Position numbers and translations under genes: made by a program | Origin: Stenomitos frigidus ULC029 | GTDB lineage: Bacteria > Cyanobacteriota > Cyanobacteriia > Leptolyngbyales > Leptolyngbyaceae | Length of the DNA: 64,000 nt | NCBI GenBank assembly: GCA_042919575.1 | Contig: CP170648.1 | Location: 2,619,515 to 2,683,514, forward strand | Reading direction: 5' to 3' | Shown here: in pieces, positions 1-64,000 of the stretch | How the letters are laid out: every line of letters starts with the position of its first letter | Position numbering within the stretch: the stretch's first letter is position 1 | The notes under the pieces: generated by a model | Databases searched by the model: none | The model's input: only the letters and a program-made list of their open reading frames with translations | Told to the model about the DNA's origin: nothing

Positions 1-203
1 CGGACGGGAACCGCTAAACGAGGTTCTGTCGCTAATTTGCTAGACAACGAATTGGAGGACATTCTCCTAGTGGTTCGTTCCACCGAGCCTGCGCGTCATG
101 GCTGGGAAGATCAATTTCGCTTGCTGGCACAAGGCGACGAGCCATCCCTTGACACCACAACGGCACTCCTTACCACCTGGGACGAGTGGGAGTGGGAGTC
201 ATG
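1..203 (+). CDS. 3' end of a CDS running in from upstream; unknown product (ends ...TTWDEWEWES*)
   Basis: Open frame from position 1 to a TGA at 201-203. Absent from the ORF track because it is incomplete. Confidence 0.3.
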
Positions 204-209
204 AATGAA

Positions 210-437
210 TTACATTGATTCAAACTGACCTGTAAAGCCATCCAGCGTCAGGCACTCGTCCTGAAACGACTCTGCATCGCTGACATCTTCGACTTCAAAG
301 GTCATAATCCGTCGTTCATCATCTTTCATCTTTTTAGTAGCAAGCGGTTTGACCCCGTACTTCTTCACGATCGCGTTAAACGCCGTTGCATACTTCTGCC
401 AACTCTCAGCCGAACAGTAAATCGTCACAAGCCACAT
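210..437 (-). CDS. small DUF1330-like alpha/beta-barrel protein
   Basis: 75 aa. Order and spacing of MWLVTIY...KKYG...ERRIMTFEVED fit the DUF1330 pattern. Confidence 0.4.
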   Translation of the reverse strand: MWLVTIYCSAESWQKYATAFNAIVKKYGVKPLATKKMKDDERRIMTFEVEDVSDAESFQDECLTLDGFTGQFESM

Positions 438-473
438 TTTGGTTCATTTTTGGGGTGTAGTAGTGATGATAGG

Positions 474-605
474 CGATCGACTGACCCACATCCCATCTGC
501 ACCCATCTACACACCGCAATTAATTGACGCAAGCTCGATCGTTTAAGCTTCTGTAGGCTCTCTTGCGTTGAAGGCAGACGAAGCAAAAACGCCTTAAAGC
601 GATCG
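474..605. repeat. 132-nt dispersed repeat, copy A, bounded by HIP1 sites
   Basis: About 91% identical to 3135-3267. Core ...ctgacccacatcc...taattgacgcaagctcgatcgtt...gcttctgtaggctctcttgcgttgaaggcagacgaagc... Confidence 0.7.
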
Positions 606-638
606 CTCGTTTACCGCTCTTTAGAAATCTACAATGGC

Positions 639-663
639 GCTGTTATCGTTACAGGAAGCGCGA
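639..663. repeat. 25-nt perfect direct repeat (gctgttatcgttacaggaagcgcga), left copy
   Basis: Identical 25-mer at 1388-1412. The two copies flank the antitoxin/PIN cassette. Confidence 0.8.
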
Positions 664-756
664 TCGTCGTCTCACTCCACACTCAAATTCCCCATTACCA
701 TAGACTCAACTGAACTTTTTCTGACCGTACTGAAATAAGGCAGCGCTAAAGAGAAA

Positions 757-987
757 ATGACTACAGAGACAGAGATTCTACAAACCATCGCCCAAATGCC
801 AGAGCCTCTTAAGCAAGAACTCCTGCACTATGCAAAAGCGCTGCTTGAAAGCCATTCAACGCCTGATGCTCTAGCTATGCAAGCGGAAGAACCTGCGAAG
901 CGAGGCGGGCTTGGCATCTGGAAAGGAAAAATTTGGGTTGCGGATGACTTTGATGCGCCGCTAGAAGATTTTAAGGACTATATGTAA
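757..987 (+). CDS. type II antitoxin (DUF2281-like), partner of the PIN toxin
   Basis: 76 aa. Stop overlaps the start of the downstream PIN gene (TAATG). Typical vapB-like position. Confidence 0.6.
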   Translation: MTTETEILQTIAQMPEPLKQELLHYAKALLESHSTPDALAMQAEEPAKRGGLGIWKGKIWVADDFDAPLEDFKDYM

Positions 988-1373
988 TGGATGTGCTGTT
1001 AGATACCCATGCTTTTCTCTGGTATTTTCAAGACAGCGAACAATTAAGCGCTGAAGCAGCAGAGATCCTTGAAGATACGAGTAATACGCTCTTTTTGAGT
1101 ATCGCCAGTTTATGGGAGCTTGCAATTAAAGTTGGCTTAGGAAAACTTGAACTCCAGAAGCCGTTTCATGAACTGCAAGAAGTTTTGCATCAGCTTGCGA
1201 TTCAGATTCTTCCCATTACCTTTGCTGACACAGAATGTTATCTCGATCTGCCGCTTCACCATCGAGATCCATTTGACCGGATGCTGATTGCACAGGCTAT
1301 GACTCACTCGTTGGTTATCATCAGTCAAGATAAACAGTTTGATGCGTACGCAACTAAACGAGTATGGGCTTAA
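987..1373 (+). CDS. vapC: PIN-domain ribonuclease toxin (VapC family)
   Basis: 128 aa. Starts DVLLDTHAFLWY (first catalytic Asp), with acidic residues at PIN positions. Translationally coupled to the antitoxin. Confidence 0.75.
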   Translation: MDVLLDTHAFLWYFQDSEQLSAEAAEILEDTSNTLFLSIASLWELAIKVGLGKLELQKPFHELQEVLHQLAIQILPITFADTECYLDLPLHHRDPFDRMLIAQAMTHSLVIISQDKQFDAYATKRVWA

Positions 1374-1387
1374 AGTAAAGCGATCGT

Positions 1388-1412
1388 GCTGTTATCGTTA
1401 CAGGAAGCGCGA
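1388..1412. repeat. 25-nt perfect direct repeat, right copy
   Basis: Identical to 639-663. Confidence 0.8.
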
Positions 1413-1519
1413 GCGCCGCATCATCCCGCCAACCTAAATCCAAGATAATCGTTTGCGAAAGCCGCCTTAAGTTGAATGTATCCATAGGCGATCGATGTCC
1501 CTAATATGACTGCGGCAGC

Positions 1520-3130
1520 ATGCTCAAAAAGATAAACGCTTCAGCATTGGTCGATCGCCTACAGTCTTTGCGTCCTTCCAAGCAGACAATGCTTTCTGGT
1601 TTGAGACGGAGCTTAATCGTTCCCATCATTTTAGTTGGCGTATATGTGGTGTTTCCGCTGCTTCGGGATGGGATTCCTTTGAGTCCACAGCAGCGAGTCG
1701 AACCGCTGAAACAACGCATCAATGACTTAGATAAACAAATCAAAGTGTCGCCTACAGCGACAGATCTCAAAGAGATTGCCACGCTAGAAAAAGGTCGCAT
1801 TGATTCTGAAAACACCATTCGAACGAGCTTGTTTCAAGCAGTGGGCGGATTGCTAGTATTTGTCACACTCTACATTTCCTGGTTGACACTCAAAGCAAAT
1901 GAAGCGAAGCAAGTTGCAGAGCGCTTTAGCAAGGCGGTAGAACAACTAGGAAGCGACAACATTCATGTACGCTTGGGCGGCATTTTTATGCTGGAACAAG
2001 TTGCGAAGGATGCAGAAGAAAAGTATTACTGGCAGGTGATGGAAACGCTGACTTCGTATGTAAGAGTGCGATCGCCCTATCCAACAAAAGCTACTAAAAC
2101 GCATTCATCTTTTGTGCAGGCTGCGATCAAATCAACCCAAACCAGCGAACCTCAAACTAGTGAAGCCATTCTACCGCTGTCAGCCGATATCCAAGCCGTG
2201 ATGACCGTCCTCGCTCGACGCAAGCACACTTACGGGCAGCGACTTGAACCTCATCGACTCGATTTACACGGAGTCGATTTGCACCAATTGCGACTTTCTC
2301 CGCCAGCCCAGTTATACGGGGTTGATCTTTCAGGAGCCAATTTACAGGGCGCACAACTGGATGGAGTAATCCTGCAAGCAGCAGTCTTTGAGGGAGCAGT
2401 TCTGCAAAAGGCTTTTCTCAACAAAGCAAATTTGTATGAAGCGAATTTCAACAGAGCGAATCTTCAAGAGGCACGACTTCAGTACGCTGACTTACGACGG
2501 AGTTCCTTGGAAGCAGCAAATTTTAAGCACGTACTGCTTGATAGTGCCGATTTACGGGGTTCATCTTCTAATGGAGTCAAGTCACGTATACAAGAACAAC
2601 TGAGCCTATTTGGAGCATATTTAAACGGAGCAAATCTACAGAGTGCATATCTTCCTAGAGCTAACTTTCAAAGAGCTTGGCTAGTTGGCGCTAACTTGAA
2701 AGATGCATTCTTGGGTGGAGCAATTCTGGAGCAAGCCATTCTTGATAATGCTGACCTTAGTGGAGCAGACCTTACTAGCGTGAAGCTACAAAACAGCTCT
2801 CTCTGGACAGCAAATTTACAAGCGGTAAATCTGAGGAGCGCGAATCTGGAAGGAGCACTTCTCAGAGAAACAAATCTGCGAGGTACTAAATTTAGAGAAA
2901 TTGATCCGCAACAGTCATCTCTGATTGGAGTACGAAACGCAGTTGGTTTAACTTGGGAACAACTCGACGAAGCCGCTCTCAAAGGTGAAGGAGCGATCTT
3001 GCCAGATTATCTGCCTCCACGATCGCAACAGCCTCCTACAGAAACGGCTCGATCGCCACATTCAAAGGAAATACTTACCGCTACTCTCAACGCAATTAGG
3101 GTCTTAGCAGCGAGTTACAAGAGCGAATAA
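1520..3130 (+). CDS. membrane-anchored pentapeptide-repeat protein
   Basis: 536 aa. N-terminal hydrophobic helices, then a long run of A(D/N)Lxx pentapeptides (ANLQGAQLDG...). Confidence 0.8.
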   Translation: MLKKINASALVDRLQSLRPSKQTMLSGLRRSLIVPIILVGVYVVFPLLRDGIPLSPQQRVEPLKQRINDLDKQIKVSPTATDLKEIATLEKGRIDSENTIRTSLFQAVGGLLVFVTLYISWLTLKANEAKQVAERFSKAVEQLGSDNIHVRLGGIFMLEQVAKDAEEKYYWQVMETLTSYVRVRSPYPTKATKTHSSFVQAAIKSTQTSEPQTSEAILPLSADIQAVMTVLARRKHTYGQRLEPHRLDLHGVDLHQLRLSPPAQLYGVDLSGANLQGAQLDGVILQAAVFEGAVLQKAFLNKANLYEANFNRANLQEARLQYADLRRSSLEAANFKHVLLDSADLRGSSSNGVKSRIQEQLSLFGAYLNGANLQSAYLPRANFQRAWLVGANLKDAFLGGAILEQAILDNADLSGADLTSVKLQNSSLWTANLQAVNLRSANLEGALLRETNLRGTKFREIDPQQSSLIGVRNAVGLTWEQLDEAALKGEGAILPDYLPPRSQQPPTETARSPHSKEILTATLNAIRVLAASYKSE

Positions 3131-3134
3131 GGTA

Positions 3135-3267
3135 GCGATCGACTGACCCACATCCGATCCGCACCGATCCACACACTGCAAGTAATTGACGCAAGCTCGA
3201 TCGTTCAGGCTTCTGTAGGCTCTCTTGCGTTGAAGGCAGACGAAGCGAAAACGTCCTAAGGCGATCG
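3135..3267. repeat. 132-nt dispersed repeat, copy A'
   Basis: About 91% identical to 474-605. Confidence 0.7.
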
Positions 3268-3285
3268 CGGTGCTGATTCAACGTT

Positions 3286-3474
3286 TCAGGTTTGTCTATC
3301 TTGTGACAAGCGTTTCACTTGACCCGATGATAAGGCTCGTTGCAGCATCGTCAGCGCTGTAATGTCGCGTAGATTGCAGTTGCCATCAAAGTACTGACAC
3401 AATGCCTGCTCCGCTTCAGCCGTTAGATAACCACGACCGATCGCCTTTTGCACAACCTGATTGACCGGACTCAT
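3286..3474 (-). CDS. small hypothetical protein (62 aa)
   Basis: ORF divergent from mutS2. No recognisable motif. Confidence 0.3.
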   Translation of the reverse strand: MSPVNQVVQKAIGRGYLTAEAEQALCQYFDGNCNLRDITALTMLQRALSSGQVKRLSQDRQT

Positions 3475-3731
3475 GATGCTTCCTTTTGCTAATCTTCATG
3501 AACCTAGTATGAAGGTCGCCCTCAGCAAGCAGTGTGACCGTTAAACCGTGTAACGTGTGATGCGCTGGAACGCAATGAGTGACGGCAACGCGATCGCAGC
3601 GTGACCAAAATGGAAGCGATCGGTGATCTCACACACACAGCCAGCGATCGTCCCCACCCTCTTTTACTAACGTTCGTGTCGCAGTGCCTAAGAACTCCCT
3701 AAAATGAAGAGAGTAATCCCCTTGACGCAAT

Positions 3732-6377
3732 TTGATCCAAGCTGAAACCCTTGAACTTTTGGACTGGTCGCGGCTTTGCCAGCACCTCTCGACCTTTGCC
3801 GCTACCAAGTTAGGCGCGATCGCGGCTCGTCGTCTCCGTATCCCCGACACACAAGCAGAAACGCTAACCCTGCTGGCACAAACGCAGGAAGTGTATGCGC
3901 TTGAAAATCGTCTCAGCACCGGGCTAAAGTTTGACGGCATTACCGACATTGGCGAGTCATTAGAACGGGCAGAACGCCGGGCATTGCTGTCGGGCGAAGA
4001 ACTGCTAGCGATCGCGACCACACTCGCTGGTATGCGTCAGCTCCGGCGCGTCATCGACAACCAACCCGATCTCTTGGTGCTAAACGCGCTGATGCAAGAC
4101 CTGCGAACCTATCCAGAGTTGGAGCAAGAAATTCATCGCTGCATTGACGATCGTGGGCAAGTTGCCGATCGTGCGACACCCAAGTTGACAGGCATTCGAG
4201 AGCAGCAAAAACAATTGCGCGATCGCGTTTACAGCACCTTACAAAGTATCTTGCAGCGCAAAGCAAACGCGGTGCAGGAAAGCTTGATCACCCAGCGGGA
4301 AGGACGCTTTGTCATCCCCGTTAAAGCACCGCAAAAAGACGCGATTCCGGGCATTGTCCACGACACTTCTATGAGCGGTGCAACGCTTTACATCGAGCCA
4401 CAAGCCACCGTCAACTTAAACAATCAACTACGCCAGCTTCAGCGCCAGGAACAGGCGGAAGAAGAAGCCGTGCGTCAAGCGCTGACTGATCAGGTCGCCG
4501 TCGTGAAGCCTGATTTAGAGAGACTGCTGGCGATCGCGACGACCCTTGACCTCGCCACAGCCCGCGCTCGTTACAGTTTGTGGCTAGAAGCAAATCCGCC
4601 CCGATTTGTCACCAGGAACCCGGAGAGTGCGTCTGTCACACCCGAATCGATCGTCCTTCGCAATCTGCGGCATCCGCTCCTCATCTGGCAGCAGCAGCAT
4701 GAGCAGGGTCGCCCCGTCGTGCCGATCGATCTCGTCATCCAGCCACACATTCGCGTCGTTGCGATTACTGGACCCAACACTGGCGGCAAAACCGTTACCC
4801 TCAAAACCCTTGGTCTCGCTGTACTGATGGCAAAGGTCGGGCTATATGTGCCTGCCCGCGAACCCGTTGAGTTGCCCTGGTTCGACCAGGTGCTGGCAGA
4901 CATTGGTGATGAGCAGTCCCTAGAGCAAAGCCTGTCTACCTTTTCAGGACACATCCGGCGGATTAGTCGCATTTTGGCAGCGTTGGAGGAGAGGGGAGAG
5001 GAGAGAGGAGAGAGGGGTGAAAAGGAAGAAAGAGTAGAGGGAGCAGAGGAGGCGATGGGGACATGGGGGGATGATGAGCAAGACCGAACCGCAACTCAAA
5101 ACTTAGAACTCAAAACTCAAAACTCAAAACTCAAAACTCCTCTACCCCACTCCCTCGTCCTTCTCGACGAAGTTGGCGCTGGCACCGATCCCTCTGAAGG
5201 CAGTGCGTTGGCGATCGCCCTACTGAACCACTTGGCTGATCATGCAGGCTTGACTATTGCAACGACTCACTTTGGGGAACTCAAAGCGCTGAAATATCAG
5301 GACGATCGGTTTGAGAATGCCTCTGTCGAGTTTGATGATGTGTTGCTATCGCCTACCTATCGTCTGCTGTGGGGCATTCCAGGACGATCGAATGCGTTGA
5401 CGATCGCTCGTCGGTTGGGGTTGGATGCAGACGTGGTGGAGCAAGCGCAAACTCTGGTCGGTGGTGCTTCAGAAGATGTGAATCAGGTGATTGCTGGTCT
5501 CGAAGCCCAGCGTCGTCGCCAAGAAACCAAGTCCCAGGAGGCAGCACAGCTCTTAGAAAGTGCTGAACGTCTCCATCGCGAACTGTCTCGGAAAGCGGTG
5601 TCACTGAAGGAGCGAGAGCAGTCCTTACAGCAGGCGCAAGAACAGGCAGTCCAAGCAGCGATCGCTCAGGCAAAGAGTGAAATTGCCCAGGTCATCCGTC
5701 AGCTACAGCAGGGACCCATCTCCGCACAAGCGGCACAGCAGGCAACCGATTCACTGCATCAGCTTGCCGAGAATCGTCTGCCCTCACGCCAACCCAAACC
5801 GCCCAAGCCAGGGTTTCGTCCTCAGGTGGGCGATCGCGTTCGCATTCCGCGTCTCGGTCAAACGGCTGAAGTGCTAACAGCTCCCAACGATGATGAGGAA
5901 ATTACCGTTCGCTTTGGGCTAATGAAAATGACCGTGCCGATCGACGACGTGGAATCGTTAGATGGGGAAAAAGCGGTTAAAAAGCAGTCAGCAGTCAGCA
6001 GTCAGCCAGCAGCAGTGAGCGGTCAGGGCGCAGGCATCAGAAGTCAGGAGCCACTCAAAACTCAAAACTTAAGCCTTAAACCTTCAAACGCGCCGCCTGA
6101 TACTCAAAACCCCACTTCCGATACCCCTATCATCCGCACGTCTCACAATACGATCGACATTCGGGGCAGCCGCGTTGCCGATGCCGAGCCGATGATGGAG
6201 CAGGCGATCGCCCAGGCGTATGAGAGTGGCGTGCTATGGATTATTCACGGGCATGGGACGGGCAAATTGCGTCAAGGCGTACATGCTTTCTTGCAACACC
6301 ATCCTCAAGTCGAACGGTATGCATTGGCAAGCCGTGCGGATGGCGGTGCAGGTGTAACGTTGGCTTACCTGCATTAA
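3732..6377 (+). CDS. mutS2: endonuclease MutS2 (MutS domain plus C-terminal Smr domain), TTG start
   Basis: 881 aa. Walker A GPNTGGKT, then LLDEVGAGTDP. C-terminal Smr motif IHGHGTGKLR. Carries an in-frame low-complexity insertion at about 4984-5145. Confidence 0.9.
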   Translation: MIQAETLELLDWSRLCQHLSTFAATKLGAIAARRLRIPDTQAETLTLLAQTQEVYALENRLSTGLKFDGITDIGESLERAERRALLSGEELLAIATTLAGMRQLRRVIDNQPDLLVLNALMQDLRTYPELEQEIHRCIDDRGQVADRATPKLTGIREQQKQLRDRVYSTLQSILQRKANAVQESLITQREGRFVIPVKAPQKDAIPGIVHDTSMSGATLYIEPQATVNLNNQLRQLQRQEQAEEEAVRQALTDQVAVVKPDLERLLAIATTLDLATARARYSLWLEANPPRFVTRNPESASVTPESIVLRNLRHPLLIWQQQHEQGRPVVPIDLVIQPHIRVVAITGPNTGGKTVTLKTLGLAVLMAKVGLYVPAREPVELPWFDQVLADIGDEQSLEQSLSTFSGHIRRISRILAALEERGEERGERGEKEERVEGAEEAMGTWGDDEQDRTATQNLELKTQNSKLKTPLPHSLVLLDEVGAGTDPSEGSALAIALLNHLADHAGLTIATTHFGELKALKYQDDRFENASVEFDDVLLSPTYRLLWGIPGRSNALTIARRLGLDADVVEQAQTLVGGASEDVNQVIAGLEAQRRRQETKSQEAAQLLESAERLHRELSRKAVSLKEREQSLQQAQEQAVQAAIAQAKSEIAQVIRQLQQGPISAQAAQQATDSLHQLAENRLPSRQPKPPKPGFRPQVGDRVRIPRLGQTAEVLTAPNDDEEITVRFGLMKMTVPIDDVESLDGEKAVKKQSAVSSQPAAVSGQGAGIRSQEPLKTQNLSLKPSNAPPDTQNPTSDTPIIRTSHNTIDIRGSRVADAEPMMEQAIAQAYESGVLWIIHGHGTGKLRQGVHAFLQHHPQVERYALASRADGGAGVTLAYLH
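4984..5145 (+). repeat. in-frame composite repeat inside mutS2: GA-rich tract then (AACTCAAAAC/AAAACTC) x about 5
   Basis: gaggagaggggagaggagagaggagagagg... then aactcaaaacttagaactcaaaactcaaaactcaaaactcaaaactcc. Encodes EERGEERGERGE...LKTQNSKLKT between Walker A and Walker B. Confidence 0.8.
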
Positions 6378-6429
6378 TTAGTAAGCCTAAACAAGTAAGG
6401 ATGCGTTGTTGTGATAGACAACGTACTAG

Positions 6430-7479
6430 TTAACAATGCGGTGGTTCTTCATAAAATTCTTTGAGGGTGACTTGCCAGTATCCTGAAGAGGGCGGTTGGT
6501 TACTGGAGACACTCAACAAAGTCCTGTACATAGCGAATTGACCAGTTTGGTGCTCGTGAACAGCAATAGAAGCCGTCTGCAACTCAGTCGTTCCAGAGTT
6601 TCTCCCACCATAAAATTGCGCCTCAACCGCTTGCCAATCCGGCCAATGATAAGCCTTTCTGTGCTCGCTACGATCGTCCTCAATGCGTTGGAGTCGCTCG
6701 TCGTGCGCCTTTCTACGCTCGCTGCGATCGTCCTTAAGATGTTGGGGTAGCTCATCACGAAAAACCTTGCCGCCGCGATCGTCCTCAATAAGCTGGCGTG
6801 GCTTATCGTGTTCATTAAGAGAATGACTTTTCAGGGCGTTGCGTAACGCGTCGGGGAGCCTAGGAATGATCTCAGCTGCCATTGGTTGATCTGGGGGATG
6901 TCCAGGGAAAGGGTATGGGGGACGTAGAGTGCACTGGTAAAGGATCGTGACTGCTCCACTGATGAGACTGACCTCATACGCTGCTGCATCCGTGTCGGGG
7001 TAATGAGGAACCCATATCCCTAAATTTGGCGGTGGAGGACAGTATCTTGAATAGATTCGCAAAGTTTGCTGAGACAGGTCACACAGAGTATGAGTCGTTC
7101 CACCTGGTAGCCACAGCGGTTGCGATCGCATCAGCAGTTGACCGTCTGTCGTCGCATAGGCGGCAATGGCATCACCTTGGATTGCCCACAAAATATGGTC
7201 GCTGACGCGTAAGGGATAGGCATTGTCTTTCGATTCCCACTCAATCGCACCCGACGCGATCGAGCGGCATACGAGCTTGCCCTCAATGGAGCAGTAAAAC
7301 AAGCTGGATTCGGGCAAGTCAACGGCAAGCGGAGGCGGTAAAGCCTGGGTAACTGCGGCTCTAGGAGCAGGGTCAAGCAAGGTAGTTGGTGGTGGTGGCA
7401 GATCTTTAACCACAGGTTGTTTGCCTCCAAGTTGGAGTCTGTCGATCGCGCTTCGCCAACGGTTCAACCATTTCCACAT
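6430..7479 (-). CDS. hypothetical protein with Pro-rich N-terminus and DDRSE(H/R)RKA repeats
   Basis: 349-aa ORF. Flanked by a 15-nt direct repeat (gtaaggatgcgttgt) at 6396-6410 and 7498-7512. Confidence 0.5.
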   Translation of the reverse strand: MWKWLNRWRSAIDRLQLGGKQPVVKDLPPPPTTLLDPAPRAAVTQALPPPLAVDLPESSLFYCSIEGKLVCRSIASGAIEWESKDNAYPLRVSDHILWAIQGDAIAAYATTDGQLLMRSQPLWLPGGTTHTLCDLSQQTLRIYSRYCPPPPNLGIWVPHYPDTDAAAYEVSLISGAVTILYQCTLRPPYPFPGHPPDQPMAAEIIPRLPDALRNALKSHSLNEHDKPRQLIEDDRGGKVFRDELPQHLKDDRSERRKAHDERLQRIEDDRSEHRKAYHWPDWQAVEAQFYGGRNSGTTELQTASIAVHEHQTGQFAMYRTLLSVSSNQPPSSGYWQVTLKEFYEEPPHC

Positions 7480-7751
7480 CTGGTAGTTCTCAACACGTAA
7501 GGATGCGTTGTAGTAGCGAAAGTATTAAGTTGCTCCAAGCCGATATTCTAGCTTTTGGGCAAACGATCGCAGCTTCTCTTCCAGCCATAACATTCGTTGT
7601 CACAGTATGGATCTGCTGTCCAGGGAGCTTTTGACAATATGATCTGCTTGACAAGCAGCTTACGGTGGTAGAGCCAGCGACAGTCAATATCACGTTGTCT
7701 CAGCCATCCTCACAGCTTTAGGGCTAATCGTTAGGCGATCGAATCCCTGCA

Positions 7752-8798
7752 CTAACCGCTAAAGTGCTGAAAACCTCGCTCCAGGGTTAGCGGTTGATCG
7801 GGTCGCGTTCCGGTTGCATCCACTAGCCAAACCGCTGGGTTTTCGGTGATCGTGCCAACGATCGCTGCGCCACGACCCAACTGTCGCACCAATGTCTGCG
7901 CCCTTGCCAACGGCAAACACAGGATCAACTCAAAATCTTCACCGCCATACAGTGCCCACTCCAGCGCTTGTTCTGTGCCCACCCATGGCTGCAACGCGGA
8001 CGGCAGTGGAATCTGACTCCGCTCAATGCTTGCGCCCACCTCGCTAGCCCGACCGATCTGCACGATCGCGTCAGCTAGTCCGTCGCTGCTGTCCATGCCT
8101 GCGATCGTCAGTGGCAATTGCGCGTCACCTGTTGCCCAAAGCAGATTAATAACATCCAATCGAGGCTTGGGGCGCTGATGTGCTTGGATTAGGGTTGCAC
8201 GATCGCGCTCACTTAACGATCGTCCCAATTCAGGATGCAGCAACAATTCCAATCCTGCCTTTGAAGCTCCGTGGATACCTGTTGCGACGATCGCGTCTCC
8301 TGGTTGAGCGGTCGAGCGGCGAATCAGATGGTTGGGTACGGCTTCTCCAAAGGCAGTAATGGCGATGGAAAGCACGGGCGATCGACAGAGATCACCACCC
8401 ACGATCGGCGTTTCGTACTGGTTCAAGCACTCCGTTAGCCCGCGATACAGCCCTTCCACCCAAAGCACCGGAGTGTCTCCAGGCAGTCCTAGACCGACTG
8501 TAATGCCTAAGGGCGTTGCTCCCATTGCTGCCAGATCAGAAAGATTTGCCGCTGCCGCTCTCCACCCTGCATCTGCCGCCGAGGTCGTCCGATCGCTAAA
8601 ATGCACGCCATCAATTAAAACATCTGTAGTAATGACCAACGATCGCCCCGGATGGGTGGTCAATACCGCTGCATCGTCTCCCACAAAGTCGGGTGGACAA
8701 AACGACTGCACCAGCTTGAGTAGACCTTGTTCACCGATTTCTTGAACGTTCAAGGCTGTCTTATTGAGTTTTATTCCAGTGTTCAGCACCACAAGCAA
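7752..8798 (-). CDS. thiL: thiamine-monophosphate kinase
   Basis: AIR-synthase-related fold motifs (GDDAAVL...ITTDVLIDGVHF...GGDL). True start likely downstream of the ORF-track start, which overlaps the upstream gene. Confidence 0.75.
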   Translation of the reverse strand: MLVVLNTGIKLNKTALNVQEIGEQGLLKLVQSFCPPDFVGDDAAVLTTHPGRSLVITTDVLIDGVHFSDRTTSAADAGWRAAAANLSDLAAMGATPLGITVGLGLPGDTPVLWVEGLYRGLTECLNQYETPIVGGDLCRSPVLSIAITAFGEAVPNHLIRRSTAQPGDAIVATGIHGASKAGLELLLHPELGRSLSERDRATLIQAHQRPKPRLDVINLLWATGDAQLPLTIAGMDSSDGLADAIVQIGRASEVGASIERSQIPLPSALQPWVGTEQALEWALYGGEDFELILCLPLARAQTLVRQLGRGAAIVGTITENPAVWLVDATGTRPDQPLTLERGFQHFSG

Positions 8799-9645
8799 TT
8801 AAGATTGACGCATCTTGTAACCAGATCGTCAAATCGGTTAGAGCAGCAAAATCGAGCAAGTCTTCGCTCAAATCTTCTAGAAGCGGTAAGGGTAAGGCAG
8901 TAATTTGCGATCGCACGGCTGGGTCGATCGTGCCAAATAGTCGGGTTAGTTGACGCAAAATGAGCGTTGCGCCCTCTTCTTGTCGTCCTTCTTGTCGTCC
9001 TTCTTGCCGTCCTTCCTGAAGAATCTCCTGGTAAATGACTGACTCCCGCATCATGCCCTCCCGAAATACCTGTTGTATCAGCGCCTTCTTAAAGCGTAGC
9101 CCTGCCAAGAGTTGCGTATAGGCGGAAACTTGCTCCCGCTGCTGGGTTGATTCTATTTTACTAATTTGCTGGGCAACCTGTTGGAGTAGCTGCTCTGGAG
9201 TCGTTGCCGCCGCTAATGCTGCCAGCGGTAAGAGTGCGATATCGTTAAGAAAGAGTGTTGGGTCTTGTTGCCACAAACACATCACATTGTACTCGTGGCG
9301 CGTCGATTCAACGGCAAAGACGGTTTGGATATCGCTCGTCCTTGTGGGTGGCAGGAGCAAGACAACTACTTGAGTGATCGGCAAGCGGTGAAGCCGATAC
9401 AGTCGTACCCAGTAGTCCAACATTCGTAGAGGCAGGGGCGGATCAGACTGAAGCTTGACCTGAAATTCCAGGTGCAGGATGCGCTCCTGGGTTCGTAGCA
9501 AAGTGACAGCATCGGCTCGAATGGGTTCAATGCTCAATTCAGTTTTCAGTATCGTCACTGAGGGTTGCGGCTCACCCAAAATCCAGGCAGCAAAGCGATC
9601 GGGATGTTTCTGTGCCAGCAGCTTACAAAGGTTATCAAAGGACAT
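8761..9645 (-). CDS. Rpn-family recombination-promoting nuclease / putative transposase (DUF4351, PD-(D/E)xK)
   Basis: N-terminus MSFDNLCKLLAQKHPDRFAAWILGEP is typical of the cyanobacterial Rpn/DUF4351 family. Contains a GRQEGRQEGRQE tandem repeat from a 12-nt x3 repeat at about 8985-9023. Confidence 0.65.
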   Translation of the reverse strand: MSFDNLCKLLAQKHPDRFAAWILGEPQPSVTILKTELSIEPIRADAVTLLRTQERILHLEFQVKLQSDPPLPLRMLDYWVRLYRLHRLPITQVVVLLLPPTRTSDIQTVFAVESTRHEYNVMCLWQQDPTLFLNDIALLPLAALAAATTPEQLLQQVAQQISKIESTQQREQVSAYTQLLAGLRFKKALIQQVFREGMMRESVIYQEILQEGRQEGRQEGRQEEGATLILRQLTRLFGTIDPAVRSQITALPLPLLEDLSEDLLDFAALTDLTIWLQDASILIACGAEHWNKTQ

Positions 9646-9682
9646 GGCATTGAAACCTCAGCACGGCTTGCTGCAAAACCGA

Positions 9683-10033
9683 TCACTGTTTGCCGACAAA
9701 GCTGAAGGCACGGAAGTGGAGGGCTTGCTGTTCGATACGGTTGGCAAGACGATCGCACACTAAATTGCACAACTCAAAAATCAGGTCATCTTCAACGCTG
9801 TAATACGCTAATGTGCCCTTGCTACGGCGACTGAGGATGCCTGCCTGCATCATGACCTTCAGATGCTTAGAGACATTTGCCTGACTGGTATCGGTTGCCT
9901 CCACCAAATCTTGTACGCATTTCTCACCATCACGGAGAAGGTTGAGAATCCGCAGGCGCATCGGCTCACCTAGTACGCTGAAGTATTCAGCAACTTGTAA
10001 AACAACTTCTTGCGAAGGCTTTGCAGATTTCAT
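9683..10033 (-). CDS. ArsR/SmtB-family transcriptional regulator
   Basis: 116 aa. Winged-HTH motif LRLRILNLL...CVQDL...SQANVSKHLKVM. Confidence 0.8.
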   Translation of the reverse strand: MKSAKPSQEVVLQVAEYFSVLGEPMRLRILNLLRDGEKCVQDLVEATDTSQANVSKHLKVMMQAGILSRRSKGTLAYYSVEDDLIFELCNLVCDRLANRIEQQALHFRAFSFVGKQ

Positions 10034-10230
10034 GCAAATTTAATATGAGGTGCAGTGATCCCCAGATCTTAGCCACTCGACCGCTACATAGCAATAGAGT
10101 ATTTGATGACAATGCCAAGATTCTTTAGGATTTCATCATTTTCTGAGTGATTTGGCTCTTTGTTTGAGTGATGCTTTCCAGTCGCTTACCGTTATTGAGC
10201 AAGAGCGGTCGCGAACCGAGCATGGGGCGC

Positions 10231-10779
10231 TCAGTCTGGATTCAGGCGCAGCAGCAACTGACCGTACTCGATCGGTTCACCATTTTGCACCAGAATTTCA
10301 ACAACCTCGCCGCCAATTTCTGCTTCTAGCTCGTTCATCAGCTTCATGGCTTCGATAATGCAAACGGTTTGTCCTTTACGAATGCGATCGCCCACTTCCA
10401 CAAAGGGTGGTTCATCGGGAGACGCAGCGCGGTAGAAGGTGCCCACCATTGGTGAATTCACCTCAATCAGGCGACGATCGCTTTTGCTGTCTCGTAAGGG
10501 CGCATCGTTAAGCGGTAAGTTTGGTACAGACGGTGTGGCAGCGCTTTGTGCGGCCTGTTTAGCCTCAGAGTCGGTGCGGCTATCACCCACTCTTGGCAAT
10601 GATGCGCCTGCCTCAACCGCCTGACGACGATCGCCATCGGTAGCATAAAGTCGCTCCTCGACCCGAATACCACGATGCACCGTGAGTTCAAAATCAGTGC
10701 TTTTTAAGGTTAGTTCTGTAATATCGGTCTGGTCGATCGCGGCTAAAAGCTCGCGGAGTTCATTTAAATCCAGTGACAC
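10231..10779 (-). CDS. accB: acetyl-CoA carboxylase biotin carboxyl carrier protein
   Basis: C-terminal biotinyl domain with the EAMKLMNE motif. Ala/Pro-rich linker. Confidence 0.9.
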
Positions 10780-10875
10780 AATGACTGTAAACCTCAGAAG
10801 GGGCTAGGGGTTAGGAGAAAGGCTAAAGGATAAACGCTAAAGGCTAAAACAAGTTTCATCCTTATATCCCTTCGC

Positions 10876-11436
10876 TTACTGCTCTCTACCCAAATAAGTA
10901 TCGTTACGAGTATCAACTTTGATGCGTTCTCCAATCGTGATGAAGAGAGGCACCATGATTTGAGCACCCGTTTCGACGATCGCGGGTTTGGTTCCGCCTG
11001 TTGCCGTATCACCCTTCACGCCGGGATCAGTTTGGGTTACTTCCAGCACAACAGAGTTCGGCAATTCTACTTCTAGCACTTGCTCACCCCAACGGATGAC
11101 GTTCACTTCCATGCCTTCTTTAAGGTATTTCACGCGATCGCCAATCTGTTTAGCACTGAGACGTCCCTCCTCATAGGTCTCCATTTCCATAAAGACGAAG
11201 TCATCTCCATCTTTATAGGTATGCTGCATCGTGTTTTTTTCCAGGTTTGCCTGGGGAACGCTTTCACCCGCTCGAAACGTCCGTTCCATGACATTTCCAG
11301 TCTGGACGTTTTTGAGCTTGGTGCGTACAAAGGCAGACCCTTTACCGGGCTTGACGTGCAAAAATTCGATAACTCGCCAGACTGATCCGTCTAGCTCAAT
11401 GCTTACGCCTGATCGAAAGTCATTACTAGAGATCAT
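10876..11436 (-). CDS. efp: elongation factor P
   Basis: [43 protein letters not shown] is the canonical EF-P N-terminus. Start moved to the internal Met at 11436. Confidence 0.9.
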
Positions 11437-11781
11437 GAGTATGTGTATCGGGGAAAATGTTCGGCATCTCATTGTACCGCTCAGGGGTAAACCACGTTAA
11501 GCAGAGGGAGGACTAAAGATGAAGGGAAAAAGGTTTTAGACCTTATGTCAGTTTAAGCCAGCCACGGATGAGGCTTCTGTCTCTATGCCCTGGAGGCTCT
11601 TCCCGACTGACCCTCTGCCCTACTTTTGCCTGTGTGACCCTGCTCTATGGCAAGATTAATGAGAGCAACTGACGGTTTGTAGCTTTTGCTGCGATCGCCC
11701 GCTCTCGACCGTTGAGTGGGCAAACAACACTCAAACAGACGTCCGCTTTTGAGCCGCTAACTTAGCAAGCAGTAACCAGAC

Positions 11782-12921
11782 ATGGAACGACAAGGCTTTG
11801 ACCGCTTCAAACTTGACCGCTTTAAGTTTGACCACTTGAGGCACTGGCTAAAAACAGGAGCAACCCTTTTGCTCATGATGATCCTGTCTTTGGGGTTAAG
11901 TGCGGCTGCTAAACCGACCAATATTATGCCTGCTGGCAACCCCATTACCGATGGCAAAGCGTTATTGCGCTACGCTTTGCCGATCGACAATGCACCTGTG
12001 CGCGAACTGCAAGGCAGCTTAGAAGATATTGCCACACAGCTCAGGGCAAATCGACGCTGGGGCGCGATCGCGGGTGACGTGAAGAGAGCAAGCTGGATTT
12101 TGCGCGATAAAGAACCAGCGATCCTTGCCAGTGTGCCAGAAGCGAAGCAAGCCGAAGCACAAGCCATACTGGCTAAAATCAAGGACGGCATTGCGCCTCT
12201 GCAAGAGTCTATCGAAGCAAAGGATAAAGAACAAACCTTTCAACAGCGATCGGATCTGCTGAGCTTGGTTGGACAGCTTGAAGAAAGCATGGTGCAAGCC
12301 TTCCCTTTTGAGGTGCCTGCCGCATACAACAGTCTGCCGCAGCTTAAAGGTCGCGCCACGATCGCCTTTACAACGAACAAAGGCAAGATCACAGCCGTTG
12401 TCGATGGTTACAGCGCTCCAGTCACCGCTGGCAACTTCGTTGATTTAGTCCAACGCGGTTTTTACGATGGCTTACCCTTCACCCGTTCTGAAGAATCCTA
12501 CGTGCTGCAAATCGGCGATCCGCCTGGAAAAGACGTTGGCTTTATCGACCCTCAAACGAAAAAGTATCGCGCCATTCCGTTAGAAGTGTTGGTGCAGGGC
12601 GATGTTGAACCCACTTATGAGATCACGTTAGAGGATGCAGGACGCTACAAAGACCAGCCTGTATTGCCTTTCTCGTCCTACGGTGCGCTGGCAATGGCGC
12701 GTCCTGGTGAAGACCCTAACGGTGGTTCGTCCCAGTTTTTCTTCTTTTTGTTTGAGCCAGAGTTAACGCCAGCCGGGCGAAATTTGCTGGATGGTCGCTA
12801 CTCTGTGTTTGGCTACGTCATTGAAGGCAAAGAGGTGCTGGAGCAACTGAAAGCTGGAGACAAGATTGAATCCGCTAAAGTGATTCAGGGGCTGGATCAA
12901 TTGGTGGAGCCAGTTGCCTAA
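11782..12921 (+). CDS. cyclophilin-type peptidyl-prolyl isomerase with N-terminal lumenal domain (TLP40/CYP38-like)
   Basis: Signal peptide or TM, a helical N-domain, then a C-terminal cyclophilin fold (FTRSEESYVLQIGDP...GALAMARPGEDPNGGSSQFFF). Confidence 0.75.
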   Translation: MERQGFDRFKLDRFKFDHLRHWLKTGATLLLMMILSLGLSAAAKPTNIMPAGNPITDGKALLRYALPIDNAPVRELQGSLEDIATQLRANRRWGAIAGDVKRASWILRDKEPAILASVPEAKQAEAQAILAKIKDGIAPLQESIEAKDKEQTFQQRSDLLSLVGQLEESMVQAFPFEVPAAYNSLPQLKGRATIAFTTNKGKITAVVDGYSAPVTAGNFVDLVQRGFYDGLPFTRSEESYVLQIGDPPGKDVGFIDPQTKKYRAIPLEVLVQGDVEPTYEITLEDAGRYKDQPVLPFSSYGALAMARPGEDPNGGSSQFFFFLFEPELTPAGRNLLDGRYSVFGYVIEGKEVLEQLKAGDKIESAKVIQGLDQLVEPVA

Positions 12922-13215
12922 ACGGAGCGATCGTCGCTTTGAGCTTGGAGTTTGCTGATGCTAAGGAAAAGGCTTAGGCGCGATCGGTGTTAGTCACTAA
13001 ACTGGAGAGAAGACCAATTCCCTTTGTTACACACTACAAGTTACAATCCCTCTGCCTGCGGTTTCCCCTTATCAAGGGGGATTGAGAGTAATCAAGCGCG
13101 GGAATCTGTAGCCAGAATTTTTTGAATTGGTATCAGTTGATCGCTTCAAAGCCTCAATCCACCTTTAAAGCTTGAAACTCAAAGCTTTATACCCGCATCC
13201 TCTCGCAATTAGATC

Positions 13216-13530
13216 ATGGCAATTTTTGAGTGGATCTTTTTGACTGGCTTTGGCGTACTGGCTGGTGTGTCTCTTACGAACATCATTCAAAATCGACAGC
13301 AGCAGTCTCGCTTGGAGCAAGCCTTTTACCAACTGCTGGAAGTTGAAAATGGTAATGTCTCCCTCATTCAACTAGCCGCTACTGCACGAGTCAATGCCGA
13401 AGTCGCCAAAAGCTATTTGGCGACCCAAGTGAAATTTTTCGGCGCAGTGCCCGAAGTAGACGACGATGGCGACGAGTTTTATCGCTTTCCTAAGTTACGC
13501 CGCTGGAGCGAACCCGAAGAGTGGCAGTGA
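13216..13530 (+). CDS. hypothetical small membrane protein
   Basis: 104 aa. One N-terminal TM helix, acidic C-terminus. Confidence 0.4.
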   Translation: MAIFEWIFLTGFGVLAGVSLTNIIQNRQQQSRLEQAFYQLLEVENGNVSLIQLAATARVNAEVAKSYLATQVKFFGAVPEVDDDGDEFYRFPKLRRWSEPEEWQ

Positions 13531-13614
13531 TGTGAGCAGTCAACGGTCAATAAAGTGTGGCGTGGCTACGGCTGGCGTTTTGCCATAGCCAATCTAAAGG
13601 CTGGAAGCTGATCG

Positions 13615-14322
13615 CTATTCTCCCAGCGAAAAATCGCGCTCAAAGCTCTTACGGGTCAGCGGTTGCTCTAGCATCAAGCCTTCACCGCCCAGTGTTTCCA
13701 GTGGTTTACCTTCTACTGCTAACCGGACTCTGGCATCTGGATTCAAGCTAGTGGCGGTGTAAAGAATTTGCCCAACTCTGGCAGTCATTGAGGCGCTGCC
13801 GCCGCCCTGCGTGAAGGCTTGGGAGAGGTCAACATGAATGTCATTATCTTTGATGTAGAGGCTGCGAAGTCTGGTATCACGCGGAATGGTTGTTGTCACA
13901 CTCGCACTGCTGGGACCCGCAAGTAATTTATCGACAGCGGCTGCCAGAATATCATTGGGCGCTTCCTGGGCACTCAGCGTCACAGGGCTAGGGCTAAAAG
14001 CGATCGCACTCCCTGATGCTTTCAACCAATAAACCTGAAGCGTTTTGGTCTCCGCAGCCGGGGCAGTATTGCCAACTGGCAGCTTTGACGTAGTGCTGGG
14101 AGCGATCACTGCTGGCGGCGCTTTTTGCTGGTCTGACGGCACCTGGGAATTTTCGATTACGTCTGGTGCGGGTGCTTTGCGTGACGCAGATTGCCACTCC
14201 CACCAGGCGACGGCACTGCCTGTAGCCAGTACTAGAGCGGATAACCCTGCAATGATCCCAAGGGGGAGGTGGCGACGCGATCGTTGGTCTTCCATAACGC
14301 AAATTCTCCTTACAAGTGACAT
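13615..14322 (-). CDS. GerMN-domain protein
   Basis: N-terminal TM segment. C-terminal GerMN-like segment (LYIKDNDIHVDLSQAF...RVGQILYTATS...RLAVEGKPLETLGGEG). Confidence 0.6.
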   Translation of the reverse strand: MSLVRRICVMEDQRSRRHLPLGIIAGLSALVLATGSAVAWWEWQSASRKAPAPDVIENSQVPSDQQKAPPAVIAPSTTSKLPVGNTAPAAETKTLQVYWLKASGSAIAFSPSPVTLSAQEAPNDILAAAVDKLLAGPSSASVTTTIPRDTRLRSLYIKDNDIHVDLSQAFTQGGGSASMTARVGQILYTATSLNPDARVRLAVEGKPLETLGGEGLMLEQPLTRKSFERDFSLGE

Positions 14323-14394
14323 GCAGAGCGGGTGAAGGCTGCCTGAATAACTACCAAGCCATCCAGGGCGATTTCGGAAAAGTAGAACGCTTTC

Positions 14395-15183
14395 TTAGCG
14401 TGGCTTATCTAGCGCAACCTGGACAAAGGCAGCCAGATTAATTTGATTCTCTGTCAAATCCAACTGTAAGATTCTTGCGGTTAGACCAGTTTTTTCAAAC
14501 TGGCGCAGGTCAGACTGTGCGCTAATGCCTTTCGCGATCGACTGCATAATCGATTCTGGTACGACTTCACCATCCAACGTCACAACGGGACTGAGAAGCT
14601 GTAGCTGCCGTCCTGCAATGATGGCGATCCCTGACTCCACCACAATCTTTAAAGTGTCGGGATCGGCTGCTTCCTGTAGTTCAGCCTGAAGCCGCAAGCG
14701 TTGGTTCGTGAGGAATTCAATACGAGGGTTTAGCAGCGTGTACCGTTGGGCACGTTGTCGGGTCTGTTGCCCCAGGACGTTAACGCCCAACGCCTTGAGT
14801 TGATCGAGGACAAGGGGCGATCGCAGCGCACGGTTCAGATCGTCTTGCTTCAGCACCAGCCGCATTCCGGCTCGAAGTGGCTTTTCTAGCTGTGGCTGAC
14901 CGCGCTGCAGACGAGCAGCATTAAGCTGAATGGGATCAGTTTCTAGCTCAAAGGCTTCCAGGCGAATGTCCTGGGCAGGAAACAGCCCACGTCCCGCAAT
15001 GCGGATGCGATCGACTTTGCCCTGTACCAGTTGATAGCTCGGCGCATTGTCAACGCGGACTTCCAGTTGTTCTACTGATTCAAACTGCTTGCGAATCGTC
15101 GTTTGAGCAACGCGATCGACCACAAACCCTGCTGGGGAAAGCAGGGTGATTAGGCTAGAAAGAAAAATGGTGAGAAATTCCAA
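14395..15183 (-). CDS. DUF2993 (LmeA-like) family protein
   Basis: 262 aa. N-terminal hydrophobic segment. Conserved cyanobacterial DUF2993-like pattern. Confidence 0.5.
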   Translation of the reverse strand: MEFLTIFLSSLITLLSPAGFVVDRVAQTTIRKQFESVEQLEVRVDNAPSYQLVQGKVDRIRIAGRGLFPAQDIRLEAFELETDPIQLNAARLQRGQPQLEKPLRAGMRLVLKQDDLNRALRSPLVLDQLKALGVNVLGQQTRQRAQRYTLLNPRIEFLTNQRLRLQAELQEAADPDTLKIVVESGIAIIAGRQLQLLSPVVTLDGEVVPESIMQSIAKGISAQSDLRQFEKTGLTARILQLDLTENQINLAAFVQVALDKPR

Positions 15184-15186
15184 AGT

Positions 15187-17019
15187 TTAATGTTGCTCCA
15201 AAAGCCACTGTTGTAAGGTTGTGACCACATCTTCAAGCAGCACTTCCTGAGATTCTTTACTCGCACGTTTGACCACTTCGATCTTTCCTTGCTGGAGCGA
15301 TCGCCCTGTCACAAGGCGGTAGGGTATCCCAATCAAATCGGCATCCTTAAACTTCACGCCTGCACGCTCGTTGCGATCGTCCAGTAAAGTTTCAATGCCT
15401 GCCTGATTGAGTTCGTCATACAGCTTTTCGGCTGCCTGTACTTGCTCGGCTTTGGCAATGTCGGGAATCACGACGATCGCTTGGTAGGGCGCGATCGCGA
15501 TAGCCCACACAATCCCGTCCTTGTCGTAGGATTGCTCGACGGCTGCTTGCGCGAGGCGCGAAACACCCACACCGTAGCATCCCATCACTAGAGGCTTTTC
15601 TTCCCCTTGCTCGTTTGTATAGGTTGCTCCCAGGGCTTCAGAGTACTTTGTACCTAACTGGAAGATGTGCCCAATTTCAATGCCTCTAGCAGTTTTGAGC
15701 GTTTGGGTGGGGTCATGCAGGGCGCGATCGCCTGCGATCGCCTTTCGCACATCCACCACCAGCTTCGGTAGCTCAAACTCTTTACCCCAATTGGCACCGA
15801 CAACGTGAAACCCAGCGTCATCGGAGCCTGTAATAAAGTGCGCCAGGTCAACCGCAGTCTTGTCCACCAAGCGCAAGAATTTTGGTGTTACAGGATTAAC
15901 GGCAACCTCGCCTGCTGGCATCGGTTTGGGCGGCTTGATGTAGCTATCTTCCAAATTGGGCGCGATATAACCCAAGGGTAGGGGTTTCGCAGCCCATTTC
16001 TCCTGTGCCTCTGCATCCGGTACAGTCAATGCCAAAACAGTTTTGCCGCCGTACTGATCCGCCAGTTTGGTCAATTCATTTTGCAGTTTTACCTCATTCA
16101 CATCCTGGTCGCCTCGGATGCTAACCAGCACTAAAACCACTCTGCCGCTATCAAATACTGCTTGATACAAAACATTTTTGACGATCGCCGTGGGAGAGCA
16201 CTTCAGCAATTGCGACAATTTGGCGATCGTCTCTGTGCCAGGAGTCTCTAGTTTCTCGTAAGCGGTGAAGGGGGATAGCTCGGCATCCGACGGTAGGGAA
16301 ACAGCTTTCTCGACATTGGCAGAGTACCGACCATCCTCGGTGTACAGCACTTCATCTTCCCCTGCCTCAGCCAGCACCATGAATTCTTGCGAACCTGCCC
16401 CGCCGATCGCGCCTGAATCAGCATCCACTGCCCGAAAAGCTAGACCGCAGCGATTCAGAATATTGCAGTAAGCTGTGTGCATTTTTTCGTATTGCCGCTT
16501 GAGTCCGGCTTCGTCCACATCAAACGAATAGGCATCTTTCATGATGAATTCACGCCCGCGCATCAGACCAAAGCGGGGGCGAATCTCATCTCGAAATTTC
16601 GTTTGAATTTGGTAAAGGTTTTGCGGCAATTGACGGTAGGAGCGAATCATGTCGCGCGCGATCGTCGTAATCACTTCTTCGTGCGTGGGGCCCAACCCCA
16701 TTTCGCGCTGCTGGCGATCGACCAGCGAAAACATGATGCCTTCCGCTTTTGTGTAGGTATCCCACCGTCCTGATTCGCGCCATAGCTCCGCAGGCTGCAA
16801 CTGTGGCAGCAGGCATTCTTGCGCCCCAGCGGCATTCATTTCCTCGCGGACAATCTGCGATACCTTCTGCATGACTCGCCACATCAAAGGCAGGTACGCA
16901 TACACACCACCCGCAATGCGCCGAATGTAGCCTGCCCGCAGCAGCAGCTTATGGCTGGGAATCTCCGCCTCTACCGGATCTTCTCGAAGCGTCACAAACA
17001 GCATTTGAGACAGTCGCAT
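15187..17019 (-). CDS. proS: proline--tRNA ligase
   Basis: [13 protein letters not shown]...GYIRR... is the canonical ProRS N-terminus. Class II motifs and an editing-domain insertion present. Start set at the internal Met at 17019, with AAGGA 9 nt upstream. Confidence 0.9.
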
Positions 17020-17116
17020 TGCCCAGTTCCTTTTCAGACTCAAGAATCATCTCTCAGTCTAGAACATCCGATGTACCGGAACGTAGACGATGGCAATTCG
17101 CAGTAGGCTTCCACTT

Positions 17117-17692
17117 CTAAGCGGACGGTACAAAGCGCTTTCGCAATGACTCTGCACGACGTTTAGACGTTTCATTTTGGGGTTCGATCGCTAGCGCTTG
17201 TTCGTAAACTTCCAACGCTTGACTCGCTAACTGTTTACGCTCATAGGCGTGACCAATATTGTTCAGCGCTGTGACGTAGTTTGGATCAATTTTGAGCGCA
17301 TCTTTATACTGACGAATCGCCAGATCGTACTGCTCCTGGGCAAAGTAAGCAAACCCAAGCGCGTTGTAAATGGGTGCGCTTTCTGACTCCTGTAAGTCCT
17401 CTGCTTTCAAGGCTTTCTGAAACAGCATGATCGCTTGAGAATAAATCTTCTTATCAAGATAAATGCTGCCCAGTTCGTAGTATTCCTGTGCGGAACCCGC
17501 TTCTTTAGTCAGTTTTGACTGCAACTTAGCGAGCGCTAACTCTACTTTGCGCGTTTTGAGAATTTGGCGCACGACAGACCAGCCTGCAAAGGCTAGCAGC
17601 AACAGTAGAAAGGAGATATAGATGAGAGGAGACGGTGTATCCATACCAAGAATTAGTTTACGCAAGGAACGGTCAAAGCTGCCTATCATCAA
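17117..17692 (-). CDS. TPR-repeat protein with N-terminal TM helix
   Basis: TPR-like 34-aa repeats (AYFAQEQYDLAIRQYKDALKIDPNY...). Confidence 0.6.
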   Translation of the reverse strand: MMIGSFDRSLRKLILGMDTPSPLIYISFLLLLLAFAGWSVVRQILKTRKVELALAKLQSKLTKEAGSAQEYYELGSIYLDKKIYSQAIMLFQKALKAEDLQESESAPIYNALGFAYFAQEQYDLAIRQYKDALKIDPNYVTALNNIGHAYERKQLASQALEVYEQALAIEPQNETSKRRAESLRKRFVPSA

Positions 17693-17856
17693 CCTTATCG
17701 CAAAATGGGAGAGGTCGAAGGAAGGCTAGAGGATGAATGTTAAGCTGTCAGCATTTTTATAGCACTTAGGTCACTTTCATTCGCATTCACTACACTCACA
17801 ACCTTGCACTCGTCTTCCAAGATCAACAGCGAGCTTAAGCACTCGCCGGTAGTTCG

Positions 17857-18642
17857 TTACGGCAATCCCCAGTAAAGCGCACGCTCTTGCAGCCATCCTT
17901 CTGCTGTCCAGCGGGCAATAATTTGGTTGATACGCAGTTGCAAATCGTTATACTGCAAGCCTTTTGGCATGACGATGCAGAGTGGCTCTACTGAAAGGGT
18001 AGGCAGCAGCAGCCGATAGCGCGGAAATTCTTGTACCCATCCGGTTAGCACAGTTGCATCAGCAGCAAAGGCAACCGCTTCACCCGCTTCGAGCAAGGTA
18101 TAAGCCTCAGCATAGGATGCCACGCTAATCAGGGTCGCCGCTGGTAGACGGTAGCGTAGAGTCGCGATCGTACTTGAACCATCTAGTACAGCGATCGCAC
18201 GCTTGCCAACATCTGCTAGCCGCTGCATTGCTGCATCGCGTGTAACGAGGGCTGTGCCATCCAGATAGTAGGGCAAACTGAGGCTGACCAGACGCGAGCG
18301 AGAGGGTGTACCAGTGACATGGGCGATCGCAATATCTGCCTTGCCCTCCAGTACCGCTACCAGACGATCCTGATTGACGACAGGCTGTAGCTCAACAGCA
18401 TCCTTGCTCCCTAGCAATTCCTGCGCCAGTCGTTGAGCAATCTCAATTTCTAACCCTTGTAGCTGTCCATCGACCCCGCGAAAGCCCAGCGGGCGGAGGT
18501 TATCCTTCACTACCACAATCAAACGACCCCGTTCTTCGATCGCTTCTAAATCAGCAGCAATAATTGGAGGCACTGAGAACAGTACCCCCAACATGCTTAG
18601 ACTTAAGACGTTACCGAGCAGCGCAGACAGTTTCATTGCCAT
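17857..18642 (-). CDS. ABC transporter substrate-binding protein (family 3, amino-acid type)
   Basis: Signal peptide, then periplasmic SBP_bac_3-like sequence. Confidence 0.6.
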   Translation of the reverse strand: MAMKLSALLGNVLSLSMLGVLFSVPPIIAADLEAIEERGRLIVVVKDNLRPLGFRGVDGQLQGLEIEIAQRLAQELLGSKDAVELQPVVNQDRLVAVLEGKADIAIAHVTGTPSRSRLVSLSLPYYLDGTALVTRDAAMQRLADVGKRAIAVLDGSSTIATLRYRLPAATLISVASYAEAYTLLEAGEAVAFAADATVLTGWVQEFPRYRLLLPTLSVEPLCIVMPKGLQYNDLQLRINQIIARWTAEGWLQERALYWGLP

Positions 18643-18662
18643 GCCAAGCAGTTAAACCTGGA

Positions 18663-19028
18663 CTAAGCTGCCTTCTTGACAGCCGTACCAACAGCTGCAA
18701 CGACCTGACTAAACCCAGCCGGATCAAGAATCGCCATCTGTGACAGCATCTTGCGGTTAATTTGGATATTTGCCTTTTTTAAGCTACCCATAAACTGGCT
18801 GTAGCTCAAACCGTGCTGACGGGTCGCTGCATTAATGCGGGTAATCCAGAGACGACGAAAATCACGCTTCCGTTTACGGCGATCGCGATAGGCATTTCGT
18901 AACGCCTTCATCACCTGTTGGTTTGCTGTGCGGAAAAGGCGAGAATGTGAACCTCTGAAACCTTTTGCCAGCTTTAAAATCTTTTTGCGGCGCTTGCGAG
19001 CGACATTGCCGCGCTTTACCCGTGTCAT
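18663..19028 (-). CDS. rplT: 50S ribosomal protein L20
   Basis: [26 protein letters not shown] is canonical L20. Confidence 0.95.
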
Positions 19029-19118
19029 TTCTACAAATTCCTCTAAGTTCTGACTGCTAGTTTAGTAAGCTTTGAATTTCAAGGTTGAATCACTGACTCA
19101 ACACTCAGAACACACAGC

Positions 19119-19316
19119 CTATAGATAAGGGAGCATGAGATGCACGTTTGCCTCATCCCGCTCGTTTACAACTGCTACACCGGCAAGGCGTCGCTTACGC
19201 GAAGCGCCTTTATGCTCAAGTAAATGGCTTCTAAAGGCTTTACGACGCATTATTTTTCCGGTTCCGCTGGCTCTAAAACGCTTGGCGGCGGCTTTACGGG
19301 TCTTCAGCTTAGGCAT
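19119..19316 (-). CDS. rpmI: 50S ribosomal protein L35
   Basis: [27 protein letters not shown] is canonical L35. Lies immediately upstream of rplT. Confidence 0.9.
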
Positions 19317-19510
19317 GGGTCAGCTTTTATTCAACACAGTCTCCCATCATATTACCGAAAGAGCAGGAAAGGCAAGCTTTTACTGAAAGAACTACGGTCA
19401 ATTCCTTGCCACAACTTCCTCCTTAAACGGTCAAGTCACTGGTTCTGAGCGTCACTGCGCTGATGGATCTGGACTTTAGCCATCCATTCGCAAAAGCTAA
19501 TTTACGTTGC

Positions 19511-20098
19511 TTAATAAAAGAGCCAACTGGTGAAGGAGTATTTTCGTCCTCGGACGACTGGCAGCGATTGATGGGGGTGAGTGTAATAGGAGGGAAAGAC
19601 GATCGCGCTGCCTGCTTGGGGTTTAACTTTAATATTTTGACGATCGAACAAGGTTTCACCGCCCTCAAAATCATCGTTCAAATAACCGACGATGCTGATA
19701 TCGCGGGTTGGGATGCCATTGGCAACTTCCTGAAAGCGGCTAGACAGGAGTAAGTTATCAACATGGCGTTTGTAGCGCTGTCCTGGCTTATAGCGCAAGA
19801 TCGAACACATTTCCGCCTGAGAAAATTTGATGCCATAGTGCTTGAAAAGCAAATCTTGAAGGAGCTTGACTTTAGTCAACAAGATTTGATTGGTCGATTC
19901 TTGAAGCTGCTGACCTGTGTTGCCCAGGGGCAGTATATCGCTGCTACGAACATCAGTATCAACAACATTAACCAAAATGCTGGATGGTTTAAACTGACAG
20001 CATTCTGCCACCTGAATGACATGGCTACAGAGCGACGGTTCCAGCAGTTGCTCGACCAGCAGAATATCTGAACCTAAATGCTTAAATGAGAGTCCCAC
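19511..20098 (-). CDS. 2OG-Fe(II) oxygenase (prolyl 4-hydroxylase-like)
   Basis: HxD...H motif context (RYKPGQRYKRHVDN...AIVFPSYYTHPHQ...RKYS). Confidence 0.6.
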   Translation of the reverse strand: MGLSFKHLGSDILLVEQLLEPSLCSHVIQVAECCQFKPSSILVNVVDTDVRSSDILPLGNTGQQLQESTNQILLTKVKLLQDLLFKHYGIKFSQAEMCSILRYKPGQRYKRHVDNLLLSSRFQEVANGIPTRDISIVGYLNDDFEGGETLFDRQNIKVKPQAGSAIVFPSYYTHPHQSLPVVRGRKYSFTSWLFY

Positions 20099-20187
20099 GT
20101 CTATCCTTATTCAATTGACCAGAACGTCAGGTCACGAAACAATGGTGTGTTGACGATCGGTTTTCTATCTTTACCCAGAGTGCCCCA

Positions 20188-21714
20188 TTGACTCACTCAA
20201 AATCTACTGCCAGATTACGACGCTTTTTGCCACAACCCCTTGATCGGGTGGCTGTCGTCCTTATCGTAGCGTTGTGCTTGCTGATTGGCATCCTGCTATT
20301 CAATGGAGAGCAGGCAGCGGCTCGTGTGCGCGACTTTAGCTGGCAAGACAAACAGGTTGGTGCTGACGATACGGCTTTTACGCTCACGTTTAGTCGCCCG
20401 ATGGATCGCGACAGCGTAGAGTCAAATCTACGCATTGAGCCACTGCTACCCGGCAAGGTGAGTTGGTCGGGGCGACGCATGGCATACACACTGAACACGC
20501 CTGCGCCCTACGGTACACAGTTTCAGGTACAGCTTCAAAAGGCGTACGATCGCTTTTCAGAGGGTCGCCGTGCAGCTATCCAGCCCTTTACAGGACAGTT
20601 TCAGACGCGCGATCGCGTGTTTGCCTATATCGGTGTGGAGGGTGAAGAGGCGGGGCGATTGGTGTTGTTTAATTTCAAGCAGCAGCAAAAGCAAATTCTG
20701 ACGCCGCCAGAATTGGTGGTGATGGAGTTTCAGACTTATCCTCTGGGCGATCGATTGCTGTTTGCAGCGACGCAGCGCACCTCTCAGCCCACAATGTTGA
20801 CGGAACAGCAGCTTTTTACCGTGACGACGGGCATTCAGCTTAAGCCGCCTGTGCAGCCCTATGCTCAGGTCGCGGCAGATATTGCGCCGCCCTCTGATGC
20901 CCCAGCAGGAAAAGTCGAGCTAGTCCTGGACAACAAAGATTACCAAAACCTTAAGTTTGACCTATCAGCTGACGGCAATATCATCGTTGTGCAACGGGTC
21001 AATCGTCAAAATCCAAGTGACTTTGGCCCCTGGTTGCTAAAGACGAATGCACCACCGCAACCACTTCAAGGTGATCCAGGGGGCGATTTTCTGATTACGC
21101 CGGACAGCAATTCGCTGGCGATCGCTCAGGGGCAAGGGCTAGCGATTTTACCGTTGCAGCCCAATAGCAAACCGTTAGACTTTTTGCCTAAATTTGGCAT
21201 GGTGCTAAGTTTTGCCAAAGATGGCTCGCTAGCAACGATGGTGAAGTTTAATAGCGACAACACACGATCGCTCTTCCTGGTGAGCAACCAGAACACTCAA
21301 AAGGAGCTGTTTCGCACCACTGGTTCGATTATCAGCACTCATTTTGACCCCACGAAGCAAACCCTTTACTGCTTGCTAACTGAACTCCTCACTGAAGGCG
21401 AGGTTTACCGCGAACAGCCTTATTTAGCGGCGATCGACCTTAAAACTGCAAAACTCCGTCCGCTTCTCCTTCTGCCTAATCAGCGCGATGTGCAGGTAAG
21501 TTTGGCACCGGATGGGTTAGCGCTTTTGTTTGACCAAACAACAGAAGCTGCCCAGGACAAAACAGGAGCAAGTGAGACCTTGAGCAACAGCCAGGGAAAG
21601 GCGATCGCTGACAGCCGACTCTGGCTCCTGCCCCTGGATGTCACAAATCTCAACGCCAAACCGCAGCCCGAGTCCTTGCCACTACCAGGGTTGCGCCCCC
21701 TCTGGCTACCCTAA
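20188..21714 (+). CDS. hypothetical membrane-anchored protein (508 aa)
   Basis: N-terminal TM helix. Beta-rich periplasmic part. No recognisable catalytic motif. Confidence 0.45.
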   Translation: MTHSKSTARLRRFLPQPLDRVAVVLIVALCLLIGILLFNGEQAAARVRDFSWQDKQVGADDTAFTLTFSRPMDRDSVESNLRIEPLLPGKVSWSGRRMAYTLNTPAPYGTQFQVQLQKAYDRFSEGRRAAIQPFTGQFQTRDRVFAYIGVEGEEAGRLVLFNFKQQQKQILTPPELVVMEFQTYPLGDRLLFAATQRTSQPTMLTEQQLFTVTTGIQLKPPVQPYAQVAADIAPPSDAPAGKVELVLDNKDYQNLKFDLSADGNIIVVQRVNRQNPSDFGPWLLKTNAPPQPLQGDPGGDFLITPDSNSLAIAQGQGLAILPLQPNSKPLDFLPKFGMVLSFAKDGSLATMVKFNSDNTRSLFLVSNQNTQKELFRTTGSIISTHFDPTKQTLYCLLTELLTEGEVYREQPYLAAIDLKTAKLRPLLLLPNQRDVQVSLAPDGLALLFDQTTEAAQDKTGASETLSNSQGKAIADSRLWLLPLDVTNLNAKPQPESLPLPGLRPLWLP

Positions 21715-21719
21715 AGCCA

Positions 21720-21850
21720 TTAGCTCGTTTTCCTCCTCCTTCACCTCACTCTTTCACTTTCTTACTCCTTCACCTTGCCCCCTCTTCACCCTTCACCTTT
21801 TCACTCCTCCACCTTTTCACTCCTCCCCTCCAAGACCCTGCACCCTCTTT
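21720..21850. repeat. CT-rich (minus strand GA-rich) low-complexity repeat tract
   Basis: cttcacc/ttttcactcctcc units repeated. Lies immediately 3' of the 20188-21714 gene. Confidence 0.6.
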
Positions 21851-22005
21851 TCTGTTCGCTCTGTATAATCTGCATCACATGAGTGACTGCGATCGACTGC
21901 TAACATCAAGTTGCTTCGTCTTAAGCCGACACAGAAGCGCCGCTAATCGATGAGTTCAAATCATGCGTGCAGTATCGCGATCGTCATCCTGCTTCAAGGG
22001 TCAAT

Positions 22006-23751
22006 ATGCAAGTACAGGATCTGCTAGAGCGTTACCAGAACGGCGAACGAAACTTTGCTCAGATTGACCTTAGCAGCGCCAACCTAAGTGGAGCCAACCT
22101 GCGTGATGCTGACCTCACAGGCGCTGACATGACAGGTGCTAATTTAAGCTGGGCTTTTTTGAGCCGCGCTAATTTGACAGGAGCCTGCCTGAGGCGGGCA
22201 GACCTTCGCAGTGCGTCACTCAATAACGCCGTGCTGAACCAGGCAATCCTGAGCGGTGCTAATCTCAGCAAAGCAGATTTGCGGATGGCGCAGCTAGAAA
22301 CGGCTGATCTAAACTGGGCAGTGCTTCAGGAAGCTGACCTTAGTGGCGCTAACCTCCAGGCAGCCAAGCTCGATCAGGTCAACCTTGAACGGGCAAAGTT
22401 AAGTAACAGTTGCCTGATTGCAGCAGAATTAATGGAAGCCAACCTGCGTCGTGCCAACCTCACTAGCGCCCAACTCGATCGCGCAAACCTGCGGGAGGCA
22501 CATCTAGAAGAAGCAAACCTGCGAGAGGCATCACTGATTGGCGCAAACTTGATCGAAGCCAACTTAAACGGCGTGTATCTACGACAGGCTAATCTCACCG
22601 AAGCAGACCTGCATCGCGTTGTCTTGACTGGGGCAGACATGAGTGAAGCAATTCTTACTAATGCTGACCTCAGCCGAGCCAATCTGACAGGAGCCTACTT
22701 GCTCAAAGCCAGTATGAGTAAAGCCCAGCTTTTACGGGCAAACCTGCAAGATGTCTATCTCTTAAGGGCGGATCTCAACGGAGCGAACCTGCGTGGAGCC
22801 GATCTGCGACGAGCGGATTTAAGTGGAGCATATCTCAGCGATACGTCCTTGAGCGAAGCCGACCTCAGCGATGCTTACTTGCTGGAAAGCCATCTCATTC
22901 GCACCAATTTAGACGGGGCACAGATGACCGGCTGCTGCATTGCCAATTGGCACCTGGAGAACACAGATTGCTCTAGAATCAACTGCCGCTACGTGTTTAC
23001 TGGGTTTGACTACACGACTAAAAACCCTGCCGATCGCTACCCAGTCGGGCGCGATCTGGAAGCAGGCGAACTAGAGCAGCATTATCAGCAAGACAATGCC
23101 GTGGTTGAGGTCTATTTTACCGAAGCGCCGAATTGGGAAGCCTTTGCGTTTACATTAGCGCAGCTTGATCTTGAAGAAAACGCGCTGGGACTAACGATAA
23201 AAGCTTATAAGCCATCAGACGATAACTACCTGATTCAGTTAAAGGCAACGCGCCCAGTGAATGCCAAAGCGGTAACGCGACGCATCTTTCAGCTTTATCC
23301 AAAAATTTTGCAGCAGTTGCTCACGCATCGAACCAAAATTCTGAGCCTGTTAGCGATCGCGCCTCAGACCACTCAACCCAACTTGTCCCTGGAACCGTCC
23401 CAAGTTAACCGATCCGCACCAGAGACACCCTCGAACGATCGCCGCATCCGGCTTTACCAGGAAGTTGTGCGGCAAATCCAGCACATTATGATGACTCAGG
23501 CTCCTGAACAATTTGTGCAGAGTGTGCAGCAACTACTTGAATATCTCAACCAGCAGGGCATTGCGACAGAAGCGATCCAGAAGAAAGTGATTAGTCAGGT
23601 CATTACACAGCGCGCTAAACAAGACAAACGCTTTTGCGACCACATCCAGCGCTGGGAGAAAACGGCTCCTGACGCTGCCCGATCGTCCACTGTGGGCCAG
23701 GCAATGCGTTTTGCGATCGCGCAGTTGTGGGCTGACACCAAACAAAGCTAA
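22006..23751 (+). CDS. pentapeptide-repeat protein with unique C-terminal domain
   Basis: About 300 aa of ANLxx repeats after MQVQDLLERYQNGERNF, then a roughly 250-aa non-repeat domain. Confidence 0.8.
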   Translation: MQVQDLLERYQNGERNFAQIDLSSANLSGANLRDADLTGADMTGANLSWAFLSRANLTGACLRRADLRSASLNNAVLNQAILSGANLSKADLRMAQLETADLNWAVLQEADLSGANLQAAKLDQVNLERAKLSNSCLIAAELMEANLRRANLTSAQLDRANLREAHLEEANLREASLIGANLIEANLNGVYLRQANLTEADLHRVVLTGADMSEAILTNADLSRANLTGAYLLKASMSKAQLLRANLQDVYLLRADLNGANLRGADLRRADLSGAYLSDTSLSEADLSDAYLLESHLIRTNLDGAQMTGCCIANWHLENTDCSRINCRYVFTGFDYTTKNPADRYPVGRDLEAGELEQHYQQDNAVVEVYFTEAPNWEAFAFTLAQLDLEENALGLTIKAYKPSDDNYLIQLKATRPVNAKAVTRRIFQLYPKILQQLLTHRTKILSLLAIAPQTTQPNLSLEPSQVNRSAPETPSNDRRIRLYQEVVRQIQHIMMTQAPEQFVQSVQQLLEYLNQQGIATEAIQKKVISQVITQRAKQDKRFCDHIQRWEKTAPDAARSSTVGQAMRFAIAQLWADTKQS

Positions 23752-23987
23752 CGGTCAGCACAAGCATCACTGTTAAGTCGCTTGACTTACAGCTAGACTG
23801 CCGACGCAAAAAACCACAGGGCTAGAGCCTTAGGGCTAATAGTTACACCTGCGTTTCACGATTAAAGCTGGGCTTTGCACGAAGCTGGGCAAAAGCAAAG
23901 ATGTTGGGGAGGAGAAGGGAAAAAACCCTTGTTTGTGGGCAAAGTCCCGACCCCTCTTCTTCTAGAGAGTGAAGGCTACTACTGGTA

Positions 23988-24188
23988 CTAGAGAGCCTGA
24001 CGAGAAACTAATTTTTCAAAGGTTGCCTGAGTCTGATGGAGCATCTGCTCACGGCTATCAACCGTATTAGTCAGCGTTGGCACCAGATTACGGGCTTGGA
24101 GCGCCATATGAAGTTGGAGATGCGCGACGTACTCGCTAAAGTCTTCTCGGTATGCAGCGTTTGAGGATTGACGTAAAGACGAATTCAA
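23988..24188 (-). CDS. small hypothetical protein (66 aa, TTG start, strong AAGGAG RBS)
   Basis: AAGGAG lies 6 nt upstream of the TTG start. No recognisable family. Confidence 0.35.
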   Translation of the reverse strand: MNSSLRQSSNAAYREDFSEYVAHLQLHMALQARNLVPTLTNTVDSREQMLHQTQATFEKLVSRQAL

Positions 24189-24484
24189 AGCGTTCTCCTT
24201 GTTAACTCTAGAGCCTGAACCACGTCACGAATGTATCATGCAGGCTTTTTCCACTCTCGGCTTCGCAACGAAGGTTAACGGTTTATCGGTTAATTATTGA
24301 GAACTGTAAAGTTTTTTTGATGTTGAGCCAAGCGACCATATAAAAATGACTGCTGTTCAATGCCTAAACGTTTGTTGCATCCGCCCCACTGGGAGCCAGA
24401 CAAACGGTAGGAAACGAACAGCAGTCAACGGGTATGCACAGCGCGATCGCAGGAACGTCCTTCGTCTCTACGCCGATCGTTGCA

Positions 24485-26227
24485 CTAGAGTTTACGGACT
24501 GAGGATAAGACGGATGGCAGCAAGGCAGCAGTGCTGGCAGTTGATAGCTCTGCCAAGGCGCCGATCGCAGCATTAAATAAACGCCCAGGTTGAAGATCGT
24601 CTTTGATCAGGTTCCAGAGGCGCTGGACTTCTTCTGTATGCAAACGATCGTCTTCAGTCAGTGCAATAACCAATTGTCGCCGCAGAAACTTGCCTTCATC
24701 GGACAACAAGTATTGAATACCGAGCTGCGCCGTCGGCAAGAGATCAAACGACTGATCGCTACGGGCGATCGCAATCAGGTTTTCCAACCGCTCCCACTGA
24801 AACTTCCCATCCTTAAACAGCACTTCAAGCAGTCTGCGTCGCAGCGCTGGCGATTCTCCCTTCAGCAAACGCTGCGCCACATATGGGTAAGCAACATCGA
24901 CAATCTTGAAGTTAGGGTTGAGGGTGAGCGCAAGACCTTCCTGCGTCACCAACGAACGAATAATCAGCGCAAACTTAGCTGGCAAGCGGAACGGATATTC
25001 ATACATCAACTCTGAGAAGCGATCGGTAATGGTCTTAAAGTTAAAGTCCTTCACGCTTTCGCCCAGCACATTACCTAACACCGCTTCCAGTGCGGGAACG
25101 ATCGGCTGAATGTCAGTATCTGGGGTCAGAAAGCCCAGCTTCACAAAATCCTTTGCCAGATCAACATAATCTTTGTTGATGAGATGCACGACCGCATCCA
25201 CGATCGTTTCCTTGGCAGTCTCGTCAAGCTGATCCATCATACCGAAGTCGATGTATGCCATCTGAGCGATCGGCTGCTCCGTCGTTTTGCTGCCATCTAC
25301 ATTGCAGTGCGGTGCCATCGCAAAGAGATTACCAGGATGCGGATCGGCATGAAAGAAACCAAATTCCAGGAGCTGGCGCAGACCAGAGGTAACCCCAATC
25401 TCAATCAGTGCATCGGTTGCCAATCCGGCTTCACGGATGCGATCAGTATCGGTCAGCTTAAAGCCATGAATCCACTCTAAAACCAGTACGTGCTGACTGC
25501 TGTAGCGCCAGTAAATTGCAGGCACCTTAACCGTTGGATCATCCCGGAAGTTAGTTGCAAACGCTTCAGCGTTGCGTCCCTCGTTCAAGTAATCAATTTC
25601 TTCAAAAAGCTTGATGCCAAACTCATCTACAACTAGAGCCAGGTCATGCCCCAGGTTAAGCGGTAGCCAGGGAGCTAAGAAACTAGCGGCACGCCGCATT
25701 AAATAAAGGTCTAACGTAATCACTGGCAGCAGATTGGGACGCTGCACTTTGACAGCAACTTCTTCACCCGTATAAAGACGGGCATGATAGACCTGTCCTA
25801 AACTAGCCGCTGCTACTGGTAGGGGCGAGATTTGGCTAAAGATTTCGTTAACAGTGCGATCGAGTTCGGCTTCAATCAGCGCCAGGGCGATCGGCGTTGG
25901 GAAGGGTGGCAACTGATCCTGTAGTTTGATCAGCTCATCCAAAAAGTCCTTACGGATCAAGTCAGGGCGTGTAGACAGAGCTTGACCCACCTTGATAAAG
26001 GTCGGTCCCAGCTTGATCAGGGTCTTACGTAGCTGCTCGGCGCGCTTGAGCTTGTGACGCTCTTGATCACCTCGCCACGCATCCCACTTTAGACCCAGAA
26101 AAAAGCCGACAAACGAAAAAATAACGTGAAGCGTACGAGAAAGTGCTTTCCAGGGGCGATAGCGATAATACTGTGCGATCGCCCCTGCATCGTAACGTCT
26201 CAATTGACTAAGGGGATGCTGACCCAC
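24485..26227 (-). CDS. ABC1/UbiB-family atypical kinase (AarF domain)
   Basis: KLGPTFIKVGQALSTRPDLI...AAASLGQVYHARL...HADPHPGN are ABC1-kinase hallmarks. Confidence 0.85.
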   Translation of the reverse strand: MGQHPLSQLRRYDAGAIAQYYRYRPWKALSRTLHVIFSFVGFFLGLKWDAWRGDQERHKLKRAEQLRKTLIKLGPTFIKVGQALSTRPDLIRKDFLDELIKLQDQLPPFPTPIALALIEAELDRTVNEIFSQISPLPVAAASLGQVYHARLYTGEEVAVKVQRPNLLPVITLDLYLMRRAASFLAPWLPLNLGHDLALVVDEFGIKLFEEIDYLNEGRNAEAFATNFRDDPTVKVPAIYWRYSSQHVLVLEWIHGFKLTDTDRIREAGLATDALIEIGVTSGLRQLLEFGFFHADPHPGNLFAMAPHCNVDGSKTTEQPIAQMAYIDFGMMDQLDETAKETIVDAVVHLINKDYVDLAKDFVKLGFLTPDTDIQPIVPALEAVLGNVLGESVKDFNFKTITDRFSELMYEYPFRLPAKFALIIRSLVTQEGLALTLNPNFKIVDVAYPYVAQRLLKGESPALRRRLLEVLFKDGKFQWERLENLIAIARSDQSFDLLPTAQLGIQYLLSDEGKFLRRQLVIALTEDDRLHTEEVQRLWNLIKDDLQPGRLFNAAIGALAELSTASTAALLPSVLSSVRKL

Positions 26228-26388
26228 GCTTGCTCTTACCTCTCTAACGTGCTCTCAAAAGGTGAGGGCAGCGCCGCAGCTTGCTAGCATCGCCCCCAGT
26301 AAAATCAATTGCTTGCAAAAAGAATGCTAAACGTTGAACTCGTTTAGCCCTTAATCTTTGCTTTACTTTTTGCCTTACTTCACTATAG

Positions 26389-26420
26389 TATACGAAACTA
26401 CAAACATTTTCGTATACTGC
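26389..26420. promoter_or_regulatory. perfect 11-bp inverted repeat AGTATACGAAA-N10-TTTCGTATACT (candidate operator)
   Basis: Seen directly. About 160 nt upstream of the ABC1 kinase start, in the 350-nt spacer between the ABC1 kinase and the DegT aminotransferase gene. Confidence 0.4.
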
Positions 26421-26585
26421 TTGACCCACGGGCAACATGTAGCTAAAAGCACCTGAAGCAAAGGCAGGGATTGATCCCCAGTGACTCTGGAGGTCAGACT
26501 TAGCAAGCACTGTCACCCTACGAGGCAAGATTGAGGCACGATAGCTTTCATCGCTTTGTTCTTACTCGTCTAGCGTGCCCATTCG

Positions 26586-27746
26586 TCAAGCAGCACGATC
26601 GCTCAGGCAATCCTTTAAGGCATATGCCACTCGCTCTTGCTGTTCCGGTAGCATTTCGGGAAACATCGGCAATGACAGCACTTCGGTCGCGATCCGCTCT
26701 GCGATCGGGTGCGGTTTGGTCGCTTGCGTTTGATCCTTATAAATGGGCTGGAGATGCAGCGGTAGAGGGTAGTACACCATAGAACTAATCCCTTCTGCCT
26801 GTAGCTGCTGGCGCACCTGATCCCTGTGATTACCGTTGTTTGATGTGGTCTGATGTGGTGCGGGGCTGAGCAAGCGAAGCGTGTACTGGTTCCAAACGCC
26901 CTTGCCGCCTGCTGGCTCTTGCGGCACAACGAGACTTGGAACGTGCTGTAGCATCTGGTGATAGCGATCGGCAACAGCGCGACGCTGATCATTCCAGGTA
27001 TCGAGATAGCGAAGTTTGACTTGCAGGATGGCGGCTTGCAGAGCATCCAGACGGGAGTTAACGCCGATCGCCTCGTGATAATAGCCACCCGCTCGTCTGC
27101 CGTGGTCGCGCAGCATGCGGATAGTGGCAGCGATCGTCGGATCATTCGTTGTCACCGCACCACCATCGCCACACGCGCCCAGATTTTTGGTGGGATAGAA
27201 GCTAAAGCAGCCGATGTGCCCAATGCTGCCAACCTTTTGCGCTGCCCATTCGGCACCCACAGCCTGAGCGCAATCTTCAATGACAGTAAGATTGTGAGCC
27301 TGAGCGATCGCCATTAGCCGGGTCATATCCACTGGCTGCCCAAACAAATGAACTGGAAGAATGGCCCGCGTCCGTTCTGTAATCGCCGCTTCGACCCGAT
27401 CAAGATCCAGGTTAAAGGTATGCGCTTCGATATCGACAAAAACAGGTGTGGCACCGATCGCGCTGACAACTTCTGCCGTGGCGATAAACGTAAACGGGGT
27501 TGTAATTACCTCGTCGCCCGGTTTGATATCTAACGCTCGCAAGGCTAGATAGAGCGCATCGGTGCCAGAGTTGCAGGCAACGCACTCTGAAGTGCCGATA
27601 TAGTGAGCAAACTGTTGCTCAAACGTTTCAACCGCAGCGCCGCCAATGTACTGACCTGACGCAAGCACGGCTAGCACTGCCGCGTTTACCTCATCGCCAA
27701 TAATTTTGTACTGCTTGGATAGATCGAACGGGGGAATTTTACTCAC
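26586..27746 (-). CDS. DegT/DnrJ/EryC1/StrS-family PLP-dependent aminotransferase
   Basis: [14 protein letters not shown]...[12 protein letters not shown]...[13 protein letters not shown] is the typical sugar aminotransferase N-terminus. Confidence 0.85.
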
Positions 27747-28004
27747 TCACTTACACCACACATCACACTCTGTTAATAGAATCAAATTTTGTCCACAAAT
27801 GGAATCAAATTGCTGCCTTTCGTTCACTGGACTGGATTGAAGCATTGATTGTTTCAGCCCAAGAGAAAGGAGCAGTAGGAGTAAGGGAAGCTTTTTTGAG
27901 CGATGAGTTGAAATTGCTAACTGTTTATCGGCTACTGCTTACTTTCTTTTAGCATCCATAACGTTCTAATCTGTCCCCAGGGCATTACAACCACCAACTC
28001 TATT

Positions 28005-28769
28005 ATGGATTCACCGTTACAAATTGTTTGGGCATTGGGCATGATGGCGATCGCCATTGCCCTCTCAGCATGGCAACGTTTGGGACTGGAGTGGAATTTA
28101 GCCGTCGCCACCGGACGCACAGTGATGCAATTGTTGGTCGTAGGCTACGTGCTGGCAGCAGTCTTCGCCATTCGCAATCCCTGGGCAGTGCTGGTGGTGC
28201 TGGGAGTGATGCTAGCGATCGCCACGATCGTGGCTCGTAATCGGATTAGCAAAAAAGTGCCGCACCTGCTGCCCCTGGTCGGTGGCTCCATTCTGGTGAG
28301 CACGGTTCTGACCCTGGCGTATACGAGCTTGCTGGTGATCCGACCGCAGGTCTGGTATGAACCGCAGTACGTCATTCCCCTCGCAGGCATTGTGCTGGGT
28401 AATGCGATGAATGGTGCCGCGATCGTGGGAGAACGCCTGGTCAGCACCCTGAACAACAGCCAGCTAGAGATTGAAACGCATCTAAGCTTGGGCGCAACAC
28501 CTCAGCAGGCGATCGCGCAATACCGCAAAGATGCCATCAAAGCGGGACTCATTCCGACCGTCAACACCATGATGGTCGTCGGTATTGTCACCCTACCTGG
28601 CATTATGACGGGGCAGATTCTAGCCGGAGCCGATCCCCTAGTGGCAGCCTCTTACCAGATGCTAGTCATGTTCATGGTGGCGTTTGCGACGCTGATTACA
28701 ACCTTGCTTGTGAGTTGGGGTATCTGTCGGCAGTTTTTCAATCAGGCGGCACAGCTAATCCTGTGGTAA
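28005..28769 (+). CDS. ABC transporter permease, FetB/YbbM (UPF0014) family
   Basis: 254-aa polytopic membrane protein. Sequence pattern consistent with the UPF0014/FetB family. Confidence 0.6.
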   Translation: MDSPLQIVWALGMMAIAIALSAWQRLGLEWNLAVATGRTVMQLLVVGYVLAAVFAIRNPWAVLVVLGVMLAIATIVARNRISKKVPHLLPLVGGSILVSTVLTLAYTSLLVIRPQVWYEPQYVIPLAGIVLGNAMNGAAIVGERLVSTLNNSQLEIETHLSLGATPQQAIAQYRKDAIKAGLIPTVNTMMVVGIVTLPGIMTGQILAGADPLVAASYQMLVMFMVAFATLITTLLVSWGICRQFFNQAAQLILW

Positions 28770-28864
28770 CGCCTGAAGACATTCCTGCACCCAGACTCGA
28801 AAGGCTTTGACCACGAACCTCTCGCCCAACTGATTGCTTTGGCTGACAAACCGAAGAATTTCGC

Positions 28865-30835
28865 TCACTCTGCAACTTGCCAGACACGAAGGGTGCGATC
28901 GCTGCTGCCGCTGACGATCGTTTTGCCATCGGCACTGAGGGCAATGGTGTTCACCGAGTTACTATGTCCAGACAGAACGATCGCCGCTGCTTGGGTGTTA
29001 TTTAAGTCCCATAGTTTTAGGGTGCCATCCCAACTGCCGCTGATGAGGGTCGTGCCATCGAGGGTAAATTTTAGTGCGCTCACTGTCCAGGAGTGTCCTG
29101 GTAAGGTACGCAGCAAGCGCCCTGTTTGTGTGCTCCAAAGCTTGATGGTGCGATCGTCCCCACCTGTCGCCAGCATTTGACTATCCAGGCTGAAGGCGAC
29201 TGCCTGCACCGTGCCGACGTGATCGCCCAAGGTGTAGCACATCTGAATAGTGAGATTTGCTTCGGTTGTCCACAAACAGACCGTGTGATCGGCGCTGGCG
29301 CTGGCAAGCAACTGTCCATTCGGACTAAAGGCAATCGCTGTGACATTCAGCCGATGTGCTTTGAGTGTGCAAAGTTCTTCTCGTGTCTGAAGATTCCAAA
29401 GCTTGATGGTTTTATCGCGGCTGGCGCTGGCAAGCATTCGTCCGCTGGGGGTAAACGCGATCGCGGTGACGGCTTGCGTGTGCTGACCCAAAACCTCGCT
29501 ACGACCAGAGATATCGAGATACCACTTTCGCGTCAGTACAACCGTTCGATCCTGTCCTCCAGAGGCAATGGTTGCGCCATCGGGGCTAAAGGCGATCGCA
29601 CGAATCGCCAGCACATGATCAAGCACAGCCGTGATCACATCGCCCGTTTGCAAATTCCAGAAGCGGATTGTTTTGTCTTCACTACTGCTGGCGACGATCG
29701 GGCGATTGGGACTGATGGCAACGGCATTGACGCAGGCAGTATGCCCCATAAAGGTGTGAGCGTAATGCCAGGAGGCGATCCGGGGAAAGTTTTGAATGAT
29801 GAGTTTTGAGTTTTGAGTTGAAAGAGTTGTTAGGTTCTGGCTGCTAGTTTTTAGTAGCAGATTTTCATCATTCTCACTCCCGACTCCTGACTCCTGAATT
29901 GCCCTCATTACTGCATCTGCTGATTGAAACCGCTTGCTCAAGGCATTTTGCAGGAGGCGATCGAGAATCATAGCAAGGCGATCGCTGACTGGGTTTGGCA
30001 CATACTGCCGCCAAGCCCAGTCATTGTTAGACAGATCGAAGAGGTCAAACGGCGATAAATCCGTCAGCAGATGAATACAGGTAACGCCCAGGCTGTAGAG
30101 ATCGCTGGCAAAAACGGCTTTACCCCGTGCCTGTTCTGGCGCGACATACTCAGCGCTACCGATGCTGGTGCCTGTTTTGAGGCGATCGCTCAGTTGCACT
30201 AATTTCGCCGCACCAAAATCTACTAAGACTAACTGAGAAGACTCCCTATCCCGTTGCCAGATCAGATTAGCGGGTTTGATATCGCGGTGAATGATTTGGC
30301 GATCGTGAATAAATTTGAGAATCGGCAGCACCTGATCCAACAGCCGCCAGATAAAGGCTTCTGTCACCGCGCCCTGTGCCAAAACCTGTTCAAGGTTCTG
30401 TCCGTCGATAAATTCTTGCACCAGGTAAAGCCGTTGATCGTCCTCAAACGCATTCAACAAAGCCGGAATCTGTGGATAGCTACCTAGTTCTCCAAGTCGC
30501 TGTGCCTCTTGATGAAAAAGAGCGATCGCCTCCGGTGCGGGCATCACCTGATGTGGAACAAACTGTTTGATGACACAAAAAGCGGTATCGGAAGCACGTG
30601 TGTGAGTTGCGTCACCATTGGCTTCTAACTCTAGATCGTCTGCCTTCTGCCCTCTGCCTTCTGCCTCTAGCTGCTCATCGATCGCCAAAAATGTCCGCCC
30701 AAAGCCCCCTTGACCAAGCAGTTGCACAGCACGATAGCGACGTTTCAACTGCAAGCAAAAACCGCAGGCTTGACAGCACTCAGCGCTATCAAGATTCTGC
30801 GGTACGTTGCATGTTGGGTTGAGGCAATAGCTCAT
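28865..30835 (-). CDS. Ser/Thr protein kinase fused to a seven-blade WD40 domain
   Basis: N-terminal Cys-rich segment, kinase motifs (GQGGFGRTF, HRDIKPANL, DFG), then WD40 repeats (GHT..V.AVAFSPDG...WD). Linker carries a composite repeat insertion. Confidence 0.85.
   Translation of the reverse strand: MSYCLNPTCNVPQNLDSAECCQACGFCLQLKRRYRAVQLLGQGGFGRTFLAIDEQLEAEGRGQKADDLELEANGDATHTRASDTAFCVIKQFVPHQVMPAPEAIALFHQEAQRLGELGSYPQIPALLNAFEDDQRLYLVQEFIDGQNLEQVLAQGAVTEAFIWRLLDQVLPILKFIHDRQIIHRDIKPANLIWQRDRESSQLVLVDFGAAKLVQLSDRLKTGTSIGSAEYVAPEQARGKAVFASDLYSLGVTCIHLLTDLSPFDLFDLSNNDWAWRQYVPNPVSDRLAMILDRLLQNALSKRFQSADAVMRAIQESGVGSENDENLLLKTSSQNLTTLSTQNSKLIIQNFPRIASWHYAHTFMGHTACVNAVAISPNRPIVASSSEDKTIRFWNLQTGDVITAVLDHVLAIRAIAFSPDGATIASGGQDRTVVLTRKWYLDISGRSEVLGQHTQAVTAIAFTPSGRMLASASRDKTIKLWNLQTREELCTLKAHRLNVTAIAFSPNGQLLASASADHTVCLWTTEANLTIQMCYTLGDHVGTVQAVAFSLDSQMLATGGDDRTIKLWSTQTGRLLRTLPGHSWTVSALKFTLDGTTLISGSWDGTLKLWDLNNTQAAAIVLSGHSNSVNTIALSADGKTIVSGSSDRTLRVWQVAE
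29790..29910 (-). repeat. in-frame composite repeat inside the kinase-WD40 linker (coding strand GA-rich then AACTCAAAACTCAAAACTC)
   Basis: Plus strand reads gagttttgagttttgagttg ... ctcactcccgactcctgactcc. Translated as ...QESGVGSENDEN...LSTQNSKLIIQN. Confidence 0.75.
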
Positions 30836-30895
30836 AGAGCGATCGATAAAGAATGCAGGCAGCAGGCTTTTATTCTGACACCTGCATTCAAGTCT

Positions 30896-33106
30896 CTACC
30901 GTGTCTCAGAGTTGAAGATTGCTTCAATCTCAGCACCGAGCGCTGGGTCGAAGGCTGGTACTGCATGCGGTTCAAGCGTGCCGTTTGACAGGGCTTTTTG
31001 TGTCAGTGTGCCGGATTGAGACGATTCATCGGGTTGTGTGTCGGTTAGTGCTGTCTTGCCTGCTGTGCCGTTGGTCTGCTGGTTCCACAAAATCATCGAG
31101 AGCAAGCCATCGACTAAGCCATTGCCGTTACCGTTTGCACCAACGAGAACATCGGGAATCAGACGCACATGGCGATCGCCAATAATCTGCATCAACTGCA
31201 TGGCGGTATAGCTTTGAGAACCAAGCGCCCGCACACCAGCTTCATAGGTTTCGGCGCGTGCGTTACCTGTAGCTCGTATGGCATCGGCATCACCCACCGC
31301 CTTTAGCTTGGTGGCTTCGGCTTCACCATTCGCCCGTTGGATGTCGGCTTTTGCCTGAAGTTCCGCAATATTGACGTTTTGCTCAGACTTCACCATTTCT
31401 TGCTGGATGTCTGCCAGTGCAGTTTCGCGTACCAACTGCTGCCGCTGAGTTTGCGCCATTTTCTGCACTTCGTAGGTTTTACGCTGCTCCTCGGCAATTT
31501 TGCGATCGGTCTGCGTTTGCATCAATGTTTCAGGCGGCTGAATGTCGCCGATGAGCGTATCAATTGCCTGTACGTCATAGCTCCGAAGCGCGACTTTGAT
31601 GTATTCCGCCGCTTCAGACTGGCGATCGCTGCGAGCGCTGAGGAAGTCCAGCACCGTACATTCCTGCGCCGAGTTGCGGAAGTAGTTGCCGATCGTTGGC
31701 TCCAGGACGTGATCCACCAGATTTTGCATGGAACCGACACGGGAGATGACTTTCGGGGCATCCAACGCGCCGACGTGAATGATTTGGGCAATTTCCAGGT
31801 CAAAGGCAAAGCCATCGCGCGATCGTACCGTCAGCGATGCCAGATTGGAGTCGTAGCTGTGTCGCTCTGTGCGTCTCGACCAGTTCAGCACAATGTTCGT
31901 CGTTGGCACCAGTTCAATTTTCATCACGCGCGTATTGAGCGGATGCTTACCCGGATAGAGCGGTTCTGTCCACACGCCCTTGTGCCCTGGCAGCACCAGA
32001 TTGCCGTGGGTAAAGGAGGCACCACTAATATCTTCGTGCGCTTTACCAACGTAGGCAATGACCACACCCACATAGCCGATCGGGATCTCCGTCATCGGCA
32101 ACTGTTCGACCTGCACAAACCAGGGGTTCAGGTTCCACGAACCCGACAGCAGAATTTGCTCCTGCAAACCGCGCCGTCCACCTGCGTGGATGAACTTCTC
32201 GCCATTTTGGAAATTGTTGTGTCCAGGAACCGTAGAACCTGCCATTTCACCCGCATCAATGGATAGACCATCCAGCGTCGTGACAATGCCGACCTTATCG
32301 GATTGCACCGTGTAGACCCGCAGTTTTTCGGCGCTCATGCCGTATTCACCCGCAGTCGCAGCCCGAATCACCTTAAACAGAGCGGTGTTGATGCGATACG
32401 TCCCTGCCGTCAAAAAGCCCATCTGCCGACCTTTTTCACCGCCGTTGCTCAGAAACTTCCGGGCATCCTGGTAGTTGTCGCAGGGCACCACTTTTGCCAA
32501 AATACGCTCTGCTGGCACGGATGCACCATCGTTAGCAACGAGCAAGGCAATTTCACCTTGAGGTACAACGATCATAGGCTGCTTTTGCACACCATATTGC
32601 CAGGGGAACAGACCCCAATGCCAGCCGGGAGCCAGGGTATCTGCCTGATAACCTGCTTCGCCGTTGAGGGCAATCAACCGTCCAGCAGGCAGACGACCAC
32701 CAAACTTTTTAACAACAACGCCGACTTCTTGCTCACTGATAATGATCAGTCCGGTAATCGAAGAGAAGAAGATTAAGCCGCCTACTACAACAAGGCTGCC
32801 GACCATTAATGGCCCAAACAGGTCAAAAAGACCCTTCTGCTGCACAACTGGAAAGGTTTTCCCTGGTGGTACTTGGGCTAGTGGTTGAGTGGCGATCGAT
32901 GGCGTTGTTCGTTGCGTTGCGATGTCGATCGTGGACGAAAGGTTTGATAGCGGCTGTCTAACAGTTGTCATGTCGGCACGGGCAGGTTGAAGCATGGCAA
33001 CTGTGCCTGCCGCCACCATTGAAGCCGCGATCGACGAAACAAACCGAACCGCTTTACGAGACTGCTGTAGCGATCGCAGTTTGGCAAGCAAAGAATGAGT
33101 GTTCAT
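30896..33106 (-). CDS. flotillin/SPFH (band 7) family protein
   Basis: N-terminal TM, SPFH domain, then a long coiled-coil (EAEATKLKAVGDADAIRATGNARAETYEAG). Start set at MNTHSLL (33106). Confidence 0.8.
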   Translation of the reverse strand: MNTHSLLAKLRSLQQSRKAVRFVSSIAASMVAAGTVAMLQPARADMTTVRQPLSNLSSTIDIATQRTTPSIATQPLAQVPPGKTFPVVQQKGLFDLFGPLMVGSLVVVGGLIFFSSITGLIIISEQEVGVVVKKFGGRLPAGRLIALNGEAGYQADTLAPGWHWGLFPWQYGVQKQPMIVVPQGEIALLVANDGASVPAERILAKVVPCDNYQDARKFLSNGGEKGRQMGFLTAGTYRINTALFKVIRAATAGEYGMSAEKLRVYTVQSDKVGIVTTLDGLSIDAGEMAGSTVPGHNNFQNGEKFIHAGGRRGLQEQILLSGSWNLNPWFVQVEQLPMTEIPIGYVGVVIAYVGKAHEDISGASFTHGNLVLPGHKGVWTEPLYPGKHPLNTRVMKIELVPTTNIVLNWSRRTERHSYDSNLASLTVRSRDGFAFDLEIAQIIHVGALDAPKVISRVGSMQNLVDHVLEPTIGNYFRNSAQECTVLDFLSARSDRQSEAAEYIKVALRSYDVQAIDTLIGDIQPPETLMQTQTDRKIAEEQRKTYEVQKMAQTQRQQLVRETALADIQQEMVKSEQNVNIAELQAKADIQRANGEAEATKLKAVGDADAIRATGNARAETYEAGVRALGSQSYTAMQLMQIIGDRHVRLIPDVLVGANGNGNGLVDGLLSMILWNQQTNGTAGKTALTDTQPDESSQSGTLTQKALSNGTLEPHAVPAFDPALGAEIEAIFNSETR

Positions 33107-33346
33107 AGTGATAAGGCGTTGCCTTATATATAAAAGTACGTGCAACCTAGCATTCGTATGAAGCAAAGCTCAAAAACTTGAACTGGTTACAGTGCCGTTG
33201 AGCTGTGCAGATAGAATCCTCAGTTGGGATACTGAATAGATACGCAACGGGATGGTCGAGTTACAGAAAGCGGTGAAGCAAGGTGAGGGAAAATTGTGGG
33301 GTTACTTTAATCACTGACCGTACTTTCTGCCTTCTGCTCTCCCTTC

Positions 33347-34363
33347 TTACGGACAATCCTCAGCCGTACACTGGCGCTGACACAACAAAAGACCAAACCA
33401 TGCCTGTGGATCAGTCCAGATTTGCAGCGGATGCAGTGCGTAGTTCTCGAGCGTGGAAACAAGAGTTGGCAAATGGAACTTGCGAGAAATTTCAGTATGA
33501 ATACTTTCGCCTGCCTGCACAATTGTGTGAAAATTCAGCGTTTCAAGCTTGATTACTTGTGTTTCTAAGCTGCGGAGATGCATCTCGATTTGATGCTCTA
33601 CGGTGTTGTAAAATGCCCAATGAGCAAATTGTTCAGGGTTACAATTGCCTTGAAACCGCCAGTTTAAGTGACTCAAAATATTGAGATTAAAGGCAGCGGT
33701 AACGCCCTGCGCGTCGTTGTAAGCAGCTTCAAGAATCGCTGGATCTTTTTGCAAATCAACGCCAAGAAGGAAGAACTCTCCAGGCTTAAGAGCGTTTTGG
33801 ACTCGATCGAGAAATTGTTGATATGCCACTTCACCAAGATTACCGATCGTGCTGCCCAAAAAGATCAGCATACGGTTCTCTAATTCGGCAGGGGGAAGTT
33901 GATCGAGCGCTTGCTCATAGGTTCCGGCTAACCCACAGAGCCTCAGTTTAGGATATTGATGCAATAGCTCCAATGCGGTGGTTTTGAGGATGCCAGCGCT
34001 CACATCAATCGGGCAATACTGCAACTGGTCATTCAGCTGGCTATAAGCCTCTAGCAACAAGCGAGTTTTGCGAGAACTGCCGCTGCCTAGCTCTACCAAT
34101 TCGCAAGCACCTGTTAGTTGAGCAATTTCGCTGGCATAGGTTTCTAAAATTGACTGCTCAGTGCGAGTGGGATAGTACTCTGGCAAATCGCAAATTTGTT
34201 CAAAGAGTTGAGAGCCGGGATCGTCATAAAAATAGCGGCAAGGGAGCGTCTTAGGCGTTTGCTCTAACCCTTGAATCACGTCTTCTCCCTCGCGGATTAA
34301 CGCGTCTGATGAATTGAGAGTAATCCAGCGCAGGCGAGATAATTCTGATTGCACAATGGTCAC
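33347..34363 (-). CDS. egtD: EgtD-family SAM-dependent L-histidine N-alpha-methyltransferase
   Basis: YFYDDPGSQLFEQICDLPEYYPTRTEQSIL...LVELGSGSSRKTRLLL matches EgtD signature blocks. Confidence 0.7.
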   Translation of the reverse strand: MTIVQSELSRLRWITLNSSDALIREGEDVIQGLEQTPKTLPCRYFYDDPGSQLFEQICDLPEYYPTRTEQSILETYASEIAQLTGACELVELGSGSSRKTRLLLEAYSQLNDQLQYCPIDVSAGILKTTALELLHQYPKLRLCGLAGTYEQALDQLPPAELENRMLIFLGSTIGNLGEVAYQQFLDRVQNALKPGEFFLLGVDLQKDPAILEAAYNDAQGVTAAFNLNILSHLNWRFQGNCNPEQFAHWAFYNTVEHQIEMHLRSLETQVIKLETLNFHTIVQAGESIHTEISRKFHLPTLVSTLENYALHPLQIWTDPQAWFGLLLCQRQCTAEDCP

Positions 34364-34883
34364 TAAATGGATCTCCTTACGTGGTGGCGAGGGTGATAGC
34401 TGTCATTCCCCAAGTTTCAGACGAAGCCAAGCGCTAACGATCAAGATGTTCCTAGACGAGCGATCGCTCACATCCTTCAAAATGCTGCAAAAGGCATTCT
34501 TGCCGAACGACTCAATCAAGTGGTAGCGACACAGATGAGGACGAAGTATAAGGCTTGAGCCAGTAAGTTACTGAGGTAGAAGCCTTGGGAGACTAACAAA
34601 AACGCTGTTGTCTAAAGCAAGGGGGAAACCTTGAAACGACAAACGGCTCAAATATTAGGATAGATTGCTTACGGAGATTAAGTCTTTCCTCACAAGGTTT
34701 GCGTCTGCCTTTGGTTAAAACATCAGCAGACGTTAACGAAGAACATACCGATTAGTAGACGAGGAATGAGCGTCAACCCCTGTCTCTAGTCTGTTGCGTT
34801 GAGCCGCGATCGTGATGAGACAATGCTTAAAAATGGGTGAGATAGGCAGACTAACGTCAAGAAGGCACTTGAGCGCCTTAAGA

Positions 34884-36194
34884 TCATGATGCCTTTACCG
34901 GGTCAACCGGACATTGAATCGCCCCGTTCGTTGACTGAAAGACCAACGGTGGAACCTTTGCAGCTTGCTGAGACGCACAAATCGCTGTGACGACCTTGTT
35001 GGTTGGCTGCGCGATCGCAACGGTTGCTGTATAGCTTTTTAAGCCTTCCGCTTTTGGAATGGCGGTAAGTTGAGCTTGATTGTTGTTGGGTATTGTGAGT
35101 TTGTAGATGTAGTCGCTATGAGTGGCGATCGGGACAGCCGCAAACCGCTCCAGCTCTTCTAAGGTGGCAGCAAAGCGAGTGTTCTGGCGATAGAATGCCT
35201 GCTGTGCCTTATTCATTGTGTCCAGGTAGTTTCTAGCCGCTGTCTGCTGCTGGTCGCGCGTACGCTCTACCTTGAACTGACTGGACATCTGGCTGCTAGA
35301 AGCAATCGCAGAGGATTGATTACCCGCTTTTCGTTCCGCACCACCCCAGGCATAGGAGTGGGCAAGGAGCGCGACCGCTCCACCCGCAGCAAAGGACACC
35401 ACTGTGACAAGTGCTGACACCTTAAGGTAGTTAACCGACCGATCACTCGTTGGTGAGTCGTTGAGTGCTTCTTGGCAAGAGCGATCGCGCCAGGGCAACC
35501 GCGTACTGATCTGCTGGCGTACGTCATTCCACGTTGCCAAAACATGAGGCAACGGCGCTTGAGGCTGTGAAGCTTGAGAAGATAAGTCTGGAGAAGATGA
35601 GTCTTGAGACTGCGAATTTTGAGCACGTAAAGCTTGAAGGTTTGCTTTAAACTTGCTCCAGCGTTGCTTCCACGGATCAAATTGGGTTGAGCGATCGCTC
35701 GAAGAATCCGTCATAGCACTAGAATCGGAGGCGTTAGAATCCGAGCTATGAGAATCTGGGGCGTTAAAATCTGGGACGTTAGAATCTGGGGCGCTAGGAC
35801 TAGACTCCGAAGCGCTAGAGGGTATCTCTAAGATTTCAGCTACGGGCGATTGAAACTCTGGAGCGCTAGAAGGTATCTCTAAAGTTTCAGCTACGGGCGA
35901 TCGAGGTACTGCAAACATTTCAACCCAGTAAGGCTCTTCCTCGCCAAGTCGCTGCCCATACACCTGCACGTACTGAATCGAAGACACTGCTAGACGAAGG
36001 ATGCCTCGCTGCACAAACGTTACCAGTGTTTGGGCATTTAACGGTCGGGCAGCATTGAAAAACACATGCAGACAGTCCCCATCCACAAGGGTTTCTGCTA
36101 TTACTCCCTGTGGCTCTAGCGTGGCATTGATCAGTGCCGCAATCGCCTGTGGATCACCCTGTTTTGCAAGTTCAAGTAGAGGCGGCTGAGTCAT
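34884..36194 (-). CDS. fusion protein: unknown N-domain, Ser/Pro/Asp-rich tandem-repeat linker, TM helix, and a type IV pilin-like G/H-family C-domain
   Basis: C-terminal MNKAQQAFYRQNTRFAATLEELE...YIYKL resembles the cyanobacterial 'type IV pilin-like G/H family' proteins. Linker encoded by nucleotide-level tandem repeats at about 35700-35900. Confidence 0.5.
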   Translation of the reverse strand: MTQPPLLELAKQGDPQAIAALINATLEPQGVIAETLVDGDCLHVFFNAARPLNAQTLVTFVQRGILRLAVSSIQYVQVYGQRLGEEEPYWVEMFAVPRSPVAETLEIPSSAPEFQSPVAEILEIPSSASESSPSAPDSNVPDFNAPDSHSSDSNASDSSAMTDSSSDRSTQFDPWKQRWSKFKANLQALRAQNSQSQDSSSPDLSSQASQPQAPLPHVLATWNDVRQQISTRLPWRDRSCQEALNDSPTSDRSVNYLKVSALVTVVSFAAGGAVALLAHSYAWGGAERKAGNQSSAIASSSQMSSQFKVERTRDQQQTAARNYLDTMNKAQQAFYRQNTRFAATLEELERFAAVPIATHSDYIYKLTIPNNNQAQLTAIPKAEGLKSYTATVAIAQPTNKVVTAICASQQAAKVPPLVFQSTNGAIQCPVDPVKAS

Positions 36195-36517
36195 GGCAGA
36201 GCACCAAGAGGGAAATTTTGACTCGACAAATCATTTAGCATCAGGATACTCGCAAACCGACGATCGGGCACAAAGTCAACCAAGCTCCCAGCAAGACTCT
36301 CACCGTCTTTCAGGACAGTTATTTGGGCAAACCTTGTTATCGTCTAGAGACGACGGTAGGAACGTTACACGTAGCGTCGCCATAGAATAGTCCTCACCTC
36401 CGACCTCTCATCATCTAACAGAGACCAGTAACCCATCTTTCAGTTGCCATTTCGCTCTACAATGCTTGGCAAGCTGACTCGCAACATCCTGACTAACCCC
36501 TCTAACTCGACGTTCTT

Positions 36518-38107
36518 ATGAGTATTGGATATCTCGCCCTCGTTCTCCATGCCCACCTACCTTTCGTTCGCCATCCCGAAAGCGACTACGTGCTGGAAGA
36601 AGAGTGGCTCTACGAAGCGATCACAGAAACTTATATTCCGCTCCTGCAAGTTTTTGAGGGGTTAAAGCGAGACGGCGTTGACTTTAAGATCACTATGAGC
36701 ATGACACCGCCACTGGTGTCGATGTTGCTCGATCCGCTGCTGCAAGAACGTTATGACCAGCATCTAGCCCAGCTTGAAGAACTGGCAGAGATGGAAATCG
36801 ATCGCAACGCACACAATGGGCACCTCAAATATTTGGCAGAGTATTACGTCAAAGAGTTTAATCAGGTGCGGCAGATGTGGGAGAAGTACGATCGCAACCT
36901 CATCAAAGCCTTTAACCAGTTTGCCGAGTCCAATAATCTCGAAATCATCACCTGCGGCGCAACTCACGGCTACTTCCCCTTAATGAAGATGTACCCGCAA
37001 GCCGTGTGGGCGCAAATCAAAGTTGCCTGCGAACATTATGAGGAGACGTTTGGACGCGCTCCGAAGGGCATCTGGCTACCCGAATGTGCCTACTATGAAG
37101 GGGTTGAGCGGATGCTAGCGGATGCTGGCTTGCGCTACTTTCTCACCGATGGGCACGGCATTCTCTATGCCCGTCCTCGTCCCCGTTTTGGCACCTATGC
37201 GCCCATCTTTACCCCTACCGGCGTGGCTGCTTTTGGGCGTGATCACGAATCGTCGCAGCAGGTTTGGTCATCAGAGGTGGGCTACCCGGGTGCTAGCGAG
37301 TATCGGGAGTTCTATCGGGATTTGGGCTGGGATGCTGAATATGAGTACATCAAACCCTACGTCATGCCCAACGGACAGCGCAAGAATGTCGGTATTAAAT
37401 ATCACAAAATTACTGGAAAAGGGCTAGGGTTGGGCGACAAGCAACTCTACGATCCCTACTGGGCACGCGAAAAAGCAGCAGAGAATGCGGGCAACTTTGC
37501 CTATAATCGGGAGCGCCAGGTTGAGCATCTTTACGGCATGATGCAGCGCAAACCTATTATCGTCTCGCCGTATGATGCAGAACTCTTTGGACATTGGTGG
37601 TACGAGGGTCCCTGGTTTATTGACTACTTGTTCCGCAAGGCGTGGTTTGACCAGGGCACCTTTGAGATGACGCATCTGGCAGATTACTTGCAAGAAAATC
37701 AAACCCAGCAGGTCTCTAATCCGTCTCAATCAAGCTGGGGCTACAAGGGGTTTCACGAATACTGGCTGAATGAAACCAACGCCTGGATTTATCCCCACCT
37801 GCATAAAGCAACCGAGCGGATGATTGAGCTGGCGAAAAATGAGCCAGAAGATGAATTGGGCTGGCGATCGCTCAACCAGGCAGCACGAGAACTGCTGCTA
37901 GCACAGTCCTCCGACTGGGCATTTATCATGCGTACTGGCACGATGGTGCCCTATGCCGTGCGCCGGACACGATCGCACCTGATGCGCTTTCACAAGCTCT
38001 ACGAGGAGATCAAACAGGGCAAAGTTGATGCGGGTTGGCTGGAGAAGGTAGAAGCGATCGACAACATCTTCCCCAACATCAACTACCGCGTGTATCGTCC
38101 ACTCTAG
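36518..38107 (+). CDS. glycoside hydrolase family 57 1,4-alpha-glucan branching enzyme-like protein
   Basis: N-terminus LVLHAHLPFVRHPE..., a GH57/DUF1957 hallmark. Confidence 0.75.
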   Translation: MSIGYLALVLHAHLPFVRHPESDYVLEEEWLYEAITETYIPLLQVFEGLKRDGVDFKITMSMTPPLVSMLLDPLLQERYDQHLAQLEELAEMEIDRNAHNGHLKYLAEYYVKEFNQVRQMWEKYDRNLIKAFNQFAESNNLEIITCGATHGYFPLMKMYPQAVWAQIKVACEHYEETFGRAPKGIWLPECAYYEGVERMLADAGLRYFLTDGHGILYARPRPRFGTYAPIFTPTGVAAFGRDHESSQQVWSSEVGYPGASEYREFYRDLGWDAEYEYIKPYVMPNGQRKNVGIKYHKITGKGLGLGDKQLYDPYWAREKAAENAGNFAYNRERQVEHLYGMMQRKPIIVSPYDAELFGHWWYEGPWFIDYLFRKAWFDQGTFEMTHLADYLQENQTQQVSNPSQSSWGYKGFHEYWLNETNAWIYPHLHKATERMIELAKNEPEDELGWRSLNQAARELLLAQSSDWAFIMRTGTMVPYAVRRTRSHLMRFHKLYEEIKQGKVDAGWLEKVEAIDNIFPNINYRVYRPL

Positions 38108-38247
38108 AAGAACGTAGGGGCGGATTTGCCAAACCCGCTCCTACTATGGCTTTATCTACGACCTCAGCCGATCGGCTACTTGACGCGCCCTGATCCCTCT
38201 GTTAATTTCAGAGCAGTATTGATTTAAATTCTCGGCGACACAGGCAA

Positions 38248-38304
38248 ATGAGCAGCAGCGTCTTTTACTTTTATGTTTGGTATCCATCGGTTCACCTGGA
38301 GTGA
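38248..38304 (+). CDS. candidate attenuator leader peptide 1: MSSSVFYFYVWYPSVHLE
   Basis: 18 codons. 6 of 7 consecutive codons are Phe/Tyr/Trp. The stop codon lies in the loop of a 13-bp hairpin whose 5' arm (38288-38300) is made of the leader's last codons. Confidence 0.6.
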   Translation: MSSSVFYFYVWYPSVHLE

Positions 38305-38333
38305 CTACCGTTCGAGCTGAACGTGTCCAGGTG

Positions 38334-38367
38334 AACCGCAGAGTCAACTCTGCGGTTTTTTCGTTTT
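38334..38367 (+). terminator. intrinsic terminator T1 (aaccgcagag-tcaa-ctctgcggtt + ttttcgtttt)
   Basis: 10-bp stem, 4-nt loop, U-tract. The 5' arm overlaps by 5 nt the 3' arm of the upstream 13-bp hairpin (38326-38338). Confidence 0.7.
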
Positions 38368-38398
38368 AAGGTGTTGTTAGAAAGAGACAGAAAGAGCA

Positions 38399-38461
38399 AT
38401 GGCAACGTTAATGAGTTGGTTTTACGGCTTTTACTTTTGGACCAGGCACTGTTCCGGGTAA
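38399..38461 (+). CDS. candidate attenuator leader peptide 2: MATLMSWFYGFYFWTRHCSG
   Basis: 20 codons. 7 of 8 consecutive codons are Trp/Phe/Tyr. The last codons plus stop (gttccggg, 38451-38458) can pair with cccggaac (38488-38495) inside the terminator's 5' arm. Confidence 0.65.
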   Translation: MATLMSWFYGFYFWTRHCSG

Positions 38462-38486
38462 AGTCTGTTGCGCCTTCGTTCGTACA

Positions 38487-38520
38487 GCCCGGAACCCAAC
38501 AGGTTTCGGGCTTTTTGTTT
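38487..38520 (+). terminator. intrinsic terminator T2 (gcccggaacc-caaca-ggtttcgggc + tttttgttt), about 35 nt upstream of the DAHP synthase start
   Basis: 10-bp stem (one G-U), 5-nt loop, U-tract. Mutually exclusive with the 8-bp antiterminator 38451-38458/38488-38495. Confidence 0.75.
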
Positions 38521-38554
38521 GCAATCACATCATCAAAATTTAGGAGTAATGCTC

Positions 38555-39418
38555 ATGTTGGATGCCCGGTTAGTCATGAAGTCCCATCCCAACCATCGCA
38601 CCGTTGTCAGCCTTTCTGAACAGGTAGCGATCGGTGGCAGCAATATCATCATTATCGGTGGTCCTTGTACGGTAGAGAGTGCCGAGCAAATGGAGCAAGT
38701 TGCCAGTCAGCTTTCAGTGGCTCCCATCCATGCTCTGCGCGGAGGGGTATACAAACCACGCACCTCCCCGTATGCGTTTCAGGGGATGGGCGTGGACGGG
38801 CTGCGAATTCTGGCAGAGGCACGATCGCGCTACGACATGCCTGTGGTGACAGAGGTGATGTCGATCGCCCAGATTGCTCCTGTTGCTGCCTATGCCGATA
38901 TGCTCCAGATCGGTAGCCGCAATATGCAAAACTTCGAGTTGTTAAAAGCGTTGGGGCAAGCAGGCAAGCCCGTTTTGCTCAAGCGAGGGCTCTCCGCCAC
39001 CATTGAAGAATTCGTGATGGCAGCAGAATACATCATGGCGCATGGTAATCCCAACGTGGTGCTGTGCGAACGCGGCATTCGCAGCTTCGACACTTACACC
39101 CGCAATGTGCTGGATCTAGGCGCAGTGGTTGCACTCCGTCAGTTAACCCATTTACCCGTCATCGTAGACCCTAGCCATGCAGCGGGTAAACGCGAACTTG
39201 TGGCGGATTTAGCACGCGCGGCTGTTGCCTGTGGAGCCGATGGACTGATTATAGAATGTCATCCCGAACCTGAGCAGTCTGTGTCAGATGCACGACAGGC
39301 GCTTTCGTTAAAGTCAATGGTGACTCTGGTGCATAGCCTAGAGCCGATCGCGCGGGCAGTCGGGCGCACCTTGAGCAAAGCCAGCATTGCAGACTCAAAG
39401 CAATTGGTTACGGCTTAA
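38555..39418 (+). CDS. aroG: 3-deoxy-7-phosphoheptulonate (DAHP) synthase, type I-beta, no allosteric domain
   Basis: IIIGGPCTVES...LRGGVYKPRTSPYAFQGMG matches the KDO8PS-like I-beta DAHPS barrel. AGGAG lies 8 nt upstream of the ATG at 38555. The catalytic barrel begins within about 25 aa of the start. Confidence 0.8.
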   Translation: MLDARLVMKSHPNHRTVVSLSEQVAIGGSNIIIIGGPCTVESAEQMEQVASQLSVAPIHALRGGVYKPRTSPYAFQGMGVDGLRILAEARSRYDMPVVTEVMSIAQIAPVAAYADMLQIGSRNMQNFELLKALGQAGKPVLLKRGLSATIEEFVMAAEYIMAHGNPNVVLCERGIRSFDTYTRNVLDLGAVVALRQLTHLPVIVDPSHAAGKRELVADLARAAVACGADGLIIECHPEPEQSVSDARQALSLKSMVTLVHSLEPIARAVGRTLSKASIADSKQLVTA

Positions 39419-39617
39419 TTGGGAGTGCGGCGATCGTGTCTTCAGCAAACAGAATCATTCGTTTTTAGAGCGTTTGTTTGACGACTTCAGGCGCGATCGC
39501 AACCTTCTTCACCACTGACACCGCTGCTTGCTACCAGCTGCCTTGACCTTCGCCTATAGGGGCTAAGAGCCAAAAAGGTGTAGGGTAAGAACAAAACTTT
39601 ATCGCTTTTATCCTCCT

Positions 39618-39989
39618 ATGTATTCTATTCCCGAACCACCCTACGTACTATTGCTGGTTGGGCTCTTTTTTAGCCTGACCTCTGGCGCTGCCTTCGAGTC
39701 AATTTTGAAAAAAGCTGTTCAAGATTGGTCTAAAAATCGTTCAACCCGTACGTTGGCAACCCTGCAAGGCTTTCAACTCTTTTTACCCTTTCTGGGCATT
39801 GCTCTGGGCATTTGTTTGTTCTTGTCGTCTGGGATGGAAGTTTTTGGTTTCACTACTCAACTGTCTTATGCGATCGCACTACCGCTTACCGTTCTTATTG
39901 GCTGGCTCATCTGGTCACAACTGGGCAAAATTCTTTTGCAGCTAGAGCAAGGCGGCTCTCAAGCATTAGACCTTGATTCCTGGGGCTAA
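39618..39989 (+). CDS. hypothetical integral membrane protein (123 aa)
   Basis: Three or four hydrophobic helices. No motif recognised. Confidence 0.4.
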   Translation: MYSIPEPPYVLLLVGLFFSLTSGAAFESILKKAVQDWSKNRSTRTLATLQGFQLFLPFLGIALGICLFLSSGMEVFGFTTQLSYAIALPLTVLIGWLIWSQLGKILLQLEQGGSQALDLDSWG

Positions 39990-40097
39990 CGTTTCAGCCC
40001 CAACAGCATTAAAAAAAGCCTCCTGACTGACGGGTTCAGGAGGCTTTATTTATTTTTAATGCCGCGGTAAAACTAATGAACGAAAAACAGTCGAACC

Positions 40098-40706
40098 TTA
40101 TGCTTGTCGTGAGTAGTACTCAACCACCAGCAGTTCGTTAATCTGAAGCGCGACCCACTCGCGATCAATAACGCTGTTGACCTTGCCAACGAGCTTGTTT
40201 TTGTCAAACTCTAGATGGCTTGGCAGGTTAGCAAGACCAGGATACTGCAAGTTCGTTTCAACGATTTTGCGTGAACGGTCTTGATCTTTCACGCCGATGA
40301 CTTCGCCGGGGCGACATTGGTAGCTAGGAATATCGACCACGCGACCGTTGACGGTAACGTGCCCATGATTGACCAGTTGACGCGCACCAGGAATGGTCGG
40401 AGCCATACCCAGGCGAAAAATGGTGTTATCCAGACGCATTTCCAACAGTTGCAATAAGGTTTGCCCTGTGGAACCGGCTGCTCGACGAGCTTTTCGCACG
40501 TACCGCAACAGCTGGCGTTCGGTGATCCCGTAGTTAAAGCGGAGCTTTTGTTTTTCTTCCAGCCGAACTGCATACTCAGAACGCTTTTTGCGGTTTTGAC
40601 CATGCTGACCAGGTGGATATGCACGTCTGGGCGCTTTGCGAGTCAACCCAGGCAAATCTCCTAGCCGACGCACAATCCGCAGCCGTGGACCTCGATATCG
40701 CGACAT
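40098..40706 (-). CDS. rpsD: 30S ribosomal protein S4
   Basis: [16 protein letters not shown]...LESRLDN... is canonical S4. Confidence 0.95.
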
Positions 40707-40916
40707 CTAACTTCCTCTAAATTCGTCTAAAAGTTTTAGCCAGAACATCTAGTATATGCTCTGACGATTCCAACTTCAAAAAAAGTTGCGTTTTTTTTGA
40801 GTATTTCCTGACGATTATAGCGTGAACCATCTTCTCTTCAGGACGCGGCTTGCCTGGGAAGAATGACGATCGCGCTCACTTCCCGTTTTTGTAGACTCAG
40901 CAGACCTTAAGCACGC

Positions 40917-41657
40917 TTAGAGAACTGCTTCTAGCGGGATATCAAGGACTGGAAACTGCGCCCAGCTTGCAGCATCAAAGTGCCACCATTCGCTTTGTAA
41001 GGGTGTAAACCCATGCTGAGTCATGACATCTTTTAGCCGCTGGCGGTTTTGCTTTGCCTGTGGACTGGCACCGTCATAGTTTGTGGCTGCTTGCTCAGTA
41101 AAATCGTCGAAACCAGTAGGCATGGTCAGTTCTTTCCCCCTACGATCGACCAGCGTGACATCGACCGCAGAGCCACGATTATGTCGGGAACCCCTAGCAG
41201 GATTGGCAACATAACGATCGTCTGGGAAAAGTTTCCACATTTGCTTTTGCACCGAAAGCGGGCGGTAGCAGTCGTATACTTTCAGCCCCAGTCCCTCTTT
41301 TTCCAGGGCTTTCTGTACTGCCCCTAGCTGCTCGGCGACGCTCGCCCGTAGCAGGCAGCGCGACTGCTTGTAGAGTGGTCGCCGCATAAAGTTATTGGTC
41401 GTTGCATACCGCAGATCCAGACGAATCGCAGGATTAACCGAACGCAGATCCACTAATAAAGCGCTGTTGGCAAGCTTGTTTAGTTGAGAGGGAAGGGCTG
41501 TGGTTGGCGACGCTGTGAGCCGAGGCGATGCTGTGGCGATGCTTGGCGGAACAGTCGAGTCAGCAGCCTTTATGGAGTAATGGCAAGCAACAAAAAGTGC
41601 TAGAAGCGCGATCGCAGCAAACTGAAGCCAGGATGGCATTTTGTGTAAGGCTTTCAT
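40917..41657 (-). CDS. D-Ala-D-Ala dipeptidase (peptidase M15D, VanX-like) with signal peptide
   Basis: YDCYRP...SRHNRGSAVDVTL...SEWWHFD are the zinc-binding and catalytic motifs of VanX/DdpX. Confidence 0.8.
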   Translation of the reverse strand: MKALHKMPSWLQFAAIALLALFVACHYSIKAADSTVPPSIATASPRLTASPTTALPSQLNKLANSALLVDLRSVNPAIRLDLRYATTNNFMRRPLYKQSRCLLRASVAEQLGAVQKALEKEGLGLKVYDCYRPLSVQKQMWKLFPDDRYVANPARGSRHNRGSAVDVTLVDRRGKELTMPTGFDDFTEQAATNYDGASPQAKQNRQRLKDVMTQHGFTPLQSEWWHFDAASWAQFPVLDIPLEAVL

Positions 41658-41765
41658 GTCGCCAGTTTTATACAGATAAGGGATAATGCCAGTGTGCCCA
41701 GGACGTTCGATACGCCAACAAAATTTTCGCAGCCCTTCTAGAATAGAAGTCTTAGACCTTTCAGA

Positions 41766-43289
41766 ATGGAAGTTCTGAGCAACAAACCTGCTCCACGATC
41801 GCAGCCGAGGCTCACTATGCTTGCAACCCCGCTTCTTCGCTCTAGAGAATTGCCAACCTTGGAATACAGCTCCACGCGCGATCGCTTCGATGCGACCTGG
41901 GAATCGCCCCTATCAACATTGCTAGGACTGGGACGGGCAGCAGGCGCAGATTTCGTCGAGTTCTTTCTAGAGCGGGTTAACTACATTAGCTGCCTCGCTG
42001 AAGACGATGCCATCACCAGCATTTCGCCACGCCTTGCCACTGGGGCTGGCATCCGCGTTTTTCGGGGTCAAACCGATTGCTACGTCAGCACCAACGACCT
42101 CACCTTCTCTGGCTTAAAAGCTGCCCTCGAAAAAGGGCTTTCCATTCTAGGCTTACAGCTGCCTTCGCCCGGAGCATATATTCCTGAAATTAATCTGGAA
42201 CCGCTGCGCGACTACGCCGTACTCCGTGGCAAAGAATCCTGGCTCTCAGCCTCTAGCTCTATGCGCGAAATGGGCGAAGTGCTGCTGGATGCCAACGCTC
42301 GTTTAAAAGAAAAAGCCACGCATGTCCAATCTCGTCGCGCTGTCTACTTCCGCGATTGGCAAGAAGTGTTGGTTGCCTCCAGCGATGGCACCTTTGCGAG
42401 AGACATTCGCCTGACGCAATCCGTTGGCTACAACCTGCTCTGTGCGGATGGTGCTAACCGTGCCTCTATTGGCGAACGTGTGGGCAACACCAGCGATCCT
42501 AACTTCCTTCGCACCTGGGACTACAACGCGACTGCCGAAAGCGTTGCTGAATCGGCTGGCAGAATGCTCTATGCCGACTATGTGGAATCGGGCACCTACC
42601 CCATCATCATGGCAAACAAGTTTGGTGGCGTGATCTTCCATGAGGCTTGCGGTCACTTGCTAGAAACCACCCAGATCGAAAAACGCACCACGCCGTTTAT
42701 GGATAAAAAAGGCGAAAAGATTGCCCACGAAAACCTGACAGCATGGGATGAAGGGCTTTCGACGGATGCGTTTGGCACGATCGACATGGACGACGAAGGA
42801 ATGCCCGCTCAACGCACACTCTTGATTGAAAAAGGCGTACTGAAAAACTTTATCGCCGATCGTGCGGGTTCCATTCGCACCGGACACCCTCGCACAGGTA
42901 GCGGTCGCCGCCAAAGCTATACTTACGCCGCCGCCTCGCGGATGCGGAACACCTACATTGCTCCTGGTGATTTCACCAACGAAGACCTGTTTGCCTCCAT
43001 TGAAAAAGGCATCTACTGCAAGAAAATGGGCGGCGGCAGCGTTGGTGCTACTGGACAATTCAACTTCTCAGTGGACGAAGCCTACCTGATTGAAAACGGC
43101 AAAATCACCAAACCCCTCAAAGGCGCAACCCTGATCGGCGAAGCCAAGGAAATCATGAACAAAATTTCCATGTGCTCCAACGATCTCGACCTCGCAGCAG
43201 GCTTCTGCGGCTCCGTCAGCGGCAGCATCTACGTCACCGTTGGACAACCCCACATCAAAGTCGATTCCATCACCGTTGGCGGACGGTAG
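41766..43289 (+). CDS. tldD: metalloprotease TldD
   Basis: HEACGH zinc motif and TldD/PmbA fold blocks. Paired with pmbA at 45809. Confidence 0.85.
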
Positions 43290-43517
43290 ACAAGGAGCGG
43301 AGTCTAAAGGGCAAGGAATAAAAAACGAGAAGCTGGAGTTTCCAACGCGAAGTCTCCAGCTTGATCGTATTTACCTGTACTGAGTTGTCTATTGGGCTGT
43401 GTTCTAGGAGATTATTCGTTAATACTCAAGTCTAAATGAGGTAAACCTAGTTTAGTGTCGGGTGCAGTCGGAGAAGGTTAGACGAGAATCTTAAAATAAG
43501 GCGTTTCGGCAGCTCCC

Positions 43518-44909
43518 ATGACATACTTACTGTTCTTCCTTTCTATTGGACTTGCTACTGCTTTGGTAGTGGTGATTAAACAACTGCAACAACGTCAGAA
43601 TGAGTATGCTTTAGCGCAGCAAAGGTTAAAAGAAGCCGATAGGAAGATACAAGATATAGACCGAAAATATGGTGGACTTCTTTCACAAGAGGAGTCAGCT
43701 AGGAAATTAGACAACCAGATTATTGTTCTCACAGATCGGCTAAAGCAGCTTAATAGACAAGCTAATACTGAAGAGCAGGAACTTGACCATAAAATCTCGA
43801 CATTAAAAATAAAGCTTCAAGAACTTGAAGAGCAAGAGTTTATTGAATCATTTGGATTTTACAAATCCAAGTATGACTTTCAGGAGTCTGGCGAGTATAA
43901 GCAATGTCTTGACAAAATCCGGTTTCAGCAAAAGCAGATGATTAAAGACCGAACTGCTGCCGTTTGCCGAACTCAATTTACTCTCAGCGATAGCCGAAAA
44001 GAAGGCAAAAAGATGACTGATAGTTATCTCCGATTAATTCTCCGAGCCTTTAATGGAGAATGTGATGCCGCTGTAGTAAAAGTTAAATATAGTAATGCTC
44101 AGACAATGGAGAATCGAATTAGAAAAGCATTCGCAGAGCTTAATAAGCTTTCTGAGATTATTCATTCTGAAATCACCTCTGATTATCTAGATCTTAAGCT
44201 TAAAGAGTTATGGCTAACTCATGAGTATCAAGAGAAAAAATACCAAGAACAAGAAGAGCAACGCACAATTCGTGAGCAGATGCGCGAAGAAGAACGAGCC
44301 TTACGCGAATTGGAGAAAGTAACACAAGAAGCTGAACGCGAGGAACGACGATACCAAGAAGCTTTAGAAAAAGCTCAAAGAGAGATTGAGAATGTTACGG
44401 GTAAGGCTCAACAAAAACTTCAAGCACAGATCGAGGAATTACAGAAGCGGGTGGCTGAAGCTGAAGCCAGTAAAGAGCGAGCTATTTCTCAAGCCCAACT
44501 AACCAAATCAGGTCATGTATATGTAATCTCAAATATTGGTTCTTTTGGTAACGATGTATACAAAATTGGTATGACACGTCGTCTTGAGCCGATGGATAGG
44601 GTTAAAGAGCTAGGTGATGCGTCTGTCCCTTTCCCGTTTGACGTTCACGCTATGATCTTTTGCGAAAATGCGCCAGAATTAGAGTCACGTTTGCATAAGC
44701 GTTTTAACTTTAAAAGAGTAAACAAAGCCAATGGCAAGAAGGAATTTTTTCGAGTTTCGTTAGAAGAAGTAGTTGAGACGGTTCGAGAAATTGATGAAGA
44801 ACTTCAGATCTGCAAATCAGAAATCAAGTTCACAAAAGCTGCTGAAGCTGCTGACTTCCGCAACACTCTAGCCCAAGAACGCGAGGTGCAGCGGGCTAAG
44901 GTGACTTGA
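43518..44909 (+). CDS. TM + coiled-coil DUF4041-like N-region fused to a T5orf172 (GIY-YIG-like / MUG113) C-terminal domain
   Basis: HVYVISNIGSFGNDVYKIGMTRRLEPMDRVKELGDASVPFPFDVHAMIF...RLHKRFNFKRVNKANGKKEFFRVSLEEV fits the T5orf172 pattern. AT-rich gene. Confidence 0.65.
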   Translation: MTYLLFFLSIGLATALVVVIKQLQQRQNEYALAQQRLKEADRKIQDIDRKYGGLLSQEESARKLDNQIIVLTDRLKQLNRQANTEEQELDHKISTLKIKLQELEEQEFIESFGFYKSKYDFQESGEYKQCLDKIRFQQKQMIKDRTAAVCRTQFTLSDSRKEGKKMTDSYLRLILRAFNGECDAAVVKVKYSNAQTMENRIRKAFAELNKLSEIIHSEITSDYLDLKLKELWLTHEYQEKKYQEQEEQRTIREQMREEERALRELEKVTQEAEREERRYQEALEKAQREIENVTGKAQQKLQAQIEELQKRVAEAEASKERAISQAQLTKSGHVYVISNIGSFGNDVYKIGMTRRLEPMDRVKELGDASVPFPFDVHAMIFCENAPELESRLHKRFNFKRVNKANGKKEFFRVSLEEVVETVREIDEELQICKSEIKFTKAAEAADFRNTLAQEREVQRAKVT

Positions 44910-44989
44910 GTGAAGTAACAGGAAATTAGCGTGATTACATTTATTGTTTGCCTCAGAAATTGAGTGGTCGCCTAAAAAAGGAGAACCTT

Positions 44990-45301
44990 ATGCCTGACAG
45001 AATCAGTATTGTGATTGAAAAAAATGATCAAGGCTATGCTGCTTACAGTCCGGAGCTTGCCAATTCTCAGGTGCAAGGCAATTCATTTGAAGACGTAACG
45101 GCGCAAATTCAGGTAAGAGCTAAAGATTACCTGGAGCAACTGCCCACTGACGAATTGCCCCAAACGAATGACAGACCTATCTGGGAGATCATTGACGATC
45201 TGGTAAAAGACATTCCTGAAGAGGAGTTACAGAAGCTACCGACCGATGGAGCAGAGCAACACGATCACTATATTTACGGCACACCCAAGCGGAAGCAATA
45301 A
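44990..45301 (+). CDS. HicB-like (UPF0150) antitoxin with a cyanobacterial antitoxin-type C-terminal tail
   Basis: SIVIEKNDQGYAAYSPEL...GNSFEDVTAQI is HicB/UPF0150-like. The tail ...EEELQKLPTDGAEQHDHYIYGTPKRKQ is common in cyanobacterial PIN-partner antitoxins. AAGGAG RBS before the ATG at 44990. Confidence 0.6.
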   Translation: MPDRISIVIEKNDQGYAAYSPELANSQVQGNSFEDVTAQIQVRAKDYLEQLPTDELPQTNDRPIWEIIDDLVKDIPEEELQKLPTDGAEQHDHYIYGTPKRKQ

Positions 45302-45717
45302 AGCTTGTTTTTGCCGATACATTCTACTGGGTTGCTGTTTTCAATAAACGAGGCGAGTGGCACGACAGAGTTCAGCAATATGCTGAAACACTCAAGCAAG
45401 TTCATCTTTTAACTACAGACGAGGTGCTTACTGAAGTGCTAACCTTCTTTGCAGCTTATGGCGCTCGAAGGCGGCACAAGACAGTTGCAAGGGTTCAGGA
45501 GATTCTTAGCAACACCAGGATTCAAGTCATCCAGCAAAGTCGAGAGTCTTTTTTGGCAGGGCTTGATCTGTATGCAAAGCGTCTAGATAAAGAATATAGC
45601 TTGACGGATTGTATTTCGATGCAGGTTATGCGGCAGCTAGGGATTACAGACGTACTTACGCGAGATCGTCACTTTACTCAGGAAGGCTTCACGATTCTCT
45701 TCAATGAAAATGCCTGA
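45301..45717 (+). CDS. PIN-domain toxin (VapC-like) lacking a canonical start codon (possible pseudogene or non-canonical initiation)
   Basis: In-frame translation from 45301 gives KLVFADTFYWVAVFNKRGEWH... (PIN N-terminus with the first Asp) through ...LTDCISMQVMRQLGITDVLTRDRHF. No ATG/GTG/TTG lies between the in-frame stop at 45217 and the first Met at 45424. Confidence 0.5.
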   Translation, partial: KLVFADTFYWVAVFNKRGEWHDRVQQYAETLKQVHLLTTDEVLTEVLTFFAAYGARRRHKTVARVQEILSNTRIQVIQQSRESFLAGLDLYAKRLDKEYSLTDCISMQVMRQLGITDVLTRDRHFTQEGFTILFNENA

Positions 45718-45808
45718 TGATCAGCATAGGCAGCCCTACCGAACCAAGCGCGATCGCTCATACTAGAGAAGAAAGCATCACGTTTTGAGAGAAGTTTGAG
45801 GAATCGCC

Positions 45809-47149
45809 GTGCCAACCATCAACGAACTAGCGACCCAGGCAAAAGAAGCTGCCGATCGCCTGGGAATCCACAAATTCGACATTTACGGCTCCACCGTGGA
45901 TGAGAGCAGCGCCAAGGTTGATCAGGGCAAGCCCGATCAGGTGAAAGCCTCAAACCGTTCCAGCGTCACTGTGCGGGTGTGGAACGATGACCAAACGATG
46001 GGCATTACCTCGACCACAGATGTTGATCCGGTTGGGTTAGCACTTGCACTGAAGACGGCGTATGAAGCCAGCTTCTTTGGCGTAAAGGAAAACGTCCCCG
46101 ATTTTAGTCCGGCAGCAACGGCTCCTCTTGCCCGTGAGTTTGCTGAAAAAGCGCCCCAGGCTCCCATTTCAGACCTGTTGGAAAAGCTGATTACCGCCGA
46201 GAAGGCATTAACTGAGGCACATCCGGCGATCGCCTCCGTCCCCTACAATGGTCTTGCTCAGCGCGACATTGATCACTTCTACCTCAACAGCGATGGGGCT
46301 TTGCGAACCGAAGCCTACTCCACCACATCGCTCTATCTCTACACCAAAACGGAAGAAGACGGCAAAAAGCCTCGTAGTGCAGGCGCATTTCGCATCAGTC
46401 GTGGCTTAGAAACCCTGGATGTTGATGGTTGCCTTAAGGAAACGGTTGAAAAAACCATTAGCCACCTTGATTACAAAAAGATTCCTACAGGCAAATATCG
46501 CGTTGTCTTTTCACCAGAGGCGTTTCTGAGTCTCTTAGGTGCGTTCTCGAATTTGTTCAACGCTCAAAGCATTCTGGACAATCAGAGCCTCTCAAAACCA
46601 GAGTCACTGGGCACTCAAATTGCTTCGCCTTTGCTGTCCGTTGCCGATGATGCACTGCATCCAGATAATGTGGCGATCGCTACCTTTGATGGTGAAGGCA
46701 CACCCACCCAACGTCTTCCTCTCATTAGCGATGGCATATTGGTCAACTTCCTTCATAGTGCTGGCACCGCTAAACGGTTCAACACCGACCCTACCGGGCA
46801 CGCCAATATGGGCGCAAAAGTGACCGTTAGCCCCCATTTCTACCACGTCTTCACCAGTAAACCTGCCGAGCAGCAGTACAGTCTAGAGACGGCTGAAAAT
46901 GTCGTTCTTATTGATGATCTGCACGCTCTCCATGCCGGAGTCAAAGCGCTTCAGGGTTCCTTCTCGCTACCGTTTGATGGCTGGCTGGTCAATCAGGGTG
47001 AGCGTACCAGCATCGAATCGGCTACCGTCGCTGGTGACTTTTTGGAGCTACTGAACGCGATCGTCTACGTGGAGCCAGAAGCCCACCTGACTCCGGGCGG
47101 TGTTTGCCCCTATGTTTGGGTCGGCGAACTGTCGATTACAGGCGAGTAG
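45809..47149 (+). CDS. pmbA: PmbA/TldE metalloprotease partner (GTG start)
   Basis: TldD/PmbA family blocks. GTG start at 45809. Canonical tldD-pmbA pairing, interrupted here by the island. Confidence 0.8.
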   Translation: MPTINELATQAKEAADRLGIHKFDIYGSTVDESSAKVDQGKPDQVKASNRSSVTVRVWNDDQTMGITSTTDVDPVGLALALKTAYEASFFGVKENVPDFSPAATAPLAREFAEKAPQAPISDLLEKLITAEKALTEAHPAIASVPYNGLAQRDIDHFYLNSDGALRTEAYSTTSLYLYTKTEEDGKKPRSAGAFRISRGLETLDVDGCLKETVEKTISHLDYKKIPTGKYRVVFSPEAFLSLLGAFSNLFNAQSILDNQSLSKPESLGTQIASPLLSVADDALHPDNVAIATFDGEGTPTQRLPLISDGILVNFLHSAGTAKRFNTDPTGHANMGAKVTVSPHFYHVFTSKPAEQQYSLETAENVVLIDDLHALHAGVKALQGSFSLPFDGWLVNQGERTSIESATVAGDFLELLNAIVYVEPEAHLTPGGVCPYVWVGELSITGE

Positions 47150-47211
47150 CTGCGTTGTGAGCGATCGTGGCTAGTTAATGGATGAATGGCTGCTAATCGC
47201 TCATCAACCGC

Positions 47212-48207
47212 TTAGTCATGCGTCGAGCCGTCGGGCATAGTTGCACCCTGGAGGTTTGCACCACTGAGATTCGCGCTGCTGAGTTCAGCTTTTGCCAGGT
47301 TAGCGTTGGTCAGGTTGGCATCGCGGAGATCAGCACGACCGAGGTAGGCTTCAATGAGGCTTGCATCGGTCAAATTGACACTTTGGAGTGTAGTGCGGCT
47401 CATACTTGCTCGATTGAGCCGCGATCGACACATAATTGCCTGAGCCAGGTTGGCTTTGCTCAGGTTGGCATCGGTCAGGTTAGCATCCGTCAGATTAACG
47501 TTTTTGAGTGTTGCTTCGGTCAAGTTAGCGCGCTCTAGCTTGGCACTAACCATGTTTGCCTGACTCAAATCAGCTTCGGTCAGATTAGCATCAGTCAAAA
47601 AGCAACTTTGCAGCGTGGCTCCGATTAAGTTTGCTTCGGTAAGATTGGCTTCTCGCAGACTGGTTTCAGTGAGGTTAGCACGACGAAGGTCGGCTTTGGT
47701 CAAATCAGCTCCGCTAAAGTTTGCACCGCGCAAGTCAGCATTGCGGAGGTCAACACCGCGCAAATTGGCACCTTCATAGCAGCGTTTTTCATAGCGCAGG
47801 TTAGCTCCACGCAGGCAGGCTCCGCGCAGGTTGGCGCTGCCGAGATTGACGTTTCGCAAATCAGCGCTGATCAGGTTGGCATCGAGCAGGATTGCCAGGG
47901 TGATATCGGCACCGCGTAGATCAGCGCCATAGAGGATGGCACCATGTAAGTCGGCATCGCGCAGTTTGGCGCTCATCAGATCAGCTTGACTCAGATTGGC
48001 TCCACTAAGACGGGTTCCAGCCAGGTTTGCCTTGCTCAGGTTGGCGCGGTTGAGGTATGCCAGAACCAGATTTGCGCCACGTAGATCGGTGCCTGTGAGG
48101 TCTGCGCCAATGAGATCGGCTCCGCCCAGATCTGCGCCACAAAGGTTTTCGCCCCGAAAGTCGGTTTCACCTGCCTGGTAGCGTTGCAGTAGCTCGATCG
48201 CGTCCAT
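47212..48207 (-). CDS. pentapeptide-repeat protein
   Basis: MDAIELLQRYQAGETDF, then ADL/ANLxx repeats through to the C-terminus. Confidence 0.8.
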   Translation of the reverse strand: MDAIELLQRYQAGETDFRGENLCGADLGGADLIGADLTGTDLRGANLVLAYLNRANLSKANLAGTRLSGANLSQADLMSAKLRDADLHGAILYGADLRGADITLAILLDANLISADLRNVNLGSANLRGACLRGANLRYEKRCYEGANLRGVDLRNADLRGANFSGADLTKADLRRANLTETSLREANLTEANLIGATLQSCFLTDANLTEADLSQANMVSAKLERANLTEATLKNVNLTDANLTDANLSKANLAQAIMCRSRLNRASMSRTTLQSVNLTDASLIEAYLGRADLRDANLTNANLAKAELSSANLSGANLQGATMPDGSTHD

Positions 48208-48366
48208 GATTGGTTTAGCCTCTGGCGGTTGTTTAGTTGTCGTTCGTTGCTGGCGGCCAACAGTTTTCAACCTGCCAACACCTTTGTTCAGTATGCCCCC
48301 AGGCAGGATGGCTAAGGACGTTTGAGCCTAGTTGATGAGGCATAGTAGCCCAAACCATTAACGGTG

Positions 48367-50682
48367 CTAATCCAGAAAGGATGTTGACGGATGATCGGAG
48401 TCTGTTTTGGCTTCGACGATCGACGACTCTGGAGCCAACGGAACATCGATCGCACGGTTAGTAGACAGAGACCCTTGCATGATTGCCGTTGGTTCAGCGG
48501 CTGGCGGTATCAGTTGACAGGTGTAATCGTCTTCAACGGCGATGCTAGCAAATTCCAGGGTTGTTTCCTCGAAATCGTCGAGTTTGAGCTGAGTAGGCTC
48601 GTCAGACGGAAGCGATTGCCGTTCAGCCTTGCTGTATAGATAAAAAGGGCGTAAACATTTAATGATGGCTTCGGCAGTCTGCACCGTTTCTGCTGGCTCT
48701 GGCGATCGTCGTGCCGCTGTAAAAAGGCACGCTTCTAGATCTGTATAGGTTTTGCAAACGCCCAAAAGACGGCGGAGTAAGCTATCGAGGTCATGCTGTT
48801 TTAGATTACTCCACTCCTGGTTCGTAAAGCCGAAGTCTTCGTACAGAGCAGAGAACAGCAAGATTTTTGCCTGCAACGGGTTGGCATATTTCATAATGCC
48901 TAGCCGGAAGTCGAACAGGTTAAGTGGTGCGTCTGGCGAAGGCTGAGGTGGTTCGGGTTTGATGGGCGATCGCTGCTCCTCTGACACTATGGCGATCGCT
49001 AATGGTTCCTCTGGATGTGTAGCGGCAGCGAAGGCGATCAGTGGCTCTGCCTCCTGATAGTCGGGGTACAGTCTACCCAGATGGGTGACGATCGTTTGGG
49101 CGATCGTGCGATACTCCTCTTGCTTATTCAGCGTTTTGACTACTGCCTCAAACGCCGCTTCTAGCTGGGCACTTGTACGTGTGAGCTGATGGACTTCCTG
49201 AATTAACTGTTCCAGATTCAGACGTTCTAATTTGGCAGCATCGCTTTCCCATTGACGATGGCAAACGTAGAACAGCAGTTTTTTAATCCGTAGCAGGTCT
49301 GGCTCTGACTGCAAACGTTGAGCAAGGGCAACATAGAGTGCTGAAGCCTCCGCTAATAATGGTTCGGCTAATAGTAGTGGCTCGGCGATCGGTGCGTCTG
49401 CTACAGGCGCGAGTGGCATAGCTTGCTGGAGGGGAGCGATCGGCGGTGCCAGTACAGGTGCCGGTGCCGATGCTTGCTCAGACACGCCATAAAGCTGTTG
49501 CAGCTTATTGATGAGCGCATTAGCAACGAGAGCGTATTCTGCTTGTTTACTCAGGGTTTGGACAAAGACATTAATTGCGATCGTGAGGCGCTCTAACGTT
49601 GGCATAGACTGGTGCAGTTCCGCAATTAAATCTTGCAGACGCAGACCATCCAGCTTATTTTGATCCATCTCCCAGCGCCGTCTACAAACATAGAAAGCAA
49701 GCTTTTTGATGCGTGTGCCATTTCCAGTTGCTTCTAGTTCAGCGGCAAGCTGGTCGTAGAGAGCATTAACTGCATGGGGCGATGGCTGCGGCTCTGCTGC
49801 AAGGTTATAAGAGGTTGGATCGTCGTCGTGGTTGTGCTCTGCTGGGTAAAGCCGACCGACTTCCTTCACCAGAATATTAGCAATCAGGGAATACTCGGCT
49901 GCTTTGCTGAGTGTACGTACGGCTGCATCTAGAAAAAACCGCAGGCGCTCTGGGGTTGGGGCAAGCAGCATTACCTCTTGGATTTGGTCAGAAAGGCTAA
50001 TTAAATTCAGCTTATTGTGATCGCTTTCCCAGCTATTTTTGCACGCGTAGAACAGTAGTTTTTTCACCCGCAGCAGGTTACGGCTTTGCTCTAGATTACG
50101 GATGGCAACTGAGTAGGGATTTAGAACCTGCGACTCTGGTGACATCACAATACGGTAGACAGGCACAACCTCGCGGATGTTTTTCAGTTCGCGCGGGCCG
50201 AGGTATTCGCTGTCAATGTGCAAGCTGGCTTTAATGACATCAAAAACTGTCTGCGAGATGCAGATACCGCCCGGTTCTGCCTCTGTTTGCAACCGTGCCG
50301 CAATGTTAACGCCATTGCCCATTACGTCTGTTTCGGTGATAAACATATCCGCTAAGTGAATGCCAATGCGATGTTCCAGGGCATCTTCAGGCGGCAGTTC
50401 GATCGATCGATCAGTGATGCTTCTTTGAATCTCCATCGCACACTCAACAGCTTTGACCGCGCTAATGAAGCACATGAGCAAGCCATCACCAGTCGATTTC
50501 AAGACTCGCCCCTCATACCGCCTACAGATCTGCTTCATGAACTTAAGATCGCGGCGAATGAGATCCAGTGTATGGTCTTCGTCTACTGACATTCTGGCGC
50601 TGAAGCCAACACAGTCTGTAAAGACAACGGTTGCAAGTGTGCGCTGCCCCCTCATTTCTGATGTCAGTAAATCGTTGTCCAT
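48367..50682 (-). CDS. class III adenylate/guanylate cyclase with four tandem roughly 110-aa repeat modules
   Basis: N-terminal CHD (ATVVFTDCVGFSARM...KSTGDGLLMCF...GNGVNIAARLQ). Four repeats of the type KKL(A/L)FY(V/A)C...W(E/S)(M/S)D.NKL..L.L..LI.E...L..T.ERL follow. Confidence 0.75.
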   Translation of the reverse strand: MDNDLLTSEMRGQRTLATVVFTDCVGFSARMSVDEDHTLDLIRRDLKFMKQICRRYEGRVLKSTGDGLLMCFISAVKAVECAMEIQRSITDRSIELPPEDALEHRIGIHLADMFITETDVMGNGVNIAARLQTEAEPGGICISQTVFDVIKASLHIDSEYLGPRELKNIREVVPVYRIVMSPESQVLNPYSVAIRNLEQSRNLLRVKKLLFYACKNSWESDHNKLNLISLSDQIQEVMLLAPTPERLRFFLDAAVRTLSKAAEYSLIANILVKEVGRLYPAEHNHDDDPTSYNLAAEPQPSPHAVNALYDQLAAELEATGNGTRIKKLAFYVCRRRWEMDQNKLDGLRLQDLIAELHQSMPTLERLTIAINVFVQTLSKQAEYALVANALINKLQQLYGVSEQASAPAPVLAPPIAPLQQAMPLAPVADAPIAEPLLLAEPLLAEASALYVALAQRLQSEPDLLRIKKLLFYVCHRQWESDAAKLERLNLEQLIQEVHQLTRTSAQLEAAFEAVVKTLNKQEEYRTIAQTIVTHLGRLYPDYQEAEPLIAFAAATHPEEPLAIAIVSEEQRSPIKPEPPQPSPDAPLNLFDFRLGIMKYANPLQAKILLFSALYEDFGFTNQEWSNLKQHDLDSLLRRLLGVCKTYTDLEACLFTAARRSPEPAETVQTAEAIIKCLRPFYLYSKAERQSLPSDEPTQLKLDDFEETTLEFASIAVEDDYTCQLIPPAAEPTAIMQGSLSTNRAIDVPLAPESSIVEAKTDSDHPSTSFLD

Positions 50683-51055
50683 GAATTTTGACTGGCAAGG
50701 GGGCGCAGACCGCAGGGGTAGCCGTAGGCGATATCAAGGCGTAGATGGCGTTAGGCATAGTGTTTGAGGAAACAGCCTGCCGCTAAAGCCCTGCATGAGT
50801 CGTCAGACGATCGCACCACGGCTCATTTCAGAAGTCGAAAATTTGATTGAAGTTTGATCAAAACTGTCAAACATATCAGCACCACAGGCAACTTAATTGT
50901 AGACACTCCTTTGCATAGAGTGCCCTAATGTCTAAAATTTTGCATAACGATAGGGGCATTGGGAACAAGGAGGCGGGCGGGCGGGGAAGAGAGAAGAGCC
51001 ATTCTATTTTGACTTTCTGACCATCCATATCTAATGTCTAAGCTTTTCGTTGGCT

Positions 51056-51766
51056 CTAATTAACTCCTTCCCCCTCACTCCTCTCCCCAGCCAGCCGCGT
51101 GACACTTTGCACGACTAACGGCACAGCGCCCAAAAGGATAATCCCAGCGACGAAGAGACTGATGGCTCCGTCTGCCCAGAACCAGTGGAGTGCTGCAACC
51201 GCGATCGCAGCGAGAATCACACCGATGCAGCTTATGGCATCTGCCAGGACATGGAGAAAGGCCCCACGCAAATTAAGGTCGTGCTCACTACCGCGATGCA
51301 ACAGGGCAATATTGGCGCTGTTGACAGCAAGCCCAATGCCTGCGGTCAGGAGCATCGGCAGACTGGCGATCGTCTCTGGAGGGGTTTGCAGCCGTTGGAG
51401 CGCTTCCCAACCAATCCACAGGGCGATCGCAACGAGTCCTAACCCGTTAAGCAAGGCTGCCCAGGTCTCCCAGGCGGCGACTGGCTGGGTTGCCAGCGGT
51501 GTTGCTACAAGGTCTGTCAGGGAATCACTCAAGATGCTCTGTTTGGGGCGCTGAGCCAGCCGAGTTGCCACTAGCGCCAGCAGCAGTGCCACACTGTCGG
51601 CTGCCATATGTCCGGCTTCGGCAATGAGCGCCAAGCTGTCACTGGTCAAACCAACGATGAGTTCGGCGATCGCAAAACCACCGATCAGCAAGAGTGCGAT
51701 CGCTAGCTGAGTTTGCTTTGCTTGAGGGTCGATTGTGTGACAGCAGTCAGCGGAATGTTGGTGCAT
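51056..51766 (-). CDS. cation diffusion facilitator (CDF) transporter, membrane domain only (C-terminal cytoplasmic domain missing)
   Basis: SLALIAEAGHMAADSVALLLALVA is CDF-like. The protein stops after about 236 aa inside a GA-rich repeat (…GERSEGEGVN*). Confidence 0.6.
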   Translation of the reverse strand: MHQHSADCCHTIDPQAKQTQLAIALLLIGGFAIAELIVGLTSDSLALIAEAGHMAADSVALLLALVATRLAQRPKQSILSDSLTDLVATPLATQPVAAWETWAALLNGLGLVAIALWIGWEALQRLQTPPETIASLPMLLTAGIGLAVNSANIALLHRGSEHDLNLRGAFLHVLADAISCIGVILAAIAVAALHWFWADGAISLFVAGIILLGAVPLVVQSVTRLAGERSEGEGVN

Positions 51767-51910
51767 TTACGAGAAAAAGGAGCAATTGAGCCATGAAAAT
51801 GTGACACCCCGTCAATTCTATCGTCTGTGGCATTCTCAAAAATGGTCTGAGCCAGTCGCCGATTGGTCAATCAAGCCATAAGATGATATCAGGGCTTTAG
51901 GAGTTGTGCT

Positions 51911-53935
51911 ATGAACCGTTCCCAGACCGCTCCCATGACTCAGCAAGAGCGTCAAACGCTCAGTCGTGTGATTGATTATAGTCAAGCAACATCCATTCCA
52001 GCGCTGTGGGCGATCGCGGCGCAACGCTTCAGCCAAAACACTGCCGTTTACGATCCCCATGCCGAGCCAGCGCTTAAGCTGACCTACGCTGCCCTTTACC
52101 AGCAAATGCAGCAGTTCGCGATCGGGCTACAGGCGTTAGGCGTACAGCCCGGTGAGCACATCGCCTTATTCTCCGATAACAACCCCCGCTGGCCCGTTGC
52201 TGACCAGGGCATCATGATGGCAGGTGCCGCAAATGCTGTGCGTGGCTCTCAGGCAGACCGCGACGAACTGCTGTTTATTCTGAAACACAGCGACAGCATC
52301 GGACTGGTCGTGCAAGACCAGGCAACGTTAACAAAGCTGGCTCAAGGTCTGGAGTCCCTGCCGCTACGGTTTATCGTACTGCTGACTGATGAAATGCCAT
52401 CGCCAGTCGGTACGATCAAGACGCTGAATTTTTCGCAATTGATGCAGACGGGCACAGGTCATACCCTTCAGCCTGTAAAGCTAGAACGTGACACGCTGGC
52501 AACCTTGATGTATACCTCTGGCACCTCTGGAATGCCAAAAGGGGTCATGCTGAGCCACAACAATTTACTGTCTCAAGTGACAGCAGCAGCCTCGGTCGTC
52601 AATCCCCAAAATGGGCGTGTGTTGAGCATTCTACCGATCTGGCACTGCTACGAGCGCACGTTTGAATACTTTACCTTTGCCTATGGCTGTACGCAGGCAT
52701 ACACCAACATTCGCTACGTCAAGAAAGACCTAAAGGATTTCAAGCCAAATTATATGGTGGCAGTGCCCCGGCTGTGGGAGTCCATTTACGAGGGCGTGCA
52801 AAAGCAGTTTCGAGAGCAACCTGCCAGTAAGCAGCGGTTGGTGAACTTCTTTTTGGGCGTGAGCCATCGTTACATTGCGGCACGTCGGCTGGTGGAGGGT
52901 GTGAGTTTGGAAAAGCTCCAGCCATCGATCGCCCAACGCCTTGCCGCTGCTGTCCAAGCTGCCGTTTTTTGGTTGCCCCATCAACTGGGCGATCGCCTGG
53001 TGTATAAAAAGGTGCGAGCAGGCATTGGGGGAGAGGTTGCCTTTTTTGTCAGTGGTGGAGGCTCGATCGCTGAACACCTGGAAGATTTTTTTGAAGTCGT
53101 TGGTATTCCGATTTTGGGCGGCTATGGGCTGACCGAAACCGCGCCTATTACCCATGTGCGTCGCCCCTGGCGCAACATTCGGGGTGGTGATGGGCAACCC
53201 CTACGCGACACCGAAACCCGCATTGTCGATCTTGAAACCCGCCAACCGCTGCCACTGCTGAAGCAAGGGCTAGTCCTGATTCGTGAGCCTCAGGTCATGC
53301 AGGGCTACTACAAAAACCCGGAAGCAACAGCTAAGGCGATCGATGCCGATGGCTGGTTCAACACAGGCGATTTGGGTTGGGTGACGGAGCAAGGCGATCT
53401 AATCATCACCGGACGCGCTAAAGACACGATCGTTCTGACGAGCGGTGAAAATATCGAACCGCAGCCGATTGAAGATGCCTGCCTCCGCAGCGCTTACATT
53501 GACCAAATCATGCTCGTTGGTCAGGATCAAAAAGTGTTGGGAGCACTAATTGTGCCCAACCTAGAGGCATTGCAAAAGTGGGCAGCCGCGCAGAATCTTG
53601 AGCTGCAACTGCCTGGGGAGGAGGAAGGAGAGAGGAGAGAGGAGAGAGAGAGGAGTCAGAAGCCAGAATCAACTCAAAACGCTTCACCCCTCACCCCTTA
53701 CTCCTTACCCCTGACCCTGAACAGCAAACCCGTTCAAGACCTAGTACGGCAGGAACTCAACCGAGAAGTGAAGAATCGTCCGGGCTATCGGGCAGACGAT
53801 CGCATTGGTCCGTTTCGACTGCTACTAGAGCCTTTTACGATCGACAATGGGCTGCTGACACAAACGCTAAAAATCCGGCGCAATGTCGTGATGGAACGCT
53901 ACCAGGGTATGATTAACGAGATGTTCGTTGGCTGA
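51911..53935 (+). CDS. aas: AMP-dependent synthetase/ligase (long-chain acyl-CoA/acyl-ACP synthetase-like)
   Basis: AMP-binding motif MYTSGTSGMPKGV, plus YGLTETAP and GWFNTGDLG. Carries an in-frame composite repeat at 53614-53720. Confidence 0.8.
   Translation: MNRSQTAPMTQQERQTLSRVIDYSQATSIPALWAIAAQRFSQNTAVYDPHAEPALKLTYAALYQQMQQFAIGLQALGVQPGEHIALFSDNNPRWPVADQGIMMAGAANAVRGSQADRDELLFILKHSDSIGLVVQDQATLTKLAQGLESLPLRFIVLLTDEMPSPVGTIKTLNFSQLMQTGTGHTLQPVKLERDTLATLMYTSGTSGMPKGVMLSHNNLLSQVTAAASVVNPQNGRVLSILPIWHCYERTFEYFTFAYGCTQAYTNIRYVKKDLKDFKPNYMVAVPRLWESIYEGVQKQFREQPASKQRLVNFFLGVSHRYIAARRLVEGVSLEKLQPSIAQRLAAAVQAAVFWLPHQLGDRLVYKKVRAGIGGEVAFFVSGGGSIAEHLEDFFEVVGIPILGGYGLTETAPITHVRRPWRNIRGGDGQPLRDTETRIVDLETRQPLPLLKQGLVLIREPQVMQGYYKNPEATAKAIDADGWFNTGDLGWVTEQGDLIITGRAKDTIVLTSGENIEPQPIEDACLRSAYIDQIMLVGQDQKVLGALIVPNLEALQKWAAAQNLELQLPGEEEGERREERERSQKPESTQNASPLTPYSLPLTLNSKPVQDLVRQELNREVKNRPGYRADDRIGPFRLLLEPFTIDNGLLTQTLKIRRNVVMERYQGMINEMFVG
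53614..53720 (+). repeat. in-frame composite repeat inside aas (GA-rich, then aactcaaaac, then C-rich ccctcacccc...)
   Basis: ggaggaggaaggagagaggagagaggagagagagaggag...caactcaaaacgcttcacccctcaccccttactccttacccctgaccc. Encodes EEEGERREERERSQ...STQNASPLTPYSLPLTL. Confidence 0.75.
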
Positions 53936-54025
53936 TCTGGTGCAAGCTACAATGTTCGATCGGTAATTTCTGGATGGGTGCATGAGCGCAGTGGGTAGCA
54001 CCAGCACAGTGGCTCGCCTAGCAGT

Positions 54026-54565
54026 TTGCTTCAGCATTATAAAGTTTGCTTAACTAATCGCCAGCTAATCACCAACGGACACTCTGTCCTCCAACATTTT
54101 TGCGACTCAACATTTATGGATGTTTCTCAATCTCACTTGCTGCTGAAGCGCACGATCAACGTCAAGGCGATCGTCACCGCTCGATGGAAAGATGACGCAC
54201 AGCAACAGCTCCAGGCGCAGCTTAACCAGCTCGACAACCAGCTTCAGCAACTCGAAATGCAAGGGCAGCGCATGATTGCCGAAATTCAGAAGCAGAGCCT
54301 CAAGCCACCCGGTCCTGAAACGCTCCAGCAAATTGATGGCATCCAAATTCAGGTGAACGAAAAAAAGAGCGAATTTTTGGAGCAAAAAAACCAAATTTTG
54401 CAGCAGCTTCAGCAAATTCAACTGCTAGAGCTAGACCAAGAGGTGCAGCAGGGGCAGATCGACAGCATTTTTCGGGTTGAAACGGGCGATAATTTGATCG
54501 AAAAAATGCAGGTTGAAATCTTACTGCGTGATGGCGTTGTAGAAGCAATTCGCGGAGCCGTTTAA
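54026..54565 (+). CDS. hypothetical Gln-rich coiled-coil protein (possibly YlqD-like; real start may be the Met at 54116)
   Basis: VKAIVTARWKDDAQQQL... then heptad-like Q/L-rich sequence. Confidence 0.4.
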   Translation: MLQHYKVCLTNRQLITNGHSVLQHFCDSTFMDVSQSHLLLKRTINVKAIVTARWKDDAQQQLQAQLNQLDNQLQQLEMQGQRMIAEIQKQSLKPPGPETLQQIDGIQIQVNEKKSEFLEQKNQILQQLQQIQLLELDQEVQQGQIDSIFRVETGDNLIEKMQVEILLRDGVVEAIRGAV

Positions 54566-54656
54566 CTAGCCTGTAACCATTCGGTTATCGATCGCCCTGC
54601 CTGCACCCTCACGCCACACACCGTCTTTCACTTACTTTTCTGACTGGACTCACTCC

Positions 54657-55955
54657 ATGATTTACGAAGTTTTCATGCCTGCACTTAGCTCCACGATGAC
54701 CGAGGGGAAGATTGTTTCCTGGGTCAAAGCACCTGGCGATAAGGTCGAAAAAGGTGAAACGGTCGTCGTGGTGGAATCTGACAAAGCAGATATGGATGTG
54801 GAATCCTTTTATGAGGGCTACTTAGGTTTGATTGTGGTGCCAGCAGGCGAAAGTGCTCCCGTTGGCGCAGCGATCGCCCTGATTGCCGAAACTGAAGCTG
54901 AAATTGCCACGACTCAACAGCAAGCGGCAGGTCAAGCGGCTCCCGTTGAAACCCCAGGCGCGATCGCAGCTACCAAAGATGTGCCGACAGCCGTAGCGAC
55001 TCCAGTCGCCTCTGTGCAAAACGGGAATGCAGCAGGGAGTGCAACCACTCCAAACGGACGGATGGTGGTTTCGCCTCGCGCCCGTAAACTGGCAAAAGAG
55101 CTGAAAGTTGACCTGAATACTCTCAGCGGCAGTGGACCCCACGGACGCATCGTTGCCGAAGATGTTGAAGCTGCCGCTGGTAGACCTGCTGCCAAAGCCC
55201 CTATTGCACCACCGCCGCCACTGCCCTCAGTCACGCCTTCGGTTGCCAAACCAGCCATCGCGCCTCCTGCGCCTGCGATCGGAGGGCAGCAAGTACCCCT
55301 TACAACGCTACAAAACGCGATCGTGCGGAATATGGCAGCCAGCCTGGAAGTTCCCACTTTCCACGTTGGCTATACAATTACAACCGACCATCTGGACAAG
55401 CTCTACAAGCAAATTAAGTCTAAAGGTGTGACGATGACAGCGCTGCTGGCAAAAGCCGTTGCTGTCACGCTGCAAAAGCATCCGCTCTTGAATGCAAGCT
55501 ATGTCAATCAGAACATCTCTCATCCAGCTGGGATTAACGTAGCTGTAGCGGTGGCAATGGATGATGGCGGACTGATTACGCCTGTGTTGCAGCAAGCCGA
55601 TCAATTGGATATCTATACCCTATCGCGCACCTGGAAAAGCCTGGTCGATCGCGCCAGAGCGAAGCAGTTGCAGCCAGACGAGTATAGTTCCGGCACCTTC
55701 ACGATTTCTAATCTCGGTATGTTTGGGGTCGATCGCTTTGATGCTATCTTGCCCCCCAATACAGGAGCCATTTTGGCGATCGGTGCGTCTCTTCCTGCCG
55801 TTGTCGCTACGGATGACGGCTTCTTCGGCGTGAAACGGCAAATGCAGGTCAATCTCACTGCCGACCATCGCATCATCTACGGTGCCCATGCGGCTGCTTT
55901 CTTGAAGGATCTGGCAAAGCTGATTGAAACCAACGCCCAGTCCCTCACAATGTAG
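54657..55955 (+). CDS. pdhC: dihydrolipoamide acetyltransferase (E2) of the pyruvate dehydrogenase complex
   Basis: Lipoyl domain (VESDKADMDVE), E3-binding domain (SPRARKLAKELKVDL...GSGPHGRI) and catalytic domain (DHRIIYGAHAA). Confidence 0.9.
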   Translation: MIYEVFMPALSSTMTEGKIVSWVKAPGDKVEKGETVVVVESDKADMDVESFYEGYLGLIVVPAGESAPVGAAIALIAETEAEIATTQQQAAGQAAPVETPGAIAATKDVPTAVATPVASVQNGNAAGSATTPNGRMVVSPRARKLAKELKVDLNTLSGSGPHGRIVAEDVEAAAGRPAAKAPIAPPPPLPSVTPSVAKPAIAPPAPAIGGQQVPLTTLQNAIVRNMAASLEVPTFHVGYTITTDHLDKLYKQIKSKGVTMTALLAKAVAVTLQKHPLLNASYVNQNISHPAGINVAVAVAMDDGGLITPVLQQADQLDIYTLSRTWKSLVDRARAKQLQPDEYSSGTFTISNLGMFGVDRFDAILPPNTGAILAIGASLPAVVATDDGFFGVKRQMQVNLTADHRIIYGAHAAAFLKDLAKLIETNAQSLTM

Positions 55956-55976
55956 GGCATACCCTACAGGTCAGCT

Positions 55977-56858
55977 CTACCGAATACCCCAGCGTCGCCG
56001 CCAACTGGATGTTGACTCCAAGGTACTTTGCTGTTGCTCCTGGTAATGCTGCTCCAGAATCGTTGTGGCATCTCCTTGCAGTGTGGGATCGCGATACGGT
56101 ATGGCTGCCCGTGTTTGCAAATGCTCCTGCTCTAGTTGTGTCAGGGGATGCAGCGTTTGAGCATCAAAGCTGCCGATCGTGCCCTGTGACCACTCGTGTG
56201 GCAAGTGGTTGGCAGCAGGCGGTAGCGTTCCCAGACAAAATCCCGCCGATTGCATTGCCGATCGCACTGCCGCCGAGCGTGAATACGTTGCGAGTTTACC
56301 GTCTGGTGCTAAACAGCGTGCCACCCGTGCGAAAAACTCGATCGTCCATAGCTGCGGGCACCGACGTGGCGAGAACGGGTCAAAGAAAATAGCGTCTGCT
56401 TGCCACCCTGCGGCACAGAGCATCTGAATCGTTTGACGGGCATCACCAAGCAAGAGTGTTGCCGTCAGGTGAGGCAAAAGGCAAGCGTGCGCCAGCGCCA
56501 TTTGTTGCAAAACTGCTTGTACCGTTAACGACCAGCCATCCAGCAAGGGCGGGACGATCGCCGCCTGTGGCACAGTGGCATCCAACTCCAGTGCATAGAG
56601 TTCTACCTGACACTCTGGGTTCACTGCCCAGATGGTTTCCAGCGCTGCCGCCGTGTTGTAGCCCAGTCCATAGCAAATGTCTAACACCCGCAGATGACGA
56701 TGGTGCGCTTTCGTCCTTAGCTCAGTTGCTACTACGAACTTGGAAAATGCCTCAGCACGAGCGCCTTGAAGGCTATGGAACGACTCGCCAAAAGCTTCCG
56801 AAAAGAAAGTGAACGAACCATCAGCGGTTGGCTGCGGCACCCAGGGTTGTAAAGGCAT
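55977..56858 (-). CDS. MnmC/MnmD-like tRNA U34 methylaminomethyl-modification methyltransferase domain protein (DUF752)
   Basis: PTADGSFTFFSEAFGESFHS...LRVLDICYGLGYN...IFFDPFSP matches the MnmC N-domain/MnmD pattern. Confidence 0.55.
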   Translation of the reverse strand: MPLQPWVPQPTADGSFTFFSEAFGESFHSLQGARAEAFSKFVVATELRTKAHHRHLRVLDICYGLGYNTAAALETIWAVNPECQVELYALELDATVPQAAIVPPLLDGWSLTVQAVLQQMALAHACLLPHLTATLLLGDARQTIQMLCAAGWQADAIFFDPFSPRRCPQLWTIEFFARVARCLAPDGKLATYSRSAAVRSAMQSAGFCLGTLPPAANHLPHEWSQGTIGSFDAQTLHPLTQLEQEHLQTRAAIPYRDPTLQGDATTILEQHYQEQQQSTLESTSSWRRRWGIR

Positions 56859-57824
56859 AAGAGAAGAGCATTACTTAGATGCAGAATTTGGATGCAAAGT
56901 ACCTACGAAAAATTACGTATTTCTCATGGTTCTAGTTTTCCTATTTCAGCAGAAATTTGGATTGACCGCTAAAAGAATTAAATGCTTTTTAGTTTCTAAT
57001 CTTTCGATCGATCCTGGTGTAATACCTTTATTCATATAGGCATATTTCAGTTTTGCAACGTTATATCTATTACCTAAACCCTCCTCCTTAAAGGTGAGAA
57101 AGGAAGTCAGCCGAGTCTCTTTTTTAACGGGGAGAGGGCTTAAAGTCCTTAGCTTGCATGAAAAAGGTAAGCTCTACAGAAAAGGGATATACCCCATGAG
57201 TACTTTAAAGAGCTGGAAAGAAAAAGTATTTAAGCAATTGTATGCCAAGCCCGATCGTTTTTTCAATTCAATGGTTCAAAAGCCCTGCTGCTTTCTAAGC
57301 TATAGCGTCCAAACACTGAATATTTTGAAATGCTAGAGGCATTCGGCAAATAATTTTCCGTAAAGGTACTGAGATTAGTATCTTAACTATCTGGAATACT
57401 CTAAACAGAAGTAATTAAATATAAGCGGCGACAAACATTGTTTGAAAGCAGCCTAGGTGATGAGAACCTTTCATAAAAAACGATTTGCTTTGTAAGACAG
57501 CACTAGCATTTCGCCAATAACGATTTGAGTCTTGTGTGTTTTCTAAAACAGCTTCGTTGCAAGGGCAATAAGGAACATCCTGGGCAAAAGCACAACCCTT
57601 TATGCTCAGCCGTTCACCGTCTTAACTAATTACCAAAAGCACCAGCACGATCGCATCGTCCAGATGCCGTCATGTCTGATCAATTGGTACTCCTACCGCT
57701 CACTTAGGCAATAGCATTTTTGCCGTCTCCTTTAGCTTCTCACTCGTGAAATGGGCTGCGGTTCTAGTAACCACAATGCAGTCTGGTCAATCTGTTACTT
57801 ACTTGTTCAGTCTTTTTCAGGATT

Positions 57825-60218
57825 ATGAAAACGCAAACCCGTTGGTCTTACTGCAAATTTTTAGCTGTGACTCTGTTAGTAGGCAGTTTCTTGCCTCTCG
57901 CCTCCCGTGCGCTTGCTGATGGCACGACTGCTGGAACCACCATCAGCAACACTGCTACGGCGACCTATGAAGACCCCAATGCTCCGGGCACAATCATCAA
58001 TGCGACATCTAATACTGTGACTGTAACGGTTGCCGAGGTTGCAGGTGTCACGGCCACTCCATTAGCAATTAATGACCTTAACGGGGGTACGGTACTGCCC
58101 AATGATGTCCTCAACTATGACTTCCGGCTCACCAACGTCGGTAACGATCCTACGGGTTTATTTATTCCAGGCAGCGCTACGGTGACAGGACCCGGTACGG
58201 GTGGAGCACTGCAATTCAGTATTGACGGTGGCACAACGTTTAACCCTGTTCCAGCGGGTGGCGTGACGACGGCTTCCATTCCTGCCGGTGGCTCTGTGAT
58301 TGTGCGAGTACCAGTCACAATTTCGGGCTTGGCTTCGTCTGGTTCCACCGTTGCCGTGCGTTTGGGCGACACCGGACTCAATGATAATAGTGCAGCAACT
58401 CAAAATCAGCCTGATGCAACTGATGGCTCACTGGCTACAGAAATTCGGACCGTAGACAACGTGGATGGGACAGCGAATGAAGCAGCAGGTGCCCCCAGCA
58501 ACGGCGAACGGGAAACCAGCGCCACGCAACAGGTGCTAGTCGGGGCACAGCCTCAAGCGTTTGCAGCGATTCTTAAGACCCGCACTGCTTACACCGATTC
58601 CAGCACCACTGCACTGAACGATGATGTGCTGACCTATGGTTTGTCCCTACGGGTGGATGCTACTGCACCATCTGGAACCACTGGACTCAGCCCAGCGAAC
58701 CTGGAAGGCACCACGATTAACGTAGACGGTGCGGCGGTTGTACGAGTGCTGGTATCTGATGCCGTTCCAGTAAACACGACTCTAACGGGTACGCCTGTTG
58801 CTCCAACAGGCTGGACGATCGTCTATACCAACAGTCCAACGGGTACGAATGCCAATGCAGCAAACTGGGTGACGACTGTGGCGGCGATCGGCGGCATCGC
58901 CAACGCGACCCGCATTGGTTTTATTAACAACGGTTCTATTCCTGCTGGCACCACGGTTACAGGCTTCACCTTCCAGGTCGTGACGACGGGAGTAACGGCG
59001 ACAACGACGATCGCCAACCTGGCTCAAGTCTTTGGTCAAACAGCGGGCGGTGGCACGACTCTGGTCTACGACGAATCAGGTGATCAGACTCCCAGCAACT
59101 TCAACGATGATGGTACACCCGGTTCTAATACGCCCACTAATGGCGTTACCAACCCAGCGGTCGATGGGGTAGATAGCAACAACAACAACACGGGTACAGG
59201 ACCTGGCGGGGAAGACAACGTGTTTACCGTTGCGGCAGCGGGCACTATTCTGAATGGTCCCAACGGACAGCCTGCGGCAGTGGGACCAACCAACAACAAC
59301 GATGATTTCACCAACAGGTCATCGACGATTCCAGCCAACACGGCTCCTGGTTCTACGATCGACCCCAATGCGGTCACGTTCCTCAATACAATCAACAATC
59401 CAACCACAGGCAGTCTAAGCAATATTCTGCTAGTGCCTGACGCTGCCAACTTTACGCCAGGTGCAGGCGAGGTCTTACCCCCCACTGGCACGACTGTCAC
59501 GCTGACCTATGGGGGACAAACAGCCGTTTACACCTTCAACGGCACTAACTTCATCTTTACCTCTGGTAGCACGATTGTCATTCCGACGCTGACAGCAGGA
59601 ACGTCAGTAAACTACAGCGTTGCGGTGGATCTACCTGCCAACACAGCACTTTCAACTGACACTGGCAATGGTTTCTCGATTCCCATCTTCGCCTTCCAGG
59701 ATGTGAATGGCAACGGCAGACCTGATCTGGTGGCAACGGAACCCACTCAAAACCGCTCGATCGATCGCGTTTACACCGGATTCCTGAGAGTGGTCAAAGA
59801 TGCCCGTATTCTCGAGACCGATGGCACAACGGTGGTTGAGAACTATACGCAAACCCCAACGCCTGCAAACTTACGGGTTGGCAGGTTCATTGAGTACCGG
59901 ATTACTTACACCAACGTTTCCATTGCTCCGGTTGGTGCAGGCAACGTCACCCTTAGCGCCGGTAACGTCATCATCACCGAGGATGGCACCACTGGCACCA
60001 ACACCTGGGCAAGAGATAACGACACCAATGGCGTGATTGATACCAGCAACATAGTCGGTTCGACCACTGCTCAATTCGGCACGATCGCCTATGCTCCCAG
60101 CGGCGATCAGTCTGGTACGACGCAGCCAACGGATGTCACGCGGTACACCAATACGCTGGGTATTGCAGTGCAGCCCGGAGCCAGCGGCACGTTTATCTTC
60201 CGTCGCAGAATCAACTAA
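57825..60218 (+). CDS. large secreted Thr/Gly/Asn-rich DUF11 (conserved repeat domain) surface protein
   Basis: Signal peptide (…LPLASRALA). Repeated DUF11-like blocks (ISNTATATYEDPNAPG...NDVLNYDFRLTNVGNDPTG). Confidence 0.65.
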   Translation: MKTQTRWSYCKFLAVTLLVGSFLPLASRALADGTTAGTTISNTATATYEDPNAPGTIINATSNTVTVTVAEVAGVTATPLAINDLNGGTVLPNDVLNYDFRLTNVGNDPTGLFIPGSATVTGPGTGGALQFSIDGGTTFNPVPAGGVTTASIPAGGSVIVRVPVTISGLASSGSTVAVRLGDTGLNDNSAATQNQPDATDGSLATEIRTVDNVDGTANEAAGAPSNGERETSATQQVLVGAQPQAFAAILKTRTAYTDSSTTALNDDVLTYGLSLRVDATAPSGTTGLSPANLEGTTINVDGAAVVRVLVSDAVPVNTTLTGTPVAPTGWTIVYTNSPTGTNANAANWVTTVAAIGGIANATRIGFINNGSIPAGTTVTGFTFQVVTTGVTATTTIANLAQVFGQTAGGGTTLVYDESGDQTPSNFNDDGTPGSNTPTNGVTNPAVDGVDSNNNNTGTGPGGEDNVFTVAAAGTILNGPNGQPAAVGPTNNNDDFTNRSSTIPANTAPGSTIDPNAVTFLNTINNPTTGSLSNILLVPDAANFTPGAGEVLPPTGTTVTLTYGGQTAVYTFNGTNFIFTSGSTIVIPTLTAGTSVNYSVAVDLPANTALSTDTGNGFSIPIFAFQDVNGNGRPDLVATEPTQNRSIDRVYTGFLRVVKDARILETDGTTVVENYTQTPTPANLRVGRFIEYRITYTNVSIAPVGAGNVTLSAGNVIITEDGTTGTNTWARDNDTNGVIDTSNIVGSTTAQFGTIAYAPSGDQSGTTQPTDVTRYTNTLGIAVQPGASGTFIFRRRIN

Positions 60219-60374
60219 CCGTTGGGGGAGAGTTTGAGGGTCACAATTTGAGGTTTGAGTTCGGTTAAACCCCACCTTTGACTCTCCCTGTCTGTCTCTG
60301 CTACGAAACGCCGACACCGCTTCTACCACGAGTCTGCATCCCAAAAATTTTAGCTATTTGAAGAGGTTGAACTG

Positions 60375-60941
60375 ATGAAACGTCAATTTGCGGTTGGTCT
60401 AGGAGTCACAGCATTGCTTCTGACGATGCCCTTTGCCAGTAAGTTACCCGTTGTAGCGGGTCTGTTTGATTCCAATGTGGCGATCGCCAAAGCCGCGCAG
60501 CACCCCAAAGTGCAGTTGGCTTTAATGGGCGAGAAGCAGGTGATTAGCAAGGATGCTCAAGGCAAGAAAACGATTTCCTGGCAGGGTGGCAGCCAACTGG
60601 CAGTGCAGGCAGGTGATGTCTTGCGGTATCGCCTGATGGGCAAGAACGAGGGCGATCGTCCCGTCAACAACTTGACCTTAAACCAGCCCATTCCCAAGAA
60701 CACTGTATTTATTCTGAAATCCGCTAAAGCGAGCGCCAGCCAAGCGGCTCAGATTACCTACAGCATTGATGGTGGACGCAGTTTTGTCAAAACCCCTACA
60801 GTGCCGATCAAGCTAGCAAATGGCACCGTCGAAACCCGTCCCGCACCGGCTGAGGCATACACCCACATCCGCTGGAAGCTCTCTAAGACCCTGGCTGCAA
60901 AAGCTCCAGTAACCGCCGAATACCAGGTGAAAGTGCGCTAG
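60375..60941 (+). CDS. small secreted DUF11-domain protein
   Basis: Signal peptide. GDVLRYRLMGKNEGDRPVNNLTLNQPIPKNTVFI matches DUF11. Confidence 0.6.
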   Translation: MKRQFAVGLGVTALLLTMPFASKLPVVAGLFDSNVAIAKAAQHPKVQLALMGEKQVISKDAQGKKTISWQGGSQLAVQAGDVLRYRLMGKNEGDRPVNNLTLNQPIPKNTVFILKSAKASASQAAQITYSIDGGRSFVKTPTVPIKLANGTVETRPAPAEAYTHIRWKLSKTLAAKAPVTAEYQVKVR

Positions 60942-61186
60942 TCGCACCCGCTGCAACGGTTTGGTGAAGCGGCGATCGTGTTTTTAGCGTCTGCTTCACC
61001 TGCCCAACCCGCCAATGCTCGATTGCAGCTTACGGAACGCTCATCAGACGCTTCCGGCAGAGAACGTTTGTCTGTTTTTAGGTTAACCAAAACGCCGATC
61101 GCAGTCGGTCAAAAGCAAAGGACGCAAGCGTTTCTCTCTCCGCTAGTTCTGCCTCTCCCTCAACGCCCCAGATCCTCCTCTTCCCA

Positions 61187-62794
61187 GTGATGGCTGCATT
61201 GATGTCACATCAGACTTTTCGTCACTTTGAACGCCTGAAACAACTGACTGCAAATGTTGGGATCAGTATTTTGCTCTCTGTTTCGGTCGCTCAGGCACAG
61301 ACTCCACCCGCCCCAGGCACTGCATTGAGAATTGCACCCAGCATCCAGCTACAAAATTCGGCTACTTACCAGTACGACGTGCTGAGTTTGCCGCTGTGTG
61401 ATCCACAAACGGGAAACACCCAAAACTGCGGTTCAAATGAGTCTGTGCAAATTAGCAACACCACAAACTCGATCGGGAGTACGTTTACACCGGGTCTAGT
61501 TGACCCACTGGGACGACTGGTAGGCTGCGCGGGAGAGGCTTTGAGTGACTATACCGGCTTCAGCATCGCGCTGTATGAGCCTAATGTAGCTGACCCAACT
61601 GGAGTCAATCTGGGACGGTTGCTATCGCTGTCGCCAACGGAGGTACCGGACAAACCAGGCAATGGCATTCCAGCAGGTCGATCGCCCAACACCGAAAACA
61701 GCAATCCCTTCTCACTTGTCAACAGCGATCGTGGCGTTTACAACTTCCTGCTGGATGCGCGGAAAGGGCAACTCGATCAGGGACGCTCTTACATTCTGGT
61801 GATCAATCCGCCCCGTAACTCAATCTATGCCCAGCGCCGCTTTCGCTTAACGATCGGGGCACGTAACGGCAATCAGGTGTCCTACACAGCAACGGCGATC
61901 GATGGCAGACCGATTAGCAGCGGCAGCAACAACACCTCTGTCACAGACACCATCACTATCCAGGATGCAGAACAGACCAGTTTAGTGATTGCTGCGCTCA
62001 GTTTGGGGGCAGGTGTTTGTCAGGCGCAGGAGATTCAAATCATTAAAACGGGCGATCGTGCCACGGCAGAACCGGGAGATACCGTGATCTATCGCCTGTT
62101 GATCAGAAATCTCTCCAGTGCCGCGCTCAACAAGTTAACCATTACCGATAGCCTACCGCTGGGCTTCCGCTTCCTGCCGAAAGCGGTACGGGGTGCTTTT
62201 CGCGGCACGCCTGTTCTCATTACCACCGCTCAGAACGGCTCTACAGTCACTTTTAATATTGAAACGTCTCTGCCACAGGGTGCAACCGATCCCAGTTCAG
62301 TCTTAAGTATTGCCTACGCAGCAGTAGTAACGCCCGATGCGTTGCGGGGCAAGGGGCAAAACAGCGCGATCGTCTCTGGACAGCGGGCAGATAACGGCTT
62401 TGGGGTAAAGGATGGTCCAGCCATTCACCAGCTTCGGTTGCGCTCTGGCATCATCACCGACTGCGGCACCATTATTGGGCGAGTGTTTATCGACAAAAAC
62501 TTTGATGGCGAACAGCAGCCCGGAGAACCGGGAGTGCCGAATGCGGTTGTGTTTATGGATGACGGCAACCGCATCGCCGCCGATGCTAATGGATTGTTTT
62601 CGGTTGCTAATGTGCTGTCAGGATACCGCACTGGAGTCCTTGACCTCAGCAGTATTCCAGGCTACACCCTGGCTCCTAATCTTCGCTTCAGCGAACGCAA
62701 TAGCCAGTCTCGCCTGGTACGTTTAGAACCCAGCGGCATGGTGCGGATGAACTTTGCTGTGACTCCTTCGGCTGGAGGCGGTGCTAAACCATGA
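61187..62794 (+). CDS. secreted DUF11 + Cna-B/SdrD-B-like domain surface protein
   Basis: Signal peptide. GDTVIYRLLIRNLSSAALNKLTITDSLPLGFRF is DUF11-like. FIDKNFDGEQQPGEPGVPNAVVFMDDGN...DANGLFSV is a Cna B-type fold motif. Confidence 0.6.
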   Translation: MMAALMSHQTFRHFERLKQLTANVGISILLSVSVAQAQTPPAPGTALRIAPSIQLQNSATYQYDVLSLPLCDPQTGNTQNCGSNESVQISNTTNSIGSTFTPGLVDPLGRLVGCAGEALSDYTGFSIALYEPNVADPTGVNLGRLLSLSPTEVPDKPGNGIPAGRSPNTENSNPFSLVNSDRGVYNFLLDARKGQLDQGRSYILVINPPRNSIYAQRRFRLTIGARNGNQVSYTATAIDGRPISSGSNNTSVTDTITIQDAEQTSLVIAALSLGAGVCQAQEIQIIKTGDRATAEPGDTVIYRLLIRNLSSAALNKLTITDSLPLGFRFLPKAVRGAFRGTPVLITTAQNGSTVTFNIETSLPQGATDPSSVLSIAYAAVVTPDALRGKGQNSAIVSGQRADNGFGVKDGPAIHQLRLRSGIITDCGTIIGRVFIDKNFDGEQQPGEPGVPNAVVFMDDGNRIAADANGLFSVANVLSGYRTGVLDLSSIPGYTLAPNLRFSERNSQSRLVRLEPSGMVRMNFAVTPSAGGGAKP

Positions 62795-64000
62795 AATTGA
62801 AAAAACGCTATGCGACGGCGGCTCTACTCGGGTTGTCCCTATCCTCCGAACTGCTACTGCTCTGTCTCTTGAAAGCTCCGGCTCAAGCAGCAACTCCCAC
62901 ATCAGAACCATCTCCTGCCGCCACGTCCCAGGTGCTGACAGAGGTGAATCAGACAAACCAGCCCACGGATACAACGATCGTTGCACCCGTCTCGGTAGAC
63001 AGGCCAGCGGTTCAGCCTCCCACGATCGCGCCGTCTCCCGCTCCCGCTGCTGCTCCTCCTGCTGCCGTTCCCGCTTCTGGTCAAGTCAAAATTCTATTGC
63101 CGCTTGCCCAGACGGTACTGGATGTCCCTGCTGCCACGGTGACGTTGCAGTATGCCCAGGGTAGCCAGATTGAGCTAAAAGTCAACGGCGTAGCGGTACC
63201 TGATACACTCATCGGTCGTACAGAGACGGACAAAACGACGGGCACTGTGACGCAGATCTGGTACGGGGTGTCGTTGCAAGAGGGTGAGAACACTCTGACT
63301 GCCCAGACGATGACTAACGGGGTTGCAGGTGAGTTGGTCTCAACGCAGGTGCAGGTGCGTGGCGATGTGAAGCAGATGACGGTCAGCACTGTTGAAGCAC
63401 GGATTCCAGCCGATGGGCGATCGACGGCTACGGTGCAAGGGCAACTCTTGGATGACAAGGGCAACCGCTCCAGCCGAGATGTGATCGTCACGCTGCTTGC
63501 GTCTGAAGGCGAATTTGCTGGGGCAGATGCCAGCCCCGATCAGCCTGGTTTCCAGGTGAAGGCGGTTCAAGGACAATTTACGGCATTGCTGCGTTCCAGT
63601 TTAAATGCGAGAACGGTCAACGTGCGGGCAGTCGCGGGCAGCCTGGAAGCCTTTACGCAACTCTTGTTTGAAACCAACTTGCGTCCGTCGATCGCCACTG
63701 GAGTGATCGACATTCGCTTGGGCAAACGGGGCACTAACTTTTACGACAGCTTTCGGGATTTTTTACCCGCCGATCGCAACAACCGCTATGAACTGGATGT
63801 GCGTGGCGCCGTGTTTGCCACCGGAAAAATTGGCGACTGGTTGTTCACTGGCGCATACAACAGCAACCGTGCTCTGAACCAGACCTGCGACGGCACCACG
63901 CGGCTGTTCCGCGATACGCAGTCCTGTGACCAGACCTATCCCACGTACGGCGACAGTTCCCAGTCCACGGTGTTAACGCCCTCGACTGATAGTGTGTACC
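62791..64000 (+). CDS. 5' part of a secreted Big/invasin-like Ig-domain protein (runs off the window)
   Basis: ATG at 62791 overlaps the upstream stop (ATGA). Signal peptide MKLKKRYATAALLGLSLS, a Pro/Ala linker, then Ig-like (Big_1-type) blocks. Frame open to 64000, so not in the ORF track. Confidence 0.55.
   Translation, partial: MKLKKRYATAALLGLSLSSELLLLCLLKAPAQAATPTSEPSPAATSQVLTEVNQTNQPTDTTIVAPVSVDRPAVQPPTIAPSPAPAAAPPAAVPASGQVKILLPLAQTVLDVPAATVTLQYAQGSQIELKVNGVAVPDTLIGRTETDKTTGTVTQIWYGVSLQEGENTLTAQTMTNGVAGELVSTQVQVRGDVKQMTVSTVEARIPADGRSTATVQGQLLDDKGNRSSRDVIVTLLASEGEFAGADASPDQPGFQVKAVQGQFTALLRSSLNARTVNVRAVAGSLEAFTQLLFETNLRPSIATGVIDIRLGKRGTNFYDSFRDFLPADRNNRYELDVRGAVFATGKIGDWLFTGAYNSNRALNQTCDGTTRLFRDTQSCDQTYPTYGDSSQSTVLTPSTDSVY

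What the first reader, a model, noticed from the sequence alone, without database searches (positions are those of the whole stretch)
44990..45717. Overlapping HicB-like antitoxin and PIN toxin with no canonical start codon
The PIN reading frame opens right after an in-frame stop at 45217 and encodes a complete-looking PIN N-terminus (KLVFADTFYW...) beginning exactly at the antitoxin's stop codon (45299-45301). There is no ATG/GTG/TTG in frame between 45220 and the first Met at 45424, which lies well inside the PIN fold. Either initiation is non-canonical or coupled (for example from ATA or AAG at the stop), or the toxin is a decaying pseudogene beside an intact antitoxin. The antitoxin is itself a hybrid. 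It has a HicB/UPF0150 fold plus the LPTD...DHYIYGTPK tail typical of cyanobacterial PIN-partner antitoxins, suggesting module shuffling.
Basis: seen in the sequence. Interest (0 to 1): 0.5.

Follow-up and report, generated by a model that had tools for sequence, protein, structure and literature searches.

The report
Toxin gene with mutated start codon
This is an ordinary VapBC-type toxin-antitoxin pair in a cyanobacterium in which one G-to-A change in the 4-base stop/start overlap (ATGA to ATAA) removed the toxin's ATG but kept the antitoxin's stop, so the toxin is probably switched off and starting to decay.

Summary
The antitoxin ORF (44990-45301) ends in TAA. The PIN frame is open from 45220, and its N-terminus (KLVFADTFYW) begins at that stop. 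The first canonical start in frame is at 45424, but it is a GTG, not a Met codon.

The cause is simple. The closest relatives read caATGAagctt at the junction and the window reads caATAAagctt. All 160 scorable homologous loci have ATG (144) or GTG (16) there. A single G>A at 45300 turned the toxin's ATG into ATA and the antitoxin's TGA into TAA.

On the window's lineage the toxin also gained 4 nonsynonymous changes against 1 synonymous. One is D19G, at a residue that is Asp in 133 of 134 relatives. The four catalytic acidic residues and the rest of the ORF are intact.

Best reading: a recently silenced, or at most very weakly AUA-initiated, VapC toxin beside a conserved antitoxin. GenBank already annotates the gene with the ATA as start (Stenomitos frigidus ULC029).

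The "hybrid antitoxin" idea is supported, but it is a family-wide trait. The same C-terminal DHYIYGTPKR tail is joined to at least seven kinds of N-terminal domain. A sequencing error at 45300 cannot be excluded without reads. Interest is low.

The parts
44978..44983 (+). Shine-Dalgarno AAGGAG, 6 nt upstream of the antitoxin ATG
   Evidence: Read directly from the sequence.
44990..45301 (+). Antitoxin gene, 103 aa (GenBank XHX80709.1, 'hypothetical protein RBJ76_12485'). Residues 1-54 form a HicB-like domain (beta-beta-beta-alpha), residues 54-59 are a low-confidence linker, and residues ~60-103 are the conserved C-terminal tail PIWE..LPTDGAEQHDHYIYGTPKRKQ.
   Evidence: The family profile hits PDB 2yzt (TTHA1756) at E=1.3e-4 over residues 1-54. 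Twelve of 55 family members hit Pfam HicB_lk_antitox. The AF2 N-domain has pLDDT about 90, and the top Foldseek hits are 2yzt, HicB3 4p7d, TTHA0281 and B. pseudomallei HicB. omega=0.10 against L005.
45167..45298 (+). C-terminal tail module of the antitoxin (residues 60-103), presumed to bind and neutralise the PIN toxin
   Evidence: D86, A88, E89, Q90, H91, D92, Y94, Y96, P99 and K100 are invariant in 55 homologues. The same tail lies upstream of this PIN subfamily in 111 of 155 loci. It is joined to ParD/RHH-like, DUF2281, MazE/AbrB, AF2212-like, RHH, HicB-like and unassigned N-domains. The binding role is inferred from VapB-VapC structures, not tested.
45217..45219 (+). In-frame TGA that closes the PIN frame upstream
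45298..45301 (+). Junction ATAA. ATA (45298-45300) sits where all relatives have the toxin start, and TAA (45299-45301) is the antitoxin stop. The derived base is A at 45300; the ancestral junction was ATGA.
   Evidence: L005 (identical over the 40 nt upstream), L001, L002 and L003 all read ATGA. Of 160 scorable homologous loci, 144 have ATG and 16 have GTG, and 126 have the NTGA form. Polarised as derived in the window by four comparators.
45298..45717 (+). VapC/PIN toxin ORF, 139 codons plus TGA, with no canonical start (GenBank XHX81246.1, annotated with M at the ATA)
   Evidence: Pfam PIN is above its cutoff. The AF2 model has pLDDT 93.8 and TM 0.84-0.89 to M. tuberculosis VapC20, 5wz4/5wzf. 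The canonical acidic residues are present: D7 (45316-18), E46 (45433-35), D104 (45607-09) and D123 (45664-66). NCBI record.
45352..45354 (+). Codon 19, GGC (Gly). A window-specific D19G change (GAC>GGC at 45353) at a near-invariant Asp in the alpha1-alpha2 loop.
   Evidence: Asp in 133 of 134 family members and Glu in 1. Aligned to an Asp of VapC20. Derived in the window. Loop position taken from the model.
45424..45426 (+). First canonical in-frame start (GTG, codon 43). Initiation here would give a 97-aa fragment lacking beta1, D7, alpha1, alpha2 and beta2.
43518..44909 (+). Context: a PD-Lambda-1-type single-gene anti-phage defence protein (DUF4041 + T5orf172) in a variable slot just upstream of the TA pair
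   Evidence: Pfam. PADLOC PD-Lambda-1 at E=5e-165. The slot holds unrelated genes in L005 and L003.
41766..43289 (+). Context: tldD metalloprotease gene, the conserved left flank
   Evidence: 92-94% nt identity to L003 and L005.
45809..47149 (+). Context: pmbA/tldE metalloprotease gene, the conserved right flank
   Evidence: Pfam PmbA_TldD domains. Same position in L002.

Best explanation
This is a VapBC-type type II toxin-antitoxin operon lodged between tldD and pmbA. The antitoxin has a HicB-like N-terminal domain and a conserved C-terminal tail. The toxin is a VapC20-like PIN nuclease.

In the ancestor the two genes overlapped by ATGA, so ribosomes finishing the antitoxin restarted on the toxin's ATG. 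In this genome a G>A transition at 45300 changed ATGA to ATAA. Of the nine possible single-base changes to that ATG, this is the only one that removes a canonical toxin start and still leaves the antitoxin a stop codon (TGA>TAA). This follows from the genetic code.

The toxin can now be initiated only at the near-cognate AUA. In E. coli that codon gives roughly 0.1-3% of AUG output. The toxin is therefore silenced or nearly so. Its lineage-specific substitutions, including D19G at a near-invariant Asp, indicate relaxed constraint. It is a young pseudogene, or at best a strongly attenuated toxin, next to an antitoxin still under purifying selection.

Shown here: the mutation, its polarity, its uniqueness among homologues, and the intact fold and catalytic residues. 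Inferred: loss of expression, loss of function, and the role of the tail.
For: - Junction ATAA in the window against ATGA in the four closest relatives. L005 is identical over the 40 nt upstream.
- All 160 scorable loci have ATG or GTG at the homologous place, and none has ATA.
- No other ATG/GTG/TTG lies in frame from 45220 to 45423. Reading the translation, no CTG/ATT/ATC lies there either.
- In toxin codons 1-94 the window branch carries ATG>ATA, S15F, D19G, V38L and M65R plus 1 probable synonymous change. The L005 branch carries 0 nonsynonymous and 2 synonymous.
- D19 is Asp in 133 of 134 relatives and in M. tuberculosis VapC20.
- On the window branch the antitoxin shows 6 nonsynonymous against 11 synonymous changes. 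Antitoxin omega against L005 is 0.10, against 0.39 for the toxin.
- By my arithmetic from the site counts, 4 of 5 changes being nonsynonymous has P of about 0.03 at the family-typical omega of 0.13, and about 0.67 (at least 4 of 5) under neutrality.
- AUA initiates at 0.1-3% of AUG in E. coli (bioRxiv 10.1101/063800).
- ATG>ATA reduces, but does not abolish, translation of Listeria rsbW (PMC13068326).
- In a haloarchaeal vapBC, the 4-nt overlap and the choice of toxin start codon set the toxin level (PMC13488343).
Against: - The ORF is intact over 139 codons. All four canonical PIN acidic residues are present, and codons 95-139 show no disruptive change. Function is therefore not demonstrably lost.
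- The substitution counts are small. Fisher's test for toxin 4:1 against antitoxin 6:11 gives p=0.135.
- The antitoxin N-domain segment 45028-45160 is unusually diverged, possibly by recombination. That weakens it as a baseline.
- AUA combined with termination-reinitiation coupling could still deliver some toxin.
- NCBI's pipeline accepted ATA as the start.
- No reads or second isolate were available to confirm base 45300.
Confidence: 0.6

Rival explanations
1. The toxin is still made and functional. Ribosomes terminating at the antitoxin's UAA reinitiate on the overlapping AUA. This gives a low but physiologically meaningful toxin level, so the start codon has been tuned down rather than lost.
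For: The ORF and the four catalytic residues are intact, and the fold is confidently predicted. AUA is among the best non-canonical initiators and gave detectable protein in Listeria. Start-codon choice is used to hold VapC levels down in a haloarchaeal vapBC. A weak GGA(A)G lies 4-6 nt upstream. GenBank annotates the ATA as the start.
Against: None of 160 homologous loci uses a non-canonical start, so this is not a family strategy. D19G falls at a residue conserved in 133 of 134 relatives, and the window branch has an excess of nonsynonymous changes, which argues that selection on the toxin has relaxed. An annotation pipeline's choice of start is not evidence of translation.
Confidence: 0.22
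2. Base 45300 is a sequencing or assembly error in this metagenome-assembled genome. The real sequence is ATGA and the module is a normal vapBC.
For: The lesion is a single base. The source is labelled a MAG with a 6.32-Mb contig. No reads or population data could be obtained.
Against: Four further window-specific nonsynonymous changes of mixed type (C>T, A>G, G>T, T>G) lie in the same gene. The flanking genes align to relatives with no indels inside tldD or the TA genes, and pmbA is full length. An error would have to hit, by chance, the one base that silences the toxin while preserving the antitoxin stop.
Confidence: 0.13
3. The gene product is the 97-aa protein started at GTG 45424, as a plain ORF finder would call it.
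For: It is the first canonical start in the frame.
Against: GTG 45424 is Val43 inside helix 3. The product would lack beta1, catalytic D7, alpha1, alpha2 and beta2. Every homologue starts about 42 codons earlier.
Confidence: 0.03
4. A programmed -1 frameshift near the end of the antitoxin gene makes an antitoxin-toxin fusion, so no toxin start is needed.
For: The toxin frame is -1 relative to the antitoxin frame and is open for 27 codons before the junction.
Against: There is no X XXY YYZ slippery heptamer in ...AAG CGG AAG CAA TAA. Relatives have the same upstream sequence but a normal ATG. The toxin-frame upstream stretch (RGVTEATDRWSRATRSLYLRHTQAEA) is just the antitoxin gene read out of frame.
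Confidence: 0.01

Closest known systems
Mycobacterium tuberculosis VapBC20 (VapC20, Rv2549c; PDB 5wz4/5wzf) and VapC26 (PDB 5x3t)
   Same: These are the closest solved structures to the toxin model: TM 0.84-0.89 and rmsd 1.8 A for VapC20. VapC20 is also the only PDB sequence hit, at E=7e-6. It shares the four PIN acidic residues and the Asp equivalent to D19. The gene order is the same, with the antitoxin upstream. VapC20 cleaves the 23S rRNA sarcin-ricin loop (Winther 2013, as cited in PMC13273310), so that is the best guess at the ancestral target here. That is inference only.
   Different: Only 23-25% identity. The antitoxin here is unrelated to VapB20, having a HicB-like N-domain and a DHYIYGTPKR tail. 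The toxin here has no canonical start and carries G at the conserved Asp19 position.
HicB antitoxins / UPF0150 proteins (Pfam PF15919; PDB 2yzt, 4p7d, 2dsy, 6g1c)
   Same: Residues 1-54 of the antitoxin have the same small beta-beta-beta-alpha domain.
   Different: The partner is a PIN toxin, not HicA. There is no C-terminal RHH/HTH DNA-binding domain; a PIN-associated tail takes its place. The window protein itself does not reach any Pfam threshold.
Start-codon down-mutation ATG>ATA in Listeria monocytogenes rsbW (PMC13068326)
   Same: The same single-base change at a start codon in an operon whose two products must be kept in ratio. Translation was experimentally reduced but remained detectable.
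   Different: That change was selected in the laboratory and in clades for a regulatory benefit. Here there is no evidence of benefit, and there are signs of decay.
Natrinema gari VapBC1, GTGA overlap (PMC13488343)
   Same: A vapBC pair with a 4-nt stop/start overlap. The identity of the toxin's start codon and the overlap were shown to limit toxin level.
   Different: An archaeal system whose weaker start (GTG) is conserved across homologues. Here the ATA is unique to one genome.

Membership tests
VapC / PIN-domain toxin (Pfam PF01850) | PIN fold recognised by the family model | tested here: met
   30.3 bits against a gathering cutoff of 23.6, covering residues 5-127. AF2 pLDDT 93.8. Foldseek gives TM 0.84-0.89 to VapC20, and 25 PDB PIN/VapC hits have E<=1e-3.
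VapC / PIN-domain toxin (Pfam PF01850) | Four conserved acidic active-site residues | tested here: met
   D7, E46, D104 and D123 are present. They are 99-100% conserved in the family and align to the acidic residues of VapC20.
VapC / PIN-domain toxin (Pfam PF01850) | Encoded directly downstream of, and overlapping, a small antitoxin gene | tested here: met
   There is a 4-nt overlap at 45298-45301. The same arrangement, in the NTGA form, occurs in 126 of 160 relatives.
VapC / PIN-domain toxin (Pfam PF01850) | Expressible gene with a canonical initiation codon | tested here: not met
   ATA sits at the homologous start, and no ATG/GTG/TTG occurs before codon 43.
VapC / PIN-domain toxin (Pfam PF01850) | Mg2+-dependent RNase activity, growth inhibition, and neutralisation by the cognate antitoxin | not testable with these tools
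   This needs toxicity and cleavage assays.
NCBIfam NF047959 TA_toxin_VapC (equivalog) | Score above the curated cutoff | tested here: not met
   20.4 bits against a cutoff of 80. It is a VapC-like PIN, but not an equivalog of that model.
HicB antitoxin (HicAB system; Pfam PF15919) | HicB-like N-terminal domain | tested here: inconclusive
   The window protein has no Pfam hit at E<=0.1. Against that, 12 of 55 family members hit PF15919 (best E 8.5e-5), the family profile hits 2yzt at 1.3e-4, and the top Foldseek hits are HicB/UPF0150 proteins with probability 0.9-1.0 but E of 0.05-0.4. The fold is supported, but formal family membership is not reached.
HicB antitoxin (HicAB system; Pfam PF15919) | HicA toxin as partner | tested here: not met
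   The adjacent gene is a PIN/VapC.
HicB antitoxin (HicAB system; Pfam PF15919) | C-terminal RHH or HTH DNA-binding domain | tested here: not met
   Residues 60-103 form the DHYIYGTPKR tail, with two short helices and low pLDDT. No DNA-binding family is detected.
VapB-type antitoxin (defined by pairing with a PIN toxin) | Small protein upstream of the PIN gene, with an N-terminal domain plus an extended C-terminal toxin-binding region | tested here: met
   The architecture and position are conserved, and the tail is invariant at 10 positions. The binding itself is inferred.

The most novel reading that the evidence does not exclude
The AUA is a working initiation codon reached by termination-reinitiation at the UAA. 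That would make this a natural case of a toxin held at a very low level by a near-cognate start. More broadly, ATGA>ATAA would be a one-step, antitoxin-sparing 'dimmer/off switch' available to every TA pair with a 4-nt overlap. The route would be worth surveying across genomes.
Probability: 0.2. Interest if true: 0.4.

Novelty: new member of a known kind. Interest (0 to 1): 0.2.

Why it matters
It matters mainly for annotation and for reading TA inventories. This "VapC family toxin" is in GenBank as a 139-aa protein with an ATA start. It is most likely not expressed at normal levels, and it carries a substitution at a near-invariant residue.

It is also a clean example of how a chromosomal TA pair can lose its toxin without endangering the cell. 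In an ATGA overlap, G>A is the only single-base change that removes the toxin's start while keeping the antitoxin's stop.

Two secondary points follow. The conserved DHYIYGTPKR tail, attached to many different N-terminal domains, is a tidy case of antitoxin modularity, and no Pfam model hit it in any of the scans run here. The tldD-pmbA gap also looks like a small variable defence slot. None of this would surprise a TA specialist.

Tried and rejected
- **Population check for the ATA allele.** An exact/degenerate DNA-pattern scan of metagenome contigs found nothing. The protein-guided metagenome scan found no relative above 64% identity. No check was therefore possible.
- **Source record.** The look-up of encoding contigs had no record for the NCBI toxin protein, so the source DNA could not be read independently.
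- **Promoter, terminator and operator.** The consensus scan over 44800-45900 found nothing. No inverted repeat was found upstream of the antitoxin.
- **Family scans.** Pfam and NCBIfam gave nothing for the antitoxin itself. PADLOC gave nothing for either TA protein.
- **Role of the Asp equivalent to D19 in VapC20.** Not found in the papers available. Its function stays unknown beyond its conservation and its position in the loop before helix 2.
- **Readings considered and rejected.** Initiation at AAG has no precedent or support. The 97-aa product from GTG 45424 lacks beta1 and D7. A -1 frameshift fusion has no slippery site, and relatives have a normal ATG.
- **Relaxed selection by Fisher's test.** Only suggestive: p=0.035 if the ambiguous synonymous site is excluded and p=0.135 if it is included.

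Full report
**Observation.** The coordinates and frames are as described.
- The antitoxin ORF runs from ATG 44990 to TAA 45299-45301 (103 aa) and is preceded by AAGGAG at 44978-44983.
- The PIN frame has a TGA at 45217-45219 and is then open to TGA 45715-45717.
- The ORF listing finds its first ATG/GTG/TTG at 45424.
- Translation of 45220-45717 reads ...QAEA-I-KLVFADTFYWVAV.... ATA lies at 45298-45300 and AAG at 45301-45303, overlapping the antitoxin stop.
- One detail is wrong in the finding. The codon at 45424 is GTG (Val43), not Met. The first in-frame ATG is at 45619.
- Pfam PIN is above threshold and aligns from profile position 2 at residue 5.
- An AlphaFold model built on 59 homologues (pLDDT 93.8, pTM 0.88) places strand beta1 at residues 3-6. 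The domain therefore begins at the junction.

**What happened at the junction.** The exact antitoxin sequence and the toxin are both in GenBank from Stenomitos frigidus ULC029, a MAG with a 6.32-Mb contig. The antitoxin is XHX80709.1, 'hypothetical protein'. The toxin is XHX81246.1, 'VapC family toxin', 139 aa, and begins M-KLVF. NCBI has therefore already called the ATA as the start.

Related loci settle the origin.
- L005 (Stenomitos sp. JTS-RE299) is 95% identical in the toxin over the 94 residues it covers and identical over the 40 nt upstream. It reads gcaATGAagctt where the window reads gcaATAAagctt.
- L001, L002 and L003 (79-83% aa identity) also read ATGA.
- Across the genome and metagenome scans, all 160 scorable loci have ATG (144) or GTG (16) within a few codons of the homologous position. 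126 have the NTGA overlap form and none has ATA.
- The window's state is therefore a derived G>A at 45300. By the genetic code it is the only one of the nine single-base changes to that ATG that abolishes a canonical start and still leaves the antitoxin a stop (TGA>TAA).

**State of the toxin.** Differences between the window and L005 were polarised with L001-L003 as outgroups.
- In toxin codons 1-94 the window branch carries ATG>ATA, S15F, D19G, V38L and M65R plus one probable synonymous change.
- The L005 branch carries no nonsynonymous and two synonymous changes.
- Position 19 is Asp in 133 of 134 non-redundant relatives and Glu in the other. It aligns to an Asp of M. tuberculosis VapC20 and lies in the loop before helix 2.
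- The other three replacements fall at variable positions.
- The four canonical PIN acidic residues (D7, E46, D104, D123) are intact, and codons 95-139 show nothing disruptive.

Pairwise omega against L005 is 0.39 for the toxin and 0.10 for the antitoxin. Family-typical toxin omega is 0.12-0.15. The counts are small. Fisher's test gives p=0.135 for toxin 4:1 against antitoxin 6:11, and 0.035 if the ambiguous synonymous site is left out.

By my arithmetic from the site counts, at least 4 of 5 changes being nonsynonymous has probability about 0.03 at omega=0.13 and about 0.67 under neutrality. The pattern favours relaxed constraint but does not prove it. The antitoxin baseline is imperfect, because 45028-45160 is unusually diverged from both L005 and L003. 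That suggests a recombination tract next to the replaced upstream island.

**Expression.**
- No ATG, GTG, TTG, CTG, ATT or ATC lies in frame between the upstream stop and codon 43. ATA is therefore the only near-cognate candidate.
- Initiation at GTG 45424 would remove beta1, D7, alpha1, alpha2 and beta2.
- In E. coli AUA initiates at roughly 0.1-3% of AUG (bioRxiv 10.1101/063800).
- In Listeria an ATG>ATA change in rsbW lowers translation but does not abolish it (PMC13068326).
- In a haloarchaeal vapBC the 4-nt overlap and the toxin's start codon set the toxin level (PMC13488343).
- The likely outcome here is a toxin silenced or reduced by about two orders of magnitude. Residual coupled initiation cannot be excluded.
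- A -1 frameshift fusion is rejected. There is no slippery site, and relatives with the same upstream sequence have a normal ATG.

**The toxin family.** The closest solved structures are VapC20 (5wz4/5wzf, TM 0.84-0.89, rmsd 1.8 A) and VapC26 (5x3t). VapC20 is also the only PDB sequence hit. [quoted passage not shown] That target is a reasonable guess for the ancestral activity here, but it is inference only.

**The antitoxin.** Residues 1-54 form a HicB-like domain.
- The family profile hits TTHA1756 (2yzt) at E=1.3e-4.
- Twelve of 55 members hit Pfam HicB_lk_antitox.
- The model's N-domain has pLDDT about 90, and its top Foldseek hits are 2yzt, HicB3, TTHA0281 and B. pseudomallei HicB.
- The window protein itself passes no Pfam or NCBIfam threshold.

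It is not a HicB antitoxin in the strict sense. Its partner is a PIN toxin, and it has no RHH/HTH domain.

The C-terminal ~45 residues (PIWE..LPxDGAxQHDHYIYGTPKR) have ten invariant positions. They recur upstream of this PIN subfamily in 111 of 155 loci. There they are joined to ParD/RHH-like, DUF2281, MazE/AbrB, AF2212-like, RHH, HicB-like and unassigned N-domains. HicB-like N-domains make up 11 of the 96 that were clustered.

**Context.** The pair sits between tldD (41766-43289) and pmbA (45809-47149). Immediately upstream is a PD-Lambda-1-type defence gene (43518-44909; PADLOC E=5e-165). That slot holds unrelated genes in L005 and L003, while the flanks stay 92-94% identical on the left and 87-95% on the right.

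**Verdict.** This is an ordinary VapBC-type module with a start-codon lesion in the toxin. The lesion is most likely real, and the toxin is most likely silenced and beginning to decay (confidence about 0.6). Functional low-level AUA initiation (about 0.2) and a base-call error (about 0.13) remain open. The gene pair is already annotated, and nothing found lies outside known kinds. Interest is low.

Noticed in passing
window 43518-44909 (+): The gene just upstream of the TA pair is a PD-Lambda-1-type single-gene anti-phage defence protein (DUF4041 + T5orf172/MUG113; PADLOC E=5e-165).
   Followed up: partly
window 43289-44971; L005 789-2200; L003 1281-2691: The segment between tldD and the antitoxin is a variable slot. 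Three related genomes carry three unrelated cargo genes there: PD-Lambda-1 in the window, a 272-aa protein in L005 and a 282-aa protein in L003. The flanks stay 87-95% identical. It looks like a small defence/variable hotspot splitting tldD from pmbA.
   Followed up: partly
window 45028-45160: The antitoxin N-domain segment differs from L005 at 21 of 133 nt, against 10 of 420 nt in the rest of the TA pair. It is also more diverged from L003 than L005 is. This suggests a recombination or gene-conversion tract adjoining the replaced island.
   Followed up: partly
window 45167-45298 and upstream ORFs in loci L003-L162: The ~45-aa C-terminal tail (PIWE..LPxDGAxQHDHYIYGTPKR) was hit by no Pfam model in any of the scans run here. 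It is attached to at least seven kinds of N-terminal domain across Cyanobacteria, Planctomycetota, Acidobacteriota and others, always next to this PIN subfamily.
   Followed up: partly
L003 (DATNQS010000533.1): A contig labelled 'Candidatus Sericytochromatia bacterium' is 87-92% identical in nucleotide sequence to this Stenomitos window across tldD, the TA pair and pmbA. The bin's taxonomic label looks doubtful.
   Followed up: no

What the first reader, a model, noticed from the sequence alone, without database searches (positions are those of the whole stretch)
53614..53720. Third in-frame copy of the GA-tract/AACTCAAAAC/C-rich element, inside the acyl-CoA/ACP synthetase gene
ggaggaggaaggagagaggagagaggagagagagaggag, then caactcaaaacgc, then ttcacccctcaccccttactccttacccctgaccc. 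The element lies in a surface loop between conserved AMP-binding blocks. It encodes PGEEEGERREERERSQKPESTQNASPLTPYSLPLTLNS. It has one heptamer unit rather than five, so repeat number is variable between copies.
Basis: seen in the sequence. Interest (0 to 1): 0.55.

Follow-up and report, generated by a model that had tools for sequence, protein, structure and literature searches.

The report
Translated heptamer repeat array in enzyme loop
A 105-base run of 7-base tandem repeats sits in frame in a flexible surface loop of a cyanobacterial fatty-acid-activating enzyme; it is one of several such fast-changing, translated repeat arrays in this lineage's housekeeping genes, most likely tolerated repeat DNA and not a working part of the enzyme.

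Summary
Window 53615-53719 (+) is a single in-phase array of 15 heptanucleotide units (35 codons, G569-L603). It lies in the AMP-binding enzyme gene 51911-53935 of Stenomitos frigidus ULC029. It has a purine block (41 nt pure purine), one AACTCAA(AAC) unit and a C-rich CACCCCT-type block.

It lies between two confident helices of the C-terminal domain, in a low-confidence loop. The loop is hypervariable: 51 residues between W557 and Q609 here, against a median of 31 (range 12-42) in 109 other orthologues. Only the Stenomitos clade carries heptamer arrays there, and the units differ by species (GGAGTCA, GGCGTCA, CAGCGGT, GGAGGCA; CCCCACA, TGCCTCA).

The same block order recurs in MutS2 across many genera, in other genes and in intergenic DNA. 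The arms are not complementary, and there are no fixed ends.

Best reading: an STRR-like heptamer minisatellite, evolving by slippage and probably by exchange between loci. Selection keeps it in frame and in sense orientation, and it is translated into a disordered peptide. It resembles the NeuO heptamer VNTR and the in-frame Rickettsia palindromic elements, but is a member of neither. The constant purine-to-pyrimidine polarity is unexplained.

The parts
51911..53935 (+). Host gene: AMP-binding (ANL) enzyme, long-chain fatty-acid ligase type, 674 aa
   Evidence: Intact ORF. Pfam AMP-binding 36-467 and AMP-binding_C_3 505-553. 100% identical to P0001, 'AMP-dependent synthetase/ligase [Stenomitos frigidus ULC029]'. 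NCBIfam hits are all below curated cut-offs.
53615..53719 (+). Whole in-phase heptanucleotide array: 15 units, 105 nt, codons 569-603 (GEEEGERREERERSQKPESTQNASPLTPYSLPLTL)
   Evidence: Heptamer-register layout. Codon-phase arithmetic. TRF period-7 rows at 53618-53652 and 53684-53717.
53615..53655 (+). 5' purine block: 41 nt without a pyrimidine (units GGGGAGG AGGAAGG AGAGAGG AGAGAGG AGAGAGA GAGGAG.)
   Evidence: 0 expected by chance.
53657..53670 (+). Two transitional CAGNNNN units (CAGAAGC CAGAATC), in phase with both neighbours
   Evidence: The same CAGxxxx unit type is seen in L003, L005 and L007 at the orthologous site.
53671..53680 (+). AACTCAA core unit plus AAC (1.4 units), read as T-Q-N
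   Evidence: Exact CAACTCAAAAC match. The same unit is repeated 2-7 times at 5093-5139, 6053-6069 and 29788-29819(-).
53685..53719 (+). 3' C-rich block (CACCCCT CACCCCT TACTCCT TACCCCT GACCCTG)
4985..5165 (+). Related composite array in MutS2, just before the Walker-B strand: GGAGAGG units, irregular purine-rich stretch, AACTCAA x6.7, CT-rich tail
   Evidence: The site is hypervariable with the same polarity in 70 orthologues and at DNA level in L201 and L202.
5983..6110 (+). Second MutS2 array, in the linker before the Smr domain: CAGCAGT x6, ACTCAAA x2.4, CCTTAA-type units
   Evidence: Kovacikia minuta MutS2 is frameshifted inside this array.
29788..29897 (-). Array in the kinase-WD40 linker of the Ser/Thr kinase gene: CAGGAGT x3, then AACTCAA x3 (coding strand)
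30639..30666 (-). AGGCAGA x4 array (coding strand) in the N-terminal kinase region, encoding EAEGRGQKA
   Evidence: The same GGCAGAA family is seen in L004, L006, L172, L199 and L201.

Best explanation
The segment is a hypervariable heptanucleotide minisatellite of the cyanobacterial STRR kind. It occupies a structurally permissive loop of the C-terminal domain of the enzyme and is translated through.

Shown here: it is one in-phase array of 7-nt units arranged in three variant blocks. It arose within the Stenomitos clade. Its units and unit numbers turn over faster than the rest of the gene.

Inferred: growth and turnover happen by replication slippage or unequal exchange within blocks, plus occasional exchange with other arrays of the same few heptamer families elsewhere in the genome. 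Selection then filters the products in two ways. Only net length changes of 3n survive, because the catalytic C-terminal lysine region lies downstream. Only the sense orientation survives, because all three frames of these units are stop-free in sense, whereas the reverse complement of NNNNTCA units contains TGA. The encoded 35 residues are a disordered appendage with no sequence-specific role in catalysis.
For: Period 7 is the only abundant tandem period in the window, and all 6 strong period-7 arrays lie in ORFs. The register is continuous across the three blocks, and A occupies unit position 2 in the last 10 of the 15 units. The orthologous loop in L001 and L003-L008 holds arrays with different units in the same order, and L002 holds a contracted version. 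None of the 72 other orthologous loci has an array there. Loop identity falls from 93% to 74% and 46% while flank identity only falls from 94/88% to about 90%. Loop peptides share no sequence, length or charge: 17-40 aa, net charge -3 to +1. The AlphaFold2 model gives low confidence in the segment (pLDDT below 50 at 584-596) between confident helices 551-560 and 606-621. A few heptamer families (GGCAGAA, GGAGTCA, CAGCGGT, AACTCAA, CCCCTCA/CCCCACA) recur at many sites and in many genomes, in genes and between them. Period-7 arrays are roughly 5-10 times denser in the Stenomitos clade loci than in other relatives. Heptamer SSRs are known to be over-represented in cyanobacteria (PMC4692102, PMC4679880). 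A translated heptamer VNTR obeying a multiple-of-three rule is established for NeuO (PMC3046976).
Against: Slippage alone does not explain why the purine-rich block always precedes the pyrimidine-rich block, nor why AACTCAA sits between them at several unrelated sites. Blocks in this particular copy are short and imperfect (at most 2 identical units in a row), so current slippage here may be slow. The closest relative, L001, differs only by a 3-nt indel and a few substitutions. Only 64 kb of this genome and about 0.7 Mb of related DNA were examined. Translation of the segment is inferred from the ORF, not observed.
Confidence: 0.65

Rival explanations
1. It is a discrete mobile cassette (like a Rickettsia palindromic element or a MITE) made of purine block, AACTCAA and C-rich block. 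It inserts into genes in frame and afterwards decays or expands locally.
For: The same three-part order occurs at independent sites: the Aas loop, MutS2 site 1, and metagenomic cyanobacterial genes in L116, L162, L172 and L199. Within one genome (Lyngbya sp. HA4199-MV5) the Aas and MutS2 sites share the same unit variants, GGCAGRA and CCCCACA, and the window genome has GA-type units at both sites. The Aas site was colonised only in the Stenomitos clade.
Against: There is no conserved sequence or ends between copies: 74% over 46 nt of low complexity. I saw no terminal inverted repeats or target duplication on inspection. The arms are not complementary: fold z-scores are -1.2 and -0.6, and own-site arm pairing (-21.7 kcal/mol) is no better than cross-site pairing (-26.3). 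Unit co-variation between loci is absent in other genomes such as BL-A-14 and S. rutilans. Five of 10 cyanobacterial AACTCAA arrays have no flanking blocks.
Confidence: 0.15
2. It is a contingency (phase-variation) switch. Gain or loss of one 7-nt unit shifts the frame and turns the enzyme off by removing the C-terminal catalytic region, as in the neuO poly-psi VNTR.
For: The unit length is not a multiple of 3. All three frames are open across the arrays. Relatives carry long perfect arrays at this very site: GGGAGTC x10 in L008, CAGCGGT x5 in L006, CCCCACA x5 in L004. One natural out-of-frame allele exists at a heptamer array: Kovacikia minuta MutS2 is split inside site 2, leaving Smr as a separate ORF. 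NeuO is a precedent, and its unit AAGACTC is one base from AAAACTC, a rotation of AACTCAA (PMC3046976).
Against: All Stenomitos-clade Aas genes examined are in frame: 11 proteins and the 7 loci that span the loop. L008's contig ends inside the array. The array here is imperfect and short. The site is far from the N-terminus, where phase-variable SSRs concentrate (statement in PMC4692102 citing Lin and Kussell). The Kovacikia case could be a sequencing error in a C-run or G-run. No population data are available.
Confidence: 0.1
3. The peptide, or the nucleic-acid structure (hairpin, purine-pyrimidine triplex or G-quadruplex), is itself functional. It could be a selected disordered linker or a regulator of transcription or translation of the gene.
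For: The model predicts a helix for the Glu/Arg-rich part (residues 570-581). The 41-nt homopurine tract could in principle form non-B DNA (inference). The polarity is conserved across sites.
Against: No conservation of peptide sequence, length or charge among close relatives. Many orthologues lack the segment. Folding is no better than shuffles, and the arms do not co-vary. No Rfam family is matched anywhere in the window.
Confidence: 0.05

Closest known systems
Cyanobacterial STRR sequences (short tandemly repeated repetitive heptanucleotides; Mazel et al. 1990, from my own knowledge), including their presence inside the RNase P RNA gene (Vioque 1997, NAR 25:3471; title seen in the reference list of PMC2858038)
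   Same: Tandem 7-nt units. A few unit families are dispersed at many genomic sites. They are tolerated inside a functional gene at a variable, non-essential position. CAGCAGT at MutS2 site 2 is one base from STRR3 CAACAGT (STRR3 sequence from memory).
   Different: STRRs are described mainly in heterocyst-forming Nostocales and mainly between genes. Here the host is a non-heterocystous Leptolyngbya-like lineage and the units differ. In the 64-kb window all six strong arrays lie inside protein-coding genes and are translated; related loci also hold intergenic arrays. They are built as polar multi-block composites.
neuO poly-psi VNTR of E. coli K1 prophage CUS-3 (PMC3046976)
   Same: A heptanucleotide tandem repeat inside a coding region. 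Three units encode one heptad. The protein is full length only when the frame is kept. The encoded part is disordered. The unit AAGACTC differs by one base from AAAACTC, a rotation of AACTCAA, and the heptad RLKTQDS resembles KLKTQNS.
   Different: NeuO has one homogeneous array of 2-93 units at the extreme 5' end, with proven high-frequency on/off switching and an activity effect. Here the array is short, heterogeneous, multi-block and internal, and no switching or activity effect is shown.
[quoted passage not shown] 2000 and 2002, as summarised in PMC10969869)
   Same: Repeated DNA inserted in frame into unrelated housekeeping genes, translated, and placed where the protein fold tolerates it.
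   Different: RPEs are about 150-bp elements with a conserved sequence, a conserved encoded peptide and palindromic structure. Here there is no conserved sequence, no palindrome and no defined ends.
Over-represented heptameric SSRs in Nostoc/Xanthomonas (GGGGA(C/T)T, GGGAATC; PMC4692102) and TAACTGA repeats of Beggiatoaceae and Cyanobacteria (PMC4679880)
   Same: Lineage-specific proliferation of particular heptamer repeats with variable copy number. The stop-codon content of the unit dictates which orientation can overlap a coding region.
   Different: Those repeats are reported as over-represented between genes and under-represented within them, and as single-unit arrays. The arrays here are intragenic composites.

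Membership tests
STRR / heptanucleotide simple-sequence repeats of cyanobacteria | Head-to-tail tandem repeats with a 7-nt unit | tested here: met
   TRF period-7 rows, own period scan and register layout of 15 in-phase units.
STRR / heptanucleotide simple-sequence repeats of cyanobacteria | A few unit families dispersed at many sites of the genome | tested here: met
   GGCAGAA, GGAGTCA, CAGCGGT/CAGCAGT, AACTCAA and CCCCTCA/CCCCACA recur in the window and in L003-L008, L074, L172, L199 and L201. Only partial genomes were sampled.
STRR / heptanucleotide simple-sequence repeats of cyanobacteria | Unit identical to a published STRR family (STRR1 CCCCAGT, STRR2 TTGGTCA, STRR3 CAACAGT; sequences from memory) | tested here: not met
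   Units in 53615-53719 are GAGAGGA-type, CAGAAGC, AACTCAA and CACCCCT. The nearest in the window is CAGCAGT at 5983-6026, one mismatch from STRR3.
STRR / heptanucleotide simple-sequence repeats of cyanobacteria | Typical location between genes | tested here: not met
   All 6 strong period-7 arrays of the window lie in ORFs. Intergenic arrays do exist in relatives.
RPE / MITE-type in-frame mobile element | In-frame insertion in conserved genes at a structurally tolerated place | tested here: met
RPE / MITE-type in-frame mobile element | Conserved element sequence and encoded peptide across copies | tested here: not met
   Only 74% identity over 46 nt of GA-rich sequence between the two best copies. 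Orthologous sites carry different units.
RPE / MITE-type in-frame mobile element | Palindromic arms or a stable hairpin | tested here: not met
   z = -1.2 and -0.6 against shuffles. Own-arm duplexes are no better than cross-site duplexes.
RPE / MITE-type in-frame mobile element | Terminal inverted repeats and target-site duplication | tested here: inconclusive
   None seen by inspection of the junctions. No empty site from a near-identical strain was available.
Translated heptanucleotide VNTR / contingency locus (neuO type) | 7-nt repeats within the CDS, translated as heptads when the frame is kept | tested here: met
   ORF continuity and codon phase. Translation itself is inferred.
Translated heptanucleotide VNTR / contingency locus (neuO type) | Copy-number polymorphism between isolates | tested here: met
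   Between species and MAGs only: loop lengths of 51-105 nt and different unit counts. Polymorphism within populations was not tested.
Translated heptanucleotide VNTR / contingency locus (neuO type) | Reversible on/off switching by frameshift at high frequency | not testable with these tools
   All Aas orthologues seen are in frame. One frameshifted MutS2 allele lies at a heptamer array in Kovacikia.
ANL superfamily long-chain acyl-CoA/ACP synthetase (host protein) | AMP-binding domain plus C-terminal domain with an invariant lysine | tested here: met
   Pfam PF00501 and PF23562. K654 is invariant in 62 sequences.
ANL superfamily long-chain acyl-CoA/ACP synthetase (host protein) | Acyl-ACP (as opposed to acyl-CoA) synthetase specificity | not tested
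   Source names say long-chain fatty-acid-CoA ligase. NCBIfam hits are below cut-offs. The Aas assignment rests on outside knowledge of cyanobacterial homologues.

The most novel reading that the evidence does not exclude
Leptolyngbya-like cyanobacteria may carry a previously undescribed class of coding-compatible, dispersed composite minisatellites with a fixed order: purine-rich heptamer block, AACTCAA block, C-rich heptamer block. In this reading they spread between unlinked housekeeping genes and are homogenised within a genome. Their polarity survives reverse-complementing: on either strand the G-rich array runs 5' to 3' towards the centre. That would record a specific DNA transaction, for example templated or slippage synthesis at both 3' ends of a break before rejoining, and not ordinary replication slippage.
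Probability: 0.15. Interest if true: 0.7.

Novelty: new variant of a known kind. Interest (0 to 1): 0.45.

Why it matters
For annotation, such segments should not be read as domains, inteins, frameshifts or assembly errors. They also explain contig breaks, as in L008, and split genes, as in Kovacikia MutS2.

For biology, the result shows that heptamer repeats, known mostly as intergenic curiosities of Nostocales, can colonise core enzymes in another cyanobacterial lineage. There they create rapidly changing disordered peptides and possible frameshift hot spots in non-essential genes such as aas and mutS2. The strict purine-to-pyrimidine polarity and the shared unit variants at unlinked loci are concrete, testable clues to how these repeats arise and spread, which I have not seen explained.

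Tried and rejected
1. Hairpin or MITE structure. RNA folds of both composite copies were no better than dinucleotide shuffles. An 11 x 11 matrix of duplex energies between 5' and 3' blocks showed that own-site pairs (-21.7 kcal/mol) are no better than cross-site pairs (-26.3).

2. Known RNA families. There are no Rfam matches in the window.

3. AACTCAA as a diagnostic of the element. A metagenome scan for (AACTCAA)x3 hit many non-cyanobacterial contigs with no flank polarity overall (purine fraction 0.54 upstream, 0.49 downstream). Only the HIP1-rich subset was informative.

4. Enrichment of AACTCAA arrays in long sense ORFs. 51% are spanned by at least 200 stop-free codons, against 56% for random positions, which is uninformative.

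5. Local-seed origin, in which the arrays grow from the flanking PGEE and PLTL codons. This may apply to the two outer blocks, but it cannot explain the central AACTCAA or the same order at unrelated sites.

6. Literature. Searches for the motif and for translated heptamer arrays in cyanobacteria found no description of this arrangement. One search failed on a term-length limit, and Vioque 1997 is not held.

7. Solved structures. Sequence matches stop before the loop (query residues up to about 560), so placement rests on the AlphaFold2 model.
Full report
OBSERVATION. A pure-purine run covers 53615-53655 (41 nt). Thirty-base purine runs occur at only two places in the 64-kb window, here and at 4985-5017, and never in 100 dinucleotide-preserving shuffles. 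CAACTCAAAAC is exact at 53670-53680. With one mismatch allowed the motif occurs 14 times against 1.69 expected. Tandem Repeats Finder reports period-7 arrays at 53618-53652 (GAGGAGA x5.1) and 53684-53717 (TCACCCC x4.9). The segment lies in the intact 674-aa ORF 51911..53935, and the quoted peptide is part of its translation.

HOST AND PLACE. The ORF is 100% identical to an 'AMP-dependent synthetase/ligase' of a Stenomitos frigidus ULC029 genome. It has Pfam AMP-binding (36-467) and AMP-binding_C_3 (505-553). NCBIfam gives only sub-threshold long-chain fatty-acid-CoA-ligase matches. The acyl-ACP-synthetase name rests on outside knowledge and was not tested.

An AlphaFold2 model built from 62 orthologues (mean pLDDT 82.9) places the segment between helix 551-560 and helix 606-621. 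Block means there are 60, 46 and 53, and pLDDT is below 50 at 584-596. A low-confidence helix is predicted for the Glu/Arg-rich part (570-581). The invariant C-terminal lysine K654 lies downstream, so a frameshift in the segment would remove it.

IS IT AN INSERTION? In an alignment of 120 orthologues the segment falls in a hypervariable loop between 'EALQKWAxxQ' and 'LxSKPVQDL'. The number of residues between W557 and Q609 is 51 here and 33-56 in the 11 Stenomitos-clade proteins. It is 12-42 (median 31) in the other 109. Several orthologues have almost no loop.

WHAT THE DNA IS. Laid out in 7-nt register from the AACTCAA unit, 53615-53719 is one continuous array of 15 units:
GGGGAGG AGGAAGG AGAGAGG AGAGAGG AGAGAGA GAGGAGT CAGAAGC CAGAATC AACTCAA AACGCTT CACCCCT CACCCCT TACTCCT TACCCCT GACCCTG.
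It begins on the first base of codon 569 and ends on the last base of codon 603. So the three 'parts' are variant blocks of one heptamer minisatellite.

At the orthologous place, relatives of the Stenomitos clade carry the same block order but other units:
- L003: GGAGTCA and GAAAGCA, then AACTCAA, then CTCTCTC/CACCCCT.
- L004: GGAGGCA/GAAGGCA x5, then CCCCACA x5.
- L005: GGCGTCA x4, then AACTCAA-type x4.
- L006: CAGCGGT x5, then ACTAACA x3.
- L007: CAGCGGT-type x5, then AACTCAA x2, then CACGCCT/CATGCCT x5.
- L008: GGGAGTC x10, then AACTCAA, where the contig ends.
- L002: a contracted 51-nt version.
None of the 72 more distant orthologous loci has a period-7 array in this loop.

The loop diverges faster than the gene. 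At about 90% flank identity, loop identity is 74% (L003) or 46% with a 51-nt deletion (L002). The nearest relative, L001, differs by a 3-nt indel and a few substitutions. The encoded peptides share neither sequence, length (17-40 aa) nor net charge (-3 to +1).

OTHER COPIES. In the window, period 7 is the only abundant tandem period, and all six strong arrays are inside ORFs. They lie in MutS2 (4985-5165 and 5983-6110), in a Ser/Thr-kinase/WD40 gene (29788-29897 and 30639-30666, minus strand) and in this gene.

The MutS2 site just before the Walker-B strand is hypervariable in 70 orthologues, down to 69% identity and across several genera. It almost always has the same polarity: Gly/Glu/Arg/Ala-rich, often 'TQNSKLKTQNS', then Pro/Ser/His/Thr-rich. 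DNA from two of them confirms heptamer blocks:
- Lyngbya sp. HA4199-MV5: GGCAGRA x~20, then AACTCAAAAC, then CCCCACA x5.
- Leptothermofonsia: GGAGCCA x4, then AACTCAG/AACTCAA x4, then a C-rich block.

A metagenome scan for (AACTCAA)x3 returned mostly non-cyanobacterial contigs without flank polarity. On the 10 arrays from HIP1-rich cyanobacterial contigs, five to six show purine-rich heptamers upstream and C-rich heptamers downstream. Four of these (L116, L162, L172, L199) are read through by long ORFs (275-834 codons) in different genes. Composite arrays with the same polarity also occur between genes (L004 2683-2779; L059). Period-7 arrays are about 5-10 times denser in Stenomitos-clade loci than in other relatives.

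WHAT IT IS NOT. It is not a hairpin element. Folds are no better than shuffles (z -1.2 and -0.6). The 5' block of a site pairs no better with its own 3' block than with 3' blocks of other sites (means -21.7 and -26.3 kcal/mol). Units of the two arms do not co-vary (GGAGGCA with CCCCACA; CAGCGGT with TGCCTCA). No Rfam family matches in the window. Copies share no fixed sequence or ends, and I saw no terminal repeats or target duplications.

MECHANISM. The best-supported account is an STRR-like heptamer minisatellite in a permissive loop.
- Shown: the array structure, lineage-specific origin, rapid block-wise turnover, placement in a low-confidence loop, and lack of peptide conservation.
- Inferred: slippage or unequal exchange as the motor.
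- Inferred: selection for net 3n length. Fifteen units make 35 codons, and every orthologue examined across the loop is in frame.
- Inferred: selection for sense orientation. These units are stop-free in all three sense frames, whereas the complement of NNNNTCA units contains TGA.
NeuO of E. coli K1 shows that such a translated heptamer array behaves this way: unit AAGACTC, heptad RLKTQDS, disordered, full length only at multiples of three (PMC3046976). Its unit is one base from a rotation of AACTCAA.

Frameshifts at these arrays do occur. In the complete genome of Kovacikia minuta CCNUW1 the MutS2 frame changes inside the purine-rich block of the second array, and Smr is left as a separate 72-aa ORF. 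A sequencing error is not excluded.

UNEXPLAINED.
(i) Polarity. The purine-rich block always lies 5' of the pyrimidine-rich block: 6 adjacent pairs against 0 in 730 kb, of which 4 are the same orthologous loop. Counting sites with AACTCAA in between, there are some 7-8 independent sites. This order is unchanged by reverse-complementing, holds in intergenic DNA, and is not required by stop-codon avoidance.
(ii) Shared variants. Unlinked loci of one genome can share unit variants: HA4199-MV5 has GGCAGRA and CCCCACA at both Aas and MutS2, and the window genome has GA-type units at both. Other genomes do not show this.
Both points suggest exchange between arrays or a common source, which simple local slippage does not provide.

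COMPARISON AND NOVELTY. Heptamer SSRs are known to be over-represented in cyanobacteria, chiefly between genes (PMC4692102, PMC4679880). STRRs are known inside the RNase P RNA gene (Vioque 1997, cited in PMC2858038). In-frame repeat insertions are known from Rickettsia (PMC10969869). A translated heptamer VNTR is known from NeuO. My searches found no description of polar, multi-block, in-phase heptamer arrays translated within core enzymes of Leptolyngbya-like cyanobacteria, but the library is incomplete. I rate it a new variant of a known kind. As a single locus it is of moderate interest. The lineage-wide pattern is more interesting.

Noticed in passing
window 4985-5165 (MutS2 aa 410-482); proteins P0121-P0190: The loop just before the MutS2 Walker-B strand is hypervariable (about 8 to about 90 aa) across many genera. 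It keeps a constant polarity: acidic/Gly-rich, then TQNSKLKTQNS-like, then Pro/Ser/His-rich.
   Followed up: partly
L203 3860-4130 (Kovacikia minuta CCNUW1, CP083582.1): MutS2 is split. The reading frame changes inside the purine-rich heptamer block of the pre-Smr linker, and the Smr domain is a separate 72-aa ORF. This is either a natural frameshift allele or a sequencing error.
   Followed up: partly
L004 4711-4795 and L201 (same genome, Lyngbya sp. HA4199-MV5): Two unlinked genes (Aas and MutS2) carry the same unit variants, GGCAGRA followed by CCCCACA x5. Two further arrays of the GGCAGRR family lie near the Aas gene (L004 1931-1960 and 2737-2779, reverse orientation).
   Followed up: partly
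L008 4700-4796: The contig of Leptolyngbya sp. ES-bin-22 ends inside the Aas array (GGGAGTC x10, then AACTCAAAACTCAA). The repeats apparently break short-read assemblies.
   Followed up: no
L081-L200 (metagenome contigs): (AACTCAA)x3 or longer arrays (up to 33 units in L193) occur in many non-cyanobacterial contigs with GC from 0.26 to 0.71. About half are spanned by long sense ORFs. The unit is one base from the neuO VNTR unit AAGACTC.
   Followed up: partly
window 30639-30666 (-): An AGGCAGA x4 array encodes EAEGRGQKA inside the N-terminal part of the kinase domain of the Ser/Thr-kinase/WD40 protein. This is an insertion within a catalytic domain and not in a linker.
   Followed up: no
window 473-606 and 3135-3268: Two copies of a 134-nt direct repeat, 91% identical and 2.66 kb apart (family D5). 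Their nature was not examined.
   Followed up: no
window 35576-35901: A cluster of 15-nt tandem repeats (x2.3 and x5.2) followed by a 51-nt unit repeated 1.9 times at 89% identity. Its coding status was not examined.
   Followed up: no
window 22054-22829 and 47294-48061: Long series of 15-nt-spaced repeats (families D1-D3, I2, I3). This is the pattern expected for pentapeptide-repeat protein genes, on opposite strands.
   Followed up: no
L059 5474-5554: A GAAAAAC-type heptamer array is followed after 5 nt by an array that is about 80% its reverse complement. Unlike the Aas and MutS2 arrays, this one is a real imperfect inverted repeat.
   Followed up: no

Follow-up and report, generated by a model that had tools for sequence, protein, structure and literature searches.

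Layout of the locus

The right-hand end of the 64,000-nucleotide stretch of DNA analyzed here (the window) carries four consecutive plus-strand genes, g1 to g4, behind a long AT-rich gap. The window ends at residue 403 of g4, and the full-length picture of this protein comes from its orthologs, which are about 1,250 amino acids long. The locus is laid out as follows.

55977-56858, minus strand: mnmC-like methyltransferase gene, the left flank, divergent from g1
56859-57824, no strand: intergenic region between the mnmC-like gene and g1, 966 nt, AT-rich, divergent
57825-60218, plus strand: g1, 797 aa, predicted Sec-exported, Thr/Gly/Asn-rich, all-beta multidomain protein of the DUF7925 family
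60375-60941, plus strand: g2, 188 aa, predicted Sec-exported, single DUF11-like Ig domain
61187-62794, plus strand: g3, 535 aa, predicted Sec-exported, DUF11/CLIPPER plus SdrD_B-like domain
62791-64000, plus strand: g4, first 403 codons of about 1,250, open at the window end
62791-62794, plus strand: ATGA, g3 stop overlapping g4 start, indicative of translational coupling

The initial annotation of this DNA had reported four signal peptide-bearing open reading frames with exactly these coordinates, and the ATGA, which is both the g3 stop and the g4 start, bears out the translational coupling that it proposed. Each of the four N termini combines a basic n-region with a 12-residue hydrophobic core (Kyte-Doolittle 1.9 to 2.4) and an AxA-type site; judging from these features, with the signal peptides called by a manual rule alone, all four products are probably exported by the Sec pathway. 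Inspection of the N termini of g1 to g3 indicates that they are not lipoproteins. At the C termini of the four ORFs, inspection agreed with the reported lack of sortase and PEP-CTERM signals, as LPXTG, PEP-CTERM, and a hydrophobic tail were all absent; a single LPPTG, in g1, is internal (residues 551 to 555). Domain-model searches gave no match to an usher, chaperone, or autotransporter domain in the cassette proteins.

Isopeptide-type domains in g1 and g3

The DUF11, Cna-B, and Big folds originally assigned to these proteins hold up in part. DUF11 is present in g3, g1 is instead a CnaA-like multi-Ig protein of DUF7925 (216 bits against the Pfam model), and the Cna-B call corresponds to a weak SdrD_B-like match in g3. 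The features of g1 and g3 are as follows.

57921-58046, plus strand: N-terminal beta-hairpin motif, g1 residues 33-74, with invariant or near-invariant columns
58560-59102, plus strand: DUF7925 CnaA-like domain, g1 residues 246-426, Pfam match
58575-58577, 58758-58760, and 59016-59018, plus strand: K251, D312, and N398, predicted intramolecular isopeptide triad of g1
59067-59324, plus strand: Asp/Asn/Gly-rich segment, g1 residues 415-500, with many invariant residues
59781-60215, plus strand: C-terminal beta-sandwich domain, g1 residues 653-797
59796-59798, 59979-59981, 60132-60134, and 60213-60215, plus strand: K658, E719, D770, and N797, conserved C-terminal residues of g1
62033-62368, plus strand: DUF11/CLIPPER domain, g3 residues 283-394, Pfam and TIGR01451
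62468-62767, plus strand: SdrD_B-like domain with Ca2+ motif, g3 residues 428-527

A published isopeptide survey established the DUF7925 family and gives the triad of the family representative Q8YS00 as Lys264/Asp326/Asn415 (PMC12617251). The corresponding K251/D312/N398 triad of g1 is complete in 154 of 185 homologs, and homologs that have lost the lysine have often lost the Asp or Asn too. For g3, DUF11 (34 bits, E = 4e-8) and TIGR01451 (41 bits, E = 2e-10) both score above their cut-offs, SdrD_B (18 bits) scores below its own, and the N-terminal domain has no assigned fold. K287 and D321 align by phmmer with the Lys and Asp of the crystallized CLIPPER domain 9IFR, and all 53 sequences of the alignment, 52 orthologs and that of the window, keep the K287/D321/N392 triad. 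K/D/N triads, whose absence would have told against the proposed isopeptide-stabilized adhesins, are thus kept in both proteins, and these conserved residues suggest that g1 and g3 form isopeptide bonds. Taken together, the first description of this locus, as genes of like orientation for Sec-exported proteins with Ig folds of the kind seen in isopeptide-forming adhesins or pilins, is supported.

A second isopeptide bond may form near the C terminus of g1. K658 is present in all 185 g1-family sequences and is the sole invariant lysine of the family; E719 is kept in 182 of them, position 770 is Asp in 177 and Asn in 8, and N797, the C-terminal residue, is kept in 176. The mature g1 of the window has just two lysines, K251 and K658. 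The segment 415-500 of g1 (YDESGDQxPSNFNDDG...GGEDNVF...NNNDDF) is strongly conserved but modeled at low confidence (pLDDT about 53 to 64); it may be a metal-binding or interaction region, Ca2+ being suggested by its composition.

The hairpin motif of g1 (G-T-x-I-x-N-T-A-T-A-T-Y-x-D-P ... S-N-T-V-x-V-T-V-A-E-V-A-G) is common to g3 and to the N termini of fused barrel proteins from other phyla. Comparison of the g1 and g3 N termini by hhalign gave a probability of 95.9% (E = 6e-9) over a stretch that includes the signal peptides, and blastp matched the hairpin to Desulfobacterota proteins of 596 and 627 aa at 40 to 43% identity.

The small protein g2 has a marginal DUF11-type repeat (TIGR01451, 27 bits against a cut-off of 24; Pfam DUF11 below its cut-off) and is, by its sequence, without a canonical isopeptide triad, the catalytic-Asp position being Q104 in 99% of 71 sequences.

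A very large predicted outer-membrane barrel encoded by g4

The view of all four products as secreted Ig-fold proteins stands for g1 to g3, but g4 is mostly a predicted giant outer-membrane beta-barrel.

g4 residues 1-33, plus strand: signal peptide
g4 residues 34-96, plus strand: Pro/Ala-rich linker
63079-63666, plus strand: two Ig-like domains, g4 residues about 97-292
63688 onward, plus strand: beta-barrel start, g4 from about residue 300

The Ig part gives Big_1/Invasin_D3-like matches, all below cut-offs, and the C-terminal 850 or so residues are predicted to form a very large beta-barrel of roughly 36 long strands. Prediction shows the outer-membrane beta-barrel fold class, the strand count being approximate; because model quality is moderate (pLDDT 65, pTM 0.41), the strand number, the closure into a single barrel, and the presence of any plug are uncertain. 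No relative was found in Pfam or the PDB, a profile search of PDB sequences finding no TonB-dependent receptor. Homologs of the cassette proteins are named "hypothetical," "beta strand repeat-containing," or "TonB-dependent receptor" in databases. The last of these, currently the label of g4 homologs, appears to be an over-annotation, as searches of g4 turned up neither a plug nor a TonB box nor a match to a family HMM. The model points instead to an outer-membrane barrel protein of very large size, not described before, and such a barrel largely answers the question of anchoring and assembly, a route first listed as unknown.

A four-gene cassette in cyanobacteria and beyond

When the locus was compared across relatives, as had been suggested, the order g1-g2-g3-g4 was found in 61 of 80 cyanobacterial loci, spanning Leptolyngbya-like, Nostocales, Oscillatoriales, and Pseudanabaena groups, while flanking genes varied. 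Most of these 61 complete cassettes have a -4 overlap of g3 and g4, and g2 is found in 70 of the 80 loci. Conservation is highest in the barrel protein, which is 60 to 67% identical to Nostoc homologs, versus 47 to 53% for g1. Orphan copies of g1 or g1 plus g2 occur in genomes with one complete cassette (L016/L018, L015/L017, and L023/L029), which fits several cargos served by one base, and genes for secreted DUF11 or beta-helix proteins often lie directly 3' of g4, sometimes overlapping it.

The cassette is also present in at least three non-cyanobacterial lineages, on contigs from protein clusters named Smithella and Syntrophorhabdaceae and in an SLH-bearing form. Each set encodes a small protein like g2, a protein that resembles g1 and has the shared N-terminal motif, and a fused polypeptide that joins a part like g3 residues 283-525 to a g4-like part. 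In Desulfobacterota cassettes, where the C-terminal half of g3 is thus fused to g4, the 172- to 173-aa proteins are 35% identical to g2 (E = 1e-16 to 1e-18). The segment immediately preceding the g4-like part in proteins of 1,937 and 2,450 aa shows 30% identity (E = 1e-25) to g3 residues 283-525.

Proposed role of the cassette

We lean, with moderate confidence, toward an uncharacterized cross-phylum envelope cassette in which g3 and g4 form the outer-membrane base or translocon for isopeptide-locked Ig fiber proteins g1 and g2. On this reading, the window covers a conserved cell-envelope cassette from g1 into g4, three and a half genes in all. Because of the conserved 4-nt overlap and the natural fusions of the C-terminal half of g3 to g4 in other phyla, g3 and g4 would act as one unit, with g3 proposed as a stalk bound to the g4 barrel. 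As cargo or distal part, g1 and g2 would be exported and/or held at the cell surface by g3-g4; we propose g1 as the distal fiber or adhesin component and g2 as an adaptor, minor subunit, or chaperone-like partner. A fibrillar adhesin or a short fiber would result, with intramolecular isopeptide bonds that form spontaneously, and probably Ca2+ too, hardening it. By analogy, a wide barrel is plausible for passing or docking Ig domains because the folded domains lock covalently. The missing triad of g2 counts against this reading. The cassette, which many cyanobacteria conserve, would probably build a cell-surface fiber or adhesin by an uncharacterized route.

The stalk could face the periplasm instead, because domains preceding a barrel are periplasmic by default in general outer-membrane protein topology and one relative has SLH domains. 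The g4 linker and Ig domains, g3, and perhaps g1 and g2 would then make a covalently hardened strut from the outer membrane to the thick cyanobacterial peptidoglycan, and not a surface adhesin. The fused relative P0299 has three SLH (peptidoglycan-associated) domains just before its Ig-plus-barrel part, with the DUF11/SdrD_B part on their other side, and P0316 has a weak Chlam_OMP6 match. We nevertheless consider this arrangement unlikely. DUF11/CLIPPER, DUF7925, and SdrD_B domains occur overwhelmingly in extracellular fibrillar adhesins and pilins (PMC12617251), and the variable g1 orphan paralogs and extra cargo genes are typical of surface-exposed proteins. SLH beside a barrel also fits an autotransporter-like topology with only the distal part outside, and the domain search found no SLH or other peptidoglycan-binding domain in cyanobacterial g3 or g4.

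Quite unlikely, in our judgment, is a covalent pilus in which g1 polymerizes by strand complementation, inserting its hairpin into the C-terminal domain of the next subunit, possibly with an intermolecular isopeptide lock at K658, while g2 or g3 serves as a minor, tip, or base subunit and g4 as an usher-like pore. The hairpin is the best-conserved part of g1, in which I-x-N-x-A-x-A-x-Y residues alternate and the asparagines N42 and N63 are invariant, and g3 and the fused barrel proteins begin with the same motif. There is no conserved Lys within the N-terminal 250 residues of g1, K658 is invariant and one of two lysines in the mature protein, and precedents exist in archaeal threads, donor-strand filaments that form without sortase and have isopeptide bonds between subunits (PMC9715654). 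However, AlphaFold2 puts the hairpin in domain 1 of the monomer (pLDDT 84 to 93); K658, E719, and D/N770 are a self-sufficient intramolecular candidate triad; and g1, with 797 aa and about six domains, resembles a fibrillar adhesin and not a repeating pilin.

The region upstream of g1

The 966-nt gap, first noted as strikingly AT-rich, is the longest intergenic region of the window (median, 115 nt) and the lowest in GC (0.39 versus about 0.54). The suggestion that it encodes a functional RNA (a long structured 5' UTR, riboswitch, or sRNA), or that the locus is a recently acquired island, seems very doubtful to us. Besides its size and composition, the suggestion draws on the recurrence of long ORF-free upstream regions in the cassette (median 778 nt, n = 76 loci) and on two sub-segments, 57507-57605 and 57698-57796, that are 88 to 90% identical to the nearest relative, L008, slightly above the neutral level. 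Yet Rfam gave no family at E ≤ 1, the folding energy of 57480-57830 equals that of shuffled sequence (z = 0.07, no excess structure), and identity to L008 over the region (0.80) matches that of fourfold-degenerate sites (0.68 to 0.86), which suggests near-neutral divergence. Similarity was found to L008 only, the other loci sharing neither sequence nor a k-mer motif, and promoter and terminator matches are at chance level. The 80-aa ORF at 57094-57336, rightly called dubious, is not conserved: the L008 alignment has two single-base gaps inside it, and the tblastn match covers just 42 aa (55% identity).

The region indeed has no HIP1 site, but this is unremarkable by itself because only 1.2 are expected (P = 0.31), so that absence is expected in 31% of cases; the deficit spans the whole cassette, with 1 site versus 7.5 expected in 57825-64000 (P = 0.005). 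Foreign origin is unsupported because the GC content of the cassette equals that of the genome and the cassette is vertically widespread across cyanobacteria. Length and AT-richness are the only family traits of the region, which is most simply, and presumably, a large regulatory or promoter region plus a 5' leader with no recognizable RNA element.

Comparison with known systems

A nutrient uptake system, with g4 as a divergent TonB-dependent or SusC-like transporter and g1 to g3 as surface substrate-binding proteins as in the polysaccharide utilization loci of Bacteroidota, is highly improbable: many g4 homologs are named "TonB-dependent receptor" by NCBI and UniRef and relatives have CarboxypepD_reg domains like those of SusC-type transporters, but the PF07715 plug, PF00593 TonB_dep_Rec barrel, and NCBIfam TonB-dependent models are unmatched even at E ≤ 1, the PDB-sequence search agrees, the barrel region, at about 850 residues and with about 36 long strands, is much larger than a 22-strand transporter, g1 to g3 are not lipoproteins, and TonB, ExbB, and ExbD genes do not recur in the flanks.

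Among the closest known systems are fibrillar adhesins with CLIPPER (PF01345; 9IFR) and DUF7925 (PF25546) domains, of which g3 and g1, respectively, are clear members with Lys-Asp-Asn triads kept; both are Sec-exported beta-sandwich arrays. The source protein of 9IFR was deposited as "OmpA-like domain-containing protein." The isopeptide survey pairs these domains with sorting modules such as Por_secre_tail, CHU_C, and LPXTG and, in its available part, has no mention of a barrel-gene partnership in a four-gene cassette (PMC12617251). In the present locus, they are accompanied instead by a giant beta-barrel that has its own gene within a fixed set of four, and g2 consists of one domain that lacks the triad. 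Also among the closest systems are the sortase-assembled pili of Gram-positive bacteria and the MSCRAMM and AgI/II adhesins (CnaA and CnaB folds).

The gene logic is like that of chaperone-usher pili (PapC/FimD, PapD/FimC), with Sec-dependent Ig-fold subunits, a small Ig helper, and a large barrel with Ig-like flanks. However, the cassette has no homology to Usher (PF00577) or PapD-like (PF00345) proteins, its barrel region is far longer than that of the 24-strand usher, g2 has one domain and not two, and its subunits are large, multidomain, and, by prediction, covalently locked. Autotransporters and inverse autotransporters (intimin and invasin; types Va and Ve) likewise have Big_1/invasin-like Ig domains beside a membrane barrel, and the fused relatives resemble type Va in placing a repeat "passenger" at the N terminus, ahead of a C-terminal barrel. 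The cassette differs in having no autotransporter or intimin barrel domains, in a barrel of about three times as many strands as the 12 of autotransporters, and, in cyanobacteria, in encoding the passenger-like part as a separate gene, g3. For the barrel itself, the closest known proteins include the large single-chain outer-membrane barrels of LptD (26 strands), Deinococcus SlpA (30 strands), and the T9SS protein SprA (36 strands).

RESULTS

A coupled gene cassette encoding predicted exported proteins

Near its end, the window carries four consecutive plus-strand genes, here called g1 to g4, and our ORF calls placed them exactly where the initial annotation had put them:

57825-60218, plus strand: g1, 797 aa
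60375-60941, plus strand: g2, 188 aa
61187-62794, plus strand: g3, 535 aa
62791 to window end, plus strand: g4, 403 codons and still open

The translational coupling claimed for the last two genes was evident in the ATGA at 62791-62794, where the g3 stop codon and the g4 start codon overlap. The start of g3 is ambiguous (61187-61192), with a GTG at 61187 and an ATG immediately after it at 61190, and in the nearest relative (locus L008) the g3 frame is open for 21 codons further upstream of the equivalent position. At each of the four N-termini, a basic head precedes a hydrophobic core and a cleavage site of AxA type, bearing out the signal peptides attributed to these proteins.

The reported absence of sortase motifs and PEP-CTERM tails also held, the C-termini being devoid of LPXTG, PEP motif, and hydrophobic tail. 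In g1 to g3, neither the PEP motif nor the hydrophobic C-terminal segment of PEP-CTERM/exosortase substrates was found. Features of sortase-dependent pilins or adhesins were lacking as well: the C-termini are hydrophilic, and the sole LPPTG is internal to g1 (residues 551-555, 59475-59489), inside a conserved L-P-P-x-G-T-T-V-T-L-T-Y-G stretch. It is not a sorting signal, because 240 residues separate it from the C-terminus and no hydrophobic tail follows it. No sortase-like conserved extra gene was found in the flanks of the 80 loci described next.

A pattern scan of one genome per species yielded these 80 loci, and the order g1-g2-g3-g4 occurs in 61 of them, from Leptolyngbya-like cyanobacteria, Nostocales, Oscillatoriales, Pseudanabaena, and other groups. 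Most of the 61 complete cassettes have the 4-nt g3/g4 overlap. The g1 protein of the window is 100% identical to a protein of Stenomitos frigidus ULC029. The best conserved member is g4, with 60 to 67% identity to Nostoc homologues, compared to 47 to 53% for g1. Many loci have a fifth gene directly after g4, of two types. The first (24 loci; e.g., L001 at about 13.5-16.2 kb, L002, and L004-L006) encodes a 650- to 1,190-aa DUF11 protein whose last strand, F-x-F-R-x-R-V-N/K, is like that of g1; the second (17 loci; e.g., L011-L013, L033, and L041) encodes a 500- to 770-aa right-handed beta-helix protein and frequently overlaps g4 by 1 or 4 nt. Neither type was found within 3.7 kb after g4 in L008. 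In some genomes, a complete cassette coexists with an orphan locus of g1 or g1+g2 (L015/L017 and L018/L016 in Alkalinema; L029/L023 in Nostoc).

Among the loci compared, the window shares its flanking E2 and mnmC-like genes only with L008. Just upstream of the pyruvate-dehydrogenase E2-like gene (54657-55955) is an ORF of 179 aa (54026-54565) that is Gln/Leu-rich, with repeats of coiled-coil-like appearance. In 19 Nostocales loci (e.g., L029, L032, and L041), the same divergent gene of ~435 aa, threonine synthase-like by eye, lies 660 to 1,420 nt upstream of g1, and the long intergenic gap is kept. Orphan g1 paralogues without g2 to g4 in Nostoc MAGs (L020-L027 and L047) adjoin a Ser/Thr-kinase-like gene whose C-terminal region appears, by eye, to be sulfatase-modifying-factor-like. 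Two MAG contigs labelled Chthonomonadaceae and Armatimonadales also carry the cassette, with g1 52 to 56% identical to the window copy: L014 (10001-16013) has all four genes, a GC of 0.66, and no HIP1 in the cassette, while L072 is a 3.6-kb fragment with g1 to g3 only. Either horizontal transfer out of cyanobacteria or mis-binning would account for these Armatimonadota-labelled copies.

The upstream leader

The leader upstream of g1 is as long and AT-rich as had been reported: at 966 nt, it is the longest gap of the window (median, 115 nt) and the most AT-rich (GC of 0.39 versus about 0.54). Both traits recur across relatives. Across 76 loci, g1 is separated from the closest upstream ORF of at least 100 aa by a median of 778 nt, and by at least 500 nt in 74%; GC over the 600 nt upstream of g1 drops by a median of 12.5 points. 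Because the long gap and the GC drop recur across loci, a large regulatory region appears to be a trait of the cassette family.

More specific proposals for this region fared less well. The HIP1 octamer GCGATCGC was observed 71 times in the window against 1.7 expected, which marks the DNA as cyanobacterial. The leader indeed contains no HIP1 site, but this is unremarkable over 966 nt (P = 0.31). The deficit instead spans the whole cassette in this genome (1 site versus 7.5 expected, P = 0.005) and is marginal across relatives (0.77 versus 0.88 per kb, p = 0.058). HIP1 is nearly absent between 54968 and 64000 (one site, at 60480), a stretch that also takes in the mnmC-like gene and the 3' portion of the E2 gene. 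The suggestion of sRNA loci or a long regulated 5' UTR was not supported, as Rfam gave no match at E ≤ 1 and the 350 nt before g1 fold like shuffled sequences (z = 0.07). Promoter-like and terminator-like matches in a scan of the leader were at chance level, and k-mer enrichment of leaders across loci found no common k-mer. A hairpin with a T-rich tract at 57707-57724, ~100 nt upstream of the g1 start, is identical in L008 and within chance expectation for the terminator scan. In blastn against the 80 loci, the leader resembled only that of L008 (80 to 81% identity), a level equal to that at fourfold-degenerate sites of neighbouring genes (0.68 to 0.86). The 80-aa ORF in the leader was rightly called dubious, since two single-base gaps of the L008 alignment fall within it. 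Foreign origin found no support, the GC of the cassette being at the genomic level.

Predicted isopeptide domains in g1 and g3

Of the folds named in the initial annotation (DUF11, Cna-B, and Big), DUF11 stood for g3, marginally for g2, and not for g1. The g3 protein matches PF01345 (DUF11; 34.1 bits, cut-off 24.6) and TIGR01451 (40.8 bits, cut-off 24), and g2 shows a marginal DUF11-type repeat with TIGR01451 (27.0 bits, cut-off 24) and falls below the cut-off of 24.6 with PF01345 (17.1 bits). In place of DUF11, Pfam identifies residues 246 to 426 of g1 as DUF7925 (PF25546; 216.4 bits, cut-off 26.5). The Cna-B call corresponds to a sub-cut-off SdrD_B-like match located after the DUF11/CLIPPER domain of g3 (PF17210; residues 432 to 479, 18.2 bits, cut-off 29.7), and the Big assignment of g4 is weak. 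Phmmer and profile searches of PDB sequences returned nothing useful for g1 or g2.

DUF7925 was created in a 2025 survey of intramolecular isopeptide bonds, which classed it as CnaA-like within the adhesin clan and took Nostoc PCC 7120 protein Q8YS00 (Lys264/Asp326/Asn415) as its representative (PMC12617251). The window g1 has K251, D312, and N398, which match the residues reported for Q8YS00 by order and spacing rather than by residue-level alignment. Among 185 g1 homologues, these residues are conserved in 85%, 93%, and 92%, respectively; the triad is complete in 154, and homologues without its Lys frequently also lack the Asp or Asn. In g3, K287, D321, and N392 are invariant in all 53 aligned sequences (the window copy and 52 orthologues), and phmmer places the first two on the Lys and Asp of 9IFR, a CLIPPER domain of known crystal structure. 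The Lys/Asp/Asn triads, whose absence would have spoken against the original proposal, are therefore kept in g1 (154/185) and g3 (53/53) but not in g2, where the catalytic-Asp position is Gln in 99% of sequences and there is consequently no canonical triad. From these conserved residues we predict an intramolecular isopeptide bond at K251/D312/N398 in g1 and another at K287/D321/N392 in g3.

A second intramolecular bond in g1 may be inferred from the conservation of K658, the sole invariant lysine of the family (185/185), which lies on strand 1 of the C-terminal domain. Over the 185 sequences, candidate partners for K658 are E719 (182 E, 3 D), position 770 (177 D, 8 N), and Asn797 at the C-terminus (176). 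We prefer D/N770, with E719 as the putative catalyst, because position 770 is always D or N; Asn797 was downgraded, as that position is T, S, A, K, or E in nine sequences. Mature g1 of the window copy (766 residues) has just two lysines, K251 and K658, both candidate isopeptide donors. Such extreme depletion is specific to its clade, since the lysine count across the family has a median of 10 and a minimum of 2.

Motifs of metal-binding type can also be read from the sequence. An FG-GAP-like D-V-N-G-N-G-R-P-D loop at g1 residues 626 to 634 (59700-59726; a weak Pfam match) and a highly conserved Asp/Asn/Gly-rich segment (59067-59324) that models with low confidence suggest Ca2+ binding or an interaction surface, and a D-x-N-x-D-G motif visible at g3 residues 436 to 441 suggests Ca2+ binding there.

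The best conserved segment of g1, G-T-x-I-x-N-T-A-T-A-T-Y-x-D-P ... S-N-T-V-x-V-T-V-A-E-V-A-G, directly follows the signal peptide. A weaker version, N-x-A-x-Y-x-Y-x-D-P, occurs at the N-terminus of g3, and clear versions occur at the N-termini of Desulfobacterota g1-like and fused barrel proteins. When the g1 and g3 profiles were compared by hhalign, only this region was reported (probability 95.9%, E = 6e-9, a score to which the signal peptides contribute). An AlphaFold2 monomer of g1 packs the N-terminal hairpin into domain 1 with high confidence; the hairpin could be a structural element, a barrel recognition signal, or a complementation strand.

The g4 family: a putative giant outer-membrane barrel

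Because the window ends about one third into g4, the full gene and its downstream region were taken from relatives (L008 and others). In L008 (Leptolyngbya sp. FACHB-321), g4 is 1,249 aa. A model of a 1,146-aa homologue (pLDDT 65, pTM 0.41) has a signal peptide, a disordered Pro/Ala linker, two Ig-like domains, and then barrel strands, with about 36 to 38 beta-strands of at least 9 residues reaching the C-terminus. A signal peptide followed by a long run of antiparallel amphipathic strands that resemble solved outer-membrane proteins in structure is what generally defines outer-membrane beta-barrel proteins, and the model places g4 in that class. A g4 profile search retrieved 3,217 cluster representatives, and phmmer and profile searches found no relative of the barrel in Pfam, NCBIfam, or PDB sequences. 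The g4 fragment gave only weak Ig matches to Big_1, Invasin_D3, and GH2-C5, the first two sub-cut-off.

Many g4 homologues are named TonB-dependent receptor by NCBI and UniRef, other cluster members being called hypothetical. We regard the label as over-annotation, because no plug (PF07715), TonB_dep_Rec (PF00593), or other TonB-dependent model matched g4 even at E ≤ 1.

Distant members of the g4 family are 1,900 to 2,500 aa long and combine DUF11 repeats, SdrD_B/CarboxypepD_reg, a Big_1-like Ig domain, and the barrel. Their clusters include members named Smithella, Syntrophorhabdaceae, and Oligosphaeraceae; the cassette itself is present in contigs from the first two, and the third is represented by a barrel-family protein. 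The gene products on such contigs are as follows:

L083: 805-aa DUF11 protein, 172-aa protein, 627-aa protein, 2,450-aa barrel protein
L081: 173-aa protein, 596-aa protein, 1,937-aa barrel protein, 999-aa DUF11 protein
SLH-bearing variant: 157-aa protein, 998-aa protein, 2,488-aa barrel protein, 1,180-aa protein

Of these products, the small ones are homologous to g2 (35% identity, E = 1e-16 to 1e-18), and those of ~600 aa have the N-terminal motif of g1 (40 to 43% identity). Residues 283 to 525 of g3 match (30% identity, E = 1e-25) a segment that directly precedes the g4-like part of the same large polypeptide. The fusion spans the C-terminal half of g3 plus extra DUF11 repeats. The SdrD_B match is stronger in the fused relatives P0299 and P0343 (51 to 65 bits), and in P0316 it falls at 1185-1239 (22 bits, sub-cut-off), within the g3-aligned residues 1046 to 1278. 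We rejected the view of these proteins as simple g3+g4 fusions replacing g3, as their ~600-aa neighbours are g1-like and not g3-like. Our chief reason for treating g3 and g4 as a single unit is this natural fusion together with the conserved translational coupling.

DISCUSSION

Isopeptide-stabilised adhesins and pili of Gram-positive bacteria are well understood. To our knowledge, how diderm bacteria export and anchor self-cross-linking, unfoldable domains is largely open. The cassette is a concrete and widely conserved candidate for such a route, in that a dedicated giant barrel is genetically joined to a CLIPPER/CnaB stalk.

With the genes and their domain families, the conservation of the triads, the fold class of the barrel, the coupling, and the fusion taken as shown, we propose that g4 would be inserted in the outer membrane with g3 bound to it as a stalk. 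The g1 and g2 proteins, and the extra cargo in relatives, would be exported through or docked on this base, giving a fibre or adhesin at the cell surface that isopeptide bonds, and probably also Ca2+, would harden. Isopeptide-locked domains cannot be unfolded after cross-linking, which makes a very wide g4 barrel a sensible conduit; that it serves as one, by analogy with SprA of the type IX secretion system (T9SS), is speculative. The main uncertainty of the mechanism is topology: whatever lies N-terminal to a beta-barrel stays in the periplasm unless it is exported, and in one relative SLH domains occupy that position.

We rate the cassette as a cluster for a fibrillar adhesin or pilus of the isopeptide-stabilised kind, paired with an unprecedented partner in the outer membrane. 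The domain families are already known, and an isopeptide prediction for DUF7925 has been published (PMC12617251). Our literature search found no description of the cassette, the g3-g4 unit, or the barrel family, the one related paper being that survey. If confirmed, this reading would provide a new surface-display route, account for part of the biology of filament adhesion, sheaths, or biofilms in cyanobacteria, and offer a possible source of new self-ligating protein modules for biotechnology.

Among known systems, the chaperone-usher pathway differs in its components: neither Usher (PF00577) nor PapD-like (PF00345/PF02753) Pfam models matched g2, the g4 fragment, or a full-length g4 orthologue, with g4 tested to E ≤ 1. 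Autotransporters and inverse autotransporters differ in their 12-strand translocators (PF03797 and the intimin/invasin barrel), to which g4 has no match. The recently solved Microcystis tubular pilus is unrelated, being built from a 12-kDa glycosylated pilin encoded with glycosyltransferases (PMC12397347).

A more ambitious reading, less likely than not but with a substantial chance of being right, is that the cassette specifies a new diderm outer-membrane secretion and assembly pathway. Ig-domain proteins that are already folded and covalently locked would leave through a giant barrel of ~36 strands, coupled or fused to a DUF11/CnaB stalk that is itself isopeptide-locked, and would be displayed as fibres. 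Recognition between cargo and base may run through the shared N-terminal I-x-N-x-A-x-x-x-Y-x-D hairpin, and the invariant Lys658 of g1 could possibly provide a natural SpyTag-like intermolecular lock. If true, Gram-negative bacteria would have their own counterpart of sortase pili, one that dispenses with sortase, usher, and T9SS alike.
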